DNA from: a virus
Virus record (IMG/VR): IMGVR_UViG_3300020045_020105
Location: 1-64,000 of that record
DNA: 64,000 nt
Direction: 5' to 3' (one strand)
Below, one piece after another: positions 1 to 64,000 of this stretch (its first letter is position 1; each line of letters opens with the position of its first letter). A model generated the notes under the pieces. That model did no database searches and was not told the DNA's origin. It saw nothing but the letters and a program-made list of their open reading frames with translations. Position numbers and translations under genes: made by a program.

Positions 1-3000
1 CTTGCAACGAAAACAGGTATAGTTCATGAACTAAATACTATTGGCGGAACATCTCAAAATCCAGTATATTTGGGGACTTCTGGACTATATACTTTTTTAA
101 AACCAGAATATCCAGCAAAAGAGGTAGTTATTGGTACTTATGGTAAAATAGATTCCACAAATGGAGATATATTTATAGATCTAAATAAGGCTGGACAATA
201 CGTAATAAATTCAATCACTAACGAATTAGAATTAAAAGGAATACAGAATCCAGGAATATGTCAAAAATGCCCCATAACGGAAAATGATATTGTAATAAAT
301 ACCACCGCACTGACTCTAACTATTGCCACAATAAAAAATGGAGAAACAATATCGAGTGCGAATCCAATTAGGTTTTTTACTGATGGGAATGGGATAATAG
401 TTAAGCATGAAAAAACTGCGCCAGTAACTTTTACATTTACAAACTCAACTGGAATCTGGTACTTCTATTTTGATAGTAACGGCAACCCAATTGCAACACA
501 AACCCAATGGTCTGAATTTAGCACCATAGCTACTGTATTTAGGTTATATTGGAATGCTACTCTTACTGGTTCGGCGAGAGATGTGATTGAATCTGTGGAA
601 TATCACACAAACGATATTCCAGCATCAGACCACTTATGGAAACATAACGAAGGGACGAAGCATCTTAATGGTGCGGATATTGTATCAAATTTATTACCAA
701 CTGGATCACCTAATGCTGATGGGAGAAATGCGGTAATTTCATTAACCTCTGCAAAATTTATTGATGATAATTTAACTTATGAGGTATCAAATATATCAAG
801 TGGACCCACTAAATTCACTCAGGACTTAGGTATCCTATCCAATGCCACATTAAATGCTACCAATTCCGGTCAATTTATGTGTAGGATAAATGATTCAAGT
901 GGATTACTAGATAAGTTACCAGCAACGAGATTCCCTTTTGCATTTAATCCTACAACAAATATTCCCCAGTATATAACTCAATTAGGAGTCAGGACTGATG
1001 TATCAAACTTATCATTTTTTGTATATTTCATATATTCACTTCAAGACCCAAGAAGAGGGGAAGCAATTAAGGTTGTATCAGCGATATCAGAATATACTAC
1101 AATTTCTGCAGCACAATCTTCTACGTGGGAAAATTTACAAGCTGTCTACCCAACCCTTCGTGATAATGAAATCCGATTACTATATAAACTAACTTTTGAA
1201 TACAAAAGTAATTATGCTGCTGGTTCTAAATATTCAGCATTAAGAGTTATTGAGGATTTAAGGAAATTAAAAATAGTTGCAACAACCCTAACTGCAAGTG
1301 GAACTGTATTAGCTTCTAATGTGGTGGTGACTCCTATTGGAAATATATCATCTATTGACGCACAATCAGCTTTTATTGAACTTGATAATGAAAAAGAAAA
1401 TGTATCAAATAAAGAGAACGTCACTGTTAATACTTCAACAACAAAATACCCAACTGTTAATTTACTTAAAACCTATGCTGATAGTAAGGTTGTGGATGCG
1501 ATAAATGATGCGGTAACCACAACAGCACCAAGCCAAAATGCCGTGTTTGATGCCTTAGCCTTAAAGGAAAAGGCAATAGCCGTGGCAACAACCGCAACTG
1601 CCATTGGTACAGCAGCTAAAACAGCGACAATAGCAGATTATACTTTAGCTACAGGTGATGTCATTGCTCTTACCCTAACGGCAGGAAACAGTGCCGCAGC
1701 AATGACGTTGAATATTAACTCAACAGGAGCTAAGAATATACGGATGAATAACGTAAATACAACAACTGTTTTCACTACACTTGCTGCCGGATCGGTGATA
1801 TTGCTTTACTACGACGGTACTTACTTTCAGATGATGGGAAGCCAACGAACCACGGATACGGATACCTATGATAGAACTTATTGGAACAATACCATAACGG
1901 CAGGATTAGCTATCTATGACTACAAAATAGTAATGCAGGGGGCTGATGGTAAATTCTACCCATTAACGTTAGAAACAGGAACAGGAACTACAAAGACAGT
2001 ATTGACTACAGAATTAACCTTAAATAGTCCAATCCTTTACTATAACGCAACCACCGACGTAGCCTTAAATGGAATAACGACAAATGTTTATTCTGAGTTT
2101 CCCTTAGCAAACATGACCTATACGACCAACGTAGCGACCATAACAAGTCAGCTTCCGGTTTATCTCAAAGGAACTGTTTTGGTAAATGGAAACTTTAAAC
2201 TAGACAATACATCCGTTACAAGCTGGTTGACTCAAACACTGCCAACAACCGATGACGGGTTTGTGTATATTTTATTGGGATATGCTTACAGCACGACTGC
2301 AATGCGATTAATGCAGTATCATCCGATATACCAATACAAGAATGGCGCAATTAGGCCGTATACGGTTGAATTTGCACCTGTAAGCGGATCGGCAAACTAC
2401 GTTCAGGTTTCTCCGGTATCGGCTCAGACTGGAAACATTTGGATGGATAGTGATATCTCAACAAATTCAAATATTATAATTAATGGCAATTATAATATAT
2501 TCAAGAAAAATGGTCTAAATAGATTCGTGCTAGGGTATGACGGAGCTGAGTCTGGATCAAATAGTGGCTCTAATTTAAAGATATATAGATATGCAGATGA
2601 TGGAAGCTATATTGATCGTGTATTGGAAATAAATAGATCCAGTGGGAGTTTTTTGTTATCAAATCTTTCAGGCACAGGAACAAGTCCATTAAACGTATTG
2701 GCTGATGGAACTCTATCCAGAGGATCAGTTGGGGGTAATGGATCGCAAACTCTAACAAGCACAGCGAACTTAAACGTTGATTACGAATTAGGGTCAAATA
2801 TTGTGTTGACAATGACCGGAGATATTACTAGTTTGACATTTACTAATATGCCGGATGGAGGATATGGTGATATTTATGTGATTCAAAATTCAACCGGAGG
2901 GTATGGAATAAACAACGTCATTCACTCTGGACTTACCTCTTCATACCCCGATCCAGATGGTGATAATGTGGCAAACAAACCAGTGGCTGCAAACATAAAC

Positions 3001-3084
3001 TCACTCGCCACTCGAAAAACAACTATTTCATATCACAGAGTTGGATCTTATTTACTTATAACTTATGGAAACTATGCGCAGTAA
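1..3084 (+). CDS. Tail fibre-like / large virion protein, 5'-truncated
   Basis: Frame is open from base 1, so the TTG at 70 is not the true start. Thr/Ser/Asn/Gly-rich modular sequence with an ENVSNK..STTKYPT linker, in the structural region. Confidence 0.6.
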   Translation, partial: LATKTGIVHELNTIGGTSQNPVYLGTSGLYTFLKPEYPAKEVVIGTYGKIDSTNGDIFIDLNKAGQYVINSITNELELKGIQNPGICQKCPITENDIVINTTALTLTIATIKNGETISSANPIRFFTDGNGIIVKHEKTAPVTFTFTNSTGIWYFYFDSNGNPIATQTQWSEFSTIATVFRLYWNATLTGSARDVIESVEYHTNDIPASDHLWKHNEGTKHLNGADIVSNLLPTGSPNADGRNAVISLTSAKFIDDNLTYEVSNISSGPTKFTQDLGILSNATLNATNSGQFMCRINDSSGLLDKLPATRFPFAFNPTTNIPQYITQLGVRTDVSNLSFFVYFIYSLQDPRRGEAIKVVSAISEYTTISAAQSSTWENLQAVYPTLRDNEIRLLYKLTFEYKSNYAAGSKYSALRVIEDLRKLKIVATTLTASGTVLASNVVVTPIGNISSIDAQSAFIELDNEKENVSNKENVTVNTSTTKYPTVNLLKTYADSKVVDAINDAVTTTAPSQNAVFDALALKEKAIAVATTATAIGTAAKTATIADYTLATGDVIALTLTAGNSAAAMTLNINSTGAKNIRMNNVNTTTVFTTLAAGSVILLYYDGTYFQMMGSQRTTDTDTYDRTYWNNTITAGLAIYDYKIVMQGADGKFYPLTLETGTGTTKTVLTTELTLNSPILYYNATTDVALNGITTNVYSEFPLANMTYTTNVATITSQLPVYLKGTVLVNGNFKLDNTSVTSWLTQTLPTTDDGFVYILLGYAYSTTAMRLMQYHPIYQYKNGAIRPYTVEFAPVSGSANYVQVSPVSAQTGNIWMDSDISTNSNIIINGNYNIFKKNGLNRFVLGYDGAESGSNSGSNLKIYRYADDGSYIDRVLEINRSSGSFLLSNLSGTGTSPLNVLADGTLSRGSVGGNGSQTLTSTANLNVDYELGSNIVLTMTGDITSLTFTNMPDGGYGDIYVIQNSTGGYGINNVIHSGLTSSYPDPDGDNVANKPVAANINSLATRKTTISYHRVGSYLLITYGNYAQ

Positions 3085-5920
3085 ATTACTGATATTATTG
3101 ATACTGATTACATTTTCAGCATCAGCACAGAAAAGCATATTTTGGTTGAATAGGCCATCAGATAATACAGTTAAATGGAATGCTACTAGTGGAACTGCTG
3201 ATGGATCTATTAGATATTCATACAATGGGTTAAATTGGTTCGTTGGATATGACAAGTCGATATTTGGCGTAGACGCAAGAAAAATAGCATGGAATGGTAA
3301 AATGTGGATGGCTGTAATGTATTCAGGATATTTAATGTATTCAATTGATGGGATTAATTGGATTAATGATTATGAATCCGCATCGAATCTAACCGATATT
3401 ACATGGGATGCCTATAATGAAAAATGGATGGCAGTTGGTTTAAGTGGGCTTGGTAATTACTTATATCAGTCGCTTGACGGAATAAATTGGATGTCTGATG
3501 AAATAACGTCTGATTACACCGTCGAAAATATAATATCAGTAGGAGATAGATATATTTCATATCTGAACGCAAATAGTGAGATAATGTATTCTAACGATGG
3601 CATTAATTGGTTAACAAACGATGTTCAGGATCAGCTCTTGTCTTATCCAACAATTCAAATTACTAAAATATCATGGAATGGAGACAGGGTTATTGCCTCT
3701 GGAAAGTATGGAACATCTCCGTATAGACCAATCATACTTACATCGACAGACGGGGTGCATTATTCGGCTGCATATGCGCCAGTTGACAATTCAACTAATA
3801 TTAATAATAATTTTCAGCTATTTAGTAAAGCCTACGCCTCGTTAATTACTGAGGTTGACGGCAATAACACTTGGAGTACGCTAGCTTCAGAAAATTCAAT
3901 AGATTGGGCTTCGGCATATCCATTCACTTGTTATATTGGAGAATACTATAATGATTATTCTTTAGTTGCCTCAAAATTTAGTTCTTCGTCAAATTCCATA
4001 CTTGGTAAGACATATGACAATGTTAATGTCGTAAATTCTGACTATCCAATAACAAGTATAACGTCAATACAGCCCAGAACAGTTCATCAATATTTAGAAA
4101 TGGTAAAGGAGTGTCCTCAAAACATAATATCACTAGATGCCATTGGAGTTGATTATTTGTGGATACGAGTTTCTTGGGTTACGGATGGTGGTAGTGATAT
4201 AATTGAAAAGGGATTGTGTTGGAGTACTTCGCCAAATCCAACGTTAAGCAACGACCATAATTCAGATGGAGTTAATAGCAATTACTACGTTTCAATAGCT
4301 ACTCCACTTCAGGCAAATACAACTTATTACGTTAGGGCTTATGCTACTAACGCTACATGTACGGCATATAGTAATGAAATATCAGTACTTACATATACAT
4401 CGTCAGCAGCAGTGGTAGCCACAGTTAGGGTATCGGCAGTTGGATCAACGACAGCATCATTTGACGGATCGGTATTATCAGATGGAGGATCAAGCATTTT
4501 AGATCGTGGTTTTTGTGTGTCTACATTCAATAATCCAACAATAGACAATGCCTTCGTCTCTGTGAGTGTAGGTTCGGGTGGACTGGGTAATTTCTCTGCC
4601 GGAGTATCTGGATTAAATACATCCACGTTATACTACGTCAGATCGTATGTATTAACATCTTCTGGTTATTTTTATGGGAATGAACTATCTTTTACCACTG
4701 GTTCAGTCATAGCAACAATCCCAATACTGCAAGGCATAAACATTTCAAATATTACGCTTTCATCTGCCGATGCTCAATCCACAATATTATCAGACGGTGG
4801 GGTTACATTGACAGGGGTCGGGTTTTGTTATTCAACTACAAACCCAAATCCAACGACATCAGACACTACGATTGGAGGATCTTCTTTTGGAGGCAATTTA
4901 ACAGCATCATTAACAGGATTAAATTCTCTCACAACGTATTATATTAGAGCATACGCAATCAATAGCGTAGGAACTGGGTATAGCACCATAACGTCATTCA
5001 CGACAAATACAAACATACAGGCTGTTTTGTCTAGTTCTTTATTTGCAGAAACATCAATAGACGTGTCGGTTCAGTGGACGATAACTTTATCTCAACCTGC
5101 ATCAGGTTATGTAATCTTCCCACTTGTAATCACGAACGACAATAATACAGGAACAACAACAATTGGTATTCTTTTTAACGAAGGACAACAAGTAAGCGAT
5201 ATCGTGTCTGGTTATTCAAAATTAGCAACGCAATACACAGCCTACTGTAATTTTTATGACGTTCCTATCGGATATTCTGGAAGCAATACAGCTAGCCATG
5301 TTATTCCTGCCCTTTCTGGATCGGTTCCTACCATATCAATTAATGTTTCGTCAAATAACATTACATCAGATGGTATAACAGCAGATGGAATAGATTTGGT
5401 TGACAATGGTAGTGCAATAACAGCAAAGGGGGCGTGTTGGGGGTTGTCTGCTAATCCAACAGTTTCGGGAAGCCATACGTCCGACGGCAGCGGAACAGCT
5501 AGTTTCACAAGTATTATCAATGGCCTAGATTGCGGTACGACTTATCATCTACGAATGTATGCAACGAATAGCACAGGAACGGGCTATAGTTCAGATTATC
5601 AATTTACAACAACTAGCCTAAATCAAATGCAAGCTATTTTCTTTACCAGAGTAAATACAGTAGAGGGTGGAAACGTGTACATAACTTCATTAGCGTCGGC
5701 AGAACAAGCTTGTTTTGATTACAAAAATAGAACCGTTATCGCAGTTAGTGGTCAGACGTTTCGATTAGATGATGTAGTAGTTGGCGCACAAACGTGGAAT
5801 CCAACGCTAGAATGTGTACAAAACGGAGCTACTGGTTACTATTTAATTGGAGGGTCAACTATGTATGTCATACATCTACAAAGTGGAGTTATTGATTATT
5901 TATCTCAATGCTACCCATAA
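3074..5920 (+). CDS. Signal-peptide protein with about six SxDGxxW (beta-propeller-like) repeats and four FN3-like repeats
   Basis: Signal MRSKLLILLILITFSASA|Q. YSxDGINW-type repeats. Four DGGS..G.C.ST..NPT...Y.RAYA.N..GT.Y-like repeats. Alternative start at 3065. Confidence 0.7.
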   Translation: MRSKLLILLILITFSASAQKSIFWLNRPSDNTVKWNATSGTADGSIRYSYNGLNWFVGYDKSIFGVDARKIAWNGKMWMAVMYSGYLMYSIDGINWINDYESASNLTDITWDAYNEKWMAVGLSGLGNYLYQSLDGINWMSDEITSDYTVENIISVGDRYISYLNANSEIMYSNDGINWLTNDVQDQLLSYPTIQITKISWNGDRVIASGKYGTSPYRPIILTSTDGVHYSAAYAPVDNSTNINNNFQLFSKAYASLITEVDGNNTWSTLASENSIDWASAYPFTCYIGEYYNDYSLVASKFSSSSNSILGKTYDNVNVVNSDYPITSITSIQPRTVHQYLEMVKECPQNIISLDAIGVDYLWIRVSWVTDGGSDIIEKGLCWSTSPNPTLSNDHNSDGVNSNYYVSIATPLQANTTYYVRAYATNATCTAYSNEISVLTYTSSAAVVATVRVSAVGSTTASFDGSVLSDGGSSILDRGFCVSTFNNPTIDNAFVSVSVGSGGLGNFSAGVSGLNTSTLYYVRSYVLTSSGYFYGNELSFTTGSVIATIPILQGINISNITLSSADAQSTILSDGGVTLTGVGFCYSTTNPNPTTSDTTIGGSSFGGNLTASLTGLNSLTTYYIRAYAINSVGTGYSTITSFTTNTNIQAVLSSSLFAETSIDVSVQWTITLSQPASGYVIFPLVITNDNNTGTTTIGILFNEGQQVSDIVSGYSKLATQYTAYCNFYDVPIGYSGSNTASHVIPALSGSVPTISINVSSNNITSDGITADGIDLVDNGSAITAKGACWGLSANPTVSGSHTSDGSGTASFTSIINGLDCGTTYHLRMYATNSTGTGYSSDYQFTTTSLNQMQAIFFTRVNTVEGGNVYITSLASAEQACFDYKNRTVIAVSGQTFRLDDVVVGAQTWNPTLECVQNGATGYYLIGGSTMYVIHLQSGVIDYLSQCYP

Positions 5921-5975
5921 GTCTTGCGCAATAAAATATTTTTATTATAAATTATTCATTTAAAAACAAAGAATC

Positions 5976-6440
5976 ATGAAACTACTATTAAAAATCAAAA
6001 CGTGGATTATTAAAACCTTTACAAGTGTAAAGAAAGAGTTAAAAACAATCATTCCAATTGCTATAACAATTGTTAATGGTATTAAAACATTCGTTGATTC
6101 TGAGGGGGCTAATTTCTTAACCTCTATTATTCCAGGTGAGTTAGATAATAATATTAAAACATTTCTTCGAGCAAGTTTGCCTGGGATACTTAATGGACTT
6201 CATAAATGGGAAAGTATCATAAATGTTGAAGATATTGATGAGCAATTAAAGCTCATTGCTGTTGAAATGGCTTTGCTTACTAAGTCAGAAAGAGATAATA
6301 TGAAAACTCAAATTGCGGCAGAAATTGTAACGGCTTTGGCATTTAATTCTGATATTGACGTTACTAACAATGATGCTTTTATCATGGTTAAAACGTCGTA
6401 TATCTATCCAGAAATTCTTAAAGATGAAAAAGCCATTTGA
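5976..6440 (+). CDS. Hypothetical protein in lysis cassette (possible holin/membrane protein)
   Basis: Weak N-terminal hydrophobic stretch; lies upstream of the endolysin. Confidence 0.35.
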   Translation: MKLLLKIKTWIIKTFTSVKKELKTIIPIAITIVNGIKTFVDSEGANFLTSIIPGELDNNIKTFLRASLPGILNGLHKWESIINVEDIDEQLKLIAVEMALLTKSERDNMKTQIAAEIVTALAFNSDIDVTNNDAFIMVKTSYIYPEILKDEKAI

Positions 6441-6484
6441 GATATCAATTAGTGCTATCTATAAATTTATTAAAAAACTTAAAC

Positions 6485-6961
6485 ATGAAGAATTCAATCT
6501 TAATTTTATTTTTAGGACTGATGTTAAGTCTAGCATCAAATTACCAAGTTCAAGCTCAAACAATTCCTCTTCCAGAAATATCAACAATTATTACAAACCA
6601 AAATCCTTCAAACCCACAAGTAGAGGTTCCCAAAGTTGGATTCTTTAAAAAAATATGGGATAACGCTAAGGATAGTGGAATTTGGGTTATAGTTATGTAT
6701 ATTTCTGGTATTCTCTCTAAAAATGGTGTTACTAAGATAATAAAGAAAATAGCTGGTAAAGGAACTATTATTACCCAGGAGTTAACGGAGATATCAATAG
6801 CATCAAATCAATTCTTTAAATTACTTGATGGGGCTATAGCTGATGATGGAACCGTAAAGCAAAATACTTTAAAAGAAGCTGTTGCTGCAGGGAAAACGGT
6901 TATAGCCGAAACTAAGGAAGGATATAAGGTAATCATTGAACCTACTAAGACAGCAATTTAA
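6485..6961 (+). CDS. Signal-peptide + TM membrane protein (holin/spanin-like candidate)
   Basis: MKNSILILFLGLMLSLA..QVQAQ signal and a second hydrophobic segment GIWVIVMYISGIL. Abuts the endolysin. ATG 6485 preferred to TTG 6437. Confidence 0.45.
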   Translation: MKNSILILFLGLMLSLASNYQVQAQTIPLPEISTIITNQNPSNPQVEVPKVGFFKKIWDNAKDSGIWVIVMYISGILSKNGVTKIIKKIAGKGTIITQELTEISIASNQFFKLLDGAIADDGTVKQNTLKEAVAAGKTVIAETKEGYKVIIEPTKTAI

Positions 6962-7384
6962 ATGAATAGAATCCCATTAACCCCAAATTTATTTCTTGAT
7001 GAATATATCCCAAAGAACCTATATTTAAAATATGAGAAAGCCCCCCATATTTTAATTGGAAGTTTGGATATAAGGTTGATTAAAGCAGATCAACTATTGA
7101 GAAATAAATTTGGGTCTGTAACAATAAATAATTGGTGGAGTGGAGGAGATAGAAATTGGAGTGGATTAAGAACCTCAGACAGCCCCTATTTCTCCCCAAC
7201 CTCCCAGCATTCTTTTGGAAGAGCAAGTGATAAACTATTTGGGGTTGGTGCTGATGATGTACGCAATTACATAGAGCAAAATTGGCAGAGCTTAGGAATA
7301 ACTTGTATTGAAATAAATGTAGACTGGATACATAGTGATGTACGGTGGTGGAATGGATCTGGATTATTAAAAGTAAATCCTTAA
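6962..7384 (+). CDS. Peptidase M15-family endolysin
   Basis: SGLR...SQHSFGRASD (HxxxxxxD) and WIHSD zinc ligands. Confidence 0.8.
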   Translation: MNRIPLTPNLFLDEYIPKNLYLKYEKAPHILIGSLDIRLIKADQLLRNKFGSVTINNWWSGGDRNWSGLRTSDSPYFSPTSQHSFGRASDKLFGVGADDVRNYIEQNWQSLGITCIEINVDWIHSDVRWWNGSGLLKVNP

Positions 7385-7394
7385 AATAATAAAA

Positions 7395-8612
7395 ATGTCA
7401 GAATTATTAAAAAATTGGGTAGACCCAGAAGCACCCCAATTAGCTATTTGGGCAGAAAATGTTTTAAGTAAATTAATGGATGAAGGTATTGTTCCTAAAT
7501 ACATTGAAAGAACGGAAGACTATGAATCACTTTATAGGACAATTTGCAATATATTTTCAATATTAGTTGAAGGGGGAAGACAATTTAACAATTTATCGAA
7601 TCAACAAGCATTATTAAAAGAATACTTGATTCAAAGAAATTTATATTTTGGCTCAAAAGAAGTAGATTTGATTACGCTTAATTCCTTAAAAGAAAATTTT
7701 AAATCCTTAATAGAAAAAAGAGGGACAGAACAAATATTTACTCAAGAAGGTGAATTATCTAGAGTAATAGATAGAGAGATAACAGATGAATTTATCTACA
7801 ATATTTTAACAAATTACAATTCTGGATGGATTTTAGACGTAAGTTCTCCAGATTTTAATGGTATTTCTCGTTCAGGATTAAATGTTAAGGTCTTTGAAAA
7901 GACTAAAGATATTGTTAACCTTGAAGCTTACCCAATTAAGGAAGATGGAGGAGAAATTACTGATGCTCTTGTTGAAATTATTGAGGATGAAGATAAGCAA
8001 ATTTTAAAACTATCTAATATCTTAAATAACCATATAGTTGGAATTTTTAGTAATTCTATTATTATTGACCCTTCTTTATCTTATGAAGTATCTTTTTATG
8101 TTAAAAAAACACTATCCTTTTCAAACTTAAATATTCAGATAATTGGTGAAGATATATATAGTACCCCCCTCCAGTTACTTAGCACAGTAACAGGATTAGG
8201 TACTAATGATGTTCTAAGAAATTGGAGTTTGGCTTTAGTAGATAATTACTATTTTGTTAGGGTGATAATTTACAATAAAGATATTTTAGCTTATAGAGAA
8301 AAGTTAAATATTGGTTTTGGGAATAATTTAATTTTAAGAGCCAATATTGTGAAAATCAACCTAAATATCTTTACAACAGGGGGAGCTAGTGCTGAAGTTC
8401 TTCACTTTTGGGATATTAAAATGAGACCGTTAGAATCTCCTTTTACAAAAGGATTTATCTCCCCACCAAAAATATTGAAGTTATGGTTGAAAAACAATAA
8501 TAAGTCCTTTTTAGAAAGGAATGGAGTATTATCAAAACTTGAGTATATAATTAGAAAGTTTCTCATATCTTATGATTTAGAATTAAAAGTAAAATATTTA
8601 AAAAATGAGTAA
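7395..8612 (+). CDS. Putative baseplate/tail structural protein
   Basis: Position among structural genes; helical N-terminus with a KRGT motif and a beta-rich C-terminus. Confidence 0.4.
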   Translation: MSELLKNWVDPEAPQLAIWAENVLSKLMDEGIVPKYIERTEDYESLYRTICNIFSILVEGGRQFNNLSNQQALLKEYLIQRNLYFGSKEVDLITLNSLKENFKSLIEKRGTEQIFTQEGELSRVIDREITDEFIYNILTNYNSGWILDVSSPDFNGISRSGLNVKVFEKTKDIVNLEAYPIKEDGGEITDALVEIIEDEDKQILKLSNILNNHIVGIFSNSIIIDPSLSYEVSFYVKKTLSFSNLNIQIIGEDIYSTPLQLLSTVTGLGTNDVLRNWSLALVDNYYFVRVIIYNKDILAYREKLNIGFGNNLILRANIVKINLNIFTTGGASAEVLHFWDIKMRPLESPFTKGFISPPKILKLWLKNNNKSFLERNGVLSKLEYIIRKFLISYDLELKVKYLKNE

Positions 8613-10413
8613 AATAAACTTAGTAAGTCAACTATTTCTAGGAGATGTTGAACTTCAAAAATTACTGTTTTTCTTAGGAGAAGATGGGTTTAAAAAATTA
8701 TTTGGACTTGAAGTGAGTTCATTTGGTATTCCCCTTAAAACTCTTACAGATAATAATTTCCTAATTCAATCAGATACCCCTGGCACAATAAAAATGGTTT
8801 TAGATTCCATAGCCATGGATTCTCTTTTAAATGTAATATCTCAAAAAGCATTTTCTGGTTTAGAAATTCCAACAGCTGATGGCATTAATTATGGCATTAG
8901 AATTAAATATATTTCTTCAAATCTAGAAAAAGGAACGGTATCTCTATCTGCAAATGGAGAATTGACTGGAGTAGGAACAGAATTTACTAAGGTACTTAGA
9001 GGAAATATCGATTTTCCAAATTCAGTAACTTTATGGGAACCTACAACTAATGTTAGGATAGGAAATTTTGAAATATCTAGAGTTATTTCAGATACTCAAG
9101 CAATATTGTCTGGTGATTTTTTAGGGGTAGCCAATCTAAATAAGGTATTCTCTATTGGTGGTACCTTTAACCCTGGGTATGTTCCTTCAGAATCAGAATT
9201 AAATATATTTTCTTATGATAGTTGTTTAATTGAATTTATTGCCTTACCTTCCTTACTCACAACTAAACTTGGTTTAGATCCCTATATAATAGATTCAGAG
9301 AATCAATTTTTTGTTGCTGTAGTATCTAACTTAGCAGGAGTGGTTACAGTAACAGATACAAGAAGGGAATATCAATACTTATCTCAAGGATCTAGTTATA
9401 CTCAAGAAGCTATTACAGCTTTTAATGTGAGCTTCCAAAATCAACTTAGAGGGATAAATGAAAATCTAACTGCTCTTAATGCTTCAACTCTTACGCTTCA
9501 AGCTAAAACAGCGGGAATAGATGTAAGAAATTGGAAGATTAAGGAAGAAGGAGGTGTATTGAATTTTTATACTCCAGATGATTTCTTAATTGAATCTATG
9601 GCAGCCGAGCAAATTGACTTTTTTAAACCAGTTATTGGGGTTAATTTCTTAATAAGGGGAGAACATTTAGCAGCATTCCCTATCTTTCTCTCAATCCCAT
9701 CTACAGCAGGAGTTCATACTATTGAAGTATCTGGATCAACAGGATTTACACTATCAAATATGCCTTCTTGGCTTACAGCTACTTTTGATTTAAATAGTAT
9801 TGAATTAACGGCAGAAGCCAATCCCAATTATGCAGTTAGATCTGGTACTTTTACGATTACAGATACTGCGAGTTCTGAAACAGTTCAAGTTCAGATAAGT
9901 CAAGAAGCTAAAGCTCAGACATTAGTTATTGGTGCTGCTTATCAAGGTGGAACTATTGCCTATATATTACAGCCTGGGGATCCTGGTTATGATGCAAATG
10001 TTCCTCATGGAATAATCGCTAGTCTACTTGATGCTAGTTTTGTAGGAATGTCTTGGAACAGAGTTAGTGGATTTAATTACTTATCTGGTTCTGCAGCAAT
10101 ACTATTAGGAACTGGCCCTTCAAATACAACAAACATAGTATTATCTCAGGGAGCTTCTTTAACACCTTATGCTGCTCTGGCTTGTGATTCTTTGGTTGTT
10201 ACAGAATATTCTGACTGGTACTTACCATCTAAGGATGAATTAAATAAACTTTATATAAATAGGGTTGCAATAGGTATGCCAGCTTCTACTTATTGGAGTT
10301 CTAGCGAAATATCTATTAGTAATGCTTGGGCTCAGAGCTTCTTAGATGGCTCTCAAAGTTCTGAATTTAAGTCTAGCGATATTTTCTATGTTAGACCTTG
10401 TAGAAACTTCTAA
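8605..10413 (+). CDS. Tail/receptor-binding protein with BACON-like Ig domain and C-terminal DUF1566 (C-type lectin-like)
   Basis: PSWLT...AEANP...RSGTFTIT (BACON-like); IGAAYQGGTIAYI, YSDWYLPSKDELNKLY, YWSSSE, VRPCRNF (DUF1566). Confidence 0.75.
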   Translation: MSKINLVSQLFLGDVELQKLLFFLGEDGFKKLFGLEVSSFGIPLKTLTDNNFLIQSDTPGTIKMVLDSIAMDSLLNVISQKAFSGLEIPTADGINYGIRIKYISSNLEKGTVSLSANGELTGVGTEFTKVLRGNIDFPNSVTLWEPTTNVRIGNFEISRVISDTQAILSGDFLGVANLNKVFSIGGTFNPGYVPSESELNIFSYDSCLIEFIALPSLLTTKLGLDPYIIDSENQFFVAVVSNLAGVVTVTDTRREYQYLSQGSSYTQEAITAFNVSFQNQLRGINENLTALNASTLTLQAKTAGIDVRNWKIKEEGGVLNFYTPDDFLIESMAAEQIDFFKPVIGVNFLIRGEHLAAFPIFLSIPSTAGVHTIEVSGSTGFTLSNMPSWLTATFDLNSIELTAEANPNYAVRSGTFTITDTASSETVQVQISQEAKAQTLVIGAAYQGGTIAYILQPGDPGYDANVPHGIIASLLDASFVGMSWNRVSGFNYLSGSAAILLGTGPSNTTNIVLSQGASLTPYAALACDSLVVTEYSDWYLPSKDELNKLYINRVAIGMPASTYWSSSEISISNAWAQSFLDGSQSSEFKSSDIFYVRPCRNF

Positions 10414-10424
10414 TAATTAAAAAT

Positions 10425-10934
10425 ATGTTAAAATTATTTTATACTGGCGCTTTTGCCGTTAATCAACCGAATTTAACACCCCTCCTAACATCGTTAGGGG
10501 GGTTTGTTTCTTCATCTCCAATCCCAAATGGTAGAAAGAACTCATTATTTTCAGATATAAGTAAAGCAATGTCTGAAAAGGGGAAAGAAGAAATTATTGG
10601 ACTTTGTATAAAAAATGATAGTTTAACAGAAACTGTCTCTGATATTCAACTTTCAATTTTAAACCCTGAAACTCTTAAAGGAAAATTTAAAATAGGATTT
10701 ATTGCCATAGGAATGGATTTACAAATGGAAAAATTAGCTTCATCAGCGGATTTACCTTATTACACAGAACTAATAGATTTTGATGGATTAACAACTATTG
10801 AAGGTAATCTATTACCTGGGAAATATATTGGAGTTTGGTTACAAAGAACAATAGCTCCTTTTGAGTATCTCCTTCCAATTGAACAACAATTAGAACAAAT
10901 AGAAATATCTCTAGGATGGGAGGTTGTTCCTTAG
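10425..10934 (+). CDS. Hypothetical virion protein
   Basis: SLGG..SS...N.LF.DIS...GVWLQR pattern; last gene of the structural block. Confidence 0.4.
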   Translation: MLKLFYTGAFAVNQPNLTPLLTSLGGFVSSSPIPNGRKNSLFSDISKAMSEKGKEEIIGLCIKNDSLTETVSDIQLSILNPETLKGKFKIGFIAIGMDLQMEKLASSADLPYYTELIDFDGLTTIEGNLLPGKYIGVWLQRTIAPFEYLLPIEQQLEQIEISLGWEVVP

Positions 10935-10955
10935 AAAAGATTTCCGAATTCTTTT

Positions 10956-10986
10956 TTGGAGAATTTAGAGATTTTTCTTATATTTG
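10956..10986 (+). promoter_or_regulatory. Bacteroidota sigma70-type promoter, class B (GAATTTAGAGATTT spacer motif)
   Basis: TTG at 10956; TATATTTG at 10979-10986. Confidence 0.7.
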
Positions 10987-11006
10987 CTGAGTTAAAGATA
11001 GTAAAT

Positions 11007-11687
11007 ATGAAAGCAAAAGAAGAGATAGTCTCTATATATACCTATATAAAAGGAAAAATAGGATTGAAGGTTGAGAGTCTTAAAACAGTAAATAATACTA
11101 TTGACTCCTTTTTCAAATTACTTGAAGAAGCAAACTTAACAGATCCTGAAATAGTAAAAGCAAATTGTGCTAATAATTTTTTGGAAGCAGTATCAGAGGA
11201 ATGGTTATTCCTCTATATTGCCTTTCATTTTCAAAATGATATAAATTATAAGACCTATAAGGCAGGACTAGAAAATAAAACTTTTGATTGGGTGTTTTAT
11301 TTGAGTGGATTTTGTACTAAAAAAGCACTTTATATCTATGAGAAGAAAAAACCTCAGTGGTTATTTTTTGTAGAAAGAGATTTATTAAAAAAATATAAAT
11401 TTAATTATCAAACATATCTATCAGAGGTAAAAGGGGAAAGCACTATCTTAGAACCAACAACCCCAACCTCTAAAGGATTTACAATTAACAGAGTGGAAAA
11501 ACCTATATCACAAGAGAAAATTACTCTAGATGAACTCCTCCCAATAGAAGATAAGGAGAGATTGAGATTTCTAAATACAGAGCAAGGGTTATATCATTGT
11601 ATAACGGAAGAGATTTACTTTAAAATGGAGAGTGATAATTGTAAACAATGTAAATTTAAGATAGAATGTCAGGAAAGAGTTTGGTAA
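11007..11687 (+). CDS. Hypothetical protein with C-terminal Cys cluster
   Basis: ATG 11007 lies downstream of the promoter; C...CxxCxxxxxC. Confidence 0.55.
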   Translation: MKAKEEIVSIYTYIKGKIGLKVESLKTVNNTIDSFFKLLEEANLTDPEIVKANCANNFLEAVSEEWLFLYIAFHFQNDINYKTYKAGLENKTFDWVFYLSGFCTKKALYIYEKKKPQWLFFVERDLLKKYKFNYQTYLSEVKGESTILEPTTPTSKGFTINRVEKPISQEKITLDELLPIEDKERLRFLNTEQGLYHCITEEIYFKMESDNCKQCKFKIECQERVW

Positions 11688-11905
11688 AAACATATTGTAT
11701 TTATAAGGGAAGTTTTAATTCTATCAAAGGAGTTATTTCCTTAATGATTCTATCAATCCAAGGAGACCCTCAATTTTTTTCTAAAGAAGAAGCTGAAGAT
11801 TGGATAGTTAATAATTGTAAGGATTGGGAAACTTTAGTAATACTTCCCCTGTATATGGTTAAAAAAGAAAAAGATGGTGAAGAAAAGCAATTGGGGGAAT
11901 TGTAG
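11666..11905 (+). CDS. Hypothetical protein
   Basis: ORF overlaps both neighbours. Confidence 0.4.
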   Translation: MSGKSLVKTYCIYKGSFNSIKGVISLMILSIQGDPQFFSKEEAEDWIVNNCKDWETLVILPLYMVKKEKDGEEKQLGEL

Positions 11906-12347
11906 TGGTTGTTCTATTTTTAGTTTTATAGTAAATAAAACGCACTACATATGTGCTAAGTGTAATGAAAATAGATTAGGTGGTATTAGAGAAAATAAAC
12001 CCAAGAAATCTCTATCTCAATTTTCCACCAAAGGAAGAATTAATAAGCAGAAAGTAGATTCAACCTATAAAGAAATGGATGAATCATCAGACCAACTTTG
12101 CTCTGGGTGTGAGAGAACCCATGTAATAACTCATTCTCATATCTTTCCAAGAAGTTTTAAGCAATATGAAGCAGAAAAATGGAATATCGGATATCACTGT
12201 ATCCCCTGTCACGATCTTTGGGAGAGTAAAGATATAGAACAAATGAAAAAATTATTGGATTTTGAATCAAGAATGGAAGTAATTAAAACTCATGATGAAA
12301 ATTACTATAATTCACTTTTAGAAAAAACAAGATGGCAAAGAAGGTAA
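11874..12347 (+). CDS. Zn-binding HNH-type endonuclease
   Basis: CSGC..THSHIFPRS..NIGYHCIPCH plus N-terminal CxxC pairs. Confidence 0.65.
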   Translation: MVKKSNWGNCSGCSIFSFIVNKTHYICAKCNENRLGGIRENKPKKSLSQFSTKGRINKQKVDSTYKEMDESSDQLCSGCERTHVITHSHIFPRSFKQYEAEKWNIGYHCIPCHDLWESKDIEQMKKLLDFESRMEVIKTHDENYYNSLLEKTRWQRR

Positions 12348-12775
12348 CTCCAACTGTAAAAGATATTAGAGATTCGATATTGGATGAATTAAGGAATGCT
12401 CTTATGTTAGTCGGTGAAGAGCTACTATCTGAAATACTATCTAGTTACTATTTAGGATCTGGTGAAGATACTCTAAAAGCACTGCAAGAATTTAATACTA
12501 CTTATACAATATTTGAAGCAGAAGAAGGGCAATTACTTAAAGGTTTTTTAATTGTAAAAGATTTTAAAATTGAATATAGTCAGGTTAAAAATTTTAATAA
12601 AACACTTAAATGGGTTAAAGATGATTATAAGTTTGGGATTGTAATAAATGAAGATCCTAATGATAAAATATTTCAAGCAAATCAAAAAATATATTTTGAA
12701 TCAGAGAAACAAAGAGATTTAGAATACGCAAAAATAAAAAAGAAATTAGAAGTATTTAACCAAAAATTTAAATAA
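12332..12775 (+). CDS. Hypothetical protein
   Basis: ORF in operon context. Confidence 0.5.
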   Translation: MAKKVTPTVKDIRDSILDELRNALMLVGEELLSEILSSYYLGSGEDTLKALQEFNTTYTIFEAEEGQLLKGFLIVKDFKIEYSQVKNFNKTLKWVKDDYKFGIVINEDPNDKIFQANQKIYFESEKQRDLEYAKIKKKLEVFNQKFK

Positions 12776-12780
12776 ACTAT

Positions 12781-13431
12781 ATGTTACACCCATGTCATTA
12801 CATTGTGATGGACTTTGAAACCTCGGGATGGACAGCTAAAAACAACCAAGCAGTATCTATAGCAGTGGTTGTTTTAAACCAAGCTCTTGAAGAGGTTGAA
12901 GTCTTTTCAACTTACATCAATTATTATGATGGAAAGAAAATTGAATCTAGTGCATTAGCCTTTAATGGTGTTACTATTGAACAGATTGAATCTGGGATGG
13001 ACGTTTTAGAGCTCTATAAGTTACTAAAGGAAATCTTTAAAAAATATAAGTGTGGAAGATATGCAAAGCCAATTATGGTTGGACATAATTTTATAGATTT
13101 TGACCTTCAATTTTTAGAATATATCTTTAGTAGGGTAACTATAACAAAGGATGGAGTTCAAATTCCTGATAGTGTTCATACCTATATTTCAAGTTATATT
13201 ATAGATACTATGGAAAGATCTAGAGAACTCTGGGGATTAGAAGAAGTTGAAGATCACAAACTCCCAACTACTTGTAAGAGAGCTGGTATAGAACTATTTG
13301 ATGCTCATAATGCTTTAAATGATACAAAAGCTAATGCTGAATTATTAAAATATTTTATTAGAAGAGGTAGAGGTGGATCAGCAGGTGAAACCATAGTGAA
13401 AGTTAAAGAAAGAGTATCATTTAAATACTAA
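12781..13431 (+). CDS. DEDDh 3'-5' exonuclease (DnaQ/epsilon-like)
   Basis: DFETSG, GHNFIDFD, IDT, HNALND. Confidence 0.9.
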   Translation: MLHPCHYIVMDFETSGWTAKNNQAVSIAVVVLNQALEEVEVFSTYINYYDGKKIESSALAFNGVTIEQIESGMDVLELYKLLKEIFKKYKCGRYAKPIMVGHNFIDFDLQFLEYIFSRVTITKDGVQIPDSVHTYISSYIIDTMERSRELWGLEEVEDHKLPTTCKRAGIELFDAHNALNDTKANAELLKYFIRRGRGGSAGETIVKVKERVSFKY

Positions 13432-13433
13432 TT

Positions 13434-15095
13434 ATGGATTTATTATCACCAGCTCTTTCTCCTTTTCAAATTAATCAAGTCCTAAGTACCTGTGAAAGTA
13501 TTATAGGGGGACTTGATGAATTTGGTATAAAGGAACTAATGACTGGAGAAGAAAAGGACCTAGATACAATATTTTCCACTGTCTACAATACAACCAAGGA
13601 AGTACTCTATAGTAGACCTACTACAATAAATGCCTCAAATTTTGGATATTTAGACAAATTAACATCTAGTATAGATGAAGGTTTAAAGGTATTGAGTCTC
13701 AACTATTTTATTATTAGTGCACTACCTTCTTTTGATGTTGAAGAACATCATATAGAGTGGGGTAATTTAATTCAAATATTTAAAAATCTAGGTATAATTG
13801 CTGCTCGAGATCATGGGAAAAGTTTTGAGTTTTCCTATGCTTGGCCCTTGTGGAAAATGAATCGAGCAACAAAAGGACCTAATCCTTATTTATCAGACAG
13901 GGAAAATTTACTCCATAAAAAGGGGATGATTATTACAGCAGAAGTTGGGTTGGCTACTGACTTCATGAAAGCTATAATGAATGAAATAGAACAAAACCCC
14001 TATTTAAATCGGAAATTATATTTTGGGAATAAGGAATGGGGTAATACTTCGATAACTTGTGGAAATGGAGCCAATTTAATACCAAGAGGTATAAATGGGG
14101 CTTTACGTGGAAGACACCCAGGGTGGATAGATGGAGATGATTTACTTGATGAATCAAACCTATATTCTAAAATTCAGCGGGATAATGTAATAAATTTGTT
14201 TTATTCCGTTATTATGAATATGATCCAACCAGGTGGAGAGGTTAAGATAGTAGGGACCCCTTTTCACCAACAGGATCTTTATAGTGCACTTAAGAAAGAC
14301 AGAAGATTTAGAGTTTTTGAGTATCCAGGAATATTTCCAGATGGAAGATTACTCTATCCTAGAAGGCACTCTTATCAAAGTTTAATGTATAAGAGAGAAT
14401 CTCAAGGTAAAGTCAACTTTACAAGAGAAATCTTAGTTAAGCCAGTATCTTCCGACTCTACTATATTTCCTTGGCCTATATTGGAAACAGCATTCTTAGG
14501 AATGGGAGATCTTTGTTTAACTACAACTAGAGATCAATTTCCAATTAAAATGACTAAAGTTGTGGTAGCAGTAGATTTAGCCATAAGTGCGAATATTGGA
14601 GCCGATTTTACTGTAATTACTGTTTGGGGATTCAATCCACAAAATGAATGCTATTACCTTATGTATTTGTGGAGAGAAAAGGGTAAGGGATTTAAAGAAC
14701 AAATAGCACAAGTTAAGAATGTTTGGCATAATTTTAATCCAGATGTAGTTGTTGTAGAAAATAACGGATTTCAAGAAGCATTTTGTCAGGCCTTAGAAGA
14801 TGATAAAGTTCCAATTGTAAGACATACAACAGACGCTACTAAAAAAGATATGTATAATGGACTTCCAAGTATGGCTCTTATGTTTGAAAAGGGACAAATT
14901 AGGTTCCCAAGAGGAGATGAGGATAGTAGAAATGCTACAGATATAATTTGTTCTGAATTTAACTCTATGACTTTTACAGATAAAGGTAAGTTAGAAAGTG
15001 CTTCTGGACATGATGATACTTGTTCTTCTTCATACTTAGGTATTAAAATAGGGATGCCATATATAAATAGTGGATTTAGTTTTTCATTTATATAG
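13434..15095 (+). CDS. terL: Terminase large subunit
   Basis: Walker A ARDHGKS, LRG, Walker B GDDLLDE, VGTP; nuclease motifs AVDLA, VENNGFQ, HDD. Confidence 0.88.
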   Translation: MDLLSPALSPFQINQVLSTCESIIGGLDEFGIKELMTGEEKDLDTIFSTVYNTTKEVLYSRPTTINASNFGYLDKLTSSIDEGLKVLSLNYFIISALPSFDVEEHHIEWGNLIQIFKNLGIIAARDHGKSFEFSYAWPLWKMNRATKGPNPYLSDRENLLHKKGMIITAEVGLATDFMKAIMNEIEQNPYLNRKLYFGNKEWGNTSITCGNGANLIPRGINGALRGRHPGWIDGDDLLDESNLYSKIQRDNVINLFYSVIMNMIQPGGEVKIVGTPFHQQDLYSALKKDRRFRVFEYPGIFPDGRLLYPRRHSYQSLMYKRESQGKVNFTREILVKPVSSDSTIFPWPILETAFLGMGDLCLTTTRDQFPIKMTKVVVAVDLAISANIGADFTVITVWGFNPQNECYYLMYLWREKGKGFKEQIAQVKNVWHNFNPDVVVVENNGFQEAFCQALEDDKVPIVRHTTDATKKDMYNGLPSMALMFEKGQIRFPRGDEDSRNATDIICSEFNSMTFTDKGKLESASGHDDTCSSSYLGIKIGMPYINSGFSFSFI

Positions 15096-15096
15096 G

Positions 15097-15163
15097 TTTT
15101 AACTCTTTTTAACATTCTTTAACAAATTTTAACATCTTTTAACTAAGATTTTTATTACCTTTG
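15097..15163 (+). promoter_or_regulatory. Class A promoter: 5 x 10-bp YTTTAAC repeats + TACCTTTG
   Basis: Repeats 15097-15146; -7 box 15156-15163. Confidence 0.8.
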
Positions 15164-15214
15164 GTCTTTAAGATTAAATATAAATCGATTGTATAACAAA
15201 TTAAAACAGATAGT

Positions 15215-17110
15215 ATGTTCGATAGTTTAAACCTTACCGAGTTAATCATCCTCCTTACAAGTGCAGACGAAGCTTATTATTTTAGTGAAGAGCCAATAAT
15301 GTCTGATGAACAATATAATACTCTAAAGGAAAGAGTACCCGCTGGGCATCCTTACTTGATTAAGATTGGATTTAAACCACCAAAAAGTAGGTTAGAATTA
15401 CTTCCAACCTTAATGGCTTCTCAAAATAAGGTAAAAACAATTGAGGAACTATTTAAGTGGGCAGAAAGTAAAAATATATCTCCTTCTATAGAGATGATTC
15501 TAACCCCAAAATTAGATGGTAATTCTCTTGTGGTTGATGAGACCTTAGCTACAAGGGCATGGACTCGTGGTGATGGGGTTGAGGGAATGGCAGTTCATAA
15601 TCATTTTTTAGAAATAAGAAATAAGAAAAATCCAGTTAAAGATCACTTTAACCTTTCAATGGGTGAAGCAATTATTTCCAAAGAGAATTTTGAAATAGCT
15701 AGGACTAAGGTATTTCGTACAGATGGAAAACCTTATACAACAGCTCGTAGTATGGTAGCTGGTTTATTTCTCAAAGATGAACCAAGTGAGGGATTACAAT
15801 ATATTGATTATATTCGATATGATTGTGATAATCGTCACGTTTCCACTAAAGAAGATAAGATGGATTTAGTTAACTATGCCAATTCAATCCGTTGTCCATA
15901 CCAAACTATCTCTTTAAACGAAATAACAAATGATTTACTTCAAGAACTTTATAAAAAATGGTCTCAAGTTTATTGTATTGATGGAATTATTATTGAGATC
16001 AATGATTTGTATTTTGCAAATAAATTAGGGAGGGAAATAAGTGGGAATCCTGCCTACTCTCGTGCTTATAAATCCAATTTTGAGGAAAGAGCAATAACCA
16101 AAATAATAGATATTAGATGGCAACCATCTAAAGATAGGCTTCTAATTCCAGTAGCAGATATTGAGCCAGTGGTTCTTGAAGGAGCTACTGTTGATAAAGT
16201 TACTCTTTACAATGCAAGATATGTACACCAACAAGGACTTGCAAAGGGGGTTACTATTGAAATAATAAGATCAGGGGGAGTAATTCCTAAAATAATTAAG
16301 GTAATAAACCCAAAATCAAAAGCAGTTGCTTGGGCTTTATCAATCCCAGATACTTGGAATGCAATTGAAACAGATTGGGATGGGGTTAATTTATTTTTAA
16401 CCCAATCTTCCCCAGAAATTGATATTCAGGGGTTGCTTTATTTCTTTAAAGCTTTTAATGTTGAAATAGGAACACCAAGTTTAACTCAATTCTATAAAGC
16501 TGGTTTTACTTCAATATCAGATATTTTAAATATGGGGATTGAAGAACTTGAAGTAATTCCTGGGTTTGGAAGAATAAGTGGAGAAGCCTTTTTAAATGAA
16601 TTAAAGACCAAAGTATTTATAACACCACTTGCTAGGTTGCTAGCAGCAAGTAATTGTTTTAAGGGAATGGCAGAAAAAACACTTAAATTATTCCCTGCAG
16701 AATTCCTTGACTTAAATTACTTGGAGCAAGATAGTTATTTTAATTCCTATGTAAATAAATATAAAAATATAGATGGGATTGGAATTACCTCTGCAATTGC
16801 TTATGTAGATGGTTGGCAAGAATTCTTACCTTTCTGGGAAACTATAAAGGATAAGTTTATCATTATTACTGCAGAACAAAAAGGAACAAAGTTTGTAAAT
16901 AAATCACTAGTATTTAGTGGGTTTAGAGATGAAGAACTAAAACAACAATTTGAGGCTTTAGGAGGAGATGTAAAAACTTCACTAAGTAAAGGAACTACCT
17001 ATTTAGTTTTGAAAGATATAAACTCAGTATCTTCAAAAGCAGGTAAAGCAAAGGAATTTGGAACTTTAACAATAACCAGAGACAAACTAATCGAACTTAT
17101 TAATGGCTAA
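15215..17110 (+). CDS. ligA: NAD-dependent DNA ligase
   Basis: AYY, KLDG, TRGDG, IDGII, AYK, TLYN, RSGGVIP, HhH motifs, C-terminal BRCT. Confidence 0.95.
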   Translation: MFDSLNLTELIILLTSADEAYYFSEEPIMSDEQYNTLKERVPAGHPYLIKIGFKPPKSRLELLPTLMASQNKVKTIEELFKWAESKNISPSIEMILTPKLDGNSLVVDETLATRAWTRGDGVEGMAVHNHFLEIRNKKNPVKDHFNLSMGEAIISKENFEIARTKVFRTDGKPYTTARSMVAGLFLKDEPSEGLQYIDYIRYDCDNRHVSTKEDKMDLVNYANSIRCPYQTISLNEITNDLLQELYKKWSQVYCIDGIIIEINDLYFANKLGREISGNPAYSRAYKSNFEERAITKIIDIRWQPSKDRLLIPVADIEPVVLEGATVDKVTLYNARYVHQQGLAKGVTIEIIRSGGVIPKIIKVINPKSKAVAWALSIPDTWNAIETDWDGVNLFLTQSSPEIDIQGLLYFFKAFNVEIGTPSLTQFYKAGFTSISDILNMGIEELEVIPGFGRISGEAFLNELKTKVFITPLARLLAASNCFKGMAEKTLKLFPAEFLDLNYLEQDSYFNSYVNKYKNIDGIGITSAIAYVDGWQEFLPFWETIKDKFIIITAEQKGTKFVNKSLVFSGFRDEELKQQFEALGGDVKTSLSKGTTYLVLKDINSVSSKAGKAKEFGTLTITRDKLIELING

Positions 17111-18464
17111 ATTAAATAAGCTTTTTCTTTTGGAACTTTATAAGCTAATGTTCCAAAAGAAGGCTATTCTCGATATTTGTGTTAAACATTTAAAATACCA
17201 ATATCTTCCAGATGAAATTTACAAAGAAATTTGGAAGAGAGTAAGAACCCATTATTTAGCAAAAAATACAGTACCTTCAATAGGTACTATTGCTCAAATG
17301 GATGATGGGGTTTCAGCAGATTCTAAAAAGAGATTGGAGCTATTGGGGCAAATTAGGGAAATAAAAACTCCTGAATTTACAGAAATTATAGCTCAACTTG
17401 AGGAATTTTTAAAAGATTCCCTATCTGTTGACTTCTATGAGAGCTTTGCAGATATATATAATAAGGGAGATAAAGATAAAGCAAGAAACTATTTAAGACA
17501 AATAGCAACGGAATTATCTCAATTTTCACTTAGATCTGAAATTTCATTTGAACCTATTTTTGAAGGATATCGCAAAAGACATTTAAGACGTAAGATAGAT
17601 CTTGAACTTGGTGCTAATCTTACAAATAGAATGCCTTTGGGTATTGATGAATTTGATACCTTAACAGGTGGAATTGATATAGGTGACACTTTTTGTGCTT
17701 TAGCTCGGTCAGGAGTAGGTAAAACAAAATTACTAAGACATATTGGAGTTTCAGCAGCAAGAAGAGGGTTTCGTGGGTTACATATCCAATTAGAGGGAAC
17801 CAGAGCAAAATGTCTTATGGGATATGATGCTACTTGGACAGCTCAAAAAATGATTAATATTGAAGAAGGACAAATTGATGAAGGATTATTTCAAGTACTT
17901 GTTCAAATTAGTGAGAGTGTTAGTTTAGCAGGGGGAGATGTTCTTGTAGAATCTTTTGAACAATTCATTCGTCCTACTTTAGTTGATTTGAGAAATATTA
18001 TCTTAGATTATATAAAGAGATTTGATAAAGCTCCAGATTTTGTTCTTGTTGATTATTTAGAACTACTTGACCCAGGAAATGGAGTTATTTATAAGGTAAG
18101 TGAAGAAAGATTTAGAAGAGGATCCTTAGCAGAAGGAATAAAGAACCTTGCAATTGAGTTTGGAACAAGAATGATAACAGCAACACAAGCAAATGATATT
18201 GCTCAAGCACTTTGGAATGATGCAGATTGGGTAATGACCAGAAATAATGTTTCAGAAGCAAAGAAATTACCAGATTCTTTTTCATTCTTTATTACATTAA
18301 ATCAAACTCTTGAAGAATATGAAGAGGGAATAATGAGATTATTTATGGATAAAATTAGAGATAGAAAGGGTAATCAAACAATAAAAATTTACCAAGACTA
18401 TTCACATGATAAATTTTATCTTAAAAAGAAAACACTTAAAGAAGTTCACGGAATAAATTGCTAA
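17103..18464 (+). CDS. dnaB: DnaB-like replicative helicase
   Basis: ARSGVGKT, QLE, VDYLEL, ATQ, KIR. Confidence 0.9.
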   Translation: MAKLNKLFLLELYKLMFQKKAILDICVKHLKYQYLPDEIYKEIWKRVRTHYLAKNTVPSIGTIAQMDDGVSADSKKRLELLGQIREIKTPEFTEIIAQLEEFLKDSLSVDFYESFADIYNKGDKDKARNYLRQIATELSQFSLRSEISFEPIFEGYRKRHLRRKIDLELGANLTNRMPLGIDEFDTLTGGIDIGDTFCALARSGVGKTKLLRHIGVSAARRGFRGLHIQLEGTRAKCLMGYDATWTAQKMINIEEGQIDEGLFQVLVQISESVSLAGGDVLVESFEQFIRPTLVDLRNIILDYIKRFDKAPDFVLVDYLELLDPGNGVIYKVSEERFRRGSLAEGIKNLAIEFGTRMITATQANDIAQALWNDADWVMTRNNVSEAKKLPDSFSFFITLNQTLEEYEEGIMRLFMDKIRDRKGNQTIKIYQDYSHDKFYLKKKTLKEVHGINC

Positions 18465-18465
18465 A

Positions 18466-19440
18466 ATGATTGTAAATGAGATTGAGTTAAAGAAACTACT
18501 TCTATTAAGGCCCTCAGGGAATAAAGGATGGTTCACTTCAATGTCTCCTTGTCCATTCTGTGGTAAAAAGGGAAAGTTAGGAATTATATTTGGAAAACAA
18601 ACTTCTTCTTTCCATTGTTATTCAGGGAAATGTGGTAAAGAAGGAAGTATTTATTTAGTATTAGAGAAACTTGGAAGAACAGATTTAATTCAAGGATATA
18701 AACCAGTTGATTTAACTAAAAAACTTGAAAATAGATTAACTGGTGAAGATGAAATCGAATTAGATGTAAAAACTTGTAAAATGCCGATGGGGTTTAAGAG
18801 AGTTTATTCTAATCCCTATATGGAAGGCAGAGGGTTTACAGCTAAAAAGTTTGAAAAGTATCTTGTTGGTGAGACTAAGATAGATCCCAAGTTAAAAAAA
18901 GACTACATTATTTTTGGAGTAATTGAGGGAGGAGAAGTTAAGGGGTACTTAGGAAGGAACACTAAATACGACAAGAAAGAATTAGAAAATGAAAATAAGA
19001 GAAGAGAATTATTAGGGTTAAAACCTATAATGAGATATTTAAACTCCTCATCTCCTTTTGAAAAATTGGTATTTGGGCTTGACGAAATAACAGAAGAAAC
19101 AAAGGAGATTATAGGTGTTGAAGGAATTACAGATAAATTTAATATTGAGGATTTTGTCGATAAAAGTACTGTAATAATAGCAACTTTTGGGAAGAACTTA
19201 TCTATATTTCAAATTTTAAAAATAATGCGAAATGGGCCAAATATAGAAAATTTTATATTAATGAGGGACCCAGATGCCTTAGCTAAGATGAAGGAAGAAA
19301 GTTTTAAAGTAGAACATTACCTTCCAACTAAAGCAATAAGGTTAATCGATAAAGACCCTGGTGAACTGAGTAGAGAAGAATTTAATGAACTATATAAAAA
19401 ACAATACGATCCTTTAGAGTTAAAATTAGATATCTTATAA
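18466..19440 (+). CDS. DNA primase (Zn finger + TOPRIM)
   Basis: CPFC..HC..C; VEGITD; DPDA; KDPG. Confidence 0.88.
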   Translation: MIVNEIELKKLLLLRPSGNKGWFTSMSPCPFCGKKGKLGIIFGKQTSSFHCYSGKCGKEGSIYLVLEKLGRTDLIQGYKPVDLTKKLENRLTGEDEIELDVKTCKMPMGFKRVYSNPYMEGRGFTAKKFEKYLVGETKIDPKLKKDYIIFGVIEGGEVKGYLGRNTKYDKKELENENKRRELLGLKPIMRYLNSSSPFEKLVFGLDEITEETKEIIGVEGITDKFNIEDFVDKSTVIIATFGKNLSIFQILKIMRNGPNIENFILMRDPDALAKMKEESFKVEHYLPTKAIRLIDKDPGELSREEFNELYKKQYDPLELKLDIL

Positions 19441-19442
19441 TT

Positions 19443-19937
19443 ATGATAATAAATCAAAATTCATCAAAACAAAATTTCTTAGATATACTTCAAAAAGAAT
19501 ATCTTGTATTTAGTATGAGAAAGGGCTTCTATCCCTCAGAGAGTGATAAAAGATTTTTTACAACCCTATTGGGGTTTAAAAAAGCAAAAATATTTGATTT
19601 GGGAAGTAAATTACAACAACTTACAATTTTCACATCTGATGAGGTATTAGCTTATTATGTAAGTATTATATCTTTGGATTTTACCTTCCCTAATTTTTTC
19701 TATATCCCTCAAACAGAAAAGGAATATGGTAAAAAGGATTTGATTTACTATTATAAAGTGGGAGCTAAATTTGATTTTGCTCATAAAGGAAGCTTAGTTA
19801 TTAAGGATCTCCATCTTGTAGATATTAAAAATAAAATATGCTACTTTAAAGAGAATTCAGAGATTTTTAAAAAGAATTTTGGAGAAGTAGAAAGACAATT
19901 TACCTTTGAATCATCAAATCTGGAATTTAAATTTTAA
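19443..19937 (+). CDS. Hypothetical protein
   Basis: ORF coupled to the primase. Confidence 0.5.
   Translation: MIINQNSSKQNFLDILQKEYLVFSMRKGFYPSESDKRFFTTLLGFKKAKIFDLGSKLQQLTIFTSDEVLAYYVSIISLDFTFPNFFYIPQTEKEYGKKDLIYYYKVGAKFDFAHKGSLVIKDLHLVDIKNKICYFKENSEIFKKNFGEVERQFTFESSNLEFKF
19851..19908 (+). promoter_or_regulatory. Predicted promoter of the guanidino-enzyme cluster (inside the upstream ORF)
   Basis: TTG at 19879 and TACCTTTG at 19901-19908 (22-nt offset, as in the other class B promoters); GAGAATTCAGAGATTTT at 19851. Confidence 0.55.
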
Positions 19938-19955
19938 CCATAAATTATATCAAAA

Positions 19956-20894
19956 ATGAAAAATGCTCAAAAAACAATTTCAACAATTGAAACTCCTTCT
20001 TATTTGTTGAATCTTCCAACCTCATTTAGTTCAAAAGAAGCTAATAATGTTTGGATGGAAGAAGAAGTTGGTAAGGAAGATTCAGTGGTAAATCCAGAAG
20101 TAGCTCTTGCTCAGTGGTTGGATCTTTACAATATTATGTCTTCAAATGCTTTTGTTCAGGTTCTCCCAACCCCTGCCAAGTGTGAACTACAGGATTTAGT
20201 TTTTGTTGCAAATTTGGGAATTGTGTTACATCACATTAAAGATCGAGATGTTGTTATTGTTAGTAATTTTACCTCTCCTCCTCGCCAAGGTGAAACTCAG
20301 GTAGGAGTAGATTTTTTCAATTTCGCTGGTTATGAAGTCCATGTTTGTCCTTTTAAGTTTGAAGGTGAAGCAGATTTAAAATATATTCGTGATAATATCT
20401 ACATCGGTGGATATGGACAAAGAAGTACATTCGCTGCTTATGAATGGATGGAAAAGAATTTTGGAATGAAGATTATTAAAATCAAAATGAACAATCCAAA
20501 ACTTTATCATTTTGATTGTATGTTTTTCCCAATTACCTCAACAGATGCTTTACTTTGTACTGATGAAGTAACAAAAGAAGAACTACTTGAAATCAAGTCT
20601 GTTATTGAAATTATCCCAGTACCAATTGAGTTTGCTCAAAATGGAATTACAAATAGTGTGAGGATGCACAATTTGGTATTAAATGCTTCCTTCATTACGG
20701 AACTTGATCCTATTTTGGATAAAGAAGATTATCTGGTTGAAAGAGGTAAAAATCAGTTCTTGGAAGATGTATTGAGTGATTTTGGGATTGAAACCATATT
20801 TGTCAATATAAGCGAGTATATGAAGGGCGGGGCACTATTATCTTGTTTAGTTTGTCATTTAAACAGGAATAGTTATAATTACGAATTAGTTTAA
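19956..20894 (+). CDS. Pentein-family amidinotransferase / DDAH-like enzyme
   Basis: DLVFVAN, RQGE, FEGEAD, LYHFDC, KGGALLSC catalytic motifs. Confidence 0.85.
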   Translation: MKNAQKTISTIETPSYLLNLPTSFSSKEANNVWMEEEVGKEDSVVNPEVALAQWLDLYNIMSSNAFVQVLPTPAKCELQDLVFVANLGIVLHHIKDRDVVIVSNFTSPPRQGETQVGVDFFNFAGYEVHVCPFKFEGEADLKYIRDNIYIGGYGQRSTFAAYEWMEKNFGMKIIKIKMNNPKLYHFDCMFFPITSTDALLCTDEVTKEELLEIKSVIEIIPVPIEFAQNGITNSVRMHNLVLNASFITELDPILDKEDYLVERGKNQFLEDVLSDFGIETIFVNISEYMKGGALLSCLVCHLNRNSYNYELV

Positions 20895-21425
20895 ATGGAA
20901 CTAATAGGACCAAAAGAGCCATATAAAATTTGTTCTCAATGTAAAAAGGAGTATCCCTTAAGTGACTTTCACTATCAATACAGTAGAGGTGCTTATGGAG
21001 TATGTTGCAAACATTGTAAAAATAGAAAAGCTCTAGAAAGAACTTGGAGGTTAAGAGGGTTTTCTTCACCAGAAGAAGGAGCTGAGGTTTTAAGAAAACA
21101 AACAGCAAAACATAATAGATTTTCTGCGGTTTACCTTATTTGGTTAGGGGAGAAAAATTTATATTATGTAGGATCTTCTGAGCATTTTTTATCTAGAAGA
21201 GCTAATTGGATTAGCTCTATTAAGAATGTGAATCCTAATTATAGAGTAAGAGATAATACAAGGATCTATCTCAATAAAGTTCTTACCAAAACCAATTTTT
21301 ATTCTATTAAGATTTTACAAAAATTACCAGTAGATTTATCTCCTGAAGAAATTATTAAAATTGAAAAAGATTGGATTATTAAAGTAATTTTAAAGCATAA
21401 AAATATTTATAATAATTTGACATAA
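20895..21425 (+). CDS. Zn-finger + GIY-YIG putative homing endonuclease
   Basis: CSQC..CKHC; AVYLI...YYVGSS....R...EKDWI...YN. Confidence 0.7.
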   Translation: MELIGPKEPYKICSQCKKEYPLSDFHYQYSRGAYGVCCKHCKNRKALERTWRLRGFSSPEEGAEVLRKQTAKHNRFSAVYLIWLGEKNLYYVGSSEHFLSRRANWISSIKNVNPNYRVRDNTRIYLNKVLTKTNFYSIKILQKLPVDLSPEEIIKIEKDWIIKVILKHKNIYNNLT

Positions 21426-21429
21426 GATT

Positions 21430-22167
21430 ATGGCACAAAAATTAAAAATTTGGTTAGATACAGAAGTAGCTCTTGTTAAAGGGCAAACTACTAAGTGGTT
21501 GAGCCAATATTATTTTCATCGGGTGGAAATGCGAGGGAAAATTATTGACTCAAGTGTAATATTTACTCCTGCAGATGGGGTAGTTATGGATGCACACGAC
21601 TCTATCAAGAGTAATGAGAATATTCTTGATATTAAAGGAGTTCACTTATCCCTAAGAGACTTAATGCAGGATGAAGATCTACGTGGTTCTTTTACAGTAG
21701 TAAGTGTCTTTATGACATTTTACTCTCAGCATCAGAACTATATCCCTTACCCAGGGTACCGTACTTACTTGGAATTACCTCCAATTGATACCTTCAATAA
21801 ACCAATGTTGAAAGTTGAAAAGGAACTTCTTGAAGGAGTAATTAACCCAGCGTTTCAAGAACCTTATTTGCGCAAGAACTCAAGAGAAATTTCGACAATT
21901 GTTTCTCCAAAATTAGGACAAGATTACTATATTATCCGGATTGGTGATTATGATGTAGATACAATGGTAAATTGGTCTCAACCAGTAGGAGAAGAAAGTG
22001 CATCGTACCAACAGAATGATCGTTTTGGTATGATTACTTATGGCTCAGCTTGTATTCTTGTAATTCCTCATATTAAGGGTGGTGCTAAATTCAAATTAAG
22101 AGAAGAAGCAACCCCTGGAATGTATGTAAAATGTTGTTATGATGCTCTCGTAGATATTATTAACTAA
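21430..22167 (+). CDS. Phosphatidylserine-decarboxylase-family pyruvoyl decarboxylase, no TM anchor
   Basis: TPADG, VFMTFYSQHQN, RFGMITYG|SAC autocleavage site (predicted 40-aa alpha chain). Confidence 0.8.
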   Translation: MAQKLKIWLDTEVALVKGQTTKWLSQYYFHRVEMRGKIIDSSVIFTPADGVVMDAHDSIKSNENILDIKGVHLSLRDLMQDEDLRGSFTVVSVFMTFYSQHQNYIPYPGYRTYLELPPIDTFNKPMLKVEKELLEGVINPAFQEPYLRKNSREISTIVSPKLGQDYYIIRIGDYDVDTMVNWSQPVGEESASYQQNDRFGMITYGSACILVIPHIKGGAKFKLREEATPGMYVKCCYDALVDIIN

Positions 22168-22168
22168 T

Positions 22169-23269
22169 ATGTTACAACAACTAAAATTAGCAGGAGCTGA
22201 GTATATCTCAGTTCCTGTTGCAGAAGGAGACAATTTGGAAACAAGACCTTTACTCTTTGTATCTCCTGGGGAATATCCAATCTATGATCTTGAAGAGTAT
22301 GACTTTATGCAAGAGGACAAGATCACAGAAGAAGAATATATTGCTGCTTTAAAGCAATGCGTTCGAGGAAAACACGTTTTAGATATTGGAACCGGCAGAG
22401 ATATGGATTGGGGAATGTTTTCAATTGATCTTTGGGCCAAATCAGCAACAGGGGTTGAAGCAATTACTGAGACCTATGAGATAGCGAAGAAGAATCTAGA
22501 AAACCATGAATATAATAAGTATTTCAATCTTGTAAATTCATGGTCAACCAAATGGACTCCAGATAAGCTCTATGAGATTTGTGTTTCTGAGATCATTGGT
22601 ACAATTGGCGGTTCAGAAGGAGCAGCAGCTTCTATTAAGGATGCCAAGGAGAGACTCCTTAAACCAGATGCAAAAATTATTCCTTATAGCTGTATTACCA
22701 AGGTAGCAGGGTTTTGCCTCAGGGACTATATGCCTAAACTGGAATTTCATCCAGAAGCAGTACGCTATATTGAGCGAATTTTTGATTTAGCAGGGCATTC
22801 TTTCGATTTGCGTCTTACTCTTACAATTCCACCTAAGGAAGAGGACCTTATTACAACTCATGGAGTAATGGAAACTCTTAATTTTGAGGATGATTTAAGA
22901 ATTGAGGATGAAGAAGTTTCTTTCCTTGAGGTTACTAAAAAGGGAAATATAGATGGTTTACTATTATGGATCAATTTATTGACCCATAAGGAAGGTAAAG
23001 TAATTGATTCTTTAAATCAACAAACAGCCTGGGAAGTTGTCTATATTCCTCTATTTGACTCTCCTTATCCTTTAGAGATTGGAGATCAAGTTAATATTTT
23101 AGCTACAAGAGAATTAAGTAAGAATAAAATAAACCCCAATTATTTCTTCAATGTTGCTATCTTAGATAAATTTGGAAATTCTCAACTAGAGGAGGAATTT
23201 AGATCTCCTCATTTAGGGAGTGATTTTCATTCAAAACAAATTTATAAAGAACTATTTAAACTAACATAA
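22169..23269 (+). CDS. PRMT-like SAM-dependent guanidino N-methyltransferase
   Basis: VLDIGTG; double-E loop SEIIGTIGGSE; LLKPDAKIIP; IDGLLLW; TAW (THW-loop equivalent). Confidence 0.8.
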   Translation: MLQQLKLAGAEYISVPVAEGDNLETRPLLFVSPGEYPIYDLEEYDFMQEDKITEEEYIAALKQCVRGKHVLDIGTGRDMDWGMFSIDLWAKSATGVEAITETYEIAKKNLENHEYNKYFNLVNSWSTKWTPDKLYEICVSEIIGTIGGSEGAAASIKDAKERLLKPDAKIIPYSCITKVAGFCLRDYMPKLEFHPEAVRYIERIFDLAGHSFDLRLTLTIPPKEEDLITTHGVMETLNFEDDLRIEDEEVSFLEVTKKGNIDGLLLWINLLTHKEGKVIDSLNQQTAWEVVYIPLFDSPYPLEIGDQVNILATRELSKNKINPNYFFNVAILDKFGNSQLEEEFRSPHLGSDFHSKQIYKELFKLT

Positions 23270-23742
23270 TGCTTTTAAACGCACAAAATATTATGCAATT
23301 CCTTACTCCCTCAGAGGGAGTAGGGGGAAAAGCTCAAGTAGGTTATGATTTAAGTATTAAAAATATTACCAAGATCATAGGTGGAAATATTTGCAAAACT
23401 TTTAAGGAGATTATGCCCTATGAACAGGTTGTTTGTAACTCAGAAAATACTTGGGAGTTAGAGCAAGGAGTTTATTCATTAACTTTTAATGAGGGGATTA
23501 AATTAGATTCAACTCATTCTGGGTTTGTTATTCATAAAAGTAGCATCTTAAGATGTGGTGGGTTTATAACCAGTGGAGTTTTTGATAGTGGTTTCGAGTG
23601 TAAAGAAATTGGTGCTACTTTATTTGTTGCTGCTAGGATTGAAATTGAAAGAGGAGCTTCTTTAGCTCAATTCTTAATTGTTGAAAATCAACCTGCTGAG
23701 CTCTATAACGGTAATTATCAAGGGGAAAAGGACCTCAAGTAA
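23269..23742 (+). CDS. Trimeric dUTPase/dCTP-deaminase-fold enzyme
   Basis: GYDLS, KSSILRCG, FDSGF, LAQ, YNGNYQ. Confidence 0.8.
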   Translation: MLLNAQNIMQFLTPSEGVGGKAQVGYDLSIKNITKIIGGNICKTFKEIMPYEQVVCNSENTWELEQGVYSLTFNEGIKLDSTHSGFVIHKSSILRCGGFITSGVFDSGFECKEIGATLFVAARIEIERGASLAQFLIVENQPAELYNGNYQGEKDLK

Positions 23743-23745
23743 ATT

Positions 23746-24735
23746 ATGGCAAGAATATTGAAAACAAAATCAATTGGTTATGGGGATATCGTTTCCATAG
23801 CTCAACCGGCAGCAATCCATTCAAGGAAACAAATTCCTATTGAAGGGTGGAGGATAATGGTGTCGTCTATGACATCAATAATTGGAAGTACCTTTATTAA
23901 AGCTTGTTCTGCGCTTGATGAAGACATTCAACCCTCAATCCATTTGCCAAGAGACATATTTTTCGAGGAAAACATTCAATTATTGAGCGAATTAAATTAC
24001 CCTAAACATAAAGTTTGGGTAGGAATTGGGCTTAATGATAGGGAAAGAATAGATATGGCTAAAGCATTGGGGTTTACTCAAATTCTAATTGATGTAGCCA
24101 ATGGATATCTTCCCCAAGTAAGAGCTAAAGCACTTCATCTTTTTAATAAAGACTTTACTGTTTGTGCAGGTTCTGTTCATACAGCTCAAGGTACTTTGAA
24201 TTTAATTTCATCAGGTTGTTCTATGATCAGAACAGGAATTGGTCCTGGTTCTGTGTGCCTCACTAAAGATGTTACATCATACACAAGAGGACCTATTTCT
24301 GAAATTATGGAAATGGCTGAAATTGCAGATGCAAATGGAAGGGTTATTTTAGCAGATGGTGGAATTGCGAGCTCAGGAAGTGCAGTAAAAGCATTCTTGG
24401 CAGGTGCAAGCATGATTATGTCTGGTCGCCTATTTGTAGAAGCAGAGGAGTGTAGAATGCACCAACCTAAAGAAGAACGAATGGTAGGAAAGTATGAGTT
24501 ACCTGCCCATAATTATTTCGGAATGGCTTCTCAATGGGGAAAACTTTCAATGAATGGTGGAGTTTTAACTCAAGAAAATATTGAGGGAAAGGTAGATTTT
24601 ATCCACCCAACAGAAAAGCTAAAATATATTCTTGAGTCAATCTGGGAGGGGATTCGCAGTGGTGTATCTTATAGTGGTTATAAAACCCTTACAGATGCAA
24701 TTGGAAATGGAGTTTTTGAGTTAATTCACAAATAA
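23746..24735 (+). CDS. guaC: GMP reductase / IMPDH family
   Basis: IDVANG, GIGPGSVC, ADGGI, FGMAS, EGK, GIRSGVSYSG; no CBS domains. Confidence 0.8.
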   Translation: MARILKTKSIGYGDIVSIAQPAAIHSRKQIPIEGWRIMVSSMTSIIGSTFIKACSALDEDIQPSIHLPRDIFFEENIQLLSELNYPKHKVWVGIGLNDRERIDMAKALGFTQILIDVANGYLPQVRAKALHLFNKDFTVCAGSVHTAQGTLNLISSGCSMIRTGIGPGSVCLTKDVTSYTRGPISEIMEMAEIADANGRVILADGGIASSGSAVKAFLAGASMIMSGRLFVEAEECRMHQPKEERMVGKYELPAHNYFGMASQWGKLSMNGGVLTQENIEGKVDFIHPTEKLKYILESIWEGIRSGVSYSGYKTLTDAIGNGVFELIHK

Positions 24736-24745
24736 AAAGACAGTC

Positions 24746-27700
24746 ATGCTTAGAGAATGGTTAAATACTAATAATATAAAGGTTAATGAGTGGTTTACGA
24801 ATGAGCTATTTAATCTAGTAATAGATGAAAAAGTACAATCGTTTTGTTATGTTCATCCTAAAGATGGTAAAATCATAACTCAAGGCATGACTCTTGCATT
24901 AAATAGTGAAGAAATAAAACTAAGTAAAGAAGGAGTTTGGTTCTGTTTTGAGTTTGGAGGTAATATTTACTATACTGAAAATCCCAATGAAATTAAATTT
25001 ACTCTCTTTAAATATTTAGGGAAAAATGACTTTCAAGTTGATCTAGATTTTTGTAATTTAGGTTTACATGGAAGGTACGAGTTATTAAATGGATCAGGCA
25101 CCTATGAAGAATGGTGTAAAAAAGCAAAATTCCTGGGGCAGTCTGCCCTGGGAATTTGTGAGTTTCATACTTTGGGTGGAATTATTCACTTTCAAACTGC
25201 TTGCACAGACAATAAAATTAAATCTATTTTAGGTGAAGAATTTCTTATTGAGAGTAAAGAAAAAGGCAACTTCTTCAAACTGAAATTATATTGTAAAAAT
25301 AAAGATGGATGGAGGAGCTTATTAAAATTAAATAAAATTATTAATGTTGATAAAGTAGAAGAAAGTAACCCATCTATAAAATTTGAGAGTTTACTCACTT
25401 TAAGTGGAGTAATTATGGTTGTAGGTGAAAATACTAAGAAACATAACTTAGCAGAGTTAAAGGTCTTGGCTCATAAATATAAGGGAGATATTTACTATCA
25501 ATTTGATACTTTGGAGTATAAATCTAATGAACCAGATCTATTGCACTTAAATCAACAGAAGTACTATCTTTCTACACTTAAGGATCTAATCCCCCCTATC
25601 TTAATTAATGATTCTTATTATATTGATAAGGAATTATTCTATATCAAGGATAAGTTAAATCAATTAGGAAATATGGGGCATCAAAAAGAAACAATTGATC
25701 AGCATTTTAAGAGTTTAGATGAAGATTTAGAAATACTTGACTCTTTATTTGAGGAGAGTGATCTAAGACTAGAATCTCTTTTTACAGAAATGGTTGAAAA
25801 CACAATAAAGGTCGTTGAAGCTTGTGAATTTAAGATTGAATTTCACAATAAACACCTCCCAGAATATCCTTTTAAAGATTTAGGGTTTAATACAAAATAT
25901 GAGCTATTTTGGAAGTTAATCGAAGAAGGAATTGAGAGAAAAATAGTCTCATTTGACTCTAAAGATGTAGATATTTATATTGAGAGAATTGATCAAGAAT
26001 TTGATTTAATTGATAGGGGTGGTTTTATCGATTATTTTCTTATCCTGTGGGATATCTTAAAATGGTGTAAGGAGAACAATATTTTAACAGGCCCAGGACG
26101 AGGTAGTGCTGCAGGTAGTCTTATTTCTTATTTATTAAATATTGTAGAAGTTGACCCCATTGAACATGGATTACTATTTGAAAGGTTCCTAAATGAAGGT
26201 CGTATAAAAAAGGGCATTCCAGATATTGATATCGACTTTGAAGCAGAAAAGAAAACTCTTGTACACGAGTACTTAAAATCTAAATATGGAAATGAACAAG
26301 TTTGCTTTGCCGGTGCTTATAGGGGGATGAAGATTAAATCATGTATAAAAGACCTAGGTAGAGGAGTAATAGAGTACACTTATTTAAATAATGTATCTAA
26401 TTCGCTTCACTTCTCAGAATCTAAAAATGGAGAGCTAAAGTATTTATTTGCAGAAGCACTTAACAATCCAACTTTTAAAGAATTTACTAAGAGATATCCT
26501 GAGCTTATAAATGTAACTGGTGAAATATTGAATCAACCAAGATCAAGATCAATCCACCCAAGTGCTATTTTAATTATGCCAAAGGAAGAAAATGGCATAA
26601 AGAAGACTATTTTTGATTGGGTTCCAATTCGCAAGGAAGGAGAAGAATATATTTCTGAGTGGGAAGGTGCGGAATTAGAAATGGTTGGATTTTTGAAGGA
26701 AGATATATTGAGTTTAGGACAGCTAGATAAAATCAATTTTATTCTCAACCTTATTAAGGAAACCACTGGGGAGGTAATTGATCTTTATTCTATTCAAATT
26801 GATGATTCTAATGTAATGGCTCTATTTAAAGAGGGAATAAATGGAGATGTATTTCAATTTGGTAGCGAAGGTTTAAAATCCTATTGTAAGGAAGTAAAAC
26901 CAGAAAACTTAGTAGAGTTGATGAATATTGTTGCTCTATATCGCCCAGGTCCAAAATCCTCAGGAGCTCACAATACCTATGTCCACATTAAAAATGGAAC
27001 TAAGGTACCAGAATATGATTTTATGCTCAAAGAAGTAACAAAAGACACTTTTGGACTCTATATCTACCAAGAACAAGTTATGAAGGCCGTTCAGGTATTG
27101 GGTGGGTTTTCTCCATCAGATACGGATGATGTTCGTAAAGCAATGGGTAAGAAAAAAGAAGAGGTAGTTGCTCCTTATCGCAAGCAATTTATAGATTCAG
27201 CTATTTCTAAAGGCTGTGATGAAATAGAAGCAGAAACAATTTGGAAAAAACTAGAGGTATTTAGTGGATATGGATTTAATAAATCCCATTCTGCAGCTTA
27301 TGCTTATTTAGGTTATCTATCTCAATATTTGAAATACTATCACCCACTACAATTTTGGGCAGCAGCCCTACAATTTGCAGAAGAGGACTCAGATATAGGT
27401 AATTATTTAATGGAAATCGAATCTCAATTCCCTCAGATAAAAGTAGTTGCTGTAGACATAAATAGCTCAAGCGATCAAATTTCTATATCTCAATCTAAAA
27501 ATGAGATCTATTGGTCTATTAAAAGAGTAGCTTTTCTTGGGGAAGTAGCCCTTAAAGCAATATTTGACTCCAGAGCAAAAAATAGAGAGTATTTCTCATT
27601 TGAGGAATTTATTGTAGGAATTAAGGATTACAAGGGAGATATAAATAAGAGAGTAATTATGAATCTTATTTATAGTGGAGCTTTTGATTCAATTGGGGTA

Positions 27701-28363
27701 ATAGGGGATCCTATAAGTGAACCAAGAGAAAGAACTCAAATCATTGATAAGTACTTTGAATTATTACAATTAACTCCACCAAGAGTACAAAAACCAAATT
27801 GGTGGTGGATTTTTAAACAAAGAGATATTTCTGGGTTTGGAACGGTAAATTATCGAGAGTTATTTAAAAATTACCCTGGGTTGGTTGGAAAGGCTGGAGC
27901 CGGTAAACCAAATTTTAACTTTTATGATGCAAACAGATTATCCAACTTAAAAGAAGCAAATGTAGTACTTGGGGGGATAATCTTAGAAGTAACAGAAAGA
28001 ACATCAACCAAGGGAGTTTGGGGAAGTATATTGGTCGATTTCAACAATTTTCAAGTAAAAATATGTATTTGGAATGAAGAATGGATCAACCTCAAATATA
28101 AGGAGAAATTAATGGAACAAGAAGGCAAGCTATTATTGATTGAAGGGTATCTCAAAAATAAAGATGGTTGGCTTTCAATCCATAGTAGGGGAGATAAAAC
28201 ACCGGCCAATATTGAAGTAATTGACTTGGAACTTGATCTTAAAATATCTGAAACTACCCAAAAGAAAATATACCAAATGGGAGATAGAAGAGAGTTCAAA
28301 GATGGTCCTTATGAAGTAATTTTTAAAGATGGAGATACTTATAGATGGAGAAAAATCAAATAA
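24746..28363 (+). CDS. dnaE: DNA polymerase III alpha subunit
   Basis: PHP domain, GPGRGSAAGS, LLFERF, PDIDIDF, KEDILSL, ALYRPGP, YQEQVM, YGFNKSH, OB fold. Confidence 0.96.
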   Translation: MLREWLNTNNIKVNEWFTNELFNLVIDEKVQSFCYVHPKDGKIITQGMTLALNSEEIKLSKEGVWFCFEFGGNIYYTENPNEIKFTLFKYLGKNDFQVDLDFCNLGLHGRYELLNGSGTYEEWCKKAKFLGQSALGICEFHTLGGIIHFQTACTDNKIKSILGEEFLIESKEKGNFFKLKLYCKNKDGWRSLLKLNKIINVDKVEESNPSIKFESLLTLSGVIMVVGENTKKHNLAELKVLAHKYKGDIYYQFDTLEYKSNEPDLLHLNQQKYYLSTLKDLIPPILINDSYYIDKELFYIKDKLNQLGNMGHQKETIDQHFKSLDEDLEILDSLFEESDLRLESLFTEMVENTIKVVEACEFKIEFHNKHLPEYPFKDLGFNTKYELFWKLIEEGIERKIVSFDSKDVDIYIERIDQEFDLIDRGGFIDYFLILWDILKWCKENNILTGPGRGSAAGSLISYLLNIVEVDPIEHGLLFERFLNEGRIKKGIPDIDIDFEAEKKTLVHEYLKSKYGNEQVCFAGAYRGMKIKSCIKDLGRGVIEYTYLNNVSNSLHFSESKNGELKYLFAEALNNPTFKEFTKRYPELINVTGEILNQPRSRSIHPSAILIMPKEENGIKKTIFDWVPIRKEGEEYISEWEGAELEMVGFLKEDILSLGQLDKINFILNLIKETTGEVIDLYSIQIDDSNVMALFKEGINGDVFQFGSEGLKSYCKEVKPENLVELMNIVALYRPGPKSSGAHNTYVHIKNGTKVPEYDFMLKEVTKDTFGLYIYQEQVMKAVQVLGGFSPSDTDDVRKAMGKKKEEVVAPYRKQFIDSAISKGCDEIEAETIWKKLEVFSGYGFNKSHSAAYAYLGYLSQYLKYYHPLQFWAAALQFAEEDSDIGNYLMEIESQFPQIKVVAVDINSSSDQISISQSKNEIYWSIKRVAFLGEVALKAIFDSRAKNREYFSFEEFIVGIKDYKGDINKRVIMNLIYSGAFDSIGVIGDPISEPRERTQIIDKYFELLQLTPPRVQKPNWWWIFKQRDISGFGTVNYRELFKNYPGLVGKAGAGKPNFNFYDANRLSNLKEANVVLGGIILEVTERTSTKGVWGSILVDFNNFQVKICIWNEEWINLKYKEKLMEQEGKLLLIEGYLKNKDGWLSIHSRGDKTPANIEVIDLELDLKISETTQKKIYQMGDRREFKDGPYEVIFKDGDTYRWRKIK

Positions 28364-29097
28364 AGTACTATTACCTTCATTGTGTTTCTGATTCTCTATG
28401 GTCTTCTAATTTAGATAGGGGTGAAGAACCAAACCCAGATGGGGAAACAGATCAAATATCTGAGGAACGTGCTTTTGAATTAATGAAAGAATTTGGAGAA
28501 ACTGAGATTCCACATTTTATACATAAAAGTAGTATGAGCGAAACTAAGGTAATTCAATTAAAAGATAAGATTATCCAATTAAAGGAAGAGGAATTTATTG
28601 GGGAAATTGATGTAGAAGATTTAACCAAAATTCATTATTACAATCTATTTGGTGATATGATCACCTTTCCATCAGTTTTAAATAGAATAGGAAATCTATT
28701 GATCGAAGCTGATTCTTGTATTGAGGAATTTGAGCATGATTTAAAAGCTAATAAGGTAGAGTTAAATAAAAAAAGAGCTTTATTAGAAAAAGAAGCGTGG
28801 AATTACCTGAAAAAGAGTGGAATTAACTCCCCAACTTTACAACAAATTAGTAATGAGGTCCTTTTAAATGAAACTCATGATCCGTTTGAAGAAGAATATA
28901 GAGAAAATCAGAGGCTTCTTATTGAAATTAAGAGAGATAGAGGGCATATAAATAACTTATATTGGGCCTGTAAAATGAAAGGAGATATCCTTACTAAATT
29001 ATCTGAAAAAATAAGACCTGAGGAGTTTTCTGGTGAAATTATGGATGGTGTTATTAACGGTATACTTATTAGAACTGGCAAACCACTTATCAGTTAA
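28345..29097 (+). CDS. Coiled-coil hypothetical protein (UvsY-like candidate)
   Basis: Long helical C-terminal half next to the polymerase; start uncertain. Confidence 0.4.
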   Translation: MEKNQIKYYYLHCVSDSLWSSNLDRGEEPNPDGETDQISEERAFELMKEFGETEIPHFIHKSSMSETKVIQLKDKIIQLKEEEFIGEIDVEDLTKIHYYNLFGDMITFPSVLNRIGNLLIEADSCIEEFEHDLKANKVELNKKRALLEKEAWNYLKKSGINSPTLQQISNEVLLNETHDPFEEEYRENQRLLIEIKRDRGHINNLYWACKMKGDILTKLSEKIRPEEFSGEIMDGVINGILIRTGKPLIS

Positions 29098-29100
29098 AAA

Positions 29101-29177
29101 CTTTAACATCTTTTAACAAATTTTAACATTCTTTAACATTCTTTAACATCTTTTAACCGAAATTTTTCGTACCTTTG
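29101..29177 (+). promoter_or_regulatory. Class A promoter: 6 x 10-bp repeats + TACCTTTG
   Basis: Repeats 29101-29160; -7 box 29170-29177. Confidence 0.85.
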
Positions 29178-29227
29178 GGTGTTCTTAAAGATTAGATATA
29201 ATTTATAACCAAATAAATAAGATTGTT

Positions 29228-29698
29228 ATGAAAGCCAAAGTAATTACTCAAAATTTTAGTGTTTTAAGTGCTGAGTTAGTAGCTGCTAAGAGTGAACTCA
29301 AAGCAATGAGCGAACAATTCAATACTGTTTTAGATCGCAAACCATCTGAAAAAACAAATTGGCGCAAGGACGAAGTTTTGATTAAAACATTAGCTACTCC
29401 CTTAGCAGCTCAAAGAGCTAAAGTAGAGAAGCTTATTGACTTAGTTGAATTACACCCAGAAAACCCAGAAAACATCAGATTGGCTAAGGAAGCACAAGCA
29501 GAACTTGAAGCTAAGAGACGTGTTGAGGCAGCTAAACGTGCAGCAGAAAGACCTACCTATAAAATAGGTGCTTTTAATAAATTCAAAGATGGTTACTATG
29601 AAGTTATTAAATTAAATAATGAAGGTCAACCATCTTGGAGGAAAGTTAAAGATGTAGATGTTCTAGCTCAACTTGAATTATTGAACTCAAATAAATAA
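29228..29698 (+). CDS. Coiled-coil protein sharing a C-terminal module with the DnaE tail
   Basis: FKDG.YEVI...WRK.K occurs in both proteins. Confidence 0.65.
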   Translation: MKAKVITQNFSVLSAELVAAKSELKAMSEQFNTVLDRKPSEKTNWRKDEVLIKTLATPLAAQRAKVEKLIDLVELHPENPENIRLAKEAQAELEAKRRVEAAKRAAERPTYKIGAFNKFKDGYYEVIKLNNEGQPSWRKVKDVDVLAQLELLNSNK

Positions 29699-29703
29699 AA
29701 ATC

Positions 29704-29790
29704 ATGAAATCAGCACAAGTAAGATTAGCAATTGCCATTATTGGATTCTTCGTATGTGTAGCTATTCTAGTATATTACGGCATTAAATAA
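29704..29790 (+). CDS. 28-aa single-TM microprotein (not in ORF track)
   Basis: MKSAQVRLAIAIIGFFVCVAILVYYGIK fills the gap between two genes. Confidence 0.55.
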   Translation: MKSAQVRLAIAIIGFFVCVAILVYYGIK

Positions 29791-29796
29791 GATAAG

Positions 29797-30270
29797 ATGG
29801 AAAACACAAATACTATTACCGTCATTAGTGAGTTAAATGACAAGATTGTAAAAGATCAAACTCGTATTAAAGAAGTAGAAGCAGTTCTTAAAACTCCGGT
29901 TGATTTGGATAAAAAAATGAGCTGTATGAATGAGTTAACTTGGCTCAAAGAGAGAATCAAGATCTACAAAAGAATCATTTCCTATTGCTTAGAGCAACCT
30001 CTTCAAGGTCCTACTTCCATCCTTAAAAAGTTATCTGATTTTAAAGCTACTACTAAGGAATCCCTTCAAGCTACAATTGAACAGATTGAAAACTTTGAAG
30101 TAACTTTTGGAGTAACATCTGACTCAGATGAGGATACAGAAATTCCACAAATGACTGATCTTCAAGCCAAGGTAGTGGAGAGCTTTATGATTAAGCGTAC
30201 TCAATATGAAGCAACTTTAAATGCTTTAACCAATTCAACACCTTTATTCGGACATTTCGCAATAAGATAG
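29797..30270 (+). CDS. Hypothetical protein
   Basis: ORF. Confidence 0.55.
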   Translation: MENTNTITVISELNDKIVKDQTRIKEVEAVLKTPVDLDKKMSCMNELTWLKERIKIYKRIISYCLEQPLQGPTSILKKLSDFKATTKESLQATIEQIENFEVTFGVTSDSDEDTEIPQMTDLQAKVVESFMIKRTQYEATLNALTNSTPLFGHFAIR

Positions 30271-30272
30271 TT

Positions 30273-30458
30273 ATGATTATAAAAACATTAAAAGAAGAAC
30301 ATTATCTTGAGTTAGTTAATAGTGGACTTCATTGTCCTTCTTATGGTAATTTTAAAGTTGGTGCAACCTATTCAATACAAGATGCTAAATTAAAGTTTCC
30401 GGTGATTAAAGCAAGATGCTCGCAAAATTGTCCTTATACATTAGTTTTAGAAAAATAA
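30273..30458 (+). CDS. Hypothetical protein
   Basis: ORF with AGATAGTTATG start motif. Confidence 0.55.
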   Translation: MIIKTLKEEHYLELVNSGLHCPSYGNFKVGATYSIQDAKLKFPVIKARCSQNCPYTLVLEK

Positions 30459-30459
30459 A

Positions 30460-31062
30460 ATGGAAAATATTAAGATTGTTTTTAACAAGATCATTTCTGC
30501 TATAAGATCTGATTCTGTATCTGAAATAAGATACTTGTACTCTATTTTAAGTGATGAAAAACTTGGTAAAGGTAAAAGAGAAAAAACTTTTGAGCAATTC
30601 ATTAGATTTATAGAGCATAATTCAGATAAAGGTCCGGTATTTCTTTATGCTGAATGTTTCCACCTTAAAAATAAGGATCTTGATCTATTAGCTATTTTTG
30701 ATCGTCTCCCAATGACTGAAAAGTTTGAATATAGGGAGTTCATCGAAAAAGCTTGGAAGCAAGATTTTAACTTTGAAGAAATCTATGGTAATCTGGCTCA
30801 ACAAGATCATATGGATAAAGAACAAATTCTCGATTCTTTAGCCACCCATATACCAGAAGGTAAAAAAATGATTATCAGTAAAATTCTATTTAACGATAGA
30901 GAGTATCCTTGTAAATCAGATAAAATCAAAGGCCTTATTTATGAAGGATTAAAAGTAGATACTGTCACTGCAATTTTGAGCAAAAGAGAGGAATCTATTT
31001 GCACAAGATCTTATGTACTAACAACAGCAAAAAGACAATTTCCAGACCAATACTTTGTTTAA
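30460..31062 (+). CDS. Hypothetical protein
   Basis: ORF. Confidence 0.55.
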   Translation: MENIKIVFNKIISAIRSDSVSEIRYLYSILSDEKLGKGKREKTFEQFIRFIEHNSDKGPVFLYAECFHLKNKDLDLLAIFDRLPMTEKFEYREFIEKAWKQDFNFEEIYGNLAQQDHMDKEQILDSLATHIPEGKKMIISKILFNDREYPCKSDKIKGLIYEGLKVDTVTAILSKREESICTRSYVLTTAKRQFPDQYFV

Positions 31063-31080
31063 ACTATAAAAATTAAAATC

Positions 31081-31431
31081 ATGTCAAAAGAAAAAAAAGA
31101 AATTATGATCGGTGATGAATTTACAGTAGAGTTCATCAAATCTGAAAAACCTGGTTTACCAATCTGCCGCTGTGATGGAATGGTTGGTTTTATTGATAAA
31201 GCAGAAAAGGGCATCTTTATCCCTGGGCAAACTTGGGTAGTATCAATAGTAAAAGTATTTGATAAATTTTTGATTGTTAAGCCTCTTCTTAAGATGACAT
31301 CTCGGAAAGACAATCAAAAGGATTTCCAAGCCAAATTGGATTTTTTCAAAAAAGATAAACGAGAGAGAGTTAAAGTTAAAAGAAATTATGCTTACCAAAG
31401 TAAACAAGAACTTCTTCAAGGAGAAATTTAA
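31081..31431 (+). CDS. TRAM/OB-fold-like protein
   Basis: GDEFTVEF..ICR.DGMVGFI...PGQ...V.I.KV pattern. Confidence 0.45.
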   Translation: MSKEKKEIMIGDEFTVEFIKSEKPGLPICRCDGMVGFIDKAEKGIFIPGQTWVVSIVKVFDKFLIVKPLLKMTSRKDNQKDFQAKLDFFKKDKRERVKVKRNYAYQSKQELLQGEI

Positions 31432-31433
31432 TC

Positions 31434-31490
31434 TTTTAAGGATTTTTAACATCCTTTAACATCTTTTAACCGAAATTTTTCGTACCTTTG
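31434..31490 (+). promoter_or_regulatory. Class A promoter: 4 x 10-bp repeats + TACCTTTG
   Basis: Repeats 31434-31473; -7 box 31483-31490. Confidence 0.8.
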
Positions 31491-31513
31491 AGAATAAATT
31501 AAAAAAACATACC

Positions 31514-32320
31514 ATGAATTTAGAAGACTTGTTATTTCCAGTAAAAATCGTCCCATCAGTTACCTTCCTTGAGGGATATGACTTTGTAAATAAACATGAA
31601 GGTATGGTGATTGTTGAACCTGTAGGAGAAAAACCTAAAGTAGTAAATGTACCTTCATTGGGCTATGGATTGCTTCCATTAGCAGATATTTTAATCCCAC
31701 TTGAGGAAAAACTTCGTGAGTCATTCACCATCACTCCAACTTATTCACACAGAGATCATGCTAGATTTAGTATTACTTATGTGATTGAAGGAGTAGAAGT
31801 TTTGGTTGGTAAAAAGGATAAGTTAAATCCCTTCATCAAAATCATTCACTCTTACGACTCCTCAACCATCTTTCAGGTTAAACTTGGCTTTTCAAGACAA
31901 TTAACCAAGACAGGTATCATGGGAGCTACATTCCAAGACGTAATTACATCCCATACTGTTGATATGATTGACGAAGTTATCGAAGATACAATCAATGCAG
32001 TGACTGAATTTATTGAGAACTGTGAAGATTACAAAGTTGAAGCTTACGATTTAATCAATAAAAAGGTAACTAATGTTGAGACTCGTGTTGATCAAATTCT
32101 TGAAGAAACCGGTGAAATGCGTGGTTATAAAGACCTAATCATGCAAAGAATCGCTTTTGAAATAGCGGAAAATAAATTACCGCAAACCGATTGGCTCATT
32201 TATAATGCCATCAATTACCAATTGAATTTCAGCTCGGAAGCGCAGGAAAATATGAAAATGAAGAAAGATCAAAAGATCTACTCTTACATTGCTTCGAGCT
32301 ATGCCGCGAAAATCGCCTGA
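31514..32320 (+). CDS. DUF932-like protein
   Basis: HSYDSS..F...GF.R and WLIYNAIN motifs. Confidence 0.6.
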   Translation: MNLEDLLFPVKIVPSVTFLEGYDFVNKHEGMVIVEPVGEKPKVVNVPSLGYGLLPLADILIPLEEKLRESFTITPTYSHRDHARFSITYVIEGVEVLVGKKDKLNPFIKIIHSYDSSTIFQVKLGFSRQLTKTGIMGATFQDVITSHTVDMIDEVIEDTINAVTEFIENCEDYKVEAYDLINKKVTNVETRVDQILEETGEMRGYKDLIMQRIAFEIAENKLPQTDWLIYNAINYQLNFSSEAQENMKMKKDQKIYSYIASSYAAKIA

Positions 32321-32494
32321 TTATTAACTGGTGGGGGAGGATAAGCGAACGAACGCACCCCTCCCCCTTCCATTAAAAACTGAGAAGATGCACTCCATTA
32401 GATCCCCAGGTTTATCGATCCCATAGAAAATCGAATTTGTGTTTAGTATTAATTATAAATTAGTCTGGTGAGAATCCAGATACAAAAATCATTT

Positions 32495-33574
32495 ATGGCA
32501 ATAGATAGAAAATTATTTAAAGCAACCTCTACAGAGGTATTGAAGGAACAAAAAGACAGAGTTGAGTCTCAAGTTCACGGCTCTAACAGGGCTAAATTCC
32601 ACAAAATTGAAAAGGGTGCAAATAAATTCAGGTTTTACCCTGCTCACCCAGGTACATCGAATTTCATTTATGAAAAAGTGATCGCTTGGCTTCCTCAGGA
32701 AATTCCTGCTAAGGACGGTGCCGAAGCAAAAATCGAAAGACGTCCTATTTTTAACTCTCGCACTCATGGTGGTACCAAGAAGGATATCGTCGAAGAGTAT
32801 ATTAAATTTGTAGTTCGTCAATTGACGGAAGAAATTCAGGACGAAAAAGAACTATCCAAAAGACTTGATCCAATCTTAAATTGGAAAACAGGTATTAAAG
32901 CTGGTGTGTCCTGGGTTGCTTATGCAGATAAAATCAATTCTCTGGGAGAAGCATTCTTTGGAATGGTAAATGTAACCGATGGAACTAAAAACAAGCTGAA
33001 CGAATTGGCTATTGTTGAAGATCCAAATGAACCAATTTCTGTGGATCCCTTCACCAATCCGGATACTGGTAAAGCTGTGGTTATTACATATACTCCAGAT
33101 GCAAAAGCAAAAGGAGATGTGTATAAAGTAACTTTGCTCTGGCAGAAAAATTCCCCTCTATCTGAGTCTCAACTTGAGGCTTTCTCAGAAGTAGAAACCC
33201 TTCAATCTATGTTCCGTAATTCATACACCAGAAAAGATTTCGAGAGAGCTCTTGATGGTTTGCAGATTATTGATGCCGAACATGGGTATGATGCTTTTCA
33301 AAACGATAATTGGTTAGAAATCGTTGAGGAAATTGACAGGTACTATCCTGAAGAAGGTGAAACTGCTGCCGAAGAAGTTGCAGAAGAAATTGCCGAAGAA
33401 GCTACTGAATCTATTGAGGAGGTGGAAGCTGAAGAGGTGGAAGAAGTAAAAGAAGAAAAACCAGTTTTCAAAACTCCAGCTGCAACAGCAGCAAAAGAAA
33501 CTGCTCCTCCAACTTCAACCTCTGCAAGAGCTACCGGTACAAGTTCTTTGAGAGACAAATACAAGAAGAAATAA
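32495..33574 (+). CDS. T4 gp32-like single-stranded DNA-binding protein
   Basis: G.NKFRFYP, DPF.NPDTG...I, long acidic C-terminal region; next to recombination genes. ATG 32495. Confidence 0.7.
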   Translation: MAIDRKLFKATSTEVLKEQKDRVESQVHGSNRAKFHKIEKGANKFRFYPAHPGTSNFIYEKVIAWLPQEIPAKDGAEAKIERRPIFNSRTHGGTKKDIVEEYIKFVVRQLTEEIQDEKELSKRLDPILNWKTGIKAGVSWVAYADKINSLGEAFFGMVNVTDGTKNKLNELAIVEDPNEPISVDPFTNPDTGKAVVITYTPDAKAKGDVYKVTLLWQKNSPLSESQLEAFSEVETLQSMFRNSYTRKDFERALDGLQIIDAEHGYDAFQNDNWLEIVEEIDRYYPEEGETAAEEVAEEIAEEATESIEEVEAEEVEEVKEEKPVFKTPAATAAKETAPPTSTSARATGTSSLRDKYKKK

Positions 33575-33600
33575 GCAAGTAAGTTTAAAAATTTCAACAC

Positions 33601-33628
33601 AAATATCCCCCTTTATTGGGGGATATTT
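33601..33628 (+). terminator. Hairpin terminator after SSB
   Basis: AAATATCCCCC-TTTATT-GGGGGATATTT. Confidence 0.7.
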
Positions 33629-33639
33629 AAATATTTTCC

Positions 33640-34665
33640 ATGAATAAACCACTATTCGCCCAAATTACAGATACTCATTTAAGAGTAGGAAATCAAGATT
33701 TTATTGAGAAATTATTTGATGAATTTCTAGAAGCTTGTATAAAAGCAGGAATAAAGACAGTTTATCACTTAGGTGATTTTTTTGATACAAGAAAGGAACA
33801 ACCTGAAGAAGTACTTGTTACGGCAGGACGAATCTTTAGCAAATTTGATAGGTGCAATATTAATTTAATTATAATTCCAGGGAATCATGATAAAGTGAAT
33901 CCCCTAGGAACTTCAAGCTATTTATTGGAATTCCAATTCCACCCAAATGTGACAGTAATTTCAACCCCAACATATTTTCAAGAAGACCTTTATGGTATTA
34001 TCTTACTCCCCTATTTTGAAGACAGCAGAAACGAAATATTTTTAGAACAAAATAAGCATTTAGCTCAAACATCAACAAATCCAGTTTATGTAGGTGCTCA
34101 TTGTGAAGTAGAGGGAATTATCCCTGAGGGAAAAACAATTCGATTCCCCCTTCCCATAAAATTACTTAAAAACTTCACTAAAGTATTTGTAGGACATTAT
34201 CACAATTTATCTAAAATTGGAACAAATATTTTTTATATAGGTAGCTCTCACCAAGATTACTTTTCTGAGGATGAAGAAAAGGGCTATACTGTTGTCTACC
34301 AAAGTGGTGCTCATAAACAATACTCTCTCACATTCCCAATCTGGAAAGAGGAGATTATCAATCTGTCAGAGGGTACTTTTACTGAGGACTACGTAGTAGA
34401 TAAATATGGTGCTGAAATGTATCACAATGCTACTAGAGTAAGACTTCACTTTAAAGGTGATCGCTCTTTAATGTCAGTAGTTAATATTCAAAGACTCAAA
34501 TCACTTGGGTTTAAAATTAAAACTACAATTGAAGGGGAAGGAATTATTATTTCAGAAACACCAAAAGAAGAAACGATAAAGTTTGATTTACAAAACTCAC
34601 TCAAAGAATTTTGTGAGATAAATCAACTTGAATTCGATATACTTGAACCTTATTTAAACGATTAA
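33640..34665 (+). CDS. Mre11/SbcD-like nuclease
   Basis: DTH, GDFFD, GNHD, GHYH, YIGS. Confidence 0.9.
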   Translation: MNKPLFAQITDTHLRVGNQDFIEKLFDEFLEACIKAGIKTVYHLGDFFDTRKEQPEEVLVTAGRIFSKFDRCNINLIIIPGNHDKVNPLGTSSYLLEFQFHPNVTVISTPTYFQEDLYGIILLPYFEDSRNEIFLEQNKHLAQTSTNPVYVGAHCEVEGIIPEGKTIRFPLPIKLLKNFTKVFVGHYHNLSKIGTNIFYIGSSHQDYFSEDEEKGYTVVYQSGAHKQYSLTFPIWKEEIINLSEGTFTEDYVVDKYGAEMYHNATRVRLHFKGDRSLMSVVNIQRLKSLGFKIKTTIEGEGIIISETPKEETIKFDLQNSLKEFCEINQLEFDILEPYLND

Positions 34666-34666
34666 T

Positions 34667-34804
34667 ATGAAACCAGAAGAAAAAATATTTATTGCAAATT
34701 GTCCTTTAACTGCTTGTGCAATTAATGAAAAGGGAGTTTGTTGTAGTACAAATGAAGTTCAGTGTGAAAATATCCCTGATTGTTTTAATGAAGACAAAGA
34801 GTAA
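34667..34804 (+). CDS. 45-aa Cys-rich microprotein (not in ORF track)
   Basis: MKPEEKIFIANCPLTACAINEKGVCCSTNEVQCENIPDCFNEDKE. Confidence 0.5.
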   Translation: MKPEEKIFIANCPLTACAINEKGVCCSTNEVQCENIPDCFNEDKE

Positions 34805-34807
34805 CTC

Positions 34808-35032
34808 ATGTATAAAAAATACTATGATTTTTATAGGGGAGTGGTTTGGTTAAATATATCTCCTATGACAATAGGAATGTTTGAAGCTAACGTATTTAAG
34901 AAAATATGGCTTGTGCTTAATCCTAAAAAAGATATTACAGAAAAGGGATACCATATAATTTGTGATGATGGTTTTACATGGTGGATTAGAGAAAAAGATA
35001 TAAATCAATTTGAATTAGTGAAAAATCAATAA
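34808..35032 (+). CDS. Hypothetical protein
   Basis: ORF. Confidence 0.45.
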   Translation: MYKKYYDFYRGVVWLNISPMTIGMFEANVFKKIWLVLNPKKDITEKGYHIICDDGFTWWIREKDINQFELVKNQ

Positions 35033-35043
35033 AAATAGGAATT

Positions 35044-35283
35044 ATGATTGTTAAGAAATTTAGAGTAACTAGAAATGATTTCCCATCACATAGAGTTGAT
35101 GTTAAAGAAGGAGATCTTGTTTATTGGAAAGATGGTAAAAATAATATTAATCTATTTAGAGCATCTGACAATATTTGCATTTTGTCTTTATCACCAAAAC
35201 AATTTAAGGTAGAAGTAGGTATAGTTTACTCTGCCGAGTACCTATATTCTTGGCCTAGGATAAAACAATTAATTCTACAATAA
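35044..35283 (+). CDS. Hypothetical protein
   Basis: ORF. Confidence 0.45.
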   Translation: MIVKKFRVTRNDFPSHRVDVKEGDLVYWKDGKNNINLFRASDNICILSLSPKQFKVEVGIVYSAEYLYSWPRIKQLILQ

Positions 35284-35287
35284 TATT

Positions 35288-35383
35288 GGGGGTGTGGTGA
35301 AGTTGAGACACACAGGGCTGCAGCTATATTTAGAATGTTAGATATATGAACCTGAGAAACTAGTTTGACTCTAGTAACCCCCA
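35288..35383 (+). tRNA. tRNA-Cys(GCA)-like RNA with 25-nt insertion (35324-35348) in the anticodon loop
   Basis: Acceptor GGGGGT/ACCCCC; D arm GTG-N9-CAC; anticodon stem CAGG/CCTG with CT-GCA; T arm ACTAG-TTTGACT-CTAGT. Confidence 0.65.
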
Positions 35384-35406
35384 CAATATAATATTAAATA
35401 AAATAT

Positions 35407-36771
35407 ATGGAATATTCTGACAAATTAAAAGGAGTACTTAAACAGATCAATAAGAGCTACGGAAATAATTCTGTAGTTAGTTTAAATGATGTAGGTATAG
35501 TACCTCCACTCTGTTCAACAGGTAGTTTAGGATTGGATTTAGCAATAGGAATTGGTGGAATGCCAAAGGGGAGAATTATTGAAATATTTGGGCCTGAATC
35601 TTCGGGTAAAACAACTTTATGTTTACATTGTATTGCAGAAGCACAAAAAACAACAAGTAAACCGGCAGCTTTTGTTGATGCAGAACACGCATTTGACCCA
35701 ACTTATTTTGAGGCTATTGGAGGAGATTTAGATGCTCTTATTTTCTCTCAACCAGATAATGGTGAACACGCTTTAAATATTGTTGAATCTCTTGTAAATT
35801 CTGGGGAAGTATCAATAATTATTGTGGATAGTGTTGCTGCTTTGGTTCCTAAAGCAGAACTTGATGGAGAAATGGGAGATCATTCCGTTGGAGTTCATGC
35901 TCGTTTAATGTCAAGAGCAATGAGAAAACTTACAGCAGTATGTTCAAAAACAGAAACTACAATTATTTTTATAAATCAACTTCGTGAGAAAATTGGGATA
36001 ATGTATGGTTCACCAGAAACCACTACAGGAGGAAATGCATTAAAATTCTATGCTTCTGTACGTTTGGATATTCGTCGTAAATCAGTAAATAAACACACAG
36101 AAAACGGAGAAGAGATCAAGGATTCGAATGCTACTCTTGTAAAAGTAATTAAAAACAAAGTAGCTCCACCATTCAAGGAATGCAAATTCGATATTGTTTA
36201 CGGTAAAGGTATAGATTCAGTTTCAGAATATGCTTATGTCGCTGATAAACTTGGTTTATTTAAAACAAAAGCCGGTAAAATTCACCCAAATTACACCCCA
36301 ACCATTTGGGGAGATGAAGAAATTGAATCTACAATAAACTTTGTTTCTGATGTAATCAAAGATCCTGAATTTTGGGTGTTAAAAGAAGAAATTTACCTTC
36401 ATATTCAACTTAAAATGAACCAAATTACTCAAGAAAAATTCAATGATGAATTTAATATTCTTGAGTTCAAGTTTGAGCAAGAAGAAGAGCATTTTAAGAA
36501 GTTCAAAGCTTTTGGTGATGATGCTTCTGGTAAATCAAAATATGCAGAAGCTATTTATTACCTTGGACTTGCTGCAGAAGTAAAACCATTTGATAAACCA
36601 ACCAAAACCAAGTTGATTGCTGTTCAAAAACGCACAGAAGGCAAGAAGGATATCGATTGGTGGGTAATGGTGTGGAATGACGATACAAAAAGACTAAATG
36701 TTCAAACAGGAGATATAGAAGAAATTAAAACTGAACCTGTACAATCAGATGTGGAAACTAAAACAAATTAA
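35407..36771 (+). CDS. recA: RecA recombinase with C-terminal extension
   Basis: [47 protein letters not shown]. Confidence 0.97.
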
Positions 36772-38722
36772 AGCAAAAAATCTTGGTTCGTTCAAGGATG
36801 TTGAGATATCACTGGTTGAAGGGGTTTGCACCTTAATTACCGGAGAAAATCTTGATGATGAAGGACAGGAAAGCAATGGCTCGGGGAAATCATTAATCCT
36901 CGAGACCATTTCTTTAGTTACTACAGGCGAAGTATTCCGGAAGGATGCTCGCCCTGTAGATCTAATTAGAGACGGGGAGGATGAATCTCCTCTATCTCTA
37001 TTGTTTGTAGATACTCTGAATGAAGAAAAAACACTTTATATCGAGAGAACTATTTACAGAACTAAAACAGCAATTGTTAAGATAAAAGAAAGCCATAAAC
37101 AAGGAAACACTACTAAAAGTGGTATTTCTGAGTATAATGAAGAAATTTTACACTTAATAGGATTATCTAAACAAGATCTTCTTAGTTACTTTATTATTCA
37201 TAAGGAAAAAACAACCCCTTTCCTTATGTGTACTGATACAAAGAAAAAGGAAGTTATTGTTCGCTTTGCCAACTTAGGTATTTTAGAAGGAATTAATGCA
37301 AAAGTAGATAAGGAAATAGCTACTTTGGTAACATCAATTTCCTCCATAGATACTCAAGTTGTTTCTGAGGAGAGTTCTCTTGCTACTTATGAAGTTGAAA
37401 AGAAGAACCATCTCAAAAATAGGGAATCTCTTTACCAAGAACAGAAGAATCAGATTCAAGCAGAAATAAATGATCTAATTAAGGATAAAGAACAACTTCA
37501 ATCAGATAAGGAACTTGAACTTATTTTGGATAAAAAGAGAAAGCAAAAGCTCTTTATATACCAAATGAGATATTCTAAATTTGTGGATCTCTATACTCCT
37601 CTTCTTGACGAATGTAAAGAGGACCATGCTTTTACTAAGAAGCAAATTAAGGACCTAGAAGACGAAAATAGTAAAGAAGTAAAATTCTTTTCACTTGAAA
37701 AACAAGAAGAATCAAAATTAAAAATTAAAATTGCCGGTGAAATTGCTTGTCCAAAATGCGATCATAAATTTATTTTAGGAGATAAAAATAATACTCTCGA
37801 AGAATATAAGATTCAATTGATTAACCTTCAAATAGCTATTAAAGCTACAGAAGGTAGAATTTTAACTATCGCAAATGACTTAACAGAATGCAAGGAAGTA
37901 CTTGAAGAAATTGAACTCATTATTAATGGAGCTAAAAAGGATCTTGATCGTTACAATACTTTACTCTTTAAATGTGATTGGACTATTACCAATTTAACAG
38001 GTGATATTGAGAGTCTTAAAAATACACTTGAGAGATATGATCGAGATATAAAGAAAGTATCTGATAAAATTACTACTCTGAAAACTAAAAAATTAGAAGT
38101 AGATAAGGGATTAGATAGCGTATTAATTCGATACGATAAACAAATCGAATCGATCAAAACCAAAATACTTACAATCAAACAAAGCAAAGAAGACCTTCAA
38201 TCATCTATTGTAAATAAAGAAGATATTAAAACTGCTTTTAGTAAGTTTAAGGTCTATTTGGTAAATAAAACACTAAATACTATTTCATCCTTTACCAACC
38301 ACTATCTCAATAAAATGGGATCGGGAATGTCTATCAACTTAAATGGCTATCGCTATTTGGCTGATGGTAAAACATTACGAGAGGAAATAGAAACAGAGAT
38401 ATTTAGAGATGGGATGCCTTGTGGACTATTTGGCAGATTTAGTTCTGGTGAAAAGGTCCGATTAATAGTAGCCAATATCCTAGCACTGCAGAAAATCATC
38501 AATATAACATCTCCAACAGGAGGACTTGATTTATTATTTCTAGATGAGATCGTAGAGAGTGTAGATTCGCAGGGAATCAAGGGATTGGTTAAAGCGATTA
38601 ATCTCACTCAACAAACAGTTGAAATTATTACATTTTCTCAACACAATATCTTAGGAGTTCCTAATTTAATTGTGCGTAAAAAGGACGGTGAAGCAATACC
38701 TTACTACAAAGAAAATTCTTAA
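36749..38722 (+). CDS. Rad50/SbcC-like ATPase
   Basis: NGSGKS, coiled coil with CPKC hook, FSSGEK, LFLDE. Confidence 0.92.
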
Positions 38723-38730
38723 AATCCTTC

Positions 38731-38761
38731 TTGGAGAATTTAGAAATTTTACTTATATTTG
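38731..38761 (+). promoter_or_regulatory. Class B promoter
   Basis: TTGGAGAATTTAGAAATTTTACTTATATTTG, nearly identical to 10956-10986. Confidence 0.7.
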
Positions 38762-38765
38762 AAAT

Positions 38766-39320
38766 ATGGAAAAGAAAATAATATTAGCCATTGACCCTGG
38801 AAATATTGAATCAGCATATGTACTCTGGGATGGAGAAAAAATGCTAGATAAAAATTACCTACCAAATAAGGAATGTTTATCTAAGTTTGAGCAACAAAGA
38901 TTTCAAAATATTGATTGTGTTGTGATTGAAATGGTATCCTCCTATGGTATGCCTATTGGTCAGAATACAATAGATACTTGTGTATGGATTGGTATTTTCA
39001 AACAATTTTTCCATAATAAAGAGGTCCATTTAAGATTTCGCCAAACAGTAAAAATGCACCACTGTCATGCTCTGAATGGAGTTAATGATGGAGCAATAAA
39101 TAATGTTTTAAAAGGTAAATATGGAGATGATAAGACTCAAAAAAGACCAAATGAGGTTATCTGGAATGATTGTGTAAAACACAATGGCGGTAGAGAGTAC
39201 ATGAATGGAGATATTTGGGCAGCTTTTGCTCTTGCAACTTCATGGACAGAACCACCAAGCTCTATTATTCAAAATCCATTAGAACGTGAAAACAATAAAT
39301 TAACCAAAAACTTACTATAA
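38766..39320 (+). CDS. RuvC-like Holliday junction resolvase
   Basis: ILAIDPG, VVIE, DIWAAFALA. Confidence 0.7.
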   Translation: MEKKIILAIDPGNIESAYVLWDGEKMLDKNYLPNKECLSKFEQQRFQNIDCVVIEMVSSYGMPIGQNTIDTCVWIGIFKQFFHNKEVHLRFRQTVKMHHCHALNGVNDGAINNVLKGKYGDDKTQKRPNEVIWNDCVKHNGGREYMNGDIWAAFALATSWTEPPSSIIQNPLERENNKLTKNLL

Positions 39321-39321
39321 A

Positions 39322-39936
39322 ATGAGAGTTACAAGTAGTGAAGTTGAATTAAAAAAATTGGTATATTCCATTATTAATGGGGGAATGGAAGAAATACCAG
39401 AAAATCTTGTTTTACTTATTAGTGAAAAAGAAATGGAAATATTGATATCTAATACCCCCCACCCTTCTTCCATCCCTCCAAATATCTCTGAAGGAAAATA
39501 TAGGGGATTATCTATTCTTAACTATGAGAGACTTAACCACGTCATTGGACCTGTAGTTATAGAGAGTAGATTTCTAAAAAAAGAACATAATCACCCAAAT
39601 GATCCTTTTAAAGGATTAATTCCACCACAACAAGAAAAAGGAGAATACGACGAAAAGGGAGCAGCAGTACACTATCAAGATTCATTTATGGAATCAATCT
39701 ATAAGATCGAATCTATAATGGGAACTTATGGGGCTCTTTGCTTTTGTGAAGGAAATATTTTAAAGTACAGAGATCGTCTTGGTAAGAAAAAGGGTGAAGA
39801 TATCCAAAAAGAACTTCTCAAAATATCTTGGTATGAAAACAAGAGTAAAGAACTTATAGATAAAATGGTTACTGCACAAGAATTATCCAATCCTATTTGG
39901 AATGAACAAATTTCAAAAATAAGAAATGGCGAATAG
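39322..39936 (+). CDS. Protein with C-terminal DUF3310-like domain
   Basis: HY...E.I.....FCEGNILKYRDR.GKK...EL.K..WY. Confidence 0.65.
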   Translation: MRVTSSEVELKKLVYSIINGGMEEIPENLVLLISEKEMEILISNTPHPSSIPPNISEGKYRGLSILNYERLNHVIGPVVIESRFLKKEHNHPNDPFKGLIPPQQEKGEYDEKGAAVHYQDSFMESIYKIESIMGTYGALCFCEGNILKYRDRLGKKKGEDIQKELLKISWYENKSKELIDKMVTAQELSNPIWNEQISKIRNGE

Positions 39937-40222
39937 CAGATACTCAAAAGTTAATTTTATATGTCCAAAATGCCATGTAAAATACCCTGTTTATGTGTGG
40001 AGCGACAGAAAAGAAAACCCACTCTGCCCAGAATGTACTACAATCTATAAAACTCCAGTACAATTAGAGGAAATTGTTGAGGATAAACCAGAAGTAAATT
40101 ATCCATCAATTGGTGGTTTCTCCAACTTATCTCTACAAGATAAACAAAAATCTCTTAAAGCAAGAGCTACGGCTCACTATAAAAAAGAAATTTTACCAGA
40201 AATTAAAGACGACAAACTATGA
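39926..40222 (+). CDS. Zn-ribbon protein (FmdB-like)
   Basis: CPKC...CPEC. Confidence 0.55.
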   Translation: MANSRYSKVNFICPKCHVKYPVYVWSDRKENPLCPECTTIYKTPVQLEEIVEDKPEVNYPSIGGFSNLSLQDKQKSLKARATAHYKKEILPEIKDDKL

Positions 40223-40557
40223 TTATTTTATTAATTCTATTAATCCTTATTACTATGAATGAATTCTGGAACAATATTGCATACTTAACATCTCTAGGAT
40301 ATTTGATCTTCCAAATTGAAGGAGAGTATTTTGTTACAAATCAAGGCGGTGGAAAATACTCCATTACAAATGAAAGTACTAAAGTTAGAGGGGCAAATAT
40401 TACTAATCTTTTACTTGAAAATAAAGGACACTGGTTAGAAGGGATTGGAGATAGTGCAAAAGTAATTCAAGCTATAAATCGAATTCCTATTCGAGATATT
40501 AAGTTTAACGGCATTTGGAGATCTATAGAATACTTACCTTACTCAATGAGTTCTTGA
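40219..40557 (+). CDS. Hypothetical protein
   Basis: ORF; start may be 40255. Confidence 0.45.
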   Translation: MIILLILLILITMNEFWNNIAYLTSLGYLIFQIEGEYFVTNQGGGKYSITNESTKVRGANITNLLLENKGHWLEGIGDSAKVIQAINRIPIRDIKFNGIWRSIEYLPYSMSS

Positions 40558-40610
40558 TTAAATCATAATCATTTATTTTAAATTAACGGAAGAACTCTAA
40601 TATATAAATA

Positions 40611-41213
40611 ATGAAAGTAGAACCAATTTTAGAAAAATATCAAATTTGTACAAAATGTGGGGAGAGTAAGCCCCTATCATTAGAATTTTATAATAGTAAT
40701 AGTAGTTGTGTTGATGGTTTTACTAGACAATGTAAAATTTGTCTAAATGAACAACAAATGCTTCGCTACAGAAGACAAAACCCAGATTACTATCTCCATA
40801 TTGAGGAAAGAGAAAAACTTTCCCTTGAAGGAAAACAAAGGTGTACAGGTTGTCTAAAAATCAAGGATTTTAGTGAATTTAACCCAGATATCAAGGCAAC
40901 AAAGAAAATTGCAACGAGGTGTTTTAAATGTCAAATAAATACCAAATACCTCCAATTATATGGAATAACGAGATTAGAATTTATTAAGGTTGTTGAAGAA
41001 CAAAATTTTATTTGTCCAATTTGTAAGAAAGAAATTAAAATTGGCGCTTATCAAGAAAAAGGAGATAGATTTGCTGTTTTAGATCATTGCCATAAAACTA
41101 AACAAAATAGAGGGGCTTTGTGCAATAAATGTAATGCAGGATTGGGATTTTTTGATGATAATTTAGAGATACTTAAATCAGCAACTAATTATCTTAAGAA
41201 ATGGATAAAATAG
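40611..41213 (+). CDS. Endonuclease VII-family putative homing endonuclease
   Basis: YGIT, CPIC, LDHCH, RGALCNKCNAGLG.F.D; two N-terminal Zn fingers. Confidence 0.85.
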   Translation: MKVEPILEKYQICTKCGESKPLSLEFYNSNSSCVDGFTRQCKICLNEQQMLRYRRQNPDYYLHIEEREKLSLEGKQRCTGCLKIKDFSEFNPDIKATKKIATRCFKCQINTKYLQLYGITRLEFIKVVEEQNFICPICKKEIKIGAYQEKGDRFAVLDHCHKTKQNRGALCNKCNAGLGFFDDNLEILKSATNYLKKWIK

Positions 41214-41689
41214 ATAACTTAAAAAATTCAAAAATAGTTATTTTTACTGATGGCTCTTGTAATAGAAAAATAAAATTGGGCGGAATTGGAATTATTCTCT
41301 TATATAAAAATGAAAAAATTACTATTTCTAAAGGATTCTCTAATACAACTAGTCCAAGAATGGAATTAATTGCTGTAATTGAAGCTCTATCCAATGTAAA
41401 TATTACTCATCTTCCAATTGAAATTTTTTGTGATAATCAATATAGTTGTTATATTTGGCAAAAACAATGGTATAGATCCTGGGAAGAACAAGATTTTCTA
41501 GGAACAGCAAATAAGGACTTAATTGTGAGGTACTTAGAACAATTTAGAAGATTTACTAATATAAAAATAAATTGGATAAGAGGACATGGGAGAAATAATG
41601 AAGAAGATATTAATATTCTCAACGAAGAAGCAGATCAATTAGCTAATTATAAACAATTTACAATGTATCTCGAAGATACAAGAACTTAA
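41201..41689 (+). CDS. rnhA: Ribonuclease HI
   Basis: FTDGSC, TTSPRMELIA, DNQY, NKDL, WIRGH, NEEADQLA. Confidence 0.92.
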   Translation: MDKIDNLKNSKIVIFTDGSCNRKIKLGGIGIILLYKNEKITISKGFSNTTSPRMELIAVIEALSNVNITHLPIEIFCDNQYSCYIWQKQWYRSWEEQDFLGTANKDLIVRYLEQFRRFTNIKINWIRGHGRNNEEDINILNEEADQLANYKQFTMYLEDTRT

Positions 41690-41699
41690 TAAGAAACAA

Positions 41700-42758
41700 A
41701 TGTATATAAATCAAAATAATTATATCTATACAAATAAGGGAATACTTCAACTAAAAAATGCGCCTGAACAAGGTTTCCTATTAAATAGAGATAAGCAATT
41801 TATCCCCTACACTAAACTCTCAAGAGTTGAAGAGAAATCAATAAGCATTATCTCCAACATAGACAATGTAAACCTACACCCAACCAATTTTTTATATTTC
41901 TTCAATCAAACTCCAGAAACCGAGAAAACTGCTTTAAAAGATGCAAAAGTACTCGATTATCTATTATCTCCAGTATTTGAATTTGATCCTTTAAGTGCCG
42001 ATAAGAAACTACCAATTATTTCACACAAATTTGAAAACACGTTTCTTTATTTACAAGGTGCTTTATTTATGCAGGGATTAATATCAATTAAAGATGATCA
42101 GATTTATATTCAACGATCTGAATTAAGAGCTAAAACCATAACTACATTAATTCAATTCCTATTAAATACAAAATTGGCTGATTCTAAGATTGAAACTAAA
42201 AAGAACTATAAATCTAAAAATTGTTTCGTACTAAAGTTAACCAGATTAGGAGTTGAAGTTGTTGTGGATTATTTTATGCAACTTAATCCAAAAATATTTA
42301 ACCTCAACCTAGAAAAACGCAGACTATTTTTATCTGGAGTACTCGATATAATGAATTATCACGAAAGTAAATCTGTAATTTCATTAAGAACTAGAGCAGA
42401 TCATATTGCAGCAGAATATAAACAAATTCAAATATTATTCAATTCAATTGGTGTTAAATTTTATCATGTTCCAAACTTAGAAGGACTTGATTTTAGACTT
42501 AAAGAAACACATTTACGTAAATTTAAACATCACTTTATTACTACAATTAAATCCTACAACAACTACAACCTATTCAAAGATAAAGCGTTCTTTGAGTTTT
42601 ATTATACAATGGATGAAAGAATAGTAGATGCTTATGGTTATGATTTTCACAATTACCTTCCAATCTATTTAAATTCAATTAAAGAAGGTCCAGTTGATGT
42701 ATTTCATGAGCTTGATATTACTGAACCTATACTAACAAATAACATCATACTTAGTTAA
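41700..42758 (+). CDS. Stand-alone degenerate intein-like protein (Hint + LAGLIDADG-like)
   Basis: Segments resembling intein blocks A, B, C, E, H, F and G occur in order, without the catalytic residues. Confidence 0.6.
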   Translation: MYINQNNYIYTNKGILQLKNAPEQGFLLNRDKQFIPYTKLSRVEEKSISIISNIDNVNLHPTNFLYFFNQTPETEKTALKDAKVLDYLLSPVFEFDPLSADKKLPIISHKFENTFLYLQGALFMQGLISIKDDQIYIQRSELRAKTITTLIQFLLNTKLADSKIETKKNYKSKNCFVLKLTRLGVEVVVDYFMQLNPKIFNLNLEKRRLFLSGVLDIMNYHESKSVISLRTRADHIAAEYKQIQILFNSIGVKFYHVPNLEGLDFRLKETHLRKFKHHFITTIKSYNNYNLFKDKAFFEFYYTMDERIVDAYGYDFHNYLPIYLNSIKEGPVDVFHELDITEPILTNNIILS

Positions 42759-42764
42759 AGAAAA

Positions 42765-42831
42765 TTTTAACATTCTTTAACATCTTTTAACAAATTTTAA
42801 CATCTTTTAACAAAAATCCTTCGTACCTTTG
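42765..42831 (+). promoter_or_regulatory. Class A promoter: 5 x 10-bp repeats + TACCTTTG
   Basis: Repeats 42765-42814; -7 box 42824-42831. Confidence 0.85.
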
Positions 42832-42892
42832 GGAATTAAGATTAAGTTCTATGATCGAGTCAATTAATAACAACCAAGTAAATAAGATAGTT

Positions 42893-44620
42893 ATGGCAAC
42901 AATTACACCAAGTGAAAAACAAGTAGCGATTTATAATTTTATCGCCCAGGGCACAGGAAATGCAGTTATTTCCGCAGTAGCGGGAAGCGGCAAGACCTAT
43001 ACCATTGTATCTTCAATCAAGTATTTGCCAATTAATCATTCAGCTTTATTTTTAGCTTTCAACAAAGCAATAGTTGAAGAGCTTAAGAGCAGAATACCTT
43101 CAAGTGTAACAACTCAGACCTGCCATAGTTTAGGTTGGAATGCAATTATTCGCAAATTTGGCCGAGTTAAATTGGATAATTGGAAAACATGGAATGCAAT
43201 GAAGGCAGTTTCTAAGGCCCAGAATTGGGGTGAAGAGTGCCTTGAGTACACATATATGAAGAGAGTAGAGCAATTGGTTGGCTTAATCAAAGTTAATTTA
43301 GCTGAAACATTTGCAGAAGTATCTGAATTGGCAGAAAAACACGAAGTTGAAATCTTAAATGGCGAAATTGAAAAAGCACTTGCCATTCTTGAAGTGTGTA
43401 ATAAAGATACTCGCAATTTTGACTATGCAGATATGCTTTACATTCCAATTAAAATGAATATCACATTAATTAAATATGATTTCGTTTATATTGATGAGTG
43501 CCAGGATTTAAACAAAGCTCAACAACAATTAATGCTTCGTTCTTTATCACCAAGAGGCAGATTTATTGCTGTAGGTGATCCTCAACAAGCAATTTATGGT
43601 TTTGCCGGTGCTGATGTAAATTCATTCAACAATTTACTTTCAATTCCAAATACAACTACTTTCCCACTTTCAGTGAATTATCGTTGTGGAAGACAAATTA
43701 TTAACTTGGCAAAGAAAATAGTACCTCAATTAGAGCATTTTGAAGGAACAGGCGAAGGATTAGTAGATAGAGATGCTTCTTACAAAACCATTAAAGATGG
43801 AGATATGGTACTTTGTAGAAATACAGCTCCACTTGTTAAAATGTGTCTTCAATTCCTTGCTCAACAACAGAAAGCTTATGTAAAGGGTGGTGATATAGGT
43901 ATAAATTTAATTAACCTGATCAAGAAACAAAAACAACGTTCTTTGAGTATGTTAATTAAAGTATCATTACCTAATGAACTTTTAGAAGTAAAATCAAAAC
44001 TTGCTCAAAAATACCCATATTTACTAGACGAAGACAGAGAAGAATTACCTGCTTATCGTATCTTAGTAGATAAAATTCAAGTACTTGAAGCAATCGTTGA
44101 TAATTGTGACGATATTCTTACTGTGGATAATTTGATCTCTAAAATTGAGTTCATTTTCTCAGATGGTAAAGCAGGGATTTGTTTCTCAACTATTCACAAA
44201 GCAAAGGGCTTAGAAAGTGAAAACGTTCACATTATTGAAGAGTTTTTAATGCCAAGTAAATATGCTAAGAAAGATTGGCAGAAAGTACAGGAATCTAATT
44301 TAGAATATGTTGCTTACACAAGAGCAAAGAAAACATTAAACTTTATTAGTGACTGGAGCTTCAAACACACAAGCTTTCTTGATCTTGGGCTGGATTTCAA
44401 ACGTGAGAGCAGAGTAGCAAAACTTGAGTTCACTTTTATTACAGTATCTTCAAGAGATAAATTCTCAATTTCAAAAGGAGATATTGTACGTTTAAAAGGT
44501 GGAGAACAAGGAATGATTTCAAGAAATGCTTCTTTAAAGGATATGGAACTTGTTTATGAAGGTAAAGTAATTAAATTTACAAAAGAAGATATTACAGGTG
44601 TAGTTTCAAACGATATTTAA
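42893..44620 (+). CDS. UvrD/Rep-family SF1 helicase
   Basis: AVAGSGKT, AFN, DECQD, VGDPQQAIYGFAGA, NYRC, TIHKAKGLE, YVAYTRAK. Start set at 42893 by the AGATAGTTATG motif. Confidence 0.93.
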   Translation: MATITPSEKQVAIYNFIAQGTGNAVISAVAGSGKTYTIVSSIKYLPINHSALFLAFNKAIVEELKSRIPSSVTTQTCHSLGWNAIIRKFGRVKLDNWKTWNAMKAVSKAQNWGEECLEYTYMKRVEQLVGLIKVNLAETFAEVSELAEKHEVEILNGEIEKALAILEVCNKDTRNFDYADMLYIPIKMNITLIKYDFVYIDECQDLNKAQQQLMLRSLSPRGRFIAVGDPQQAIYGFAGADVNSFNNLLSIPNTTTFPLSVNYRCGRQIINLAKKIVPQLEHFEGTGEGLVDRDASYKTIKDGDMVLCRNTAPLVKMCLQFLAQQQKAYVKGGDIGINLINLIKKQKQRSLSMLIKVSLPNELLEVKSKLAQKYPYLLDEDREELPAYRILVDKIQVLEAIVDNCDDILTVDNLISKIEFIFSDGKAGICFSTIHKAKGLESENVHIIEEFLMPSKYAKKDWQKVQESNLEYVAYTRAKKTLNFISDWSFKHTSFLDLGLDFKRESRVAKLEFTFITVSSRDKFSISKGDIVRLKGGEQGMISRNASLKDMELVYEGKVIKFTKEDITGVVSNDI

Positions 44621-44631
44621 AAAAGATAGTT

Positions 44632-45024
44632 ATGAAAAAACAAATTAAATTATTAAAATCAAAGTTCTTCAATTGGTTGTTTAAAGATCAAATTTTGGAA
44701 TTAAAAAAGTTAACAGAAGATACTGCTTTTAGAATAGCTAAATATGCTGATAATGCAGAAATATCTAAAAATGAGTGTTATAAACAAGAAAAAGTCCTTA
44801 GGAATACTGTAGGTAGCATTCAGGTAGCGACAGATATTCACTTAAGATCTCCTAGTTGGGCTGTGATTTGTATTCAAGGGAAGAAGGCGGACTTTGTTAA
44901 ATTTATTGATTTAGATCAAAGATCAATAAATGATATTGCCCAGTATCTTCGCAGATTTGAAAGACAAAATGTAGTAGCAGATATGCCTTATTGTGTACCT
45001 AAAGATCAATTTTTTAGAATATAA
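44632..45024 (+). CDS. Hypothetical protein
   Basis: ORF with AGATAGTTATG start motif. Confidence 0.55.
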   Translation: MKKQIKLLKSKFFNWLFKDQILELKKLTEDTAFRIAKYADNAEISKNECYKQEKVLRNTVGSIQVATDIHLRSPSWAVICIQGKKADFVKFIDLDQRSINDIAQYLRRFERQNVVADMPYCVPKDQFFRI

Positions 45025-45036
45025 ATTTAAACCGTC

Positions 45037-45483
45037 ATGATTGCAGAAGAAAAACCTATCTTACAATTAAAAGGTACCTTCAATGATGAAGGTATCATCT
45101 GGGAAGAGATAAAAGAGTGGAAATCTATTGTTGAAATCAAAGATGCCCTCTTACTCCCTCACTCTCTAATTAATCAAGCCCTTAAAAAGGGTTATAAAGG
45201 AGCAGGATTTTGGTGGATTTATAAGGATAAATACGAAAAAGGAGAAAGACCGGCAGAAGGTATCCAAGTAAGAAACCAAATTATCTATGCCTATACTCTT
45301 GAAGATACTTGCTTAGGTAAATTTGAAAATGCTATTTTAGCAGGTCGTCATCTTGGGGTATCTGTCTCAAATGTAAGGAAATGTGCAAAAGGAGAAATTC
45401 CTAAATTAAGGGAGTTTAAATTTACTCATATTCCAAAACGCAAAGAAGAATCACAATTGAAATTTACAAAAGTTCTTATTTAA
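45037..45483 (+). CDS. Tandem NUMOD1-like HTH DNA-binding protein
   Basis: WKSIVEI...I.QAL....AGFWW.Y and F.NA..A.R.LG....V.KC.KG repeats; no nuclease domain seen. Confidence 0.55.
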   Translation: MIAEEKPILQLKGTFNDEGIIWEEIKEWKSIVEIKDALLLPHSLINQALKKGYKGAGFWWIYKDKYEKGERPAEGIQVRNQIIYAYTLEDTCLGKFENAILAGRHLGVSVSNVRKCAKGEIPKLREFKFTHIPKRKEESQLKFTKVLI

Positions 45484-45506
45484 TCATAAATTTAAAAATT
45501 AAAACC

Positions 45507-45671
45507 ATGTACGAAGATTACAAAATTATCTCAGAAAAATCAACAGCAGCAGTAACAAAAGCAGTAGTGAAAGCAATGGAAGAATTTTGGGAACCAGTAG
45601 GCGGAATTTGTTTCGACGGAGCCAATTATCACCAGGCTATCGCTTTACCGGCTGAGGAAGAAGAAGAGTAA
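45507..45671 (+). CDS. DUF1737-like small protein (not in ORF track)
   Basis: MYEDYKIIS...V...M...WEPVGG......YHQA. Confidence 0.6.
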   Translation: MYEDYKIISEKSTAAVTKAVVKAMEEFWEPVGGICFDGANYHQAIALPAEEEEE

Positions 45672-45673
45672 TC

Positions 45674-46120
45674 ATGTCTGAAACTTCTCAGAACTTAAAT
45701 CAGTACAAGGAGCAATTTGATGCTCTTTGTACTGAAGTTAGGGAACTTAAGAAAATATTCCCTAAAGAATACACTATGGGCCAACTTATGAAGAATTATC
45801 AACATTCAAAAGGTGGTTTAGCTCAATATGTTTATTATTTAGTTTCGATTGGATTTGCCAAAAAGGTAGATAAAAATGGAACTTATTTTTACTCATTTGT
45901 TCCTAATTTATCTGAAGTAGTTGTCGGGTTAGAGGCAACAATTGAAGAAATTAAAAAAGCTCTTAGTGATGGTAATATTAAACTAACTCAAATGCAGATT
46001 TTAAGATTTGCTATTGAGAAAGAATTAAAGCCATCTATACCGGAACCCATTGCAGAAGAATCTAAACCCATTCAACGTAAAAGAAAAAATGCAAAAACAG
46101 TTAGTGAAGATAATCAATAA
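45674..46120 (+). CDS. Hypothetical protein (possible winged helix)
   Basis: LVSIGFAKK...YFY pattern. Confidence 0.45.
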   Translation: MSETSQNLNQYKEQFDALCTEVRELKKIFPKEYTMGQLMKNYQHSKGGLAQYVYYLVSIGFAKKVDKNGTYFYSFVPNLSEVVVGLEATIEEIKKALSDGNIKLTQMQILRFAIEKELKPSIPEPIAEESKPIQRKRKNAKTVSEDNQ

Positions 46121-46571
46121 ATCACCCTTTCCACTTCCAACTTATGCTACTGCAATGTCTGCAGGGTTGGATTTGAGAGCAGATCTAACAGTTGACTATT
46201 CAATAGAAGAAGGAACTGTCAATAAGTTATCGAGAACAAAGATATGTTTATCTCCAGGGGCCAGAATAACCTTTCAAACAGGTTTATATGTTGAATTACC
46301 TCCTGGAGGAGAATTTCAAATAAGACCAAAATCAGGACAATCAAAAAGAAAAGGAATTACTTGTTTTTTAGGAACTATTGATTCTGATTATAGAGGAAAT
46401 ATCGCAATTATTTTGCACAACACAAGTTCTTATGATCAGATTATAGAGCATGGTGAAAAAATCGCTCAAATGGTCTATGCAAAATTTGATCAGGTTAAAT
46501 GGGAAGAAGTAGAAGTTTTATCAGAAACAGAAAGAGGAGAAGGCGGATTCGGACATACAGGAAAATTTTAA
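46089..46571 (+). CDS. dut: dUTPase
   Basis: AGLDL, RPKSG, GTIDSDYRG, IAQ, RGEGGFGHTG. Confidence 0.93.
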   Translation: MQKQLVKIINKSPFPLPTYATAMSAGLDLRADLTVDYSIEEGTVNKLSRTKICLSPGARITFQTGLYVELPPGGEFQIRPKSGQSKRKGITCFLGTIDSDYRGNIAIILHNTSSYDQIIEHGEKIAQMVYAKFDQVKWEEVEVLSETERGEGGFGHTGKF

Positions 46572-46572
46572 C

Positions 46573-46600
46573 AAAGGGGAGAGAAATCTCCCTTTAATTT
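46573..46600 (+). terminator. Hairpin terminator
   Basis: AAAGGGGAGA-GAAA-TCTCCCTTT followed by a T-rich tract. Confidence 0.65.
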
Positions 46601-46608
46601 TATTTAAA

Positions 46609-46908
46609 ATGGAACAAATAGCAAAACGATTACCATTTGTCTCTACAGCACTTATTTGTGGTGTAGATCTAGCTAATGATGTTGAGGATTCTCAGTCAGT
46701 AACTATATTAATTGTTCTAACTGATGAATTTAATAAAAAACAAATAAAAATAGTAGCAAAAAATGAAGCAGATTTGCTTACTAAGTATGGAATTGAATTT
46801 GAGAAAGAGGTTGAGCATAAACGATTATTGTTTGAAAGTAAGCTCAAATCATATAATATTATATTAAAAAGACTGTTGGAAGATGGAAAAATATTACTCG
46901 CTAAGTAA
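46609..46908 (+). CDS. Hypothetical protein
   Basis: ORF. Confidence 0.45.
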   Translation: MEQIAKRLPFVSTALICGVDLANDVEDSQSVTILIVLTDEFNKKQIKIVAKNEADLLTKYGIEFEKEVEHKRLLFESKLKSYNIILKRLLEDGKILLAK

Positions 46909-47293
46909 ACAATCAACTATCCCTTATCAAGCTGGAGTAGGTTGTATTTTAACTAAGGAAATAATTGACACCCAAATAGATACCTATTGGGGGGTAATAG
47001 ATAAGAAAACAGCAAAAAGGGTACGAAATAGGAGAGGGGGATCTAAAGTTTACTCTGAAATAATGATTATAAGAGTATGGTGCTACTCAGTTTTATTAAA
47101 AGGTAATTTAAGAGAAATTGGGGAATTAATAGGAAGGGATCATAGTAGTATAATTTTTTCAAAGAAAAAGATATATAATTTTTATATATCTGATCCTATT
47201 TTCAGAAAGAAATTTTTAGACTTTATTATTTTATTGAGTCCAGAGCTAGAAGTATTTTTAGATGAACAAAATAGATCAATAGAAATAAAATGA
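46883..47293 (+). CDS. DnaA domain IV-like HTH protein
   Basis: LREIGELIGRDHSSIIFSKKKI resembles the DnaA signature L..IG..FG.RDHTTV.HA..KI. Confidence 0.65.
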   Translation: MEKYYSLSKQSTIPYQAGVGCILTKEIIDTQIDTYWGVIDKKTAKRVRNRRGGSKVYSEIMIIRVWCYSVLLKGNLREIGELIGRDHSSIIFSKKKIYNFYISDPIFRKKFLDFIILLSPELEVFLDEQNRSIEIK

Positions 47294-47487
47294 TTACAAG
47301 ATATTTAGTAGATAATAAATCCCAAATTTTCACTGTAATGGTAGAAAATGGATATGTTATATCTAGTACTTATAGAAAAAAGAAAATTAATTCTCAAATA
47401 ATAGGGGATACGGAAGAATTCTTCTTGAATTGGCTTGAGGAAGTAGAATTGGACAAACACTTTACTAAAACAATTGAAGATGAGTAA
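47290..47487 (+). CDS. Hypothetical protein
   Basis: ORF. Confidence 0.4.
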   Translation: MITRYLVDNKSQIFTVMVENGYVISSTYRKKKINSQIIGDTEEFFLNWLEEVELDKHFTKTIEDE

Positions 47488-48526
47488 CAAACTAATTATT
47501 CCAGAAAATAACCAGGAAGATATCTCTCCAGAAAAACAAGAGTTTCTAGCTTTAAAGGTAGAGGTATTTGAATCTGAGGATAGATTTATAAAGACTTCAG
47601 ATGCAAAAATTACAATAGATTGCATCGACAGTATTTCTAAAATTAAATCTCAGGTCACTCACTTAGGGTTTACTGAAAGAGAAAGAGTTATGGAACAAGT
47701 TAAGAGCTTTAAGCTCAAGATGGAAAAGTTCCGTAAAATGCGTCATCAGTACTTAGATACTTCAATACCAGAAATTTCACGTCAGTGGTTAGATGAGAAA
47801 TCATCAAAAATAATAGATATGTTTGGGAGATTCTATACTCCAGAAGATATTTATAAGGTAATTAGAGTAGATTGGGGTGTAGAAGAAGTCGATCTAGTTT
47901 CTCTCCAATGCTTTTATGAACAACATATTGAAACAATTCAGGAATTAAGAACTCAATACAAAGAAAGTATAGATGATTTAAGACTTACTCATAAAAAGGT
48001 AAGGCTTGAAGAGTTAACCAATATGTATGGAGTAAGAAAAGATATTTATTCTACAACTTCCTCTAAACTTGACGAAAAAGCATTGCTAGATTTATTAGCA
48101 GCAATTCGTAAAGAAACAGAAGGAGATGTAATAAATATTAATGGAAAACTAGATATTACTGCCGAAATTTCTATAAAACATCAACTTCAACAAGAGATAC
48201 TTAAGGACTTCAATCTATCATTTTTAATTGTAAGTCATGTTGCAGCTCGATTGGGGATCAATCCTCTGCATATAGTAAATAGATTAGCCAATTCTTACTA
48301 TGCTAAATTTTCAGGGTTTGCAAGATCAGCAAATATTTTAGAGGAAGAAATAGTTTATCCGACAAATTTAATTTATGATTTCAACGAAATAGCAAAAAAA
48401 CAAGAACAATTTGCAATTGAGGACGTAATAAGTCAAGAACCACACAATCTTCCTTTTACAGAAGCTCAAGAAATACTATCAATTAAACAGCAACTACTTG
48501 CTAAAATAAGCGCAATGAAACGATGA
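47474..48526 (+). CDS. Putative terminase small subunit-like (DUF2280-like) protein
   Basis: HTH-like segment followed by R..Y......L.HK.VRLEEL...LL..IRKE. Confidence 0.4.
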   Translation: MKMSNKLIIPENNQEDISPEKQEFLALKVEVFESEDRFIKTSDAKITIDCIDSISKIKSQVTHLGFTERERVMEQVKSFKLKMEKFRKMRHQYLDTSIPEISRQWLDEKSSKIIDMFGRFYTPEDIYKVIRVDWGVEEVDLVSLQCFYEQHIETIQELRTQYKESIDDLRLTHKKVRLEELTNMYGVRKDIYSTTSSKLDEKALLDLLAAIRKETEGDVININGKLDITAEISIKHQLQQEILKDFNLSFLIVSHVAARLGINPLHIVNRLANSYYAKFSGFARSANILEEEIVYPTNLIYDFNEIAKKQEQFAIEDVISQEPHNLPFTEAQEILSIKQQLLAKISAMKR

Positions 48527-48768
48527 AAAGTACAAAAACACTTAGAGATTTAACACTTGAACAGTTAAAAGAAGAGATAACTATAGTTCAAGATAAAAAT
48601 TCAATTAGTTTAACTGATAAATTCAATACAAAAGTAACTATAACATTCCCAACAAGTCTTGAAAATATTTTACAGACTATAATTAAAGATGAAATTTGTT
48701 TATCAATAATTAAACGTAGATTATTTACTACTACTGAATTTCAAACTAAGCATAGGCTTAGTTATTAA
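48523..48768 (+). CDS. Hypothetical protein
   Basis: ORF. Confidence 0.45.
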   Translation: MKSTKTLRDLTLEQLKEEITIVQDKNSISLTDKFNTKVTITFPTSLENILQTIIKDEICLSIIKRRLFTTTEFQTKHRLSY

Positions 48769-48769
48769 A

Positions 48770-48846
48770 CTTTAACATCCTTTAACATCTTTTAACATCT
48801 TTTAACAAATTTTAACATCTTTTAACAAAAATCCTTCGTACCTTCG
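48770..48846 (+). promoter_or_regulatory. Class A promoter: 6 x 10-bp repeats + TACCTTCG
   Basis: Repeats 48770-48829; -7 box 48839-48846. Confidence 0.85.
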
Positions 48847-48891
48847 GATATTATTAAGGATTTAGAATATTTAACCATTAAATTAGATTGT

Positions 48892-49242
48892 ATGTCAGCT
48901 CAAGATTACATTATCCCAACAAAACAATATCCAGTATTTAAGGCTACTTGTACAGCATTTGGTTATATTGAAACTGGAATGTATAAACAATGGAATATTA
49001 AGAATGAAACAACTAATTTAGTTGGTGATACTTTTGCTCTTAATTTTATGGATGCTGTGAGAATGCTTCATGAATGGATTAAGGAAAACGAAGAGTATGT
49101 CGTTAATTATAACCATAAATGTAGGTTCTTAATTGAAATCATGGATGGAAATGTAGATAAATTTGGGGATCCAATAGAGAGAGAAGTCTATTCAATAGAT
49201 TGGTATAAAGTTAAAAAATATATTATTGATCAATATAAATAA
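48892..49242 (+). CDS. Hypothetical early protein
   Basis: First ORF after a class A promoter. Confidence 0.55.
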   Translation: MSAQDYIIPTKQYPVFKATCTAFGYIETGMYKQWNIKNETTNLVGDTFALNFMDAVRMLHEWIKENEEYVVNYNHKCRFLIEIMDGNVDKFGDPIEREVYSIDWYKVKKYIIDQYK

Positions 49243-49250
49243 AGATCGTT

Positions 49251-49433
49251 ATGAAAAAAGGTATGATATTTGATTTAAGTGTAGGAAGCGATAAAGTAAG
49301 AGTAGTTGCTATTTCAGATGTTGCTGTTCGTGGATTGTTGAGTGGTGAAGTGGTAGTAGGTAGTAGTAGCGATTTTGAAGAAGATATTACCAGTTCGTTA
49401 GTAGTAGAAGATATTTATTCGTTAACCAAATAA
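49251..49433 (+). CDS. Hypothetical protein
   Basis: AGATCGTTATG start motif. Confidence 0.5.
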   Translation: MKKGMIFDLSVGSDKVRVVAISDVAVRGLLSGEVVVGSSSDFEEDITSSLVVEDIYSLTK

Positions 49434-49444
49434 AAAAGATTGTA

Positions 49445-50431
49445 ATGAAGACTGTAGCAGAAAAAATAGCTAAATTGCTTGCCAAAGCAGATAGCTCAAA
49501 AAAGAATGGTGAAATTGAAGAAGCAGAAATATTTGCAGCTCATGCAAATCGTTTAATGACAATTAATCAAATCACTGTTGAAGATATTGCAAACATTGGT
49601 GGAGATAGGGAAAAACCAAGATTTGAAGAACCAATCCAAGAAACCTCAATCTTCAACTCACTTTATAAAAACAAAACAGAGGGAACTTGGGAAAGTTCGC
49701 TAATAAATACCATTGCAAGAAACAACTTCTGCAGTGCTTTATTTTTAGGCAATACTTCATTCCATTTAATTGGAACAGCTTCGAATGTTGAATGTTGCTT
49801 ATTTTTATTTGATGTGATTAAGGAGAAATTCAGAGCAGCAGCAAACAATACTTACTCACAACTTGTTGTAAATACAAGAAATAAATATTCAAAAAGTTGT
49901 TCTAGTTTATTAGAAGCATCAAATTGGTTTAATTACACCTATCCAGAGTTCATCTCTACAATGAATGATTTTATGCCTTCTGATTATAGTGATTCTATGA
50001 AAGGTAAATATCAGATTTATAAACTTAAAAATCTGAAAGTAGTGGATATTCCAGAAAGAAGTGTTTATATTCGTAGTTTCTTATTGGGAGCAGTTTCTGG
50101 TTTAAATCAAAAATATAAAAAGGAAAAAGAACAATTTATGGCTGATCTTCAGTCAGAGAATCAAGCTATACTGAATCAAATAACTGAAGAAGGTAATTTG
50201 GGTTTAGTAAAAACATCAAAAGAACTTGTAAAATTGATTCAAGATATAGCTCTAAAAAATGAGTCTAAAATAAAGGACTTTATGAAAGTAAAACACCCTA
50301 ATACTACAACTACAAGAGGAGAGAGTGCAGGAGATTGGGGTGCACATAGTGCAGGTACCAAATTTGGTCAAAATATCGGAATAAATAAAGGTGTATCTTA
50401 TTCAGGAACTTCAACCAAACAACTTAATTAA
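49445..50431 (+). CDS. DUF2786-domain protein
   Basis: KIAKLLAKA......EAE...A.A..LM; W...L...IA..NFC; RSFLLG. Confidence 0.7.
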   Translation: MKTVAEKIAKLLAKADSSKKNGEIEEAEIFAAHANRLMTINQITVEDIANIGGDREKPRFEEPIQETSIFNSLYKNKTEGTWESSLINTIARNNFCSALFLGNTSFHLIGTASNVECCLFLFDVIKEKFRAAANNTYSQLVVNTRNKYSKSCSSLLEASNWFNYTYPEFISTMNDFMPSDYSDSMKGKYQIYKLKNLKVVDIPERSVYIRSFLLGAVSGLNQKYKKEKEQFMADLQSENQAILNQITEEGNLGLVKTSKELVKLIQDIALKNESKIKDFMKVKHPNTTTTRGESAGDWGAHSAGTKFGQNIGINKGVSYSGTSTKQLN

Positions 50432-50433
50432 CT

Positions 50434-52204
50434 ATGGGACAGACTACCAAAGTAAAACCAACCAAATTAAAACCAGATTTAGGTTACTACGGTTGTAGTG
50501 GATCGTATTTAGCCAAAAGAGCTAAAAAACAACTCAAGAGCAAGAAAATTGTAAGTCCTGACCTAAGTAAATTGGTTAGGGTTCAAGTTGAAAAAGGTTT
50601 GTGGAAATATTTAACACCTGAAAAAGCATTAAATTATGATATCGTTTACTAATGACGATCATCCCAATTTCCATATAAATATAGAAAAGGGAGCGTTTCA
50701 GATTGTAGTATCACTTAATATTGAACCAAAAATGATCCCTTTCCTACCAAAGGAATATGTATTTAAGAGTGATAAATTTTATACCTTAGTTTATAAATCA
50801 AAAGTAGAAGGATTTATTTCAGAAGAAACAATACTTTCACTTGCAAATACAATGATGAAAGCTTTACAAATAAAATGTAGAGAAGCAAAAGCAGAAGCAC
50901 TTAGAGCAGAAATTAAATCAGTAGCAAATAAAACAACATTTAAACCAAAACAAACTCAATTTACATTTTAAATAAGATCGTTATGAAAAAGAATCAAGTT
51001 AATATCAACGGAACACTTAAGAAACTTCCTACATTTTGGGATGGTTGGACTTTTTTATTCTTATTTTGTACAGGATTTTGGACACTCTGGTTATTTGGAG
51101 ATATTCCCTTAAGATGGTGTTGGGGTGTATTAACTAATCTCTTAAATTAAGTAATATGCCAAAATCTATTGCAGAATGGGTTGCAATAATATTTTTACTC
51201 TTATGCCTTTATAACGTAGGTAAAAAATCATATAAATCACACCTAGATAAAAAGGAACTTAAGAAGTATAATAAATATAGAGAAAAATTTGATAAAAATT
51301 TAAAAGATGATCCAAACACCTAAAGAAATCCTTGAGCAAATGATTAAAAATCATGGGTATAAAGGGATAAAAATTGAAGGTGGTAACGAACATTATAAAA
51401 TCTGGACTATCATTGATGAAATAAGTATTCCAGAAGTAATTTATAATTATATAATGAAAAACTATAATGTAGTATTAGGTAGCTCAAACTATTTAGTATT
51501 TCATGAGTACCCCCATATTTCACAAGAAATGTTTAAATTACAAAATCAAACTATAACAATATGAAAACTAAGAAATACCCATTTATTATGGTAATAAAGT
51601 ACAAAGAAGGTACTTCTACTTGGGAAGAAAACTTATCTATTGATGAAGTTAAAGGTCAAAAACTTAAGGCTAAGGAAAGACTTGAAATAGCTCAATCTAA
51701 AGCAAAAGAAATTATTGAATTCTTCAATAAAACCTTAAAGGAAAGTGAAAAAGAAAGGGAAGTAGTTGAAGTAAAAACAGTAAAAGCAGTAAAAACAGTA
51801 AAAGCAAAAGGTAAAGATATTAACTGGATGATTATGAATGATTTTATTAATAGGAGATTTTAATCATGAATAAGCCAATTTTAATTATCCGATGTCCCAA
51901 TATGTTTCCTAATGAAGCTCTAGATGGGATTGTAGAAAATGTTAAACAATCAAAATTAGCAGAAACTCATCATCCTATAGTAATAAGAGGAACTGGTAAG
52001 GAATTTGAATTCTCTCTTTTAACTTCTAAAGAAGAAGATTTTTTAATGTTAAATGTAGAACTATTTGAGCAAATGGTTCATATGGGAGGTGAGTCTATCG
52101 AAGGACTTATGGATTTAAAAACCAAGATTGATGCGATTAATGCTTGGGCAGACAATAATAAACCAAACGGAGACGAGTTCTTAAAAACACTATTATCAAA
52201 GTAA
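50434..52204 (+). other. Run of small hypothetical ORFs (50434-50652, 50636-50971, 50983-51150, 51156-51323, 51307-51564, 51561-51863, 51866-52204)
   Basis: Tightly packed + strand ORFs. 50983 and 51156 encode 55-aa hydrophobic peptides absent from the track. Confidence 0.5.
51771..51806 (+). repeat. Exact 18-bp tandem duplication (VKTVKA x2)
   Basis: GTAAAAACAGTAAAAGCA occurs twice. Confidence 0.85.
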
Positions 52205-52208
52205 AATA

Positions 52209-52679
52209 ATGAGTGACTTTCAAATGATGGTTTTTGCAAAAAGACCAGTCTTACTTAAAAATGCCATGATTCTACTTCAAAATAAAGAAGAAGCAGAGGA
52301 TTTGGTAGGCGATTCATTATTAAGAGCATTAGAGAAAGAACACTTATTTAAAAAGGGTACTAATTTAAATGCTTGGTTATTTACAATTCAAAGAAATACT
52401 TTTATAAATAAATATCGCAAAGAGAAAAAATCGATAAAAACAAACGAAATCACAGATAAGCAGCATCCATTTTCAATAGATTCCATAGAAAATACAATGC
52501 TCTTAAAGCAAGTAGTTAATCTAATCAATAATCACTCCAATTCAAACTGGAGAGAAGCAATAATGCTAGTATCAAGTGGTTATGAATATCACGAAATAGC
52601 AGAAAAACTAGATATACCAATCGGAACAGTAAAGAGTAGAGTACATTTAATGCGTAAATATTTAAATAAAAATATATGA
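52209..52679 (+). CDS. ECF-type RNA polymerase sigma factor
   Basis: EAEDLV.D..LRAL, AWLFTI.RNTFIN.YRK, GYEYHEIAEKLDIPIGTVKSR. Confidence 0.9.
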   Translation: MSDFQMMVFAKRPVLLKNAMILLQNKEEAEDLVGDSLLRALEKEHLFKKGTNLNAWLFTIQRNTFINKYRKEKKSIKTNEITDKQHPFSIDSIENTMLLKQVVNLINNHSNSNWREAIMLVSSGYEYHEIAEKLDIPIGTVKSRVHLMRKYLNKNI

Positions 52680-52804
52680 AAAACAAATACTATTTAATAT
52701 TGCTAATCGCAATCCTCTTTATATCTTGTAAAACAACCTTACAACAAACGAAGGAGTACAAGAATTACCCACAAAACACAGATTGGAAAATACGTAAATT
52801 ATAA
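52676..52804 (+). CDS. 42-aa predicted lipoprotein (not in ORF track)
   Basis: MKNKYYLILLIAILFIS|C lipobox; overlaps the sigma stop codon (ATGA). Confidence 0.5.
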   Translation: MKNKYYLILLIAILFISCKTTLQQTKEYKNYPQNTDWKIRKL

Positions 52805-52808
52805 TATA

Positions 52809-54055
52809 ATGAGAAAGTTTAAATTACTTAAGAAATATCCTGCTTTACCAATCAATTGGGAAAGTGGTTTAGAAATAGTATTTAAGGGGAATAATTGGTA
52901 TATGCCAGAGGATAAATCTATCACCCAGAAATCTATTCATTCTGAGGAAGTCGAAAACTATCCTGAATTTTGGGAAGAAGTAACACCACCAACTTACGAA
53001 ATACTTGAATTTCAAGACATTCCAGGAAATAGGTATTATAAGCAATCAAATGGTAGATTTACAATCAACACTACTTATGAGTATGATTTAGAAGAAATGA
53101 TTGCAAATAATTACTCAATTACCAGAATAAAGAGATTGAGTGATGGAGAGATTGTTCAGCAAGGGGATATTATCGGAAAAGAGGGAGTAGCTCAAAGATG
53201 TAAAATACACAAGATAACCCCAATGAATATTATCTTGACTACAGAAATTATTGCGAATATTGAAGATTTAAAACCTTATTGCGTAAGAAATGATAAGGAA
53301 TAAACAACATATTGGAGTATTAGGATGTGGACCTAGTTGCATAGGATCCGCAGTCTTACACGCTCTAGAAGCTAGAGGACACTCCGTGGAATTCATTACA
53401 AAGGATGATCTAATCGAAAATGTAGAATCCATAAAACAAAAATTAATTATCATTGGACAACCTGAAGAAGCAATAGTTGCAAATCACTTAAAATTAGCCA
53501 ACGAAAGAAGCATCCTAATAAATCGCTTACAAATACCTTTCCACTATGAAAATAGGAGAGAACGCAGAGCAAAAGAACGTAAAAACAAAAAACGATAATT
53601 ATGCCAATTTATAAAGCAGAAGCTAGAATAACCAAAGTGTTGCTTAAGGCAGCACCAGAGCACTTAACAGAAGAACGTATTTGCAGGGACTTTGCCAAAA
53701 TGATTGTAAAGGATATGCCTATCGAAGATCTTAAGCAATTGTTCAACTTCAAAGTAATCGACCCAGAAAACAAAGAAACTAAGAAGGAACCGATGAACCC
53801 AGAAACTCCCGAATGGAGAACATCTCAAATACTCCAACTATGGCACGATAAAGTAGTATTATACGAAGCAAATATTTTAATACCGTAATGGAGAGGATTA
53901 ATCAAAAAGTCAAAGAATTAAAAGCACAATTCGGAGACAATGCAAAATATGTAGTATTAGAAATAATGGACGAAATAAAGAAGTTTGATTATGGACATCC
54001 AATTTTACTCAGTACTCGATTAGATTTTTGGAAGATAGTAAAAGAAAAATTATAA
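52809..54055 (+). other. Small hypothetical ORFs (52809-53303, 53290-53598, 53601-53888, 53888-54055)
   Basis: Coupled ORFs. Confidence 0.5.
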
Positions 54056-54064
54056 AACAATATT

Positions 54065-54199
54065 ATGAAAATAGATTACACAACACTCCGAATTAATATC
54101 CAAGTAGTAAAAGATATGGTTGGTAGTCTATATACTTGTCACAGGTGTTTGGGTGGAAATTGTCACCCACAAACTTGCAATTGTTGGTGCCATAATTAA
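54065..54199 (+). CDS. 44-aa Cys/His-rich microprotein (not in ORF track)
   Basis: ...CHRCLGGNCHPQTCNCWCHN. Confidence 0.5.
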   Translation: MKIDYTTLRINIQVVKDMVGSLYTCHRCLGGNCHPQTCNCWCHN

Positions 54200-54209
54200 A
54201 AAACTAGTG

Positions 54210-54827
54210 ATGAAAATAATACATTACATCAGTCCAAGAGCTTGCGGTAAAACAACTGCAGCCAAAGAAATGCAAATGGAAGACCCTGAGGGAGTATTGC
54301 TATTTACACATTCGAAACGTGATGGATGGAATTGGGGAGAAAATGAGAGGGTCCCTAGTAGATTACGTAAGAAATGGAATAAAATAATTCTCGATGAGTA
54401 TATTTTACAATACAACTCATTAGGTTCTCCTAGTGAGAAAGATCGATTTATTTCGTGGCTTTATCAAGTTATAATACCGTCGATTAAAGACGATGGTGAA
54501 TTAGTATTGATTTCTACACCGGATAAAATATATTCGCAGGAACTGATGTTATTGGCTTTAATTCAACAAGAAAACCCTGCAATATTACGATTAGCTAATC
54601 GTGAAGATATTGATGTAAAAGGAATAAATAATCAAATTCAAGAGTTATATCGTAAGTTTTTGATTCCATCGAGAGAGGATGCTAAAAATAAGATTGAGGT
54701 TGTGAAGAAGGATTTTGGGTATAATCTAAATTTGAGAGAACGATCTAAATTTCAATTTTGTTATGAACTTGGGAAACAAAGATATCACATTGATTGTTTA
54801 GGTGAGTATATACTTAAAATTGAGTAG
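54210..54827 (+). CDS. Small P-loop NTPase
   Basis: SPRACGKTT, IILDE, LISTP; ATG 54210. Confidence 0.6.
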   Translation: MKIIHYISPRACGKTTAAKEMQMEDPEGVLLFTHSKRDGWNWGENERVPSRLRKKWNKIILDEYILQYNSLGSPSEKDRFISWLYQVIIPSIKDDGELVLISTPDKIYSQELMLLALIQQENPAILRLANREDIDVKGINNQIQELYRKFLIPSREDAKNKIEVVKKDFGYNLNLRERSKFQFCYELGKQRYHIDCLGEYILKIE

Positions 54828-54949
54828 ATACCTGTGGCCTATGGGTACGTACTTGATTATATACCAATCAAGTAATGCTCAAGCTATTAATCAAATAACT
54901 ATACTGATTAAATATTAATCAAAATACTGATTATAAAATAAACAAAACT

Positions 54950-55465
54950 ATGAGCTCAAAACTATTTATTTGTGGAATGATTTGTAAAGCCGAAGCAATG
55001 ACTTTAGGTGATTACAATAAAGAACTTGGTGATTATTTCCCAGTAGAAGAGGAAAGTATTGATGGTTATAAAATATCGGAACCAGGTAAAGAAACTCGTT
55101 GGATTGAAAAACAAACATTTGACGAAATTTATTTTCCAATGGATGAAGCAACTAAGCAAATGGTTGTTGAAGAATTTTTGGATGGTGAATGGCAACCAAT
55201 TCTTAAAATAAACCCAATTTCAGAAGAAGATATCAAACAATTTAAACTTGATTGGATGGAAATATCTGGTAAAGTTATGTCTGCTCTTGAAGAACAAATT
55301 ATTGAAGGAATTCCTAAAGTAGTTTGTGATTGTGGGAAGGATGAAGTTTGTGGAAATTGTGAATGTATTTATGAACCAGATCAAGAAGCTCTTGATTTAC
55401 ACTTTCAATCACTTCAAGACGAAGCAATAGATAATCAACATTATGGAAACTTTGATCCTATATAA
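54950..55465 (+). CDS. Hypothetical phage protein
   Basis: KAEAMT.G.Y...DGY......W..K..F...Y N-terminal domain; C-terminal Cys cluster. Confidence 0.5.
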   Translation: MSSKLFICGMICKAEAMTLGDYNKELGDYFPVEEESIDGYKISEPGKETRWIEKQTFDEIYFPMDEATKQMVVEEFLDGEWQPILKINPISEEDIKQFKLDWMEISGKVMSALEEQIIEGIPKVVCDCGKDEVCGNCECIYEPDQEALDLHFQSLQDEAIDNQHYGNFDPI

Positions 55466-55499
55466 TACTAAGAAGTAACTGCTCATTACTTATATTAGA

Positions 55500-55549
55500 A
55501 AAATCTCCGAATTCTCGTATTGAAAATTCGGAGATTTTCTTTATCTTTG
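55500..55549 (+). promoter_or_regulatory. Class B promoter overlapped by a 14-bp perfect inverted repeat
   Basis: AAAATCTCCGAATT-N11-AATTCGGAGATTTT; TTG at 55520; TATCTTTG at 55542-55549. Confidence 0.7.
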
Positions 55550-55590
55550 TATTTGAAAGAAGGATTGTAAATAACGAATAAATTAAAATA

Positions 55591-56317
55591 ATGGAAACAC
55601 CAGAAATCAAACTTGTACCTTCTGCTCCTTTTCTAAAATACTCAGGTAAATTAGTAAATGCACTACTTAAACAAAAACAATCATCATACAAGAACTTATA
55701 CGAAAGTGATTGTAAAATTCACATTATTGTGGAAGATGGTGTTTTATTCTGTGACGAATTTAAGGATTTTTTAATTGGTGGAACTTATGAGGTAACTCGT
55801 ATCAATACCAAGTATCTATCACTTAGATTTAAAAAACGTAATTATACGAGAGTACTTGTGAACAAACACATTACTTATACAATCGAACCAATTATCGAAG
55901 CTTAGTTATGGAAAGACCAATAGGAGATAAGTTTGAAGTGGAAAATGGAAAGATACTTCAAGTTGTAGAAAAGATTGGATGTGACTTATGTTTCTTTAAT
56001 GATACTGATGATTGTTCTCAAGATTCTATCTTTAAAAACAGAGGACAGTGTTATTTTGTAGGCAGAAAAGATTTAAAATCAGTTCAATTTCAACTTGTAA
56101 AAGAATAACCATGTCACAAGAAGACAAAATTAAGTTTATGAAGATGGCTCTCGGTATAATGGGAGTATCTTTAGAAGAGAAAAAACTCGACTATATTATA
56201 TCTATTTATGATTTAATATTGATTAAGAAGGGTGAGACTGATTTAATGGATATTTGTAAGGTAAAATCAGAAGTAGATATAAAACATAAAATAACCATTC
56301 CAATTGTAGAAGTATGA
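55591..56317 (+). other. Small hypothetical ORFs (55591-55905, 55908-56108, about 56111-56317)
   Basis: Coupled ORFs. Confidence 0.5.
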
Positions 56318-57354
56318 GACTAATTCCAGACTGGGAAACACCAAAGAGTACAGTACTCGTATACCCAAGATCAATTAAATCTAACGAAAGTAGTAATGAG
56401 GTATCTCGAGAGGTACTACTTCCATTTTACCATCAATTTATTAAAACAATATTACGAAGTAATCGTAAGATTCAAATTGATTTATTAATTCAACGTTGTG
56501 ATGATGATATTATAAATAACGTAGATCCTTTAACTGATTTAATCCAAACACTTGGAGTACTATCAAATCGTCTCAATCTTCACGTTATGGAATGTGAGGA
56601 TATTTGGGTACGTGATTTCGGACCATTCTCTTGTACTATGGGGACTAATTACAATTTTGGTTTCAAGTTTAAATACAATCCAAGCTATCACAAAGGACAA
56701 GAACCAACTATAGATAATAGTGCAGGGTGGTGTATGAATTTTAAATTTTATCCTAATTCTCCACTTGTTCAATCAAAGAATGAACCAATTACTTGGGATG
56801 GAGGAAACTACACATACAATGGAAACGGTACCTTAATTATTCTTGACTCAATATTTAGAGAGAACCCAAAATGGTCAAAACGTTTATTAATTGAAACCAT
56901 TAAAAATCAGTTTGAACTAGAAGAAGTAATTGTACTACCAACTCAAGTAGACGATGAAATAGGACATATTGATGGAATACTTCGTTTTATCTCACCAACT
57001 GAAATTGCAATCGGTACTTATACACGTAGAGTTGAACCAGAAGGACAGCAATACATAGATAATCTTATCAATCTACTCAAAGATAAGTTCTCAATTCTTG
57101 AAGTACCTTCATATATTGTACCAGATAAACTTGGAAAATCAAGTATCGAATCTGCAGAAGGCTGCTATATTAATTTTTTACGTATTGGAGATACAATTAT
57201 TGTGCCTCAATTCGGTAATTATAGAGACAGAGCGGTAGTAGATATTTTAAAATCAACAGGGCTAAATATTATTCCAACTACTTACACAGAAGATGTAGTT
57301 AAATTAGCTCGATTTGGTGGAGTATTCAATTGTATAACTAACTATATTTATTAG
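56314..57354 (+). CDS. aguA: Agmatine deiminase / peptidylarginine deiminase family
   Basis: PDWE, DIWVRDFGP, DGGN, GHIDG..RF, YINFL, GGVFNCIT. Confidence 0.88.
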   Translation: MRLIPDWETPKSTVLVYPRSIKSNESSNEVSREVLLPFYHQFIKTILRSNRKIQIDLLIQRCDDDIINNVDPLTDLIQTLGVLSNRLNLHVMECEDIWVRDFGPFSCTMGTNYNFGFKFKYNPSYHKGQEPTIDNSAGWCMNFKFYPNSPLVQSKNEPITWDGGNYTYNGNGTLIILDSIFRENPKWSKRLLIETIKNQFELEEVIVLPTQVDDEIGHIDGILRFISPTEIAIGTYTRRVEPEGQQYIDNLINLLKDKFSILEVPSYIVPDKLGKSSIESAEGCYINFLRIGDTIIVPQFGNYRDRAVVDILKSTGLNIIPTTYTEDVVKLARFGGVFNCITNYIY

Positions 57355-57357
57355 TCC

Positions 57358-57657
57358 ATGAATCGTCAAGAAATGCTTTTAATTATACTTCAAGAGGAAC
57401 TTGCAGAGGTAAGTAAAGAAGTAAGTAAAGTGCTTAGATTTGGTAAAGATGAAATTTGTTCAATTCCAAGTATTAACCCAGATAAGTTAACTAATTCACA
57501 AAGAGTAACCCTTGAAGTAGCCGATTTATTTGGTGTTTTAGAAATGTTGAGAGATGAAGGAGTAATAGAATATCCTATGTTATATGATATAAGAAATAAA
57601 AAAAGTAAAGTAGAAATGTATTTAAAAGTTTCGAAAGAACTAAATATTTTAAACTAA
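57358..57657 (+). CDS. MazG-like NTP pyrophosphatase
   Basis: EELAEV...SKVLRFG...EVAD. Confidence 0.7.
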   Translation: MNRQEMLLIILQEELAEVSKEVSKVLRFGKDEICSIPSINPDKLTNSQRVTLEVADLFGVLEMLRDEGVIEYPMLYDIRNKKSKVEMYLKVSKELNILN

Positions 57658-57662
57658 AAACC

Positions 57663-57959
57663 ATGTCACAAAATTACAAACATCGAAAATCAGGTGAAAT
57701 CTACACTGTGATAGATATCAGTGTAATGAATGCTACGAATAAGCAAGCAGGACAACCAATGGTACTCTATCAAAATCAAGACGGAGAGAAATTTGTACGT
57801 GAACATAAAGAGTTCTATAATAAGTTTGAATTGGTACCTATAACTTCAACTAAAGCAATTAATTATTGTGATATTGAAGGAGTTAATGACTGTGATTATT
57901 TAAGATCAGGTAATTTGTGTTCTAATAAAGATTACTGTAAAAACAAAACATCTTTTTAA
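57663..57959 (+). CDS. DUF1653-like protein
   Basis: YKHRK.G..Y.V...MVLY......FVR...EF. Confidence 0.65.
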   Translation: MSQNYKHRKSGEIYTVIDISVMNATNKQAGQPMVLYQNQDGEKFVREHKEFYNKFELVPITSTKAINYCDIEGVNDCDYLRSGNLCSNKDYCKNKTSF

Positions 57960-57961
57960 TT

Positions 57962-58462
57962 ATGAAAACACTACTATTTTTATTTACATTATTATCAATT
58001 AACTGTTTCTCTCAAGGTTTAATGGGACTTTCTGAAAAAGAGTATAAAGAAATATTTCGTTTAAACTTAGATTCAACTGTAATTACATTTGATAATAATA
58101 AATTCACAAAATTATTTGATGAAGCAGACGAAGCATTCTTAAAAGAAGCCGAATTAGCATCAATTAAAGCAGCAGAAGAAGCTGATTCTATTTTTGGTAT
58201 TAAAGAACAACCTTATTTCTATAAGAGTATATGGCTTAGTTGTATTTCTTCATCTAAAAAACAAAATATATTATTGTCTGAGGATGAAGCACTAAACCTA
58301 TATTTAGATGGTTATATGGGTGGACAATTATCTTATTATTACAAAAAAGATTTTAATTATAATCATGCTTTTTCAACTCTAAAGAAGATTAAACGTAACC
58401 TTAGAAAAACAAGGTCACGGAATCAAACATTTAAGAAGAAAGAGAAATTTAACACTTTTTAA
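57962..58462 (+). CDS. Signal-peptide protein
   Basis: MKTLLFLFTLLSINCFS|Q. Confidence 0.55.
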   Translation: MKTLLFLFTLLSINCFSQGLMGLSEKEYKEIFRLNLDSTVITFDNNKFTKLFDEADEAFLKEAELASIKAAEEADSIFGIKEQPYFYKSIWLSCISSSKKQNILLSEDEALNLYLDGYMGGQLSYYYKKDFNYNHAFSTLKKIKRNLRKTRSRNQTFKKKEKFNTF

Positions 58463-58513
58463 CATCCTTTAACAAATCTTTACATCTTTTAACGGAATTC
58501 TTTCGTACATTTG
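58447..58513 (+). promoter_or_regulatory. Class A promoter: 5 x 10-bp repeats (one degenerate) + TACATTTG
   Basis: Repeats 58447-58496; -7 box 58506-58513. Confidence 0.8.
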
Positions 58514-58543
58514 TATAGAAATTAAAAATTAAAACAGATTGTT

Positions 58544-58996
58544 ATGGAGTGTAAAGATTTTAAACTATACCAAGGAGACTTAAAATTAAATATTGGACAA
58601 GAATTAATTCCTGTTTTTGTTTTAAACTCTTCTGATCCTTCTTATCATGTTAGAGTAAAATTAGAGAACGATGTAATTTTATTTTCAGGAGAAATACCAC
58701 TTCACGAATTTTTCTTATCACCAATCCCTATTTTTACTACAGGGAATGTTTTAGTAGGAATTAATTTATCTCATATTCCCAATGGAATAAAAGAATATAG
58801 ATTAGTTAGACAGCACGAAGAAAATAATAAAACACTCAAAAATAACTTTACAAGAGAAGAAATAGCAGGGATACTAAATACTTTTACTTATTATGTAAAA
58901 GATCATTGTATTGCAAATCAACTTGATGAAGAAACTACTGAAATCATTTTAGATAATGATTTTAATCAAGAACAGTGGATAAACCAAAATTTATAA
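58544..58996 (+). CDS. Hypothetical protein
   Basis: AGATTGTTATG start motif. Confidence 0.55.
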   Translation: MECKDFKLYQGDLKLNIGQELIPVFVLNSSDPSYHVRVKLENDVILFSGEIPLHEFFLSPIPIFTTGNVLVGINLSHIPNGIKEYRLVRQHEENNKTLKNNFTREEIAGILNTFTYYVKDHCIANQLDEETTEIILDNDFNQEQWINQNL

Positions 58997-59274
58997 ATAT
59001 AAAAATTATGCCAAGCGAAAAAGAAAAATCGACGAAAGTAGAAGAAATTATTTTTTCTTTAGAGCAACAAGCTCAAGTATCTAACGTCAACTTAATGAAA
59101 GTTGAGAGTATTATAAGAAAGTTATTAGGACCTCAACCAGAAGCACTTCTTGATGCTGAAAAGAAAGCATTACCTTGCGGATATATTGAAGAGATCAAAG
59201 ACAAACTTCTCTCAATCTCTACCACAAACAACATGATCACTAATTTATTGGTACATATTGAGGAGATTATCTAA
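58975..59274 (+). CDS. Hypothetical protein
   Basis: ORF; ATG at 59008 is the likelier start. Confidence 0.45.
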   Translation: MDKPKFINIKIMPSEKEKSTKVEEIIFSLEQQAQVSNVNLMKVESIIRKLLGPQPEALLDAEKKALPCGYIEEIKDKLLSISTTNNMITNLLVHIEEII

Positions 59275-60383
59275 TGAAACAATATTTACAATTACTCCAA
59301 GACATTAAAGATAAAGGTACTTGGAAAGCACCTGCACGTGAAAATTTACCTCGTACCTTATCATTATTCGGTACTTATATGGAGTTCGATATGAAAGACG
59401 GATTCCCATTACTTACAACTAAAGAAGTATACTTCAAGGGAATTGTGGTTGAATTACTGTGGTTCCTTAAAGGTGATACCAATATTAAGTATTTGGTAGA
59501 TAATGGTTGCAATGTGTGGAACAAAGATGCTTACAGGTGGTATTTAAAAACTTGGAACAATTTTGCAGATGAGTTTTGTATGAGTGCTGAGGACGTAGAA
59601 GAACCTTACACATTAGAGGAATTCATTGATAAAATTAAACAAACAGACCCAGATAATCTTGACAATACTTCAATTCCAACGGGATATAAACTTGGAGATC
59701 TTGGTAAAGTATATGGTCACCAATGGAGAGATCAGAACGGTATTGATCAAATTCAAACAGTACTTGATCGTCTTCAATCAGAACCAGAAGGACGTTATGC
59801 TATTCTTGATGCTTGGAACCCTGCAGATTTTGACGAAATGGCGCTTCCGCCTTGCCATTTGCTTTATCAATTCAATTGTAGGGCATTAAATATTAAGGAT
59901 AGAGTAATTGAATACTTCAATCTCTATCCTGATTTTAGAAGTGGAGAAGTAATAGAATTCTTGGGTGAATCAAGTGAAGAAGATATATTAAAAATGTTGG
60001 ATGATACCCAAATTCCAAAATACTACCTTGATCTTCAACTCTATCAACGCTCTTGCGATACACTCTTAGGAGTACCTTTCAATATTGCTTCTGGTGCATT
60101 ACTTCTTCATATTATTGCAAAAATAGTAGGGATGGAGCCAGGGAAATTTATTTGGGTTGGTGGAGATACTCACATTTACGAAAATCATCTTGAAGCAGTT
60201 GAAGAGCAATTAAGTAGAACCCCAACTCGTTTGCCTAAATTGCATATAGTTGACCATAATCATTATAAAGAAGCTATTTTAAACGGCAACTTGGTTTATG
60301 ATGATTTTAGAATGCTTTGCTATGAACCCCAATCAAAAATTAAAGGAGAGCTTAATGTAGGTCTCAAAAAAGATATCAAGTAG
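59274..60383 (+). CDS. thyA: Thymidylate synthase
   Basis: FPLLTTK, ELLWFLKG, YGHQWR, MALPPCH, YQRSCD, GVPFNIAS, DTHIYENH. Confidence 0.96.
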   Translation: MKQYLQLLQDIKDKGTWKAPARENLPRTLSLFGTYMEFDMKDGFPLLTTKEVYFKGIVVELLWFLKGDTNIKYLVDNGCNVWNKDAYRWYLKTWNNFADEFCMSAEDVEEPYTLEEFIDKIKQTDPDNLDNTSIPTGYKLGDLGKVYGHQWRDQNGIDQIQTVLDRLQSEPEGRYAILDAWNPADFDEMALPPCHLLYQFNCRALNIKDRVIEYFNLYPDFRSGEVIEFLGESSEEDILKMLDDTQIPKYYLDLQLYQRSCDTLLGVPFNIASGALLLHIIAKIVGMEPGKFIWVGGDTHIYENHLEAVEEQLSRTPTRLPKLHIVDHNHYKEAILNGNLVYDDFRMLCYEPQSKIKGELNVGLKKDIK

Positions 60384-60437
60384 TTTTTCGTGATTGATTG
60401 GACTGCTTGATTGGTTGTTTTTATAATTCAAAGTCGA

Positions 60438-60468
60438 AAAATCAGCGAGCTTATGACTCGCTGATTTT
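60438..60468 (+). terminator. Hairpin terminator
   Basis: AAAATCAGCGAG-N7-CTCGCTGATTTT. Confidence 0.75.
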
Positions 60469-60487
60469 AGAAAATTCAAGGCTTCTT

Positions 60488-60517
60488 TTGGGAATTTGGA
60501 AATTTTATTTATATTTA
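60488..60517 (+). promoter_or_regulatory. Class B promoter (variant)
   Basis: TTGGGAATTTGGAAATTTTATTTATATTTA. Confidence 0.5.
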
Positions 60518-60555
60518 CTTTTTATTATTACTAGTTTAAATCAAATTTAAAAACA

Positions 60556-60960
60556 ATGAGAAAAATTATTGCTTTTATGTCGTTAATCTTCGGATTATTG
60601 CTTGTTTTGCCCCCACCCCTCTATAGTACTCCTATAGTGAATAAAGTACATGTAGCGAGTGAATTGCCTTCGTCGTTTGTAGTAAATGTTGTTGCACCAG
60701 TGAATCTGGAGATTGGAGGTGTTGAGTTAACTCAATACAGTAATACCAATACAATTTGTTTGAATAATATTCAAACAAAAGAAATTAAAGTACCAATAAT
60801 CTCAATAAAACCGGTTAAAAACTCGAATTATGATACGCGATTAGCTCGAGAGAATTACCATAAGATAACTAATGGTGCACATAAATTTCAAGCAACTAAT
60901 AAGCATCTTCCAACGAATAAAATTAGAGAAGTAACTATTGAACCTTCAACCCTTTCATAA
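60556..60960 (+). CDS. Signal-peptide protein
   Basis: MRKIIAFMSLIFGLLLV. Confidence 0.5.
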   Translation: MRKIIAFMSLIFGLLLVLPPPLYSTPIVNKVHVASELPSSFVVNVVAPVNLEIGGVELTQYSNTNTICLNNIQTKEIKVPIISIKPVKNSNYDTRLARENYHKITNGAHKFQATNKHLPTNKIREVTIEPSTLS

Positions 60961-60977
60961 TTTACCGGCCAATATTT

Positions 60978-61010
60978 AAAACGAGCACTCAAAAGGTGCT
61001 CGTTTTTATT
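60978..61010 (+). terminator. Rho-independent terminator
   Basis: AAAACGAGCAC-N7-GTGCTCGTTTT followed by a T tract. Confidence 0.8.
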
Positions 61011-61018
61011 TTATAAAG

Positions 61019-61082
61019 CTCTAAATTCTTCTATGAGATTTTCGAATTTCCTTTGAGAATTTAGAGATTCTTTCTATATTTG
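61019..61082 (+). promoter_or_regulatory. Class B promoter with inverted upstream motif copy
   Basis: CTCTAAATTCT (61019-29) / AGAATTTAGAG (61056-66); TTG at 61053; TATATTTG at 61075-61082. Confidence 0.7.
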
Positions 61083-61122
61083 AGTCTTAAGGAATGTAAG
61101 AAACAATTTAAAACATATTCCC

Positions 61123-61953
61123 ATGAAATTTGAAAAAAGAATTAAAAGCAAAGACAAAGAAAACAATCTTAACTCATTGATTTCTCCTGCAGCAACAGAC
61201 GATATTTCTCGCGGTTACGGAATCGGTAGTGAATGGATCAACACAGTAACCAAAAAATATTTCGTTTGTATTGACGCTACAAAAGGCGCAGCAGTATGGA
61301 TTGGAAACGAAGAAGGTATTTGTGGTGAGCTGAAACTTACAGCAAATCAAACAACTACAGCAATCGAAGTAGCAAGTGTTAAACAAGCACTTCATTTACT
61401 TGTAACTGGATTGAAAAATGGATTCAGTGTTACAAACGGAATCACAGGTGCCGGTGATATTACAACCAATGTACCAGTAGTTGCAGGAACTGTTAAATTA
61501 ACAGATGCAGCTCATGGTTTAGTAACAGGTGATATTGTTACGATTACCAAATCAACCAATTACAATGGTATTTTTACAGTTACAAGAGTAAGTGCAGATA
61601 TATTTACAATTGTTGCCGCTTATGTAGCTGATGCTGTAGGTGCTGTTTGGACTCGTGGTACAAAAATCAAATGTGATTATATTGTTGCTGCAAAATACCA
61701 ATTGAATCTTCGTATCGATGCTCTTGTAGAAACTATCAATACAGTATTCAACTTCAACGTTATTAAAAACGTAACTCCAGAAGCATCTCTGATTCTTGAA
61801 CACAAATATTTGGATTTAAGTCAACAGAACGTTTCAACTTGTGGAATCGTTTCACTTAATCCTGGCGATATTATTTGGGTAACTACAGAAAATACAAGTG
61901 GTGCCGGTGATATTACCATTAAGAATTTGAATTTAACATTGACTCAGATTTAG
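61123..61953 (+). CDS. Beta-rich putative virion/fibre protein
   Basis: GY.IGS.WIN....F.C.D...AAVW, HGLVTGD.VTI, C1q-like C-terminus. Confidence 0.45.
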   Translation: MKFEKRIKSKDKENNLNSLISPAATDDISRGYGIGSEWINTVTKKYFVCIDATKGAAVWIGNEEGICGELKLTANQTTTAIEVASVKQALHLLVTGLKNGFSVTNGITGAGDITTNVPVVAGTVKLTDAAHGLVTGDIVTITKSTNYNGIFTVTRVSADIFTIVAAYVADAVGAVWTRGTKIKCDYIVAAKYQLNLRIDALVETINTVFNFNVIKNVTPEASLILEHKYLDLSQQNVSTCGIVSLNPGDIIWVTTENTSGAGDITIKNLNLTLTQI

Positions 61954-61971
61954 GAACTTTCTCATTAAAAT

Positions 61972-62001
61972 AACCTCCATCATTCGAAGTGATGGAGGTT
62001 T
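61972..62001 (+). terminator. Hairpin terminator
   Basis: AACCTCCATCA-N7-TGATGGAGGTT. Confidence 0.7.
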
Positions 62002-62014
62002 AAACTTTTAAATC

Positions 62015-62509
62015 ATGGCAAAAATAATCAAAGAAAATATCATAAAACTGCTTAACGAGCGCATTTATCGTGAAGAAATGTCTTCACGTATTTATAAAGC
62101 TATGGCAGTATGGCTCGAATTCAATGGTTTCGTAGGTGCTGCAAAATTATGGAACACTTATTCACAAGAAGAATTAAAACACGCAGAATGGGCTTATTCT
62201 TATCTTCTTGATTTAGATATTATGCCAGAAGTACCTGAACTCAACCAACCAGATCAAATTATATTCAAGGGCTTACCTCAAATCATCAATTTAAGCTATA
62301 AACACGAAATTGAAATCACAAATCAATGTCAAACACTTGCTAAAGCTGCTTTTGAAGCTTCCGACTTTATGACACTTGAATTGGCTCACAGATATTTAAA
62401 AGAACAAGTAGAAGAGCTTGCCAAAACAAATAATTGGCTTAATCAGCTCAATTCATTCGGTGATTCAAAAGAATCTCTTCGTTTACTCGATTCAATTATG
62501 GGAGCATAA
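62015..62509 (+). CDS. ftnA: Non-haem ferritin
   Basis: LNE.I..E..SS..Y, EELKHA, HE..IT, EQVEE ferroxidase ligands. Confidence 0.88.
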   Translation: MAKIIKENIIKLLNERIYREEMSSRIYKAMAVWLEFNGFVGAAKLWNTYSQEELKHAEWAYSYLLDLDIMPEVPELNQPDQIIFKGLPQIINLSYKHEIEITNQCQTLAKAAFEASDFMTLELAHRYLKEQVEELAKTNNWLNQLNSFGDSKESLRLLDSIMGA

Positions 62510-62512
62510 GAT

Positions 62513-62800
62513 ATGTGGAACGAATTAAAGCCATTAGTTATTGGATTACTACTATTTATTGTCTTAGTTTCTTCAACTTTATTCTCAATATCTTGTTCAA
62601 ATAAGAGGATAGAGAGATCAAGAAAGCAACAAGTACCTCAAATTACATTTGATCAAATCTACAAATTAGAAATATTAGATGGGCACGAAGTACTAATGAC
62701 ATTTAAAAAAGACAGTATCCACATTTATTACGAAAATGCTTATAAGTTAAGTGGAGAAGTAGAAAAAGGAGTTTATATTTATAGTAACTTTAAAAAATAA
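62513..62800 (+). CDS. Membrane/lipoprotein-like hypothetical protein
   Basis: Hydrophobic N-terminus ending in FSISC. Confidence 0.45.
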   Translation: MWNELKPLVIGLLLFIVLVSSTLFSISCSNKRIERSRKQQVPQITFDQIYKLEILDGHEVLMTFKKDSIHIYYENAYKLSGEVEKGVYIYSNFKK

Positions 62801-62804
62801 CAAT

Positions 62805-63566
62805 ATGATCTTAGGTAAATTAAATTTCGGTAGAATGAGAGCTGCTTTAATGAATGCTTTCGATTCAAATAAAGAAGAGCTTAAAAAAGCAGAAGAAGGT
62901 TCTGGAGAACATTGGATTACAGTACGAGGAAGACATATTCTTCTCGATTCTGCCGGTGAAGTAAAAGCTGGAGGTAAAGGAATGGCAGGAGGTAAGGATT
63001 TGGAGAGTATTGGGAAAACTAACTCTGGTAAAAATATTTCCAATCAAAGTGCTAAAAAATATCAAGATTTTACTAAGGAAGATCATTATGATGCTATGAG
63101 GGCTCATGCAGAAAAAGCTACTATAGGAAGCGGAAAAAAAGCTGATTCTCATTCTAAATATTCTGAATCTCATAGAAAGAATCTATCTCTAGAAGAAAGC
63201 ACAGCAATCGCTAAATGGGTTAAAAACAAAGAGAAAGAAAAATCAGGCCCATCCGACAAAGATTTAGCAGCAACAGAATTTGAAAATACTTATTCTAAAA
63301 AGCAAGCTAAAATTTATGCTGAGGGTGGGGAGCCGAAGACTAAAGAGGAAGAAGGTAAAAATGGAAGAATCATTCAACATTATAAAGATTTAATAGGGAA
63401 AGAGGATGTCAAAATCACTATTAAAAACAGTAATGATGGAGACCCAATTGTTTTTGTTAATGGGCAAACAGCTTTTAATAGGAATGATAAGGGAATGAAT
63501 GACACAGAAAATAAAAAACGAGCTCTCTTAAGAGCTTATAAAGCTAGTAAAGAAACAAATAAGTAA
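62805..63566 (+). CDS. Charged hypothetical protein (possible head-associated)
   Basis: EHWITVRGRHILLD..G motif; Lys/Glu-rich. Confidence 0.45.
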   Translation: MILGKLNFGRMRAALMNAFDSNKEELKKAEEGSGEHWITVRGRHILLDSAGEVKAGGKGMAGGKDLESIGKTNSGKNISNQSAKKYQDFTKEDHYDAMRAHAEKATIGSGKKADSHSKYSESHRKNLSLEESTAIAKWVKNKEKEKSGPSDKDLAATEFENTYSKKQAKIYAEGGEPKTKEEEGKNGRIIQHYKDLIGKEDVKITIKNSNDGDPIVFVNGQTAFNRNDKGMNDTENKKRALLRAYKASKETNK

Positions 63567-63571
63567 TTATA

Positions 63572-63757
63572 ATGGAAAATCCATTCTTACCTTTAAATAA
63601 AGCAAATAAGACAGATAATAAAGTTCAAAAAGTAATGGAAGAATTTGCTGCCGGTAAATTACATGATGCTGGAGGTAAAGTAGTAACAAAACATGATCAA
63701 GCAATAGCAATAGCAATATCTGAAGCAGGTAAACCAAAACAACCGAAAAATATTTAA
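63572..63757 (+). CDS. DUF6496-like small basic protein
   Basis: KVQKVMEEF..GKLH..GG.VV....QAIAIAISEA. Confidence 0.65.
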   Translation: MENPFLPLNKANKTDNKVQKVMEEFAAGKLHDAGGKVVTKHDQAIAIAISEAGKPKQPKNI

Positions 63758-63768
63758 AAATAAATACA

Positions 63769-64000
63769 ATGGAAAAATTAGAATTTACATCAATCAGAAG
63801 AGGAAACTCAATCCTACAGGGATTTGGAGTAACTACTCCAAATCAAGAACTTGTAAAAGGTAAGAAATCAGACGATAAAGAAGACGACTTCAAAGAAGAC
63901 GAAACTAAGGACGAAGAATCAGAAGACGATGCTTCAAGCGAAGAAGAAACTGATAATGAAGACGAAAACGAAGAATCTGAGGACGAAACTAACGAAGACG
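63769..64000 (+). CDS. Highly acidic protein, 3'-truncated
   Basis: ATG at 63769 with frame open to the window end; Asp/Glu-rich. Confidence 0.55.
   Translation, partial: MEKLEFTSIRRGNSILQGFGVTTPNQELVKGKKSDDKEDDFKEDETKDEESEDDASSEEETDNEDENEESEDETNED

Follow-up and report, generated by a model that had tools for sequence, protein, structure and literature searches.

The window analysed here, a stretch of 64,000 nucleotides (positions 1 to 64,000 of IMG/VR record IMGVR_UViG_3300020045_020105) from a Bacteroides-type phage with a genome of 32% G+C, raises the question of what a closely packed set of enzyme genes does between a primase (18466-19440) and DnaE (24746-28363). A preliminary description had seen there a pathway chaining three chemistries, those of an amidinotransferase, a pyruvoyl decarboxylase and a guanidino methyltransferase, and had favoured a cationic modification of DNA or nucleotides, or a DNA-condensing amine, as its outcome. 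The genes and motifs were found where it had placed them, all on the + strand: a pentein resembling ArgZ and DDAH (19956-20894), a PSD-family pyruvoyl decarboxylase (21430-22167), a SAM methyltransferase of PRMT fold (22169-23269), a dUTPase/DCD-fold enzyme (23269-23742) and an enzyme of the GMP-reductase/IMPDH family (23746-24735).

Directly after the primase lies ORF164 (19443-19937, + strand), of unassigned function and without Pfam, PHROG or NCBIfam match; a homologous ORF of 161 aa (cluster 251) occupies the equivalent position upstream of the pentein in the related locus L178, and no homologue was found in DAC19. Within its 3' end is a promoter-like site (19878-19908, + strand), composed of TTTG at 19878-19881, a 19-nt spacer and TACCTTTG at 19901-19908, that matches the Bacteroidota -33/-7 pattern and whose -7 box recurs on the + strand at four intergenic sites (15156, 29170, 31483 and 42824). 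The pattern match and the shared box make the previously proposed promoter of these genes plausible, although the site is inside an ORF and the window shows no enrichment of TAnnTTTG as such (110 observed vs 96 expected). The interval between the pentein and PSD-like genes contains a further ORF of 176 aa (20895-21425, + strand), not listed in the preliminary description, which matches a PHROG HNH endonuclease (6.9e-7) and reads as a protein with a Cys-rich N-terminus and a GIY-YIG-like motif. It is an insertion, present between the two genes neither in DAC19 nor in any of the 148 loci in which they adjoin.

These loci revealed that the conserved core is formed by two genes, pentein and PSD-like, not three. 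The two are direct neighbours in 148 of the 160 fetched loci, in both gene orders and often 3-30 bp apart, the other 12 being mostly short contigs or loci with the pentein close to a contig end. The pair is frequent among phages and soil bacteria. Among isolates, either gene was found only in the Campylobacter Fletcherviruses, which have both unlinked, and in the Bacteroides DAC/SJC phages, which have both adjacent, besides two weak pentein matches in Ralstonia and Xanthomonas. Marine T4-like phages carry the pair between the capsid gene and phoH, and soil bacteria in an operon with a MATE exporter, encoded after the pair in 36 bacterial loci. Outside Amycolatopsis and Streptomyces, this pentein was detected in none of 400 further sampled Actinomycetota. 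We found no paper on this pair, which has no described function. The PRMT-like gene is a rare accessory third member: it occurs in none of the 160 pair loci and in none of 50,697 phage records, is lacking in Fletcherviruses and DAC/SJC phages, and accompanies the pair on five other metagenome contigs (judged from identical longest-contig sizes). In Amycolatopsis (three genomes of a single lineage) and one Streptomyces, too, the three genes are found together, within 5-10 kb. These occurrences support a functional link among the three enzymes, as the preliminary description had proposed, although what is conserved is the pair, to which the methyltransferase is occasionally added.

The complex modelled for the pentein and the PSD-like protein reached an ipSAE of 0.74, a measure of the model's confidence obtained from analyst-built alignments, against 0.00 for the best control; 58 of 80 solved complexes attained this mark, as did 2 of 110 mismatched pairs. 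At least 95% of contacts recur from run to run, with a partner pLDDT of at least 77, and a solved complex of the two families that the model might merely have reproduced is not known to us. The prediction supports a binding of the pentein to the PSD-like protein.

The decarboxylase (PF02666, 3.6e-17, 63 bits against a cut-off of 22; phrog_12670) agrees with its earlier depiction as a PSD-family enzyme with an intact G|S site and no membrane anchor: G205|S206, G50 and H101 are invariant, D49 nearly so, and the N-terminus consists of two short helices without evident hydrophobic anchor. Foldseek retrieved E. coli PSD (8.7e-7), PsiD (2e-4) and the A. oryzae arginine decarboxylase Ao-ADC1 (0.02-0.04), and the best match by both sequence and fold is the true E. 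coli PSD, not Ao-ADC1. Such genes are treated as psd in GenBank and in a survey of metabolic genes of ocean viruses (PMC11360552), all of which would suit a lipid headgroup pathway where a true PSD acts and the pentein, with or without the PRMT-like enzyme, modifies ethanolamine. Speaking against such a pathway are the near-universal adjacency to a soluble enzyme of arginine type and the predicted contact with it, the lack of an evident anchor and the conserved neighbours of the pair, among which no pssA stood out; moreover, a membrane lipid is ill-suited to MATE or ABC exporters, which point to a small soluble product. We attach a very small probability to it, taken together with the possibility of unrelated housekeeping-type genes lying side by side, for which 148 adjacent loci out of 160 exceed mere coincidence. 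The family also includes Ao-ADC1, a pyruvoyl enzyme proven to decarboxylate arginine and devoid of PSD activity (PMC12904898).

As to the pentein (phrog_12759), the Asp/His/Cys motifs seen earlier are confirmed by the conservation of D80, H185 and C297 across 27 homologues; N86 is conserved too, and the protein keeps the Asn that is replaced by Ser in the variant entry 6juz. ArgZ/AgrE are its sole solved relatives by sequence (2.6e-17 with the single sequence, 5e-26 with a profile; Atlas structural TM of 0.80 with ArgZ). In NCBIfam, Arg_dihydro (3.4e-26) and DDAH (1.1e-22) both match under cut-off, with a score of 92 against 450 required for the arginine dihydrolase equivalog. Arg110 and Arg156 are retained and presumably align with the DDAH residues that hold the free alpha-carboxylate. 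The amidinotransferase label found no specific support, since these solved relatives are hydrolases. The pentein could nevertheless be a transferase, and the module would then make a guanidino compound, moving an amidino or methylamidino group from arginine or methylarginine to the amine made by the decarboxylase, to give an (N-methyl)guanidino amine, a methylated polycation of agmatine or arcaine type exported by bacteria and used by the phage. Under such a scheme the PRMT-like enzyme would contribute to the final product, which would explain its clustering with the pair; a cationic product would suit MATE and ABC exporters, and the by-product ornithine could be drawn off by the bound decarboxylase. 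Databases do call the homologues amidinotransferases, but these names are automatic, the sole transferase match is SxtG at an E-value of 0.42, the PRMT-like gene is missing from most pair loci and no acceptor is identified, so that we hold this scheme to be possible but rather unlikely.

The methyltransferase matches PRMT7 (8.5e-8) and displays the double-E and THW-like loops noted before, E141-x8-E150 and W288 being invariant, T286 nearly invariant and T-A-W replacing THW. Structure prediction, one of the checks suggested at the outset, yielded a whole PRMT fold (AF2 model, pLDDT 95; full-length PRMT matches with E about 1e-20). Some of its bacterial relatives lie beside HDO and cupin/JmjC genes, as in streptozotocin-type clusters, and others inside NRPS proteins. 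The entire protein arginine methyltransferase fold, the peptidyl-arginine enzymes occurring in the PAD_porph and DDAH-like families and a LanM lanthipeptide synthetase adjoining the island of one Amycolatopsis genome would fit enzymes acting on protein or peptide arginine, either in host takeover by methylation and deimination or in ribosomal-peptide tailoring. This has little chance of being correct: LanM is not in the same island of A. samaneae, the bacterial pair is followed by MATE genes with no precursor peptide or peptidase gene standing out among its conserved neighbours, a pyruvoyl decarboxylase requires a free alpha-amino acid, and the retained Arg110 and Arg156 would point the same way.

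The two genes preceding DnaE are present as described. The dUTPase/dCTP-deaminase-fold protein (PF22769, 4.4e-9; NCBIfam PRK02253, 6.3e-24, under cut-off) has full-length matches only in DAC/SJC phages and partial, weak ones in four other phages. The GMPR-like protein (PF00478, 1e-33; PRK05096, GMP reductase, 1.3e-33, under cut-off) lacks a CBS domain and shows a GIGPGSVC catalytic loop; several large phages have homologues with a GMP reductase annotation, and none was found in Fletchervirus. Both genes are found together with the pair in no lineage but that of the Bacteroides phages and are probably nucleotide-pool enzymes separate from it, a unit that may shift the pools towards A+T for the 32% G+C genome. 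Their proximity and the position between primase and DnaE are what had favoured a trio that furnishes DNA or a nucleotide precursor with a cationic (methyl)guanidino- or amino-alkyl group, and the pair-holding isolates (bar the two weak pentein matches) are uncharacterised DAC/SJC phages and Fletcherviruses, in which dI takes the place of all dG (PMC13091555). The replication setting is however lineage-specific: elsewhere the pair sits in a T4-like capsid module or in bacterial exporter operons devoid of DNA enzymes, and the neighbours thus give no argument for DNA modification. Moreover, the Fletchervirus genes are unlinked and the dI change requires neither chemistry, the relatives of the PRMT-like enzyme work in secondary metabolism, and the window encodes a canonical thymidylate synthase (ThyA) and a canonical dUTPase (Pfam scans). 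No hydroxymethylase, base kinase, or DpdA-type or other attaching transferase is among the matches listed in the window Pfam scans (25 of 30 families for one of them), in line with the earlier remark that no DNA-attaching transferase is recognisable. Modification of DNA by these genes is unlikely, and we put its probability very low.

The reading that we prefer, with about an even chance of being right, is a heteromeric two-enzyme module acting on free arginine and yielding a decarboxylated amine. The ArgZ-like pentein would remove or hydrolyse the guanidino group and the PSD-fold pyruvoyl enzyme the alpha-carboxylate, converting arginine, by way of ornithine or of agmatine, into putrescine, or else into an agmatine-type amine. 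A second pentein of the agmatine-deiminase/PAD_porph family (56314-57354, + strand; PF04371, 2.1e-30; TIGR03380 agmatine deiminase, 1.4e-14, score 54 against a cut-off of 382), with a C-terminal Cys motif, is a probable unlinked member of the pathway and would serve the agmatine branch. It is also found in DAC/SJC phages, and the same AguA-like family lies beside an ABC exporter, the pentein and PSD in the Amycolatopsis island, an independent association that counts for this branch. In the present phage, an SznE-type enzyme of PRMT fold would methylate the guanidino group of arginine, so that part of the flux is diverted or tagged, and the amine could serve as a polycation in DNA replication or packaging, or its synthesis could reroute host arginine. 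Among the routes envisaged initially, the arginine-based one is favoured because the nearest characterised relatives of the three parts act on free arginine (ArgZ, Ao-ADC1 within the PSD family, SznE-type clusters), and the preferred reading, a soluble route from arginine to a diamine, comes nearest to it. Arginine as substrate is deduced from distant relatives, as the scores of both penteins relative to their cut-offs indicate, and the PSD-like sequence being nearest to that of E. coli PSD weighs against this reading. If the pentein strips the guanidino group, an N-omega-methyl added to it would be lost, which leaves the role of the third gene unexplained. Bacteroides and Campylobacter hosts already convert arginine to putrescine, so a benefit to the phage is assumed.

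Among known systems, phage thymidine hypermodification (5-hmdU, kinase, amino-acid transfer, decarboxylation) shares the logic of attaching, decarboxylating and tailoring an amino acid, but its defining enzymes are not among the matches listed for the window and the bacterial pair is accompanied by exporters rather than DNA enzymes. SznE, the free-arginine N-omega-methyltransferase of streptozotocin biosynthesis, has the PRMT fold and double-E loop of the phage protein, whose Streptomyces relatives adjoin haem-oxygenase-like di-iron and cupin/JmjC genes that we take to be SznF-type partners, the likeness resting on gene neighbourhood; the phage has no SznF-type gene, and a pentein and a decarboxylase as partners instead. 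Ao-ADC1 and the tryptophan decarboxylase PsiD share the PF02666 fold and Gly-Ser self-cleavage site and are soluble enzymes of free amino acids, whereas the phage protein matches their folds weakly, is much shorter (245 aa, compared with 483) and is predicted to act in complex with the pentein. The cyanobacterial ArgZ/AgrE, an arginine dihydrolase with ornithine cyclodeaminase, has the catalytic Cys, the His and the 6juz-position Asn of the pentein and likewise couples a guanidino hydrolase physically to the consumer of its amino-acid product, AgrE being fused to an ornithine-consuming domain according to a title cited in PMC11659421 and to NCBIfam NF052231. The phage pentein, far under the equivalog cut-off (92 against 450), lacks the C-terminal cyclodeaminase domain and has a separate pyruvoyl decarboxylase as partner. 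Finally, the bacterial routes from arginine to putrescine (SpeA, AguA and AguB/AguY/PTC, or SpeB) and the polyamine pathway of chloroviruses, a virus-encoded synthesis known from a reference in PMC12283126, have the same proposed start and end metabolites, and the phage has an AguA-family gene. Its decarboxylase does not have the SpeA fold, genes of nitrilase, AguY or agmatinase type were not seen in it, and, compared with these canonical routes, an ArgZ-like pentein would represent a new means of removing the guanidino or ureido group.

The core conserved across genomes is a gene pair, encoding an ArgZ/DDAH-like pentein (19956-20894) and a PSD-family pyruvoyl decarboxylase (PSD-like, 21430-22167), and not the three-gene unit of the preliminary description, which added the PRMT-like gene (22169-23269): in protein and profile scans of viral sequences, the latter had no match in any deposited phage and was present in none of the 160 fetched pair loci. 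With a profile, the pentein was retrieved from at least 227 viral contigs of IMG/VR and from more than 443 contigs of metagenomes. The PSD-like gene directly adjoins it in 148 of the 160 loci, the remaining 12 being mostly short contigs or cases where the contig stops close to the pentein. The pentein precedes the PSD-like gene in phages and follows it in bacteria. Among 50,697 deposited phage genomes, both families are limited to the Campylobacter Fletcherviruses and six Bacteroides phages, each of which holds both, aside from two weak pentein matches (Ralstonia, Xanthomonas). The Fletchervirus copies are not linked to each other and bear the annotations “amidinotransferase” and “phosphatidylserine decarboxylase”. 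Full-text searching of the literature yielded no account of either the pair or the trio.

The genomic setting of the pair differs among its carriers. The 80 viral pair loci have about 33% G+C and belong to T4-like phages, in the order portal, prohead protease, gp23 capsid protein, pentein, PSD-like and PhoH, a late-gene location that would suit a packaging-related product. In these marine IMG/VR contigs (L086-L165), the pair is without exception flanked by the gp23 capsid gene on one side and phoH on the other. The soil-type bacterial loci (56-70% G+C) present an operon of PSD-like, pentein and MatE exporter genes, observed in 36 loci; seemingly conserved neighbours of 134, 351 and 234 aa in high-GC loci were considered shadow ORFs that overlap the PSD or MATE genes. 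Since the pair is found in the T4-like capsid region and in bacterial exporter operons, its placement in a replication module, as initially emphasized, is not general and is peculiar to the Bacteroides-phage lineage.

The window illustrates this lineage. It belongs to a virus record of 93,246 bases, has a G+C content of about 32% and carries all its genes on the + strand; its closest deposited relatives are the Bacteroides thetaiotaomicron phages DAC16-23 and SJC03 (167-179 kb), with approximately 69-72% DNA identity over patches. The replication block (13-29 kb) comprises, in order, a terminase-like gene, NAD ligase, DnaB-type helicase, primase, the cassette under study and DnaE. All the genes named in the preliminary description are present, with junctions between an overlap of 1 nt and a gap of 10 nt. 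The proposed cassette promoter, TTTG, 19 nt and TACCTTTG (19878-19908), matches the Bacteroidota pattern, but it lies inside ORF164 (19443-19937), just upstream of the pentein, and the general motif shows no enrichment. Its -7 box is common to four intergenic sites, the cassette copy being the fifth (exact boxes at 15156, 19901, 29170, 31483 and 42824, all on the + strand). The previously unlisted 176-aa ORF (20895-21425, + strand) separates the otherwise contiguous pentein and decarboxylase genes. With its Cys-rich N-terminus and GIY-YIG-like motif (VYLIW...LYYVGSS), it looks like a homing-endonuclease insertion. The Fletchervirus PSD-like gene likewise adjoins a Hef-type homing endonuclease.

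Among PDB entries, the pentein matched ArgZ/AgrE, an arginine dihydrolase, at 2.6e-17, and PF19420 was found on its homologues. The equivalog level was not reached for any of three NCBIfam models, either for arginine dihydrolase (NF052232, 92.1 bits for a cut-off of 450), NF052231 (86.5 for 1025) or DDAH (NF045659, 80.5 for 300). C297, H185 and N86 line up with the ArgZ catalytic Cys and His and with an Asn, N86 standing where the variant ArgZ of entry 6juz has a Ser. The family is well conserved, with a mean column identity of 59% across phages, Nocardia, Kutzneria, KSB1 and others, and R110 and R156 are invariant. By analogy with DDAH structures, these two arginines would hold the alpha-carboxylate.

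The PSD-like protein passes Pfam PF02666 (63.1 bits for a gathering cut-off of 22), a family which includes soluble amino-acid decarboxylases, while all NCBIfam PSD equivalogs are far below their cut-offs (e.g. 32.6 versus 183). In an alignment of 24 sequences, G205-S206, G50 and H101 never vary and D49 almost never does, residues which would correspond to the pyruvoyl-forming self-cleavage site and its Asp/His helpers. Relatives with the PSD fold include PsiD and Ao-ADC1, a pyruvoyl arginine decarboxylase without PSD activity (PMC12904898).

Co-folding of the pentein and the PSD-like protein, with an own alignment for each, gave an ipSAE of 0.74, the best control being 0.00; this mark is reached by 58 of 80 solved complexes versus 2 of 110 mismatched pairs. 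The runs share at least 95% of contacts, with a partner pLDDT of at least 77, and the modelled contact pairs decarboxylase loop-strand residues 34-43 with pentein residues 279-284. The model thus supports a predicted binding of the two proteins.

Functions are read here from family membership, neighbourhood and fold models. Since the closest characterised relative of each component acts in free-arginine chemistry, and since bacterial operons associate the pair with exporters, the pair is most likely a coupled arginine-to-diamine module. The exporters argue for a small, soluble product, which is probably cationic. Two orders of reaction can be envisaged. Hydrolysis may come first, arginine being converted to ornithine and then decarboxylated, as the analogy with AgrE and R110/R156 would suggest; alternatively, decarboxylation of arginine to agmatine may come first, to which the Ao-ADC1 precedent and an AguA-like gene of the window would point. 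The latter encodes a second pentein of the AguA-like/PAD_porph family (56314-57354, + strand; PF04371 at 2.1e-30), retrieved by a Pfam sweep, with a C-terminal Cys motif and a score of 53.8 bits against TIGR03380 (cut-off 381.8). It is common to the DAC/SJC Bacteroides phages and distant from the cassette. Since the PAD_porph/agmatine-deiminase family is also present in an Amycolatopsis island holding the pair, an agmatine-type enzyme accompanies the pair in two unrelated settings. Tentatively, and with rather more doubt than confidence, we propose that the pair could be an unrecognised heteromeric enzyme converting arginine to putrescine in two coupled steps, or giving an N-methylated amine or guanidine when the PRMT-like gene is present.

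As far as could be found, the PRMT-like gene would be the first PRMT-fold gene in a phage. Its slot, at the junction between the PSD-like gene and the dUTPase/dCTP-deaminase-fold (DCD) gene, is variable, being empty in SJC03 and occupied in DAC19 by an unrelated 506-aa gene (positions 9455-10975 of the fetched locus L001) with no family match and internal repeats of the form ...P-Q-N-C-G-D-[ST]-L-x-[VI]-[LI]-E-K-T...; the latter was dismissed as a counterpart, sharing the position and yet unrelated. Relatives of all three genes occur on five further metagenome contigs (42-64% identity), co-occurrence being judged by identical longest-contig sizes (48915, 102632, 11957, 7717 and 13216). A PRMT-like profile scan of 185,579 species genomes, with 80 loci kept, revealed four loci where a pentein (47-50% identity) and a PSD-like gene (35-38%) lie within 5-10 kb, in three Amycolatopsis genomes forming one lineage and in one Streptomyces. 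The pentein was present in none of 400 other sampled Actinomycetota, the sampling having returned the centre genome only, and chance co-location is therefore very unlikely. The functional link of the PRMT-like gene to the pair, as initially claimed, is thus upheld by the five contigs and the four actinobacterial loci. The Amycolatopsis island is composed of the PRMT-like gene followed by convergent PAD_porph, ABC exporter, pentein and PSD-like genes. A LanM gene beside one such island was discarded as a link to RiPPs, the same island being found without LanM in A. samaneae.

The assignment to the PRMT fold itself was supported, the predicted fold displaying the complete PRMT architecture including the C-terminal beta-barrel. 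The protein matches PRMT7 and PRMT9 by sequence, and its model (pLDDT 95 overall, above 90 for the Rossmann part) retrieved PRMT6, PRMT2, PRMT1 and CARM1 with Foldseek at E values around 1e-20 over 330-357 columns. The glycine-rich motif I of its class I SAM-binding domain reads VLDIGTGRD, and neither G74 nor G76 varies among 23 homologues. The double-E loop, which holds the guanidinium in PRMTs, is represented by the invariant E141 and E150 (E-x8-E) within SEIIGTIGGSEG; at the THW-loop position (T286-A287-W288), the Thr is nearly invariant, the Trp invariant and the His replaced.

More widely, the PRMT-like family belongs to secondary metabolism. PRMT-like domains are found inside NRPS-type proteins of 1,300-3,300 aa in cyanobacteria, acidobacteria and others, which points to guanidino methylation of carrier-bound residues. 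NRPS/PKS-type ORFs with this domain were observed in loci L037, L047, L052, L054, L070, L073, L076 and others, including KSB1 and Chitinophagaceae. A dozen Streptomyces genomes hold a PRMT-like relative (33-37% identity) with a haem-oxygenase-like di-iron enzyme (HDO; DUF3865/Haem_oxygenas_2), a JmjC/cupin protein, a nitroreductase and a different, DDAH/ADI-type pentein. The cluster lies at about 2,000-12,700 of L005, L007, L009 and nine other Streptomyces loci, and comprises fatty-acid-desaturase-like, JmjC/cupin, HDO (DUF3865), GFA, DDAH/ADI-type pentein, Na/H exchanger, nitroreductase and PRMT-like genes. This cluster resembles N-nitroso or N-N bond-forming (streptozotocin-type) chemistry with an extra pentein. 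The gene set presumably fits the logic of streptozotocin biosynthesis, where SznE methylates free arginine. The occurrence of PRMT-like relatives in secondary-metabolite clusters and NRPS proteins argues for free or carrier-bound substrates and not for protein arginine.

The PRMT-like enzyme is hard to accommodate in a scheme that destroys the guanidino group, which keeps alive a rival explanation where the pentein would move a (methyl)amidino group rather than hydrolyse its substrate. Specific similarity of the pentein to a characterised amidinotransferase of the AGAT/StrB1/SxtG type was not found, the sole transferase match being SxtG (E 0.42 over 55 residues). The “amidinotransferase” label of pentein homologues was set aside, database names being automatic and lacking the support of characterised transferases beyond this match.

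The dUTPase/dCTP-deaminase-fold and GMP-reductase-like genes (23269-24735, + strand), the latter of the CBS-less IMPDH/GMPR family with a GIGPGSVC loop, directly precede DnaE. They are conserved side by side in the DAC/SJC phages and in the closely related locus L178, and occur with the pair in 2 of the 160 loci, both close relatives. Together with the canonical ThyA (above the TIGR03284 cut-off) and dUTPase encoded elsewhere in the window, they would most simply adapt the nucleotide supply to an AT-rich genome, moving it from C and G in the direction of T and A; judging from sequence, a base-replacement role is also conceivable. The thymidylate synthase (59274-60383, + strand, 369 aa) is matched by ThyA models over residues 1-203 and 251-362, separate stretches that suggest an insertion of about 45 residues.

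The preliminary description favoured a modification of DNA or of a nucleotide precursor by the trio. This explanation appears unlikely, the pair being found in bacteria without DNA enzymes and among capsid genes in T4-like phages. Pfam scans of the window, which covers the first 64 kb of the record, took in ORFs from about 110 aa upwards and gave ThyA, dUTPase, RecA, helicases and similar; no dUMP/dCMP hydroxymethylase, 5-hmdU kinase, amino-acid/glycosyl transferase or DpdA/QueC-E was among the families listed (25 of 30 in one sweep). The earlier remark that a DNA-attaching transferase is missing from the window thus agrees with these scans. One carrier of the pair does have modified DNA, dG being replaced by dI in Fletcherviruses (PMC13091555). 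A deoxyinosine link was nevertheless rejected: GMPR and DCD-fold genes were not found in Fletcherviruses, and no evident chemistry leads from the enzymes of the pair to dI.

The two genes that have for years carried the names “amidinotransferase” and “phosphatidylserine decarboxylase” in phages of Campylobacter and in ocean viromes constitute one conserved module, probably physically coupled. Should the module derive a polyamine or guanidino amine from arginine, it would represent a new enzyme solution for a textbook pathway. In the putrescine reading, an arginine dihydrolase would supply a new ornithine decarboxylase of the PSD fold, or an arginine decarboxylase of that fold would pass agmatine to a one-enzyme “agmatine dihydrolase”, adding another way of turning agmatine into putrescine. 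The module would serve hundreds of phages, of marine T4-like, Campylobacter and Bacteroides types, as well as soil bacteria exporting the product, and it would offer a testable handle on polycation supply or host-nitrogen diversion in large phages. An N-methylated amine or guanidine made with the PRMT-like gene would be new for viruses. The reading of viral psd as lipid metabolism in an ocean survey of viral metabolic genes (PMC11360552) would also be corrected.

Compared with known systems, AgrE, according to its NCBIfam name and a title cited in PMC11659421, forms ornithine by hydrolysing arginine, and the same protein includes a fused domain that uses ornithine. ArgZ/AgrE carries a C-terminal domain of the ornithine cyclodeaminase type, whereas the phage protein (312 aa) consists of the pentein domain alone. 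Similarly, the SznE system is partnered with an SznF-type HDO-cupin enzyme, unlike the phage PRMT-like gene, which stands without such a partner. This PRMT-fold gene ties phage metabolism to the N-methylarginine enzymes of streptozotocin-type and NRPS pathways.
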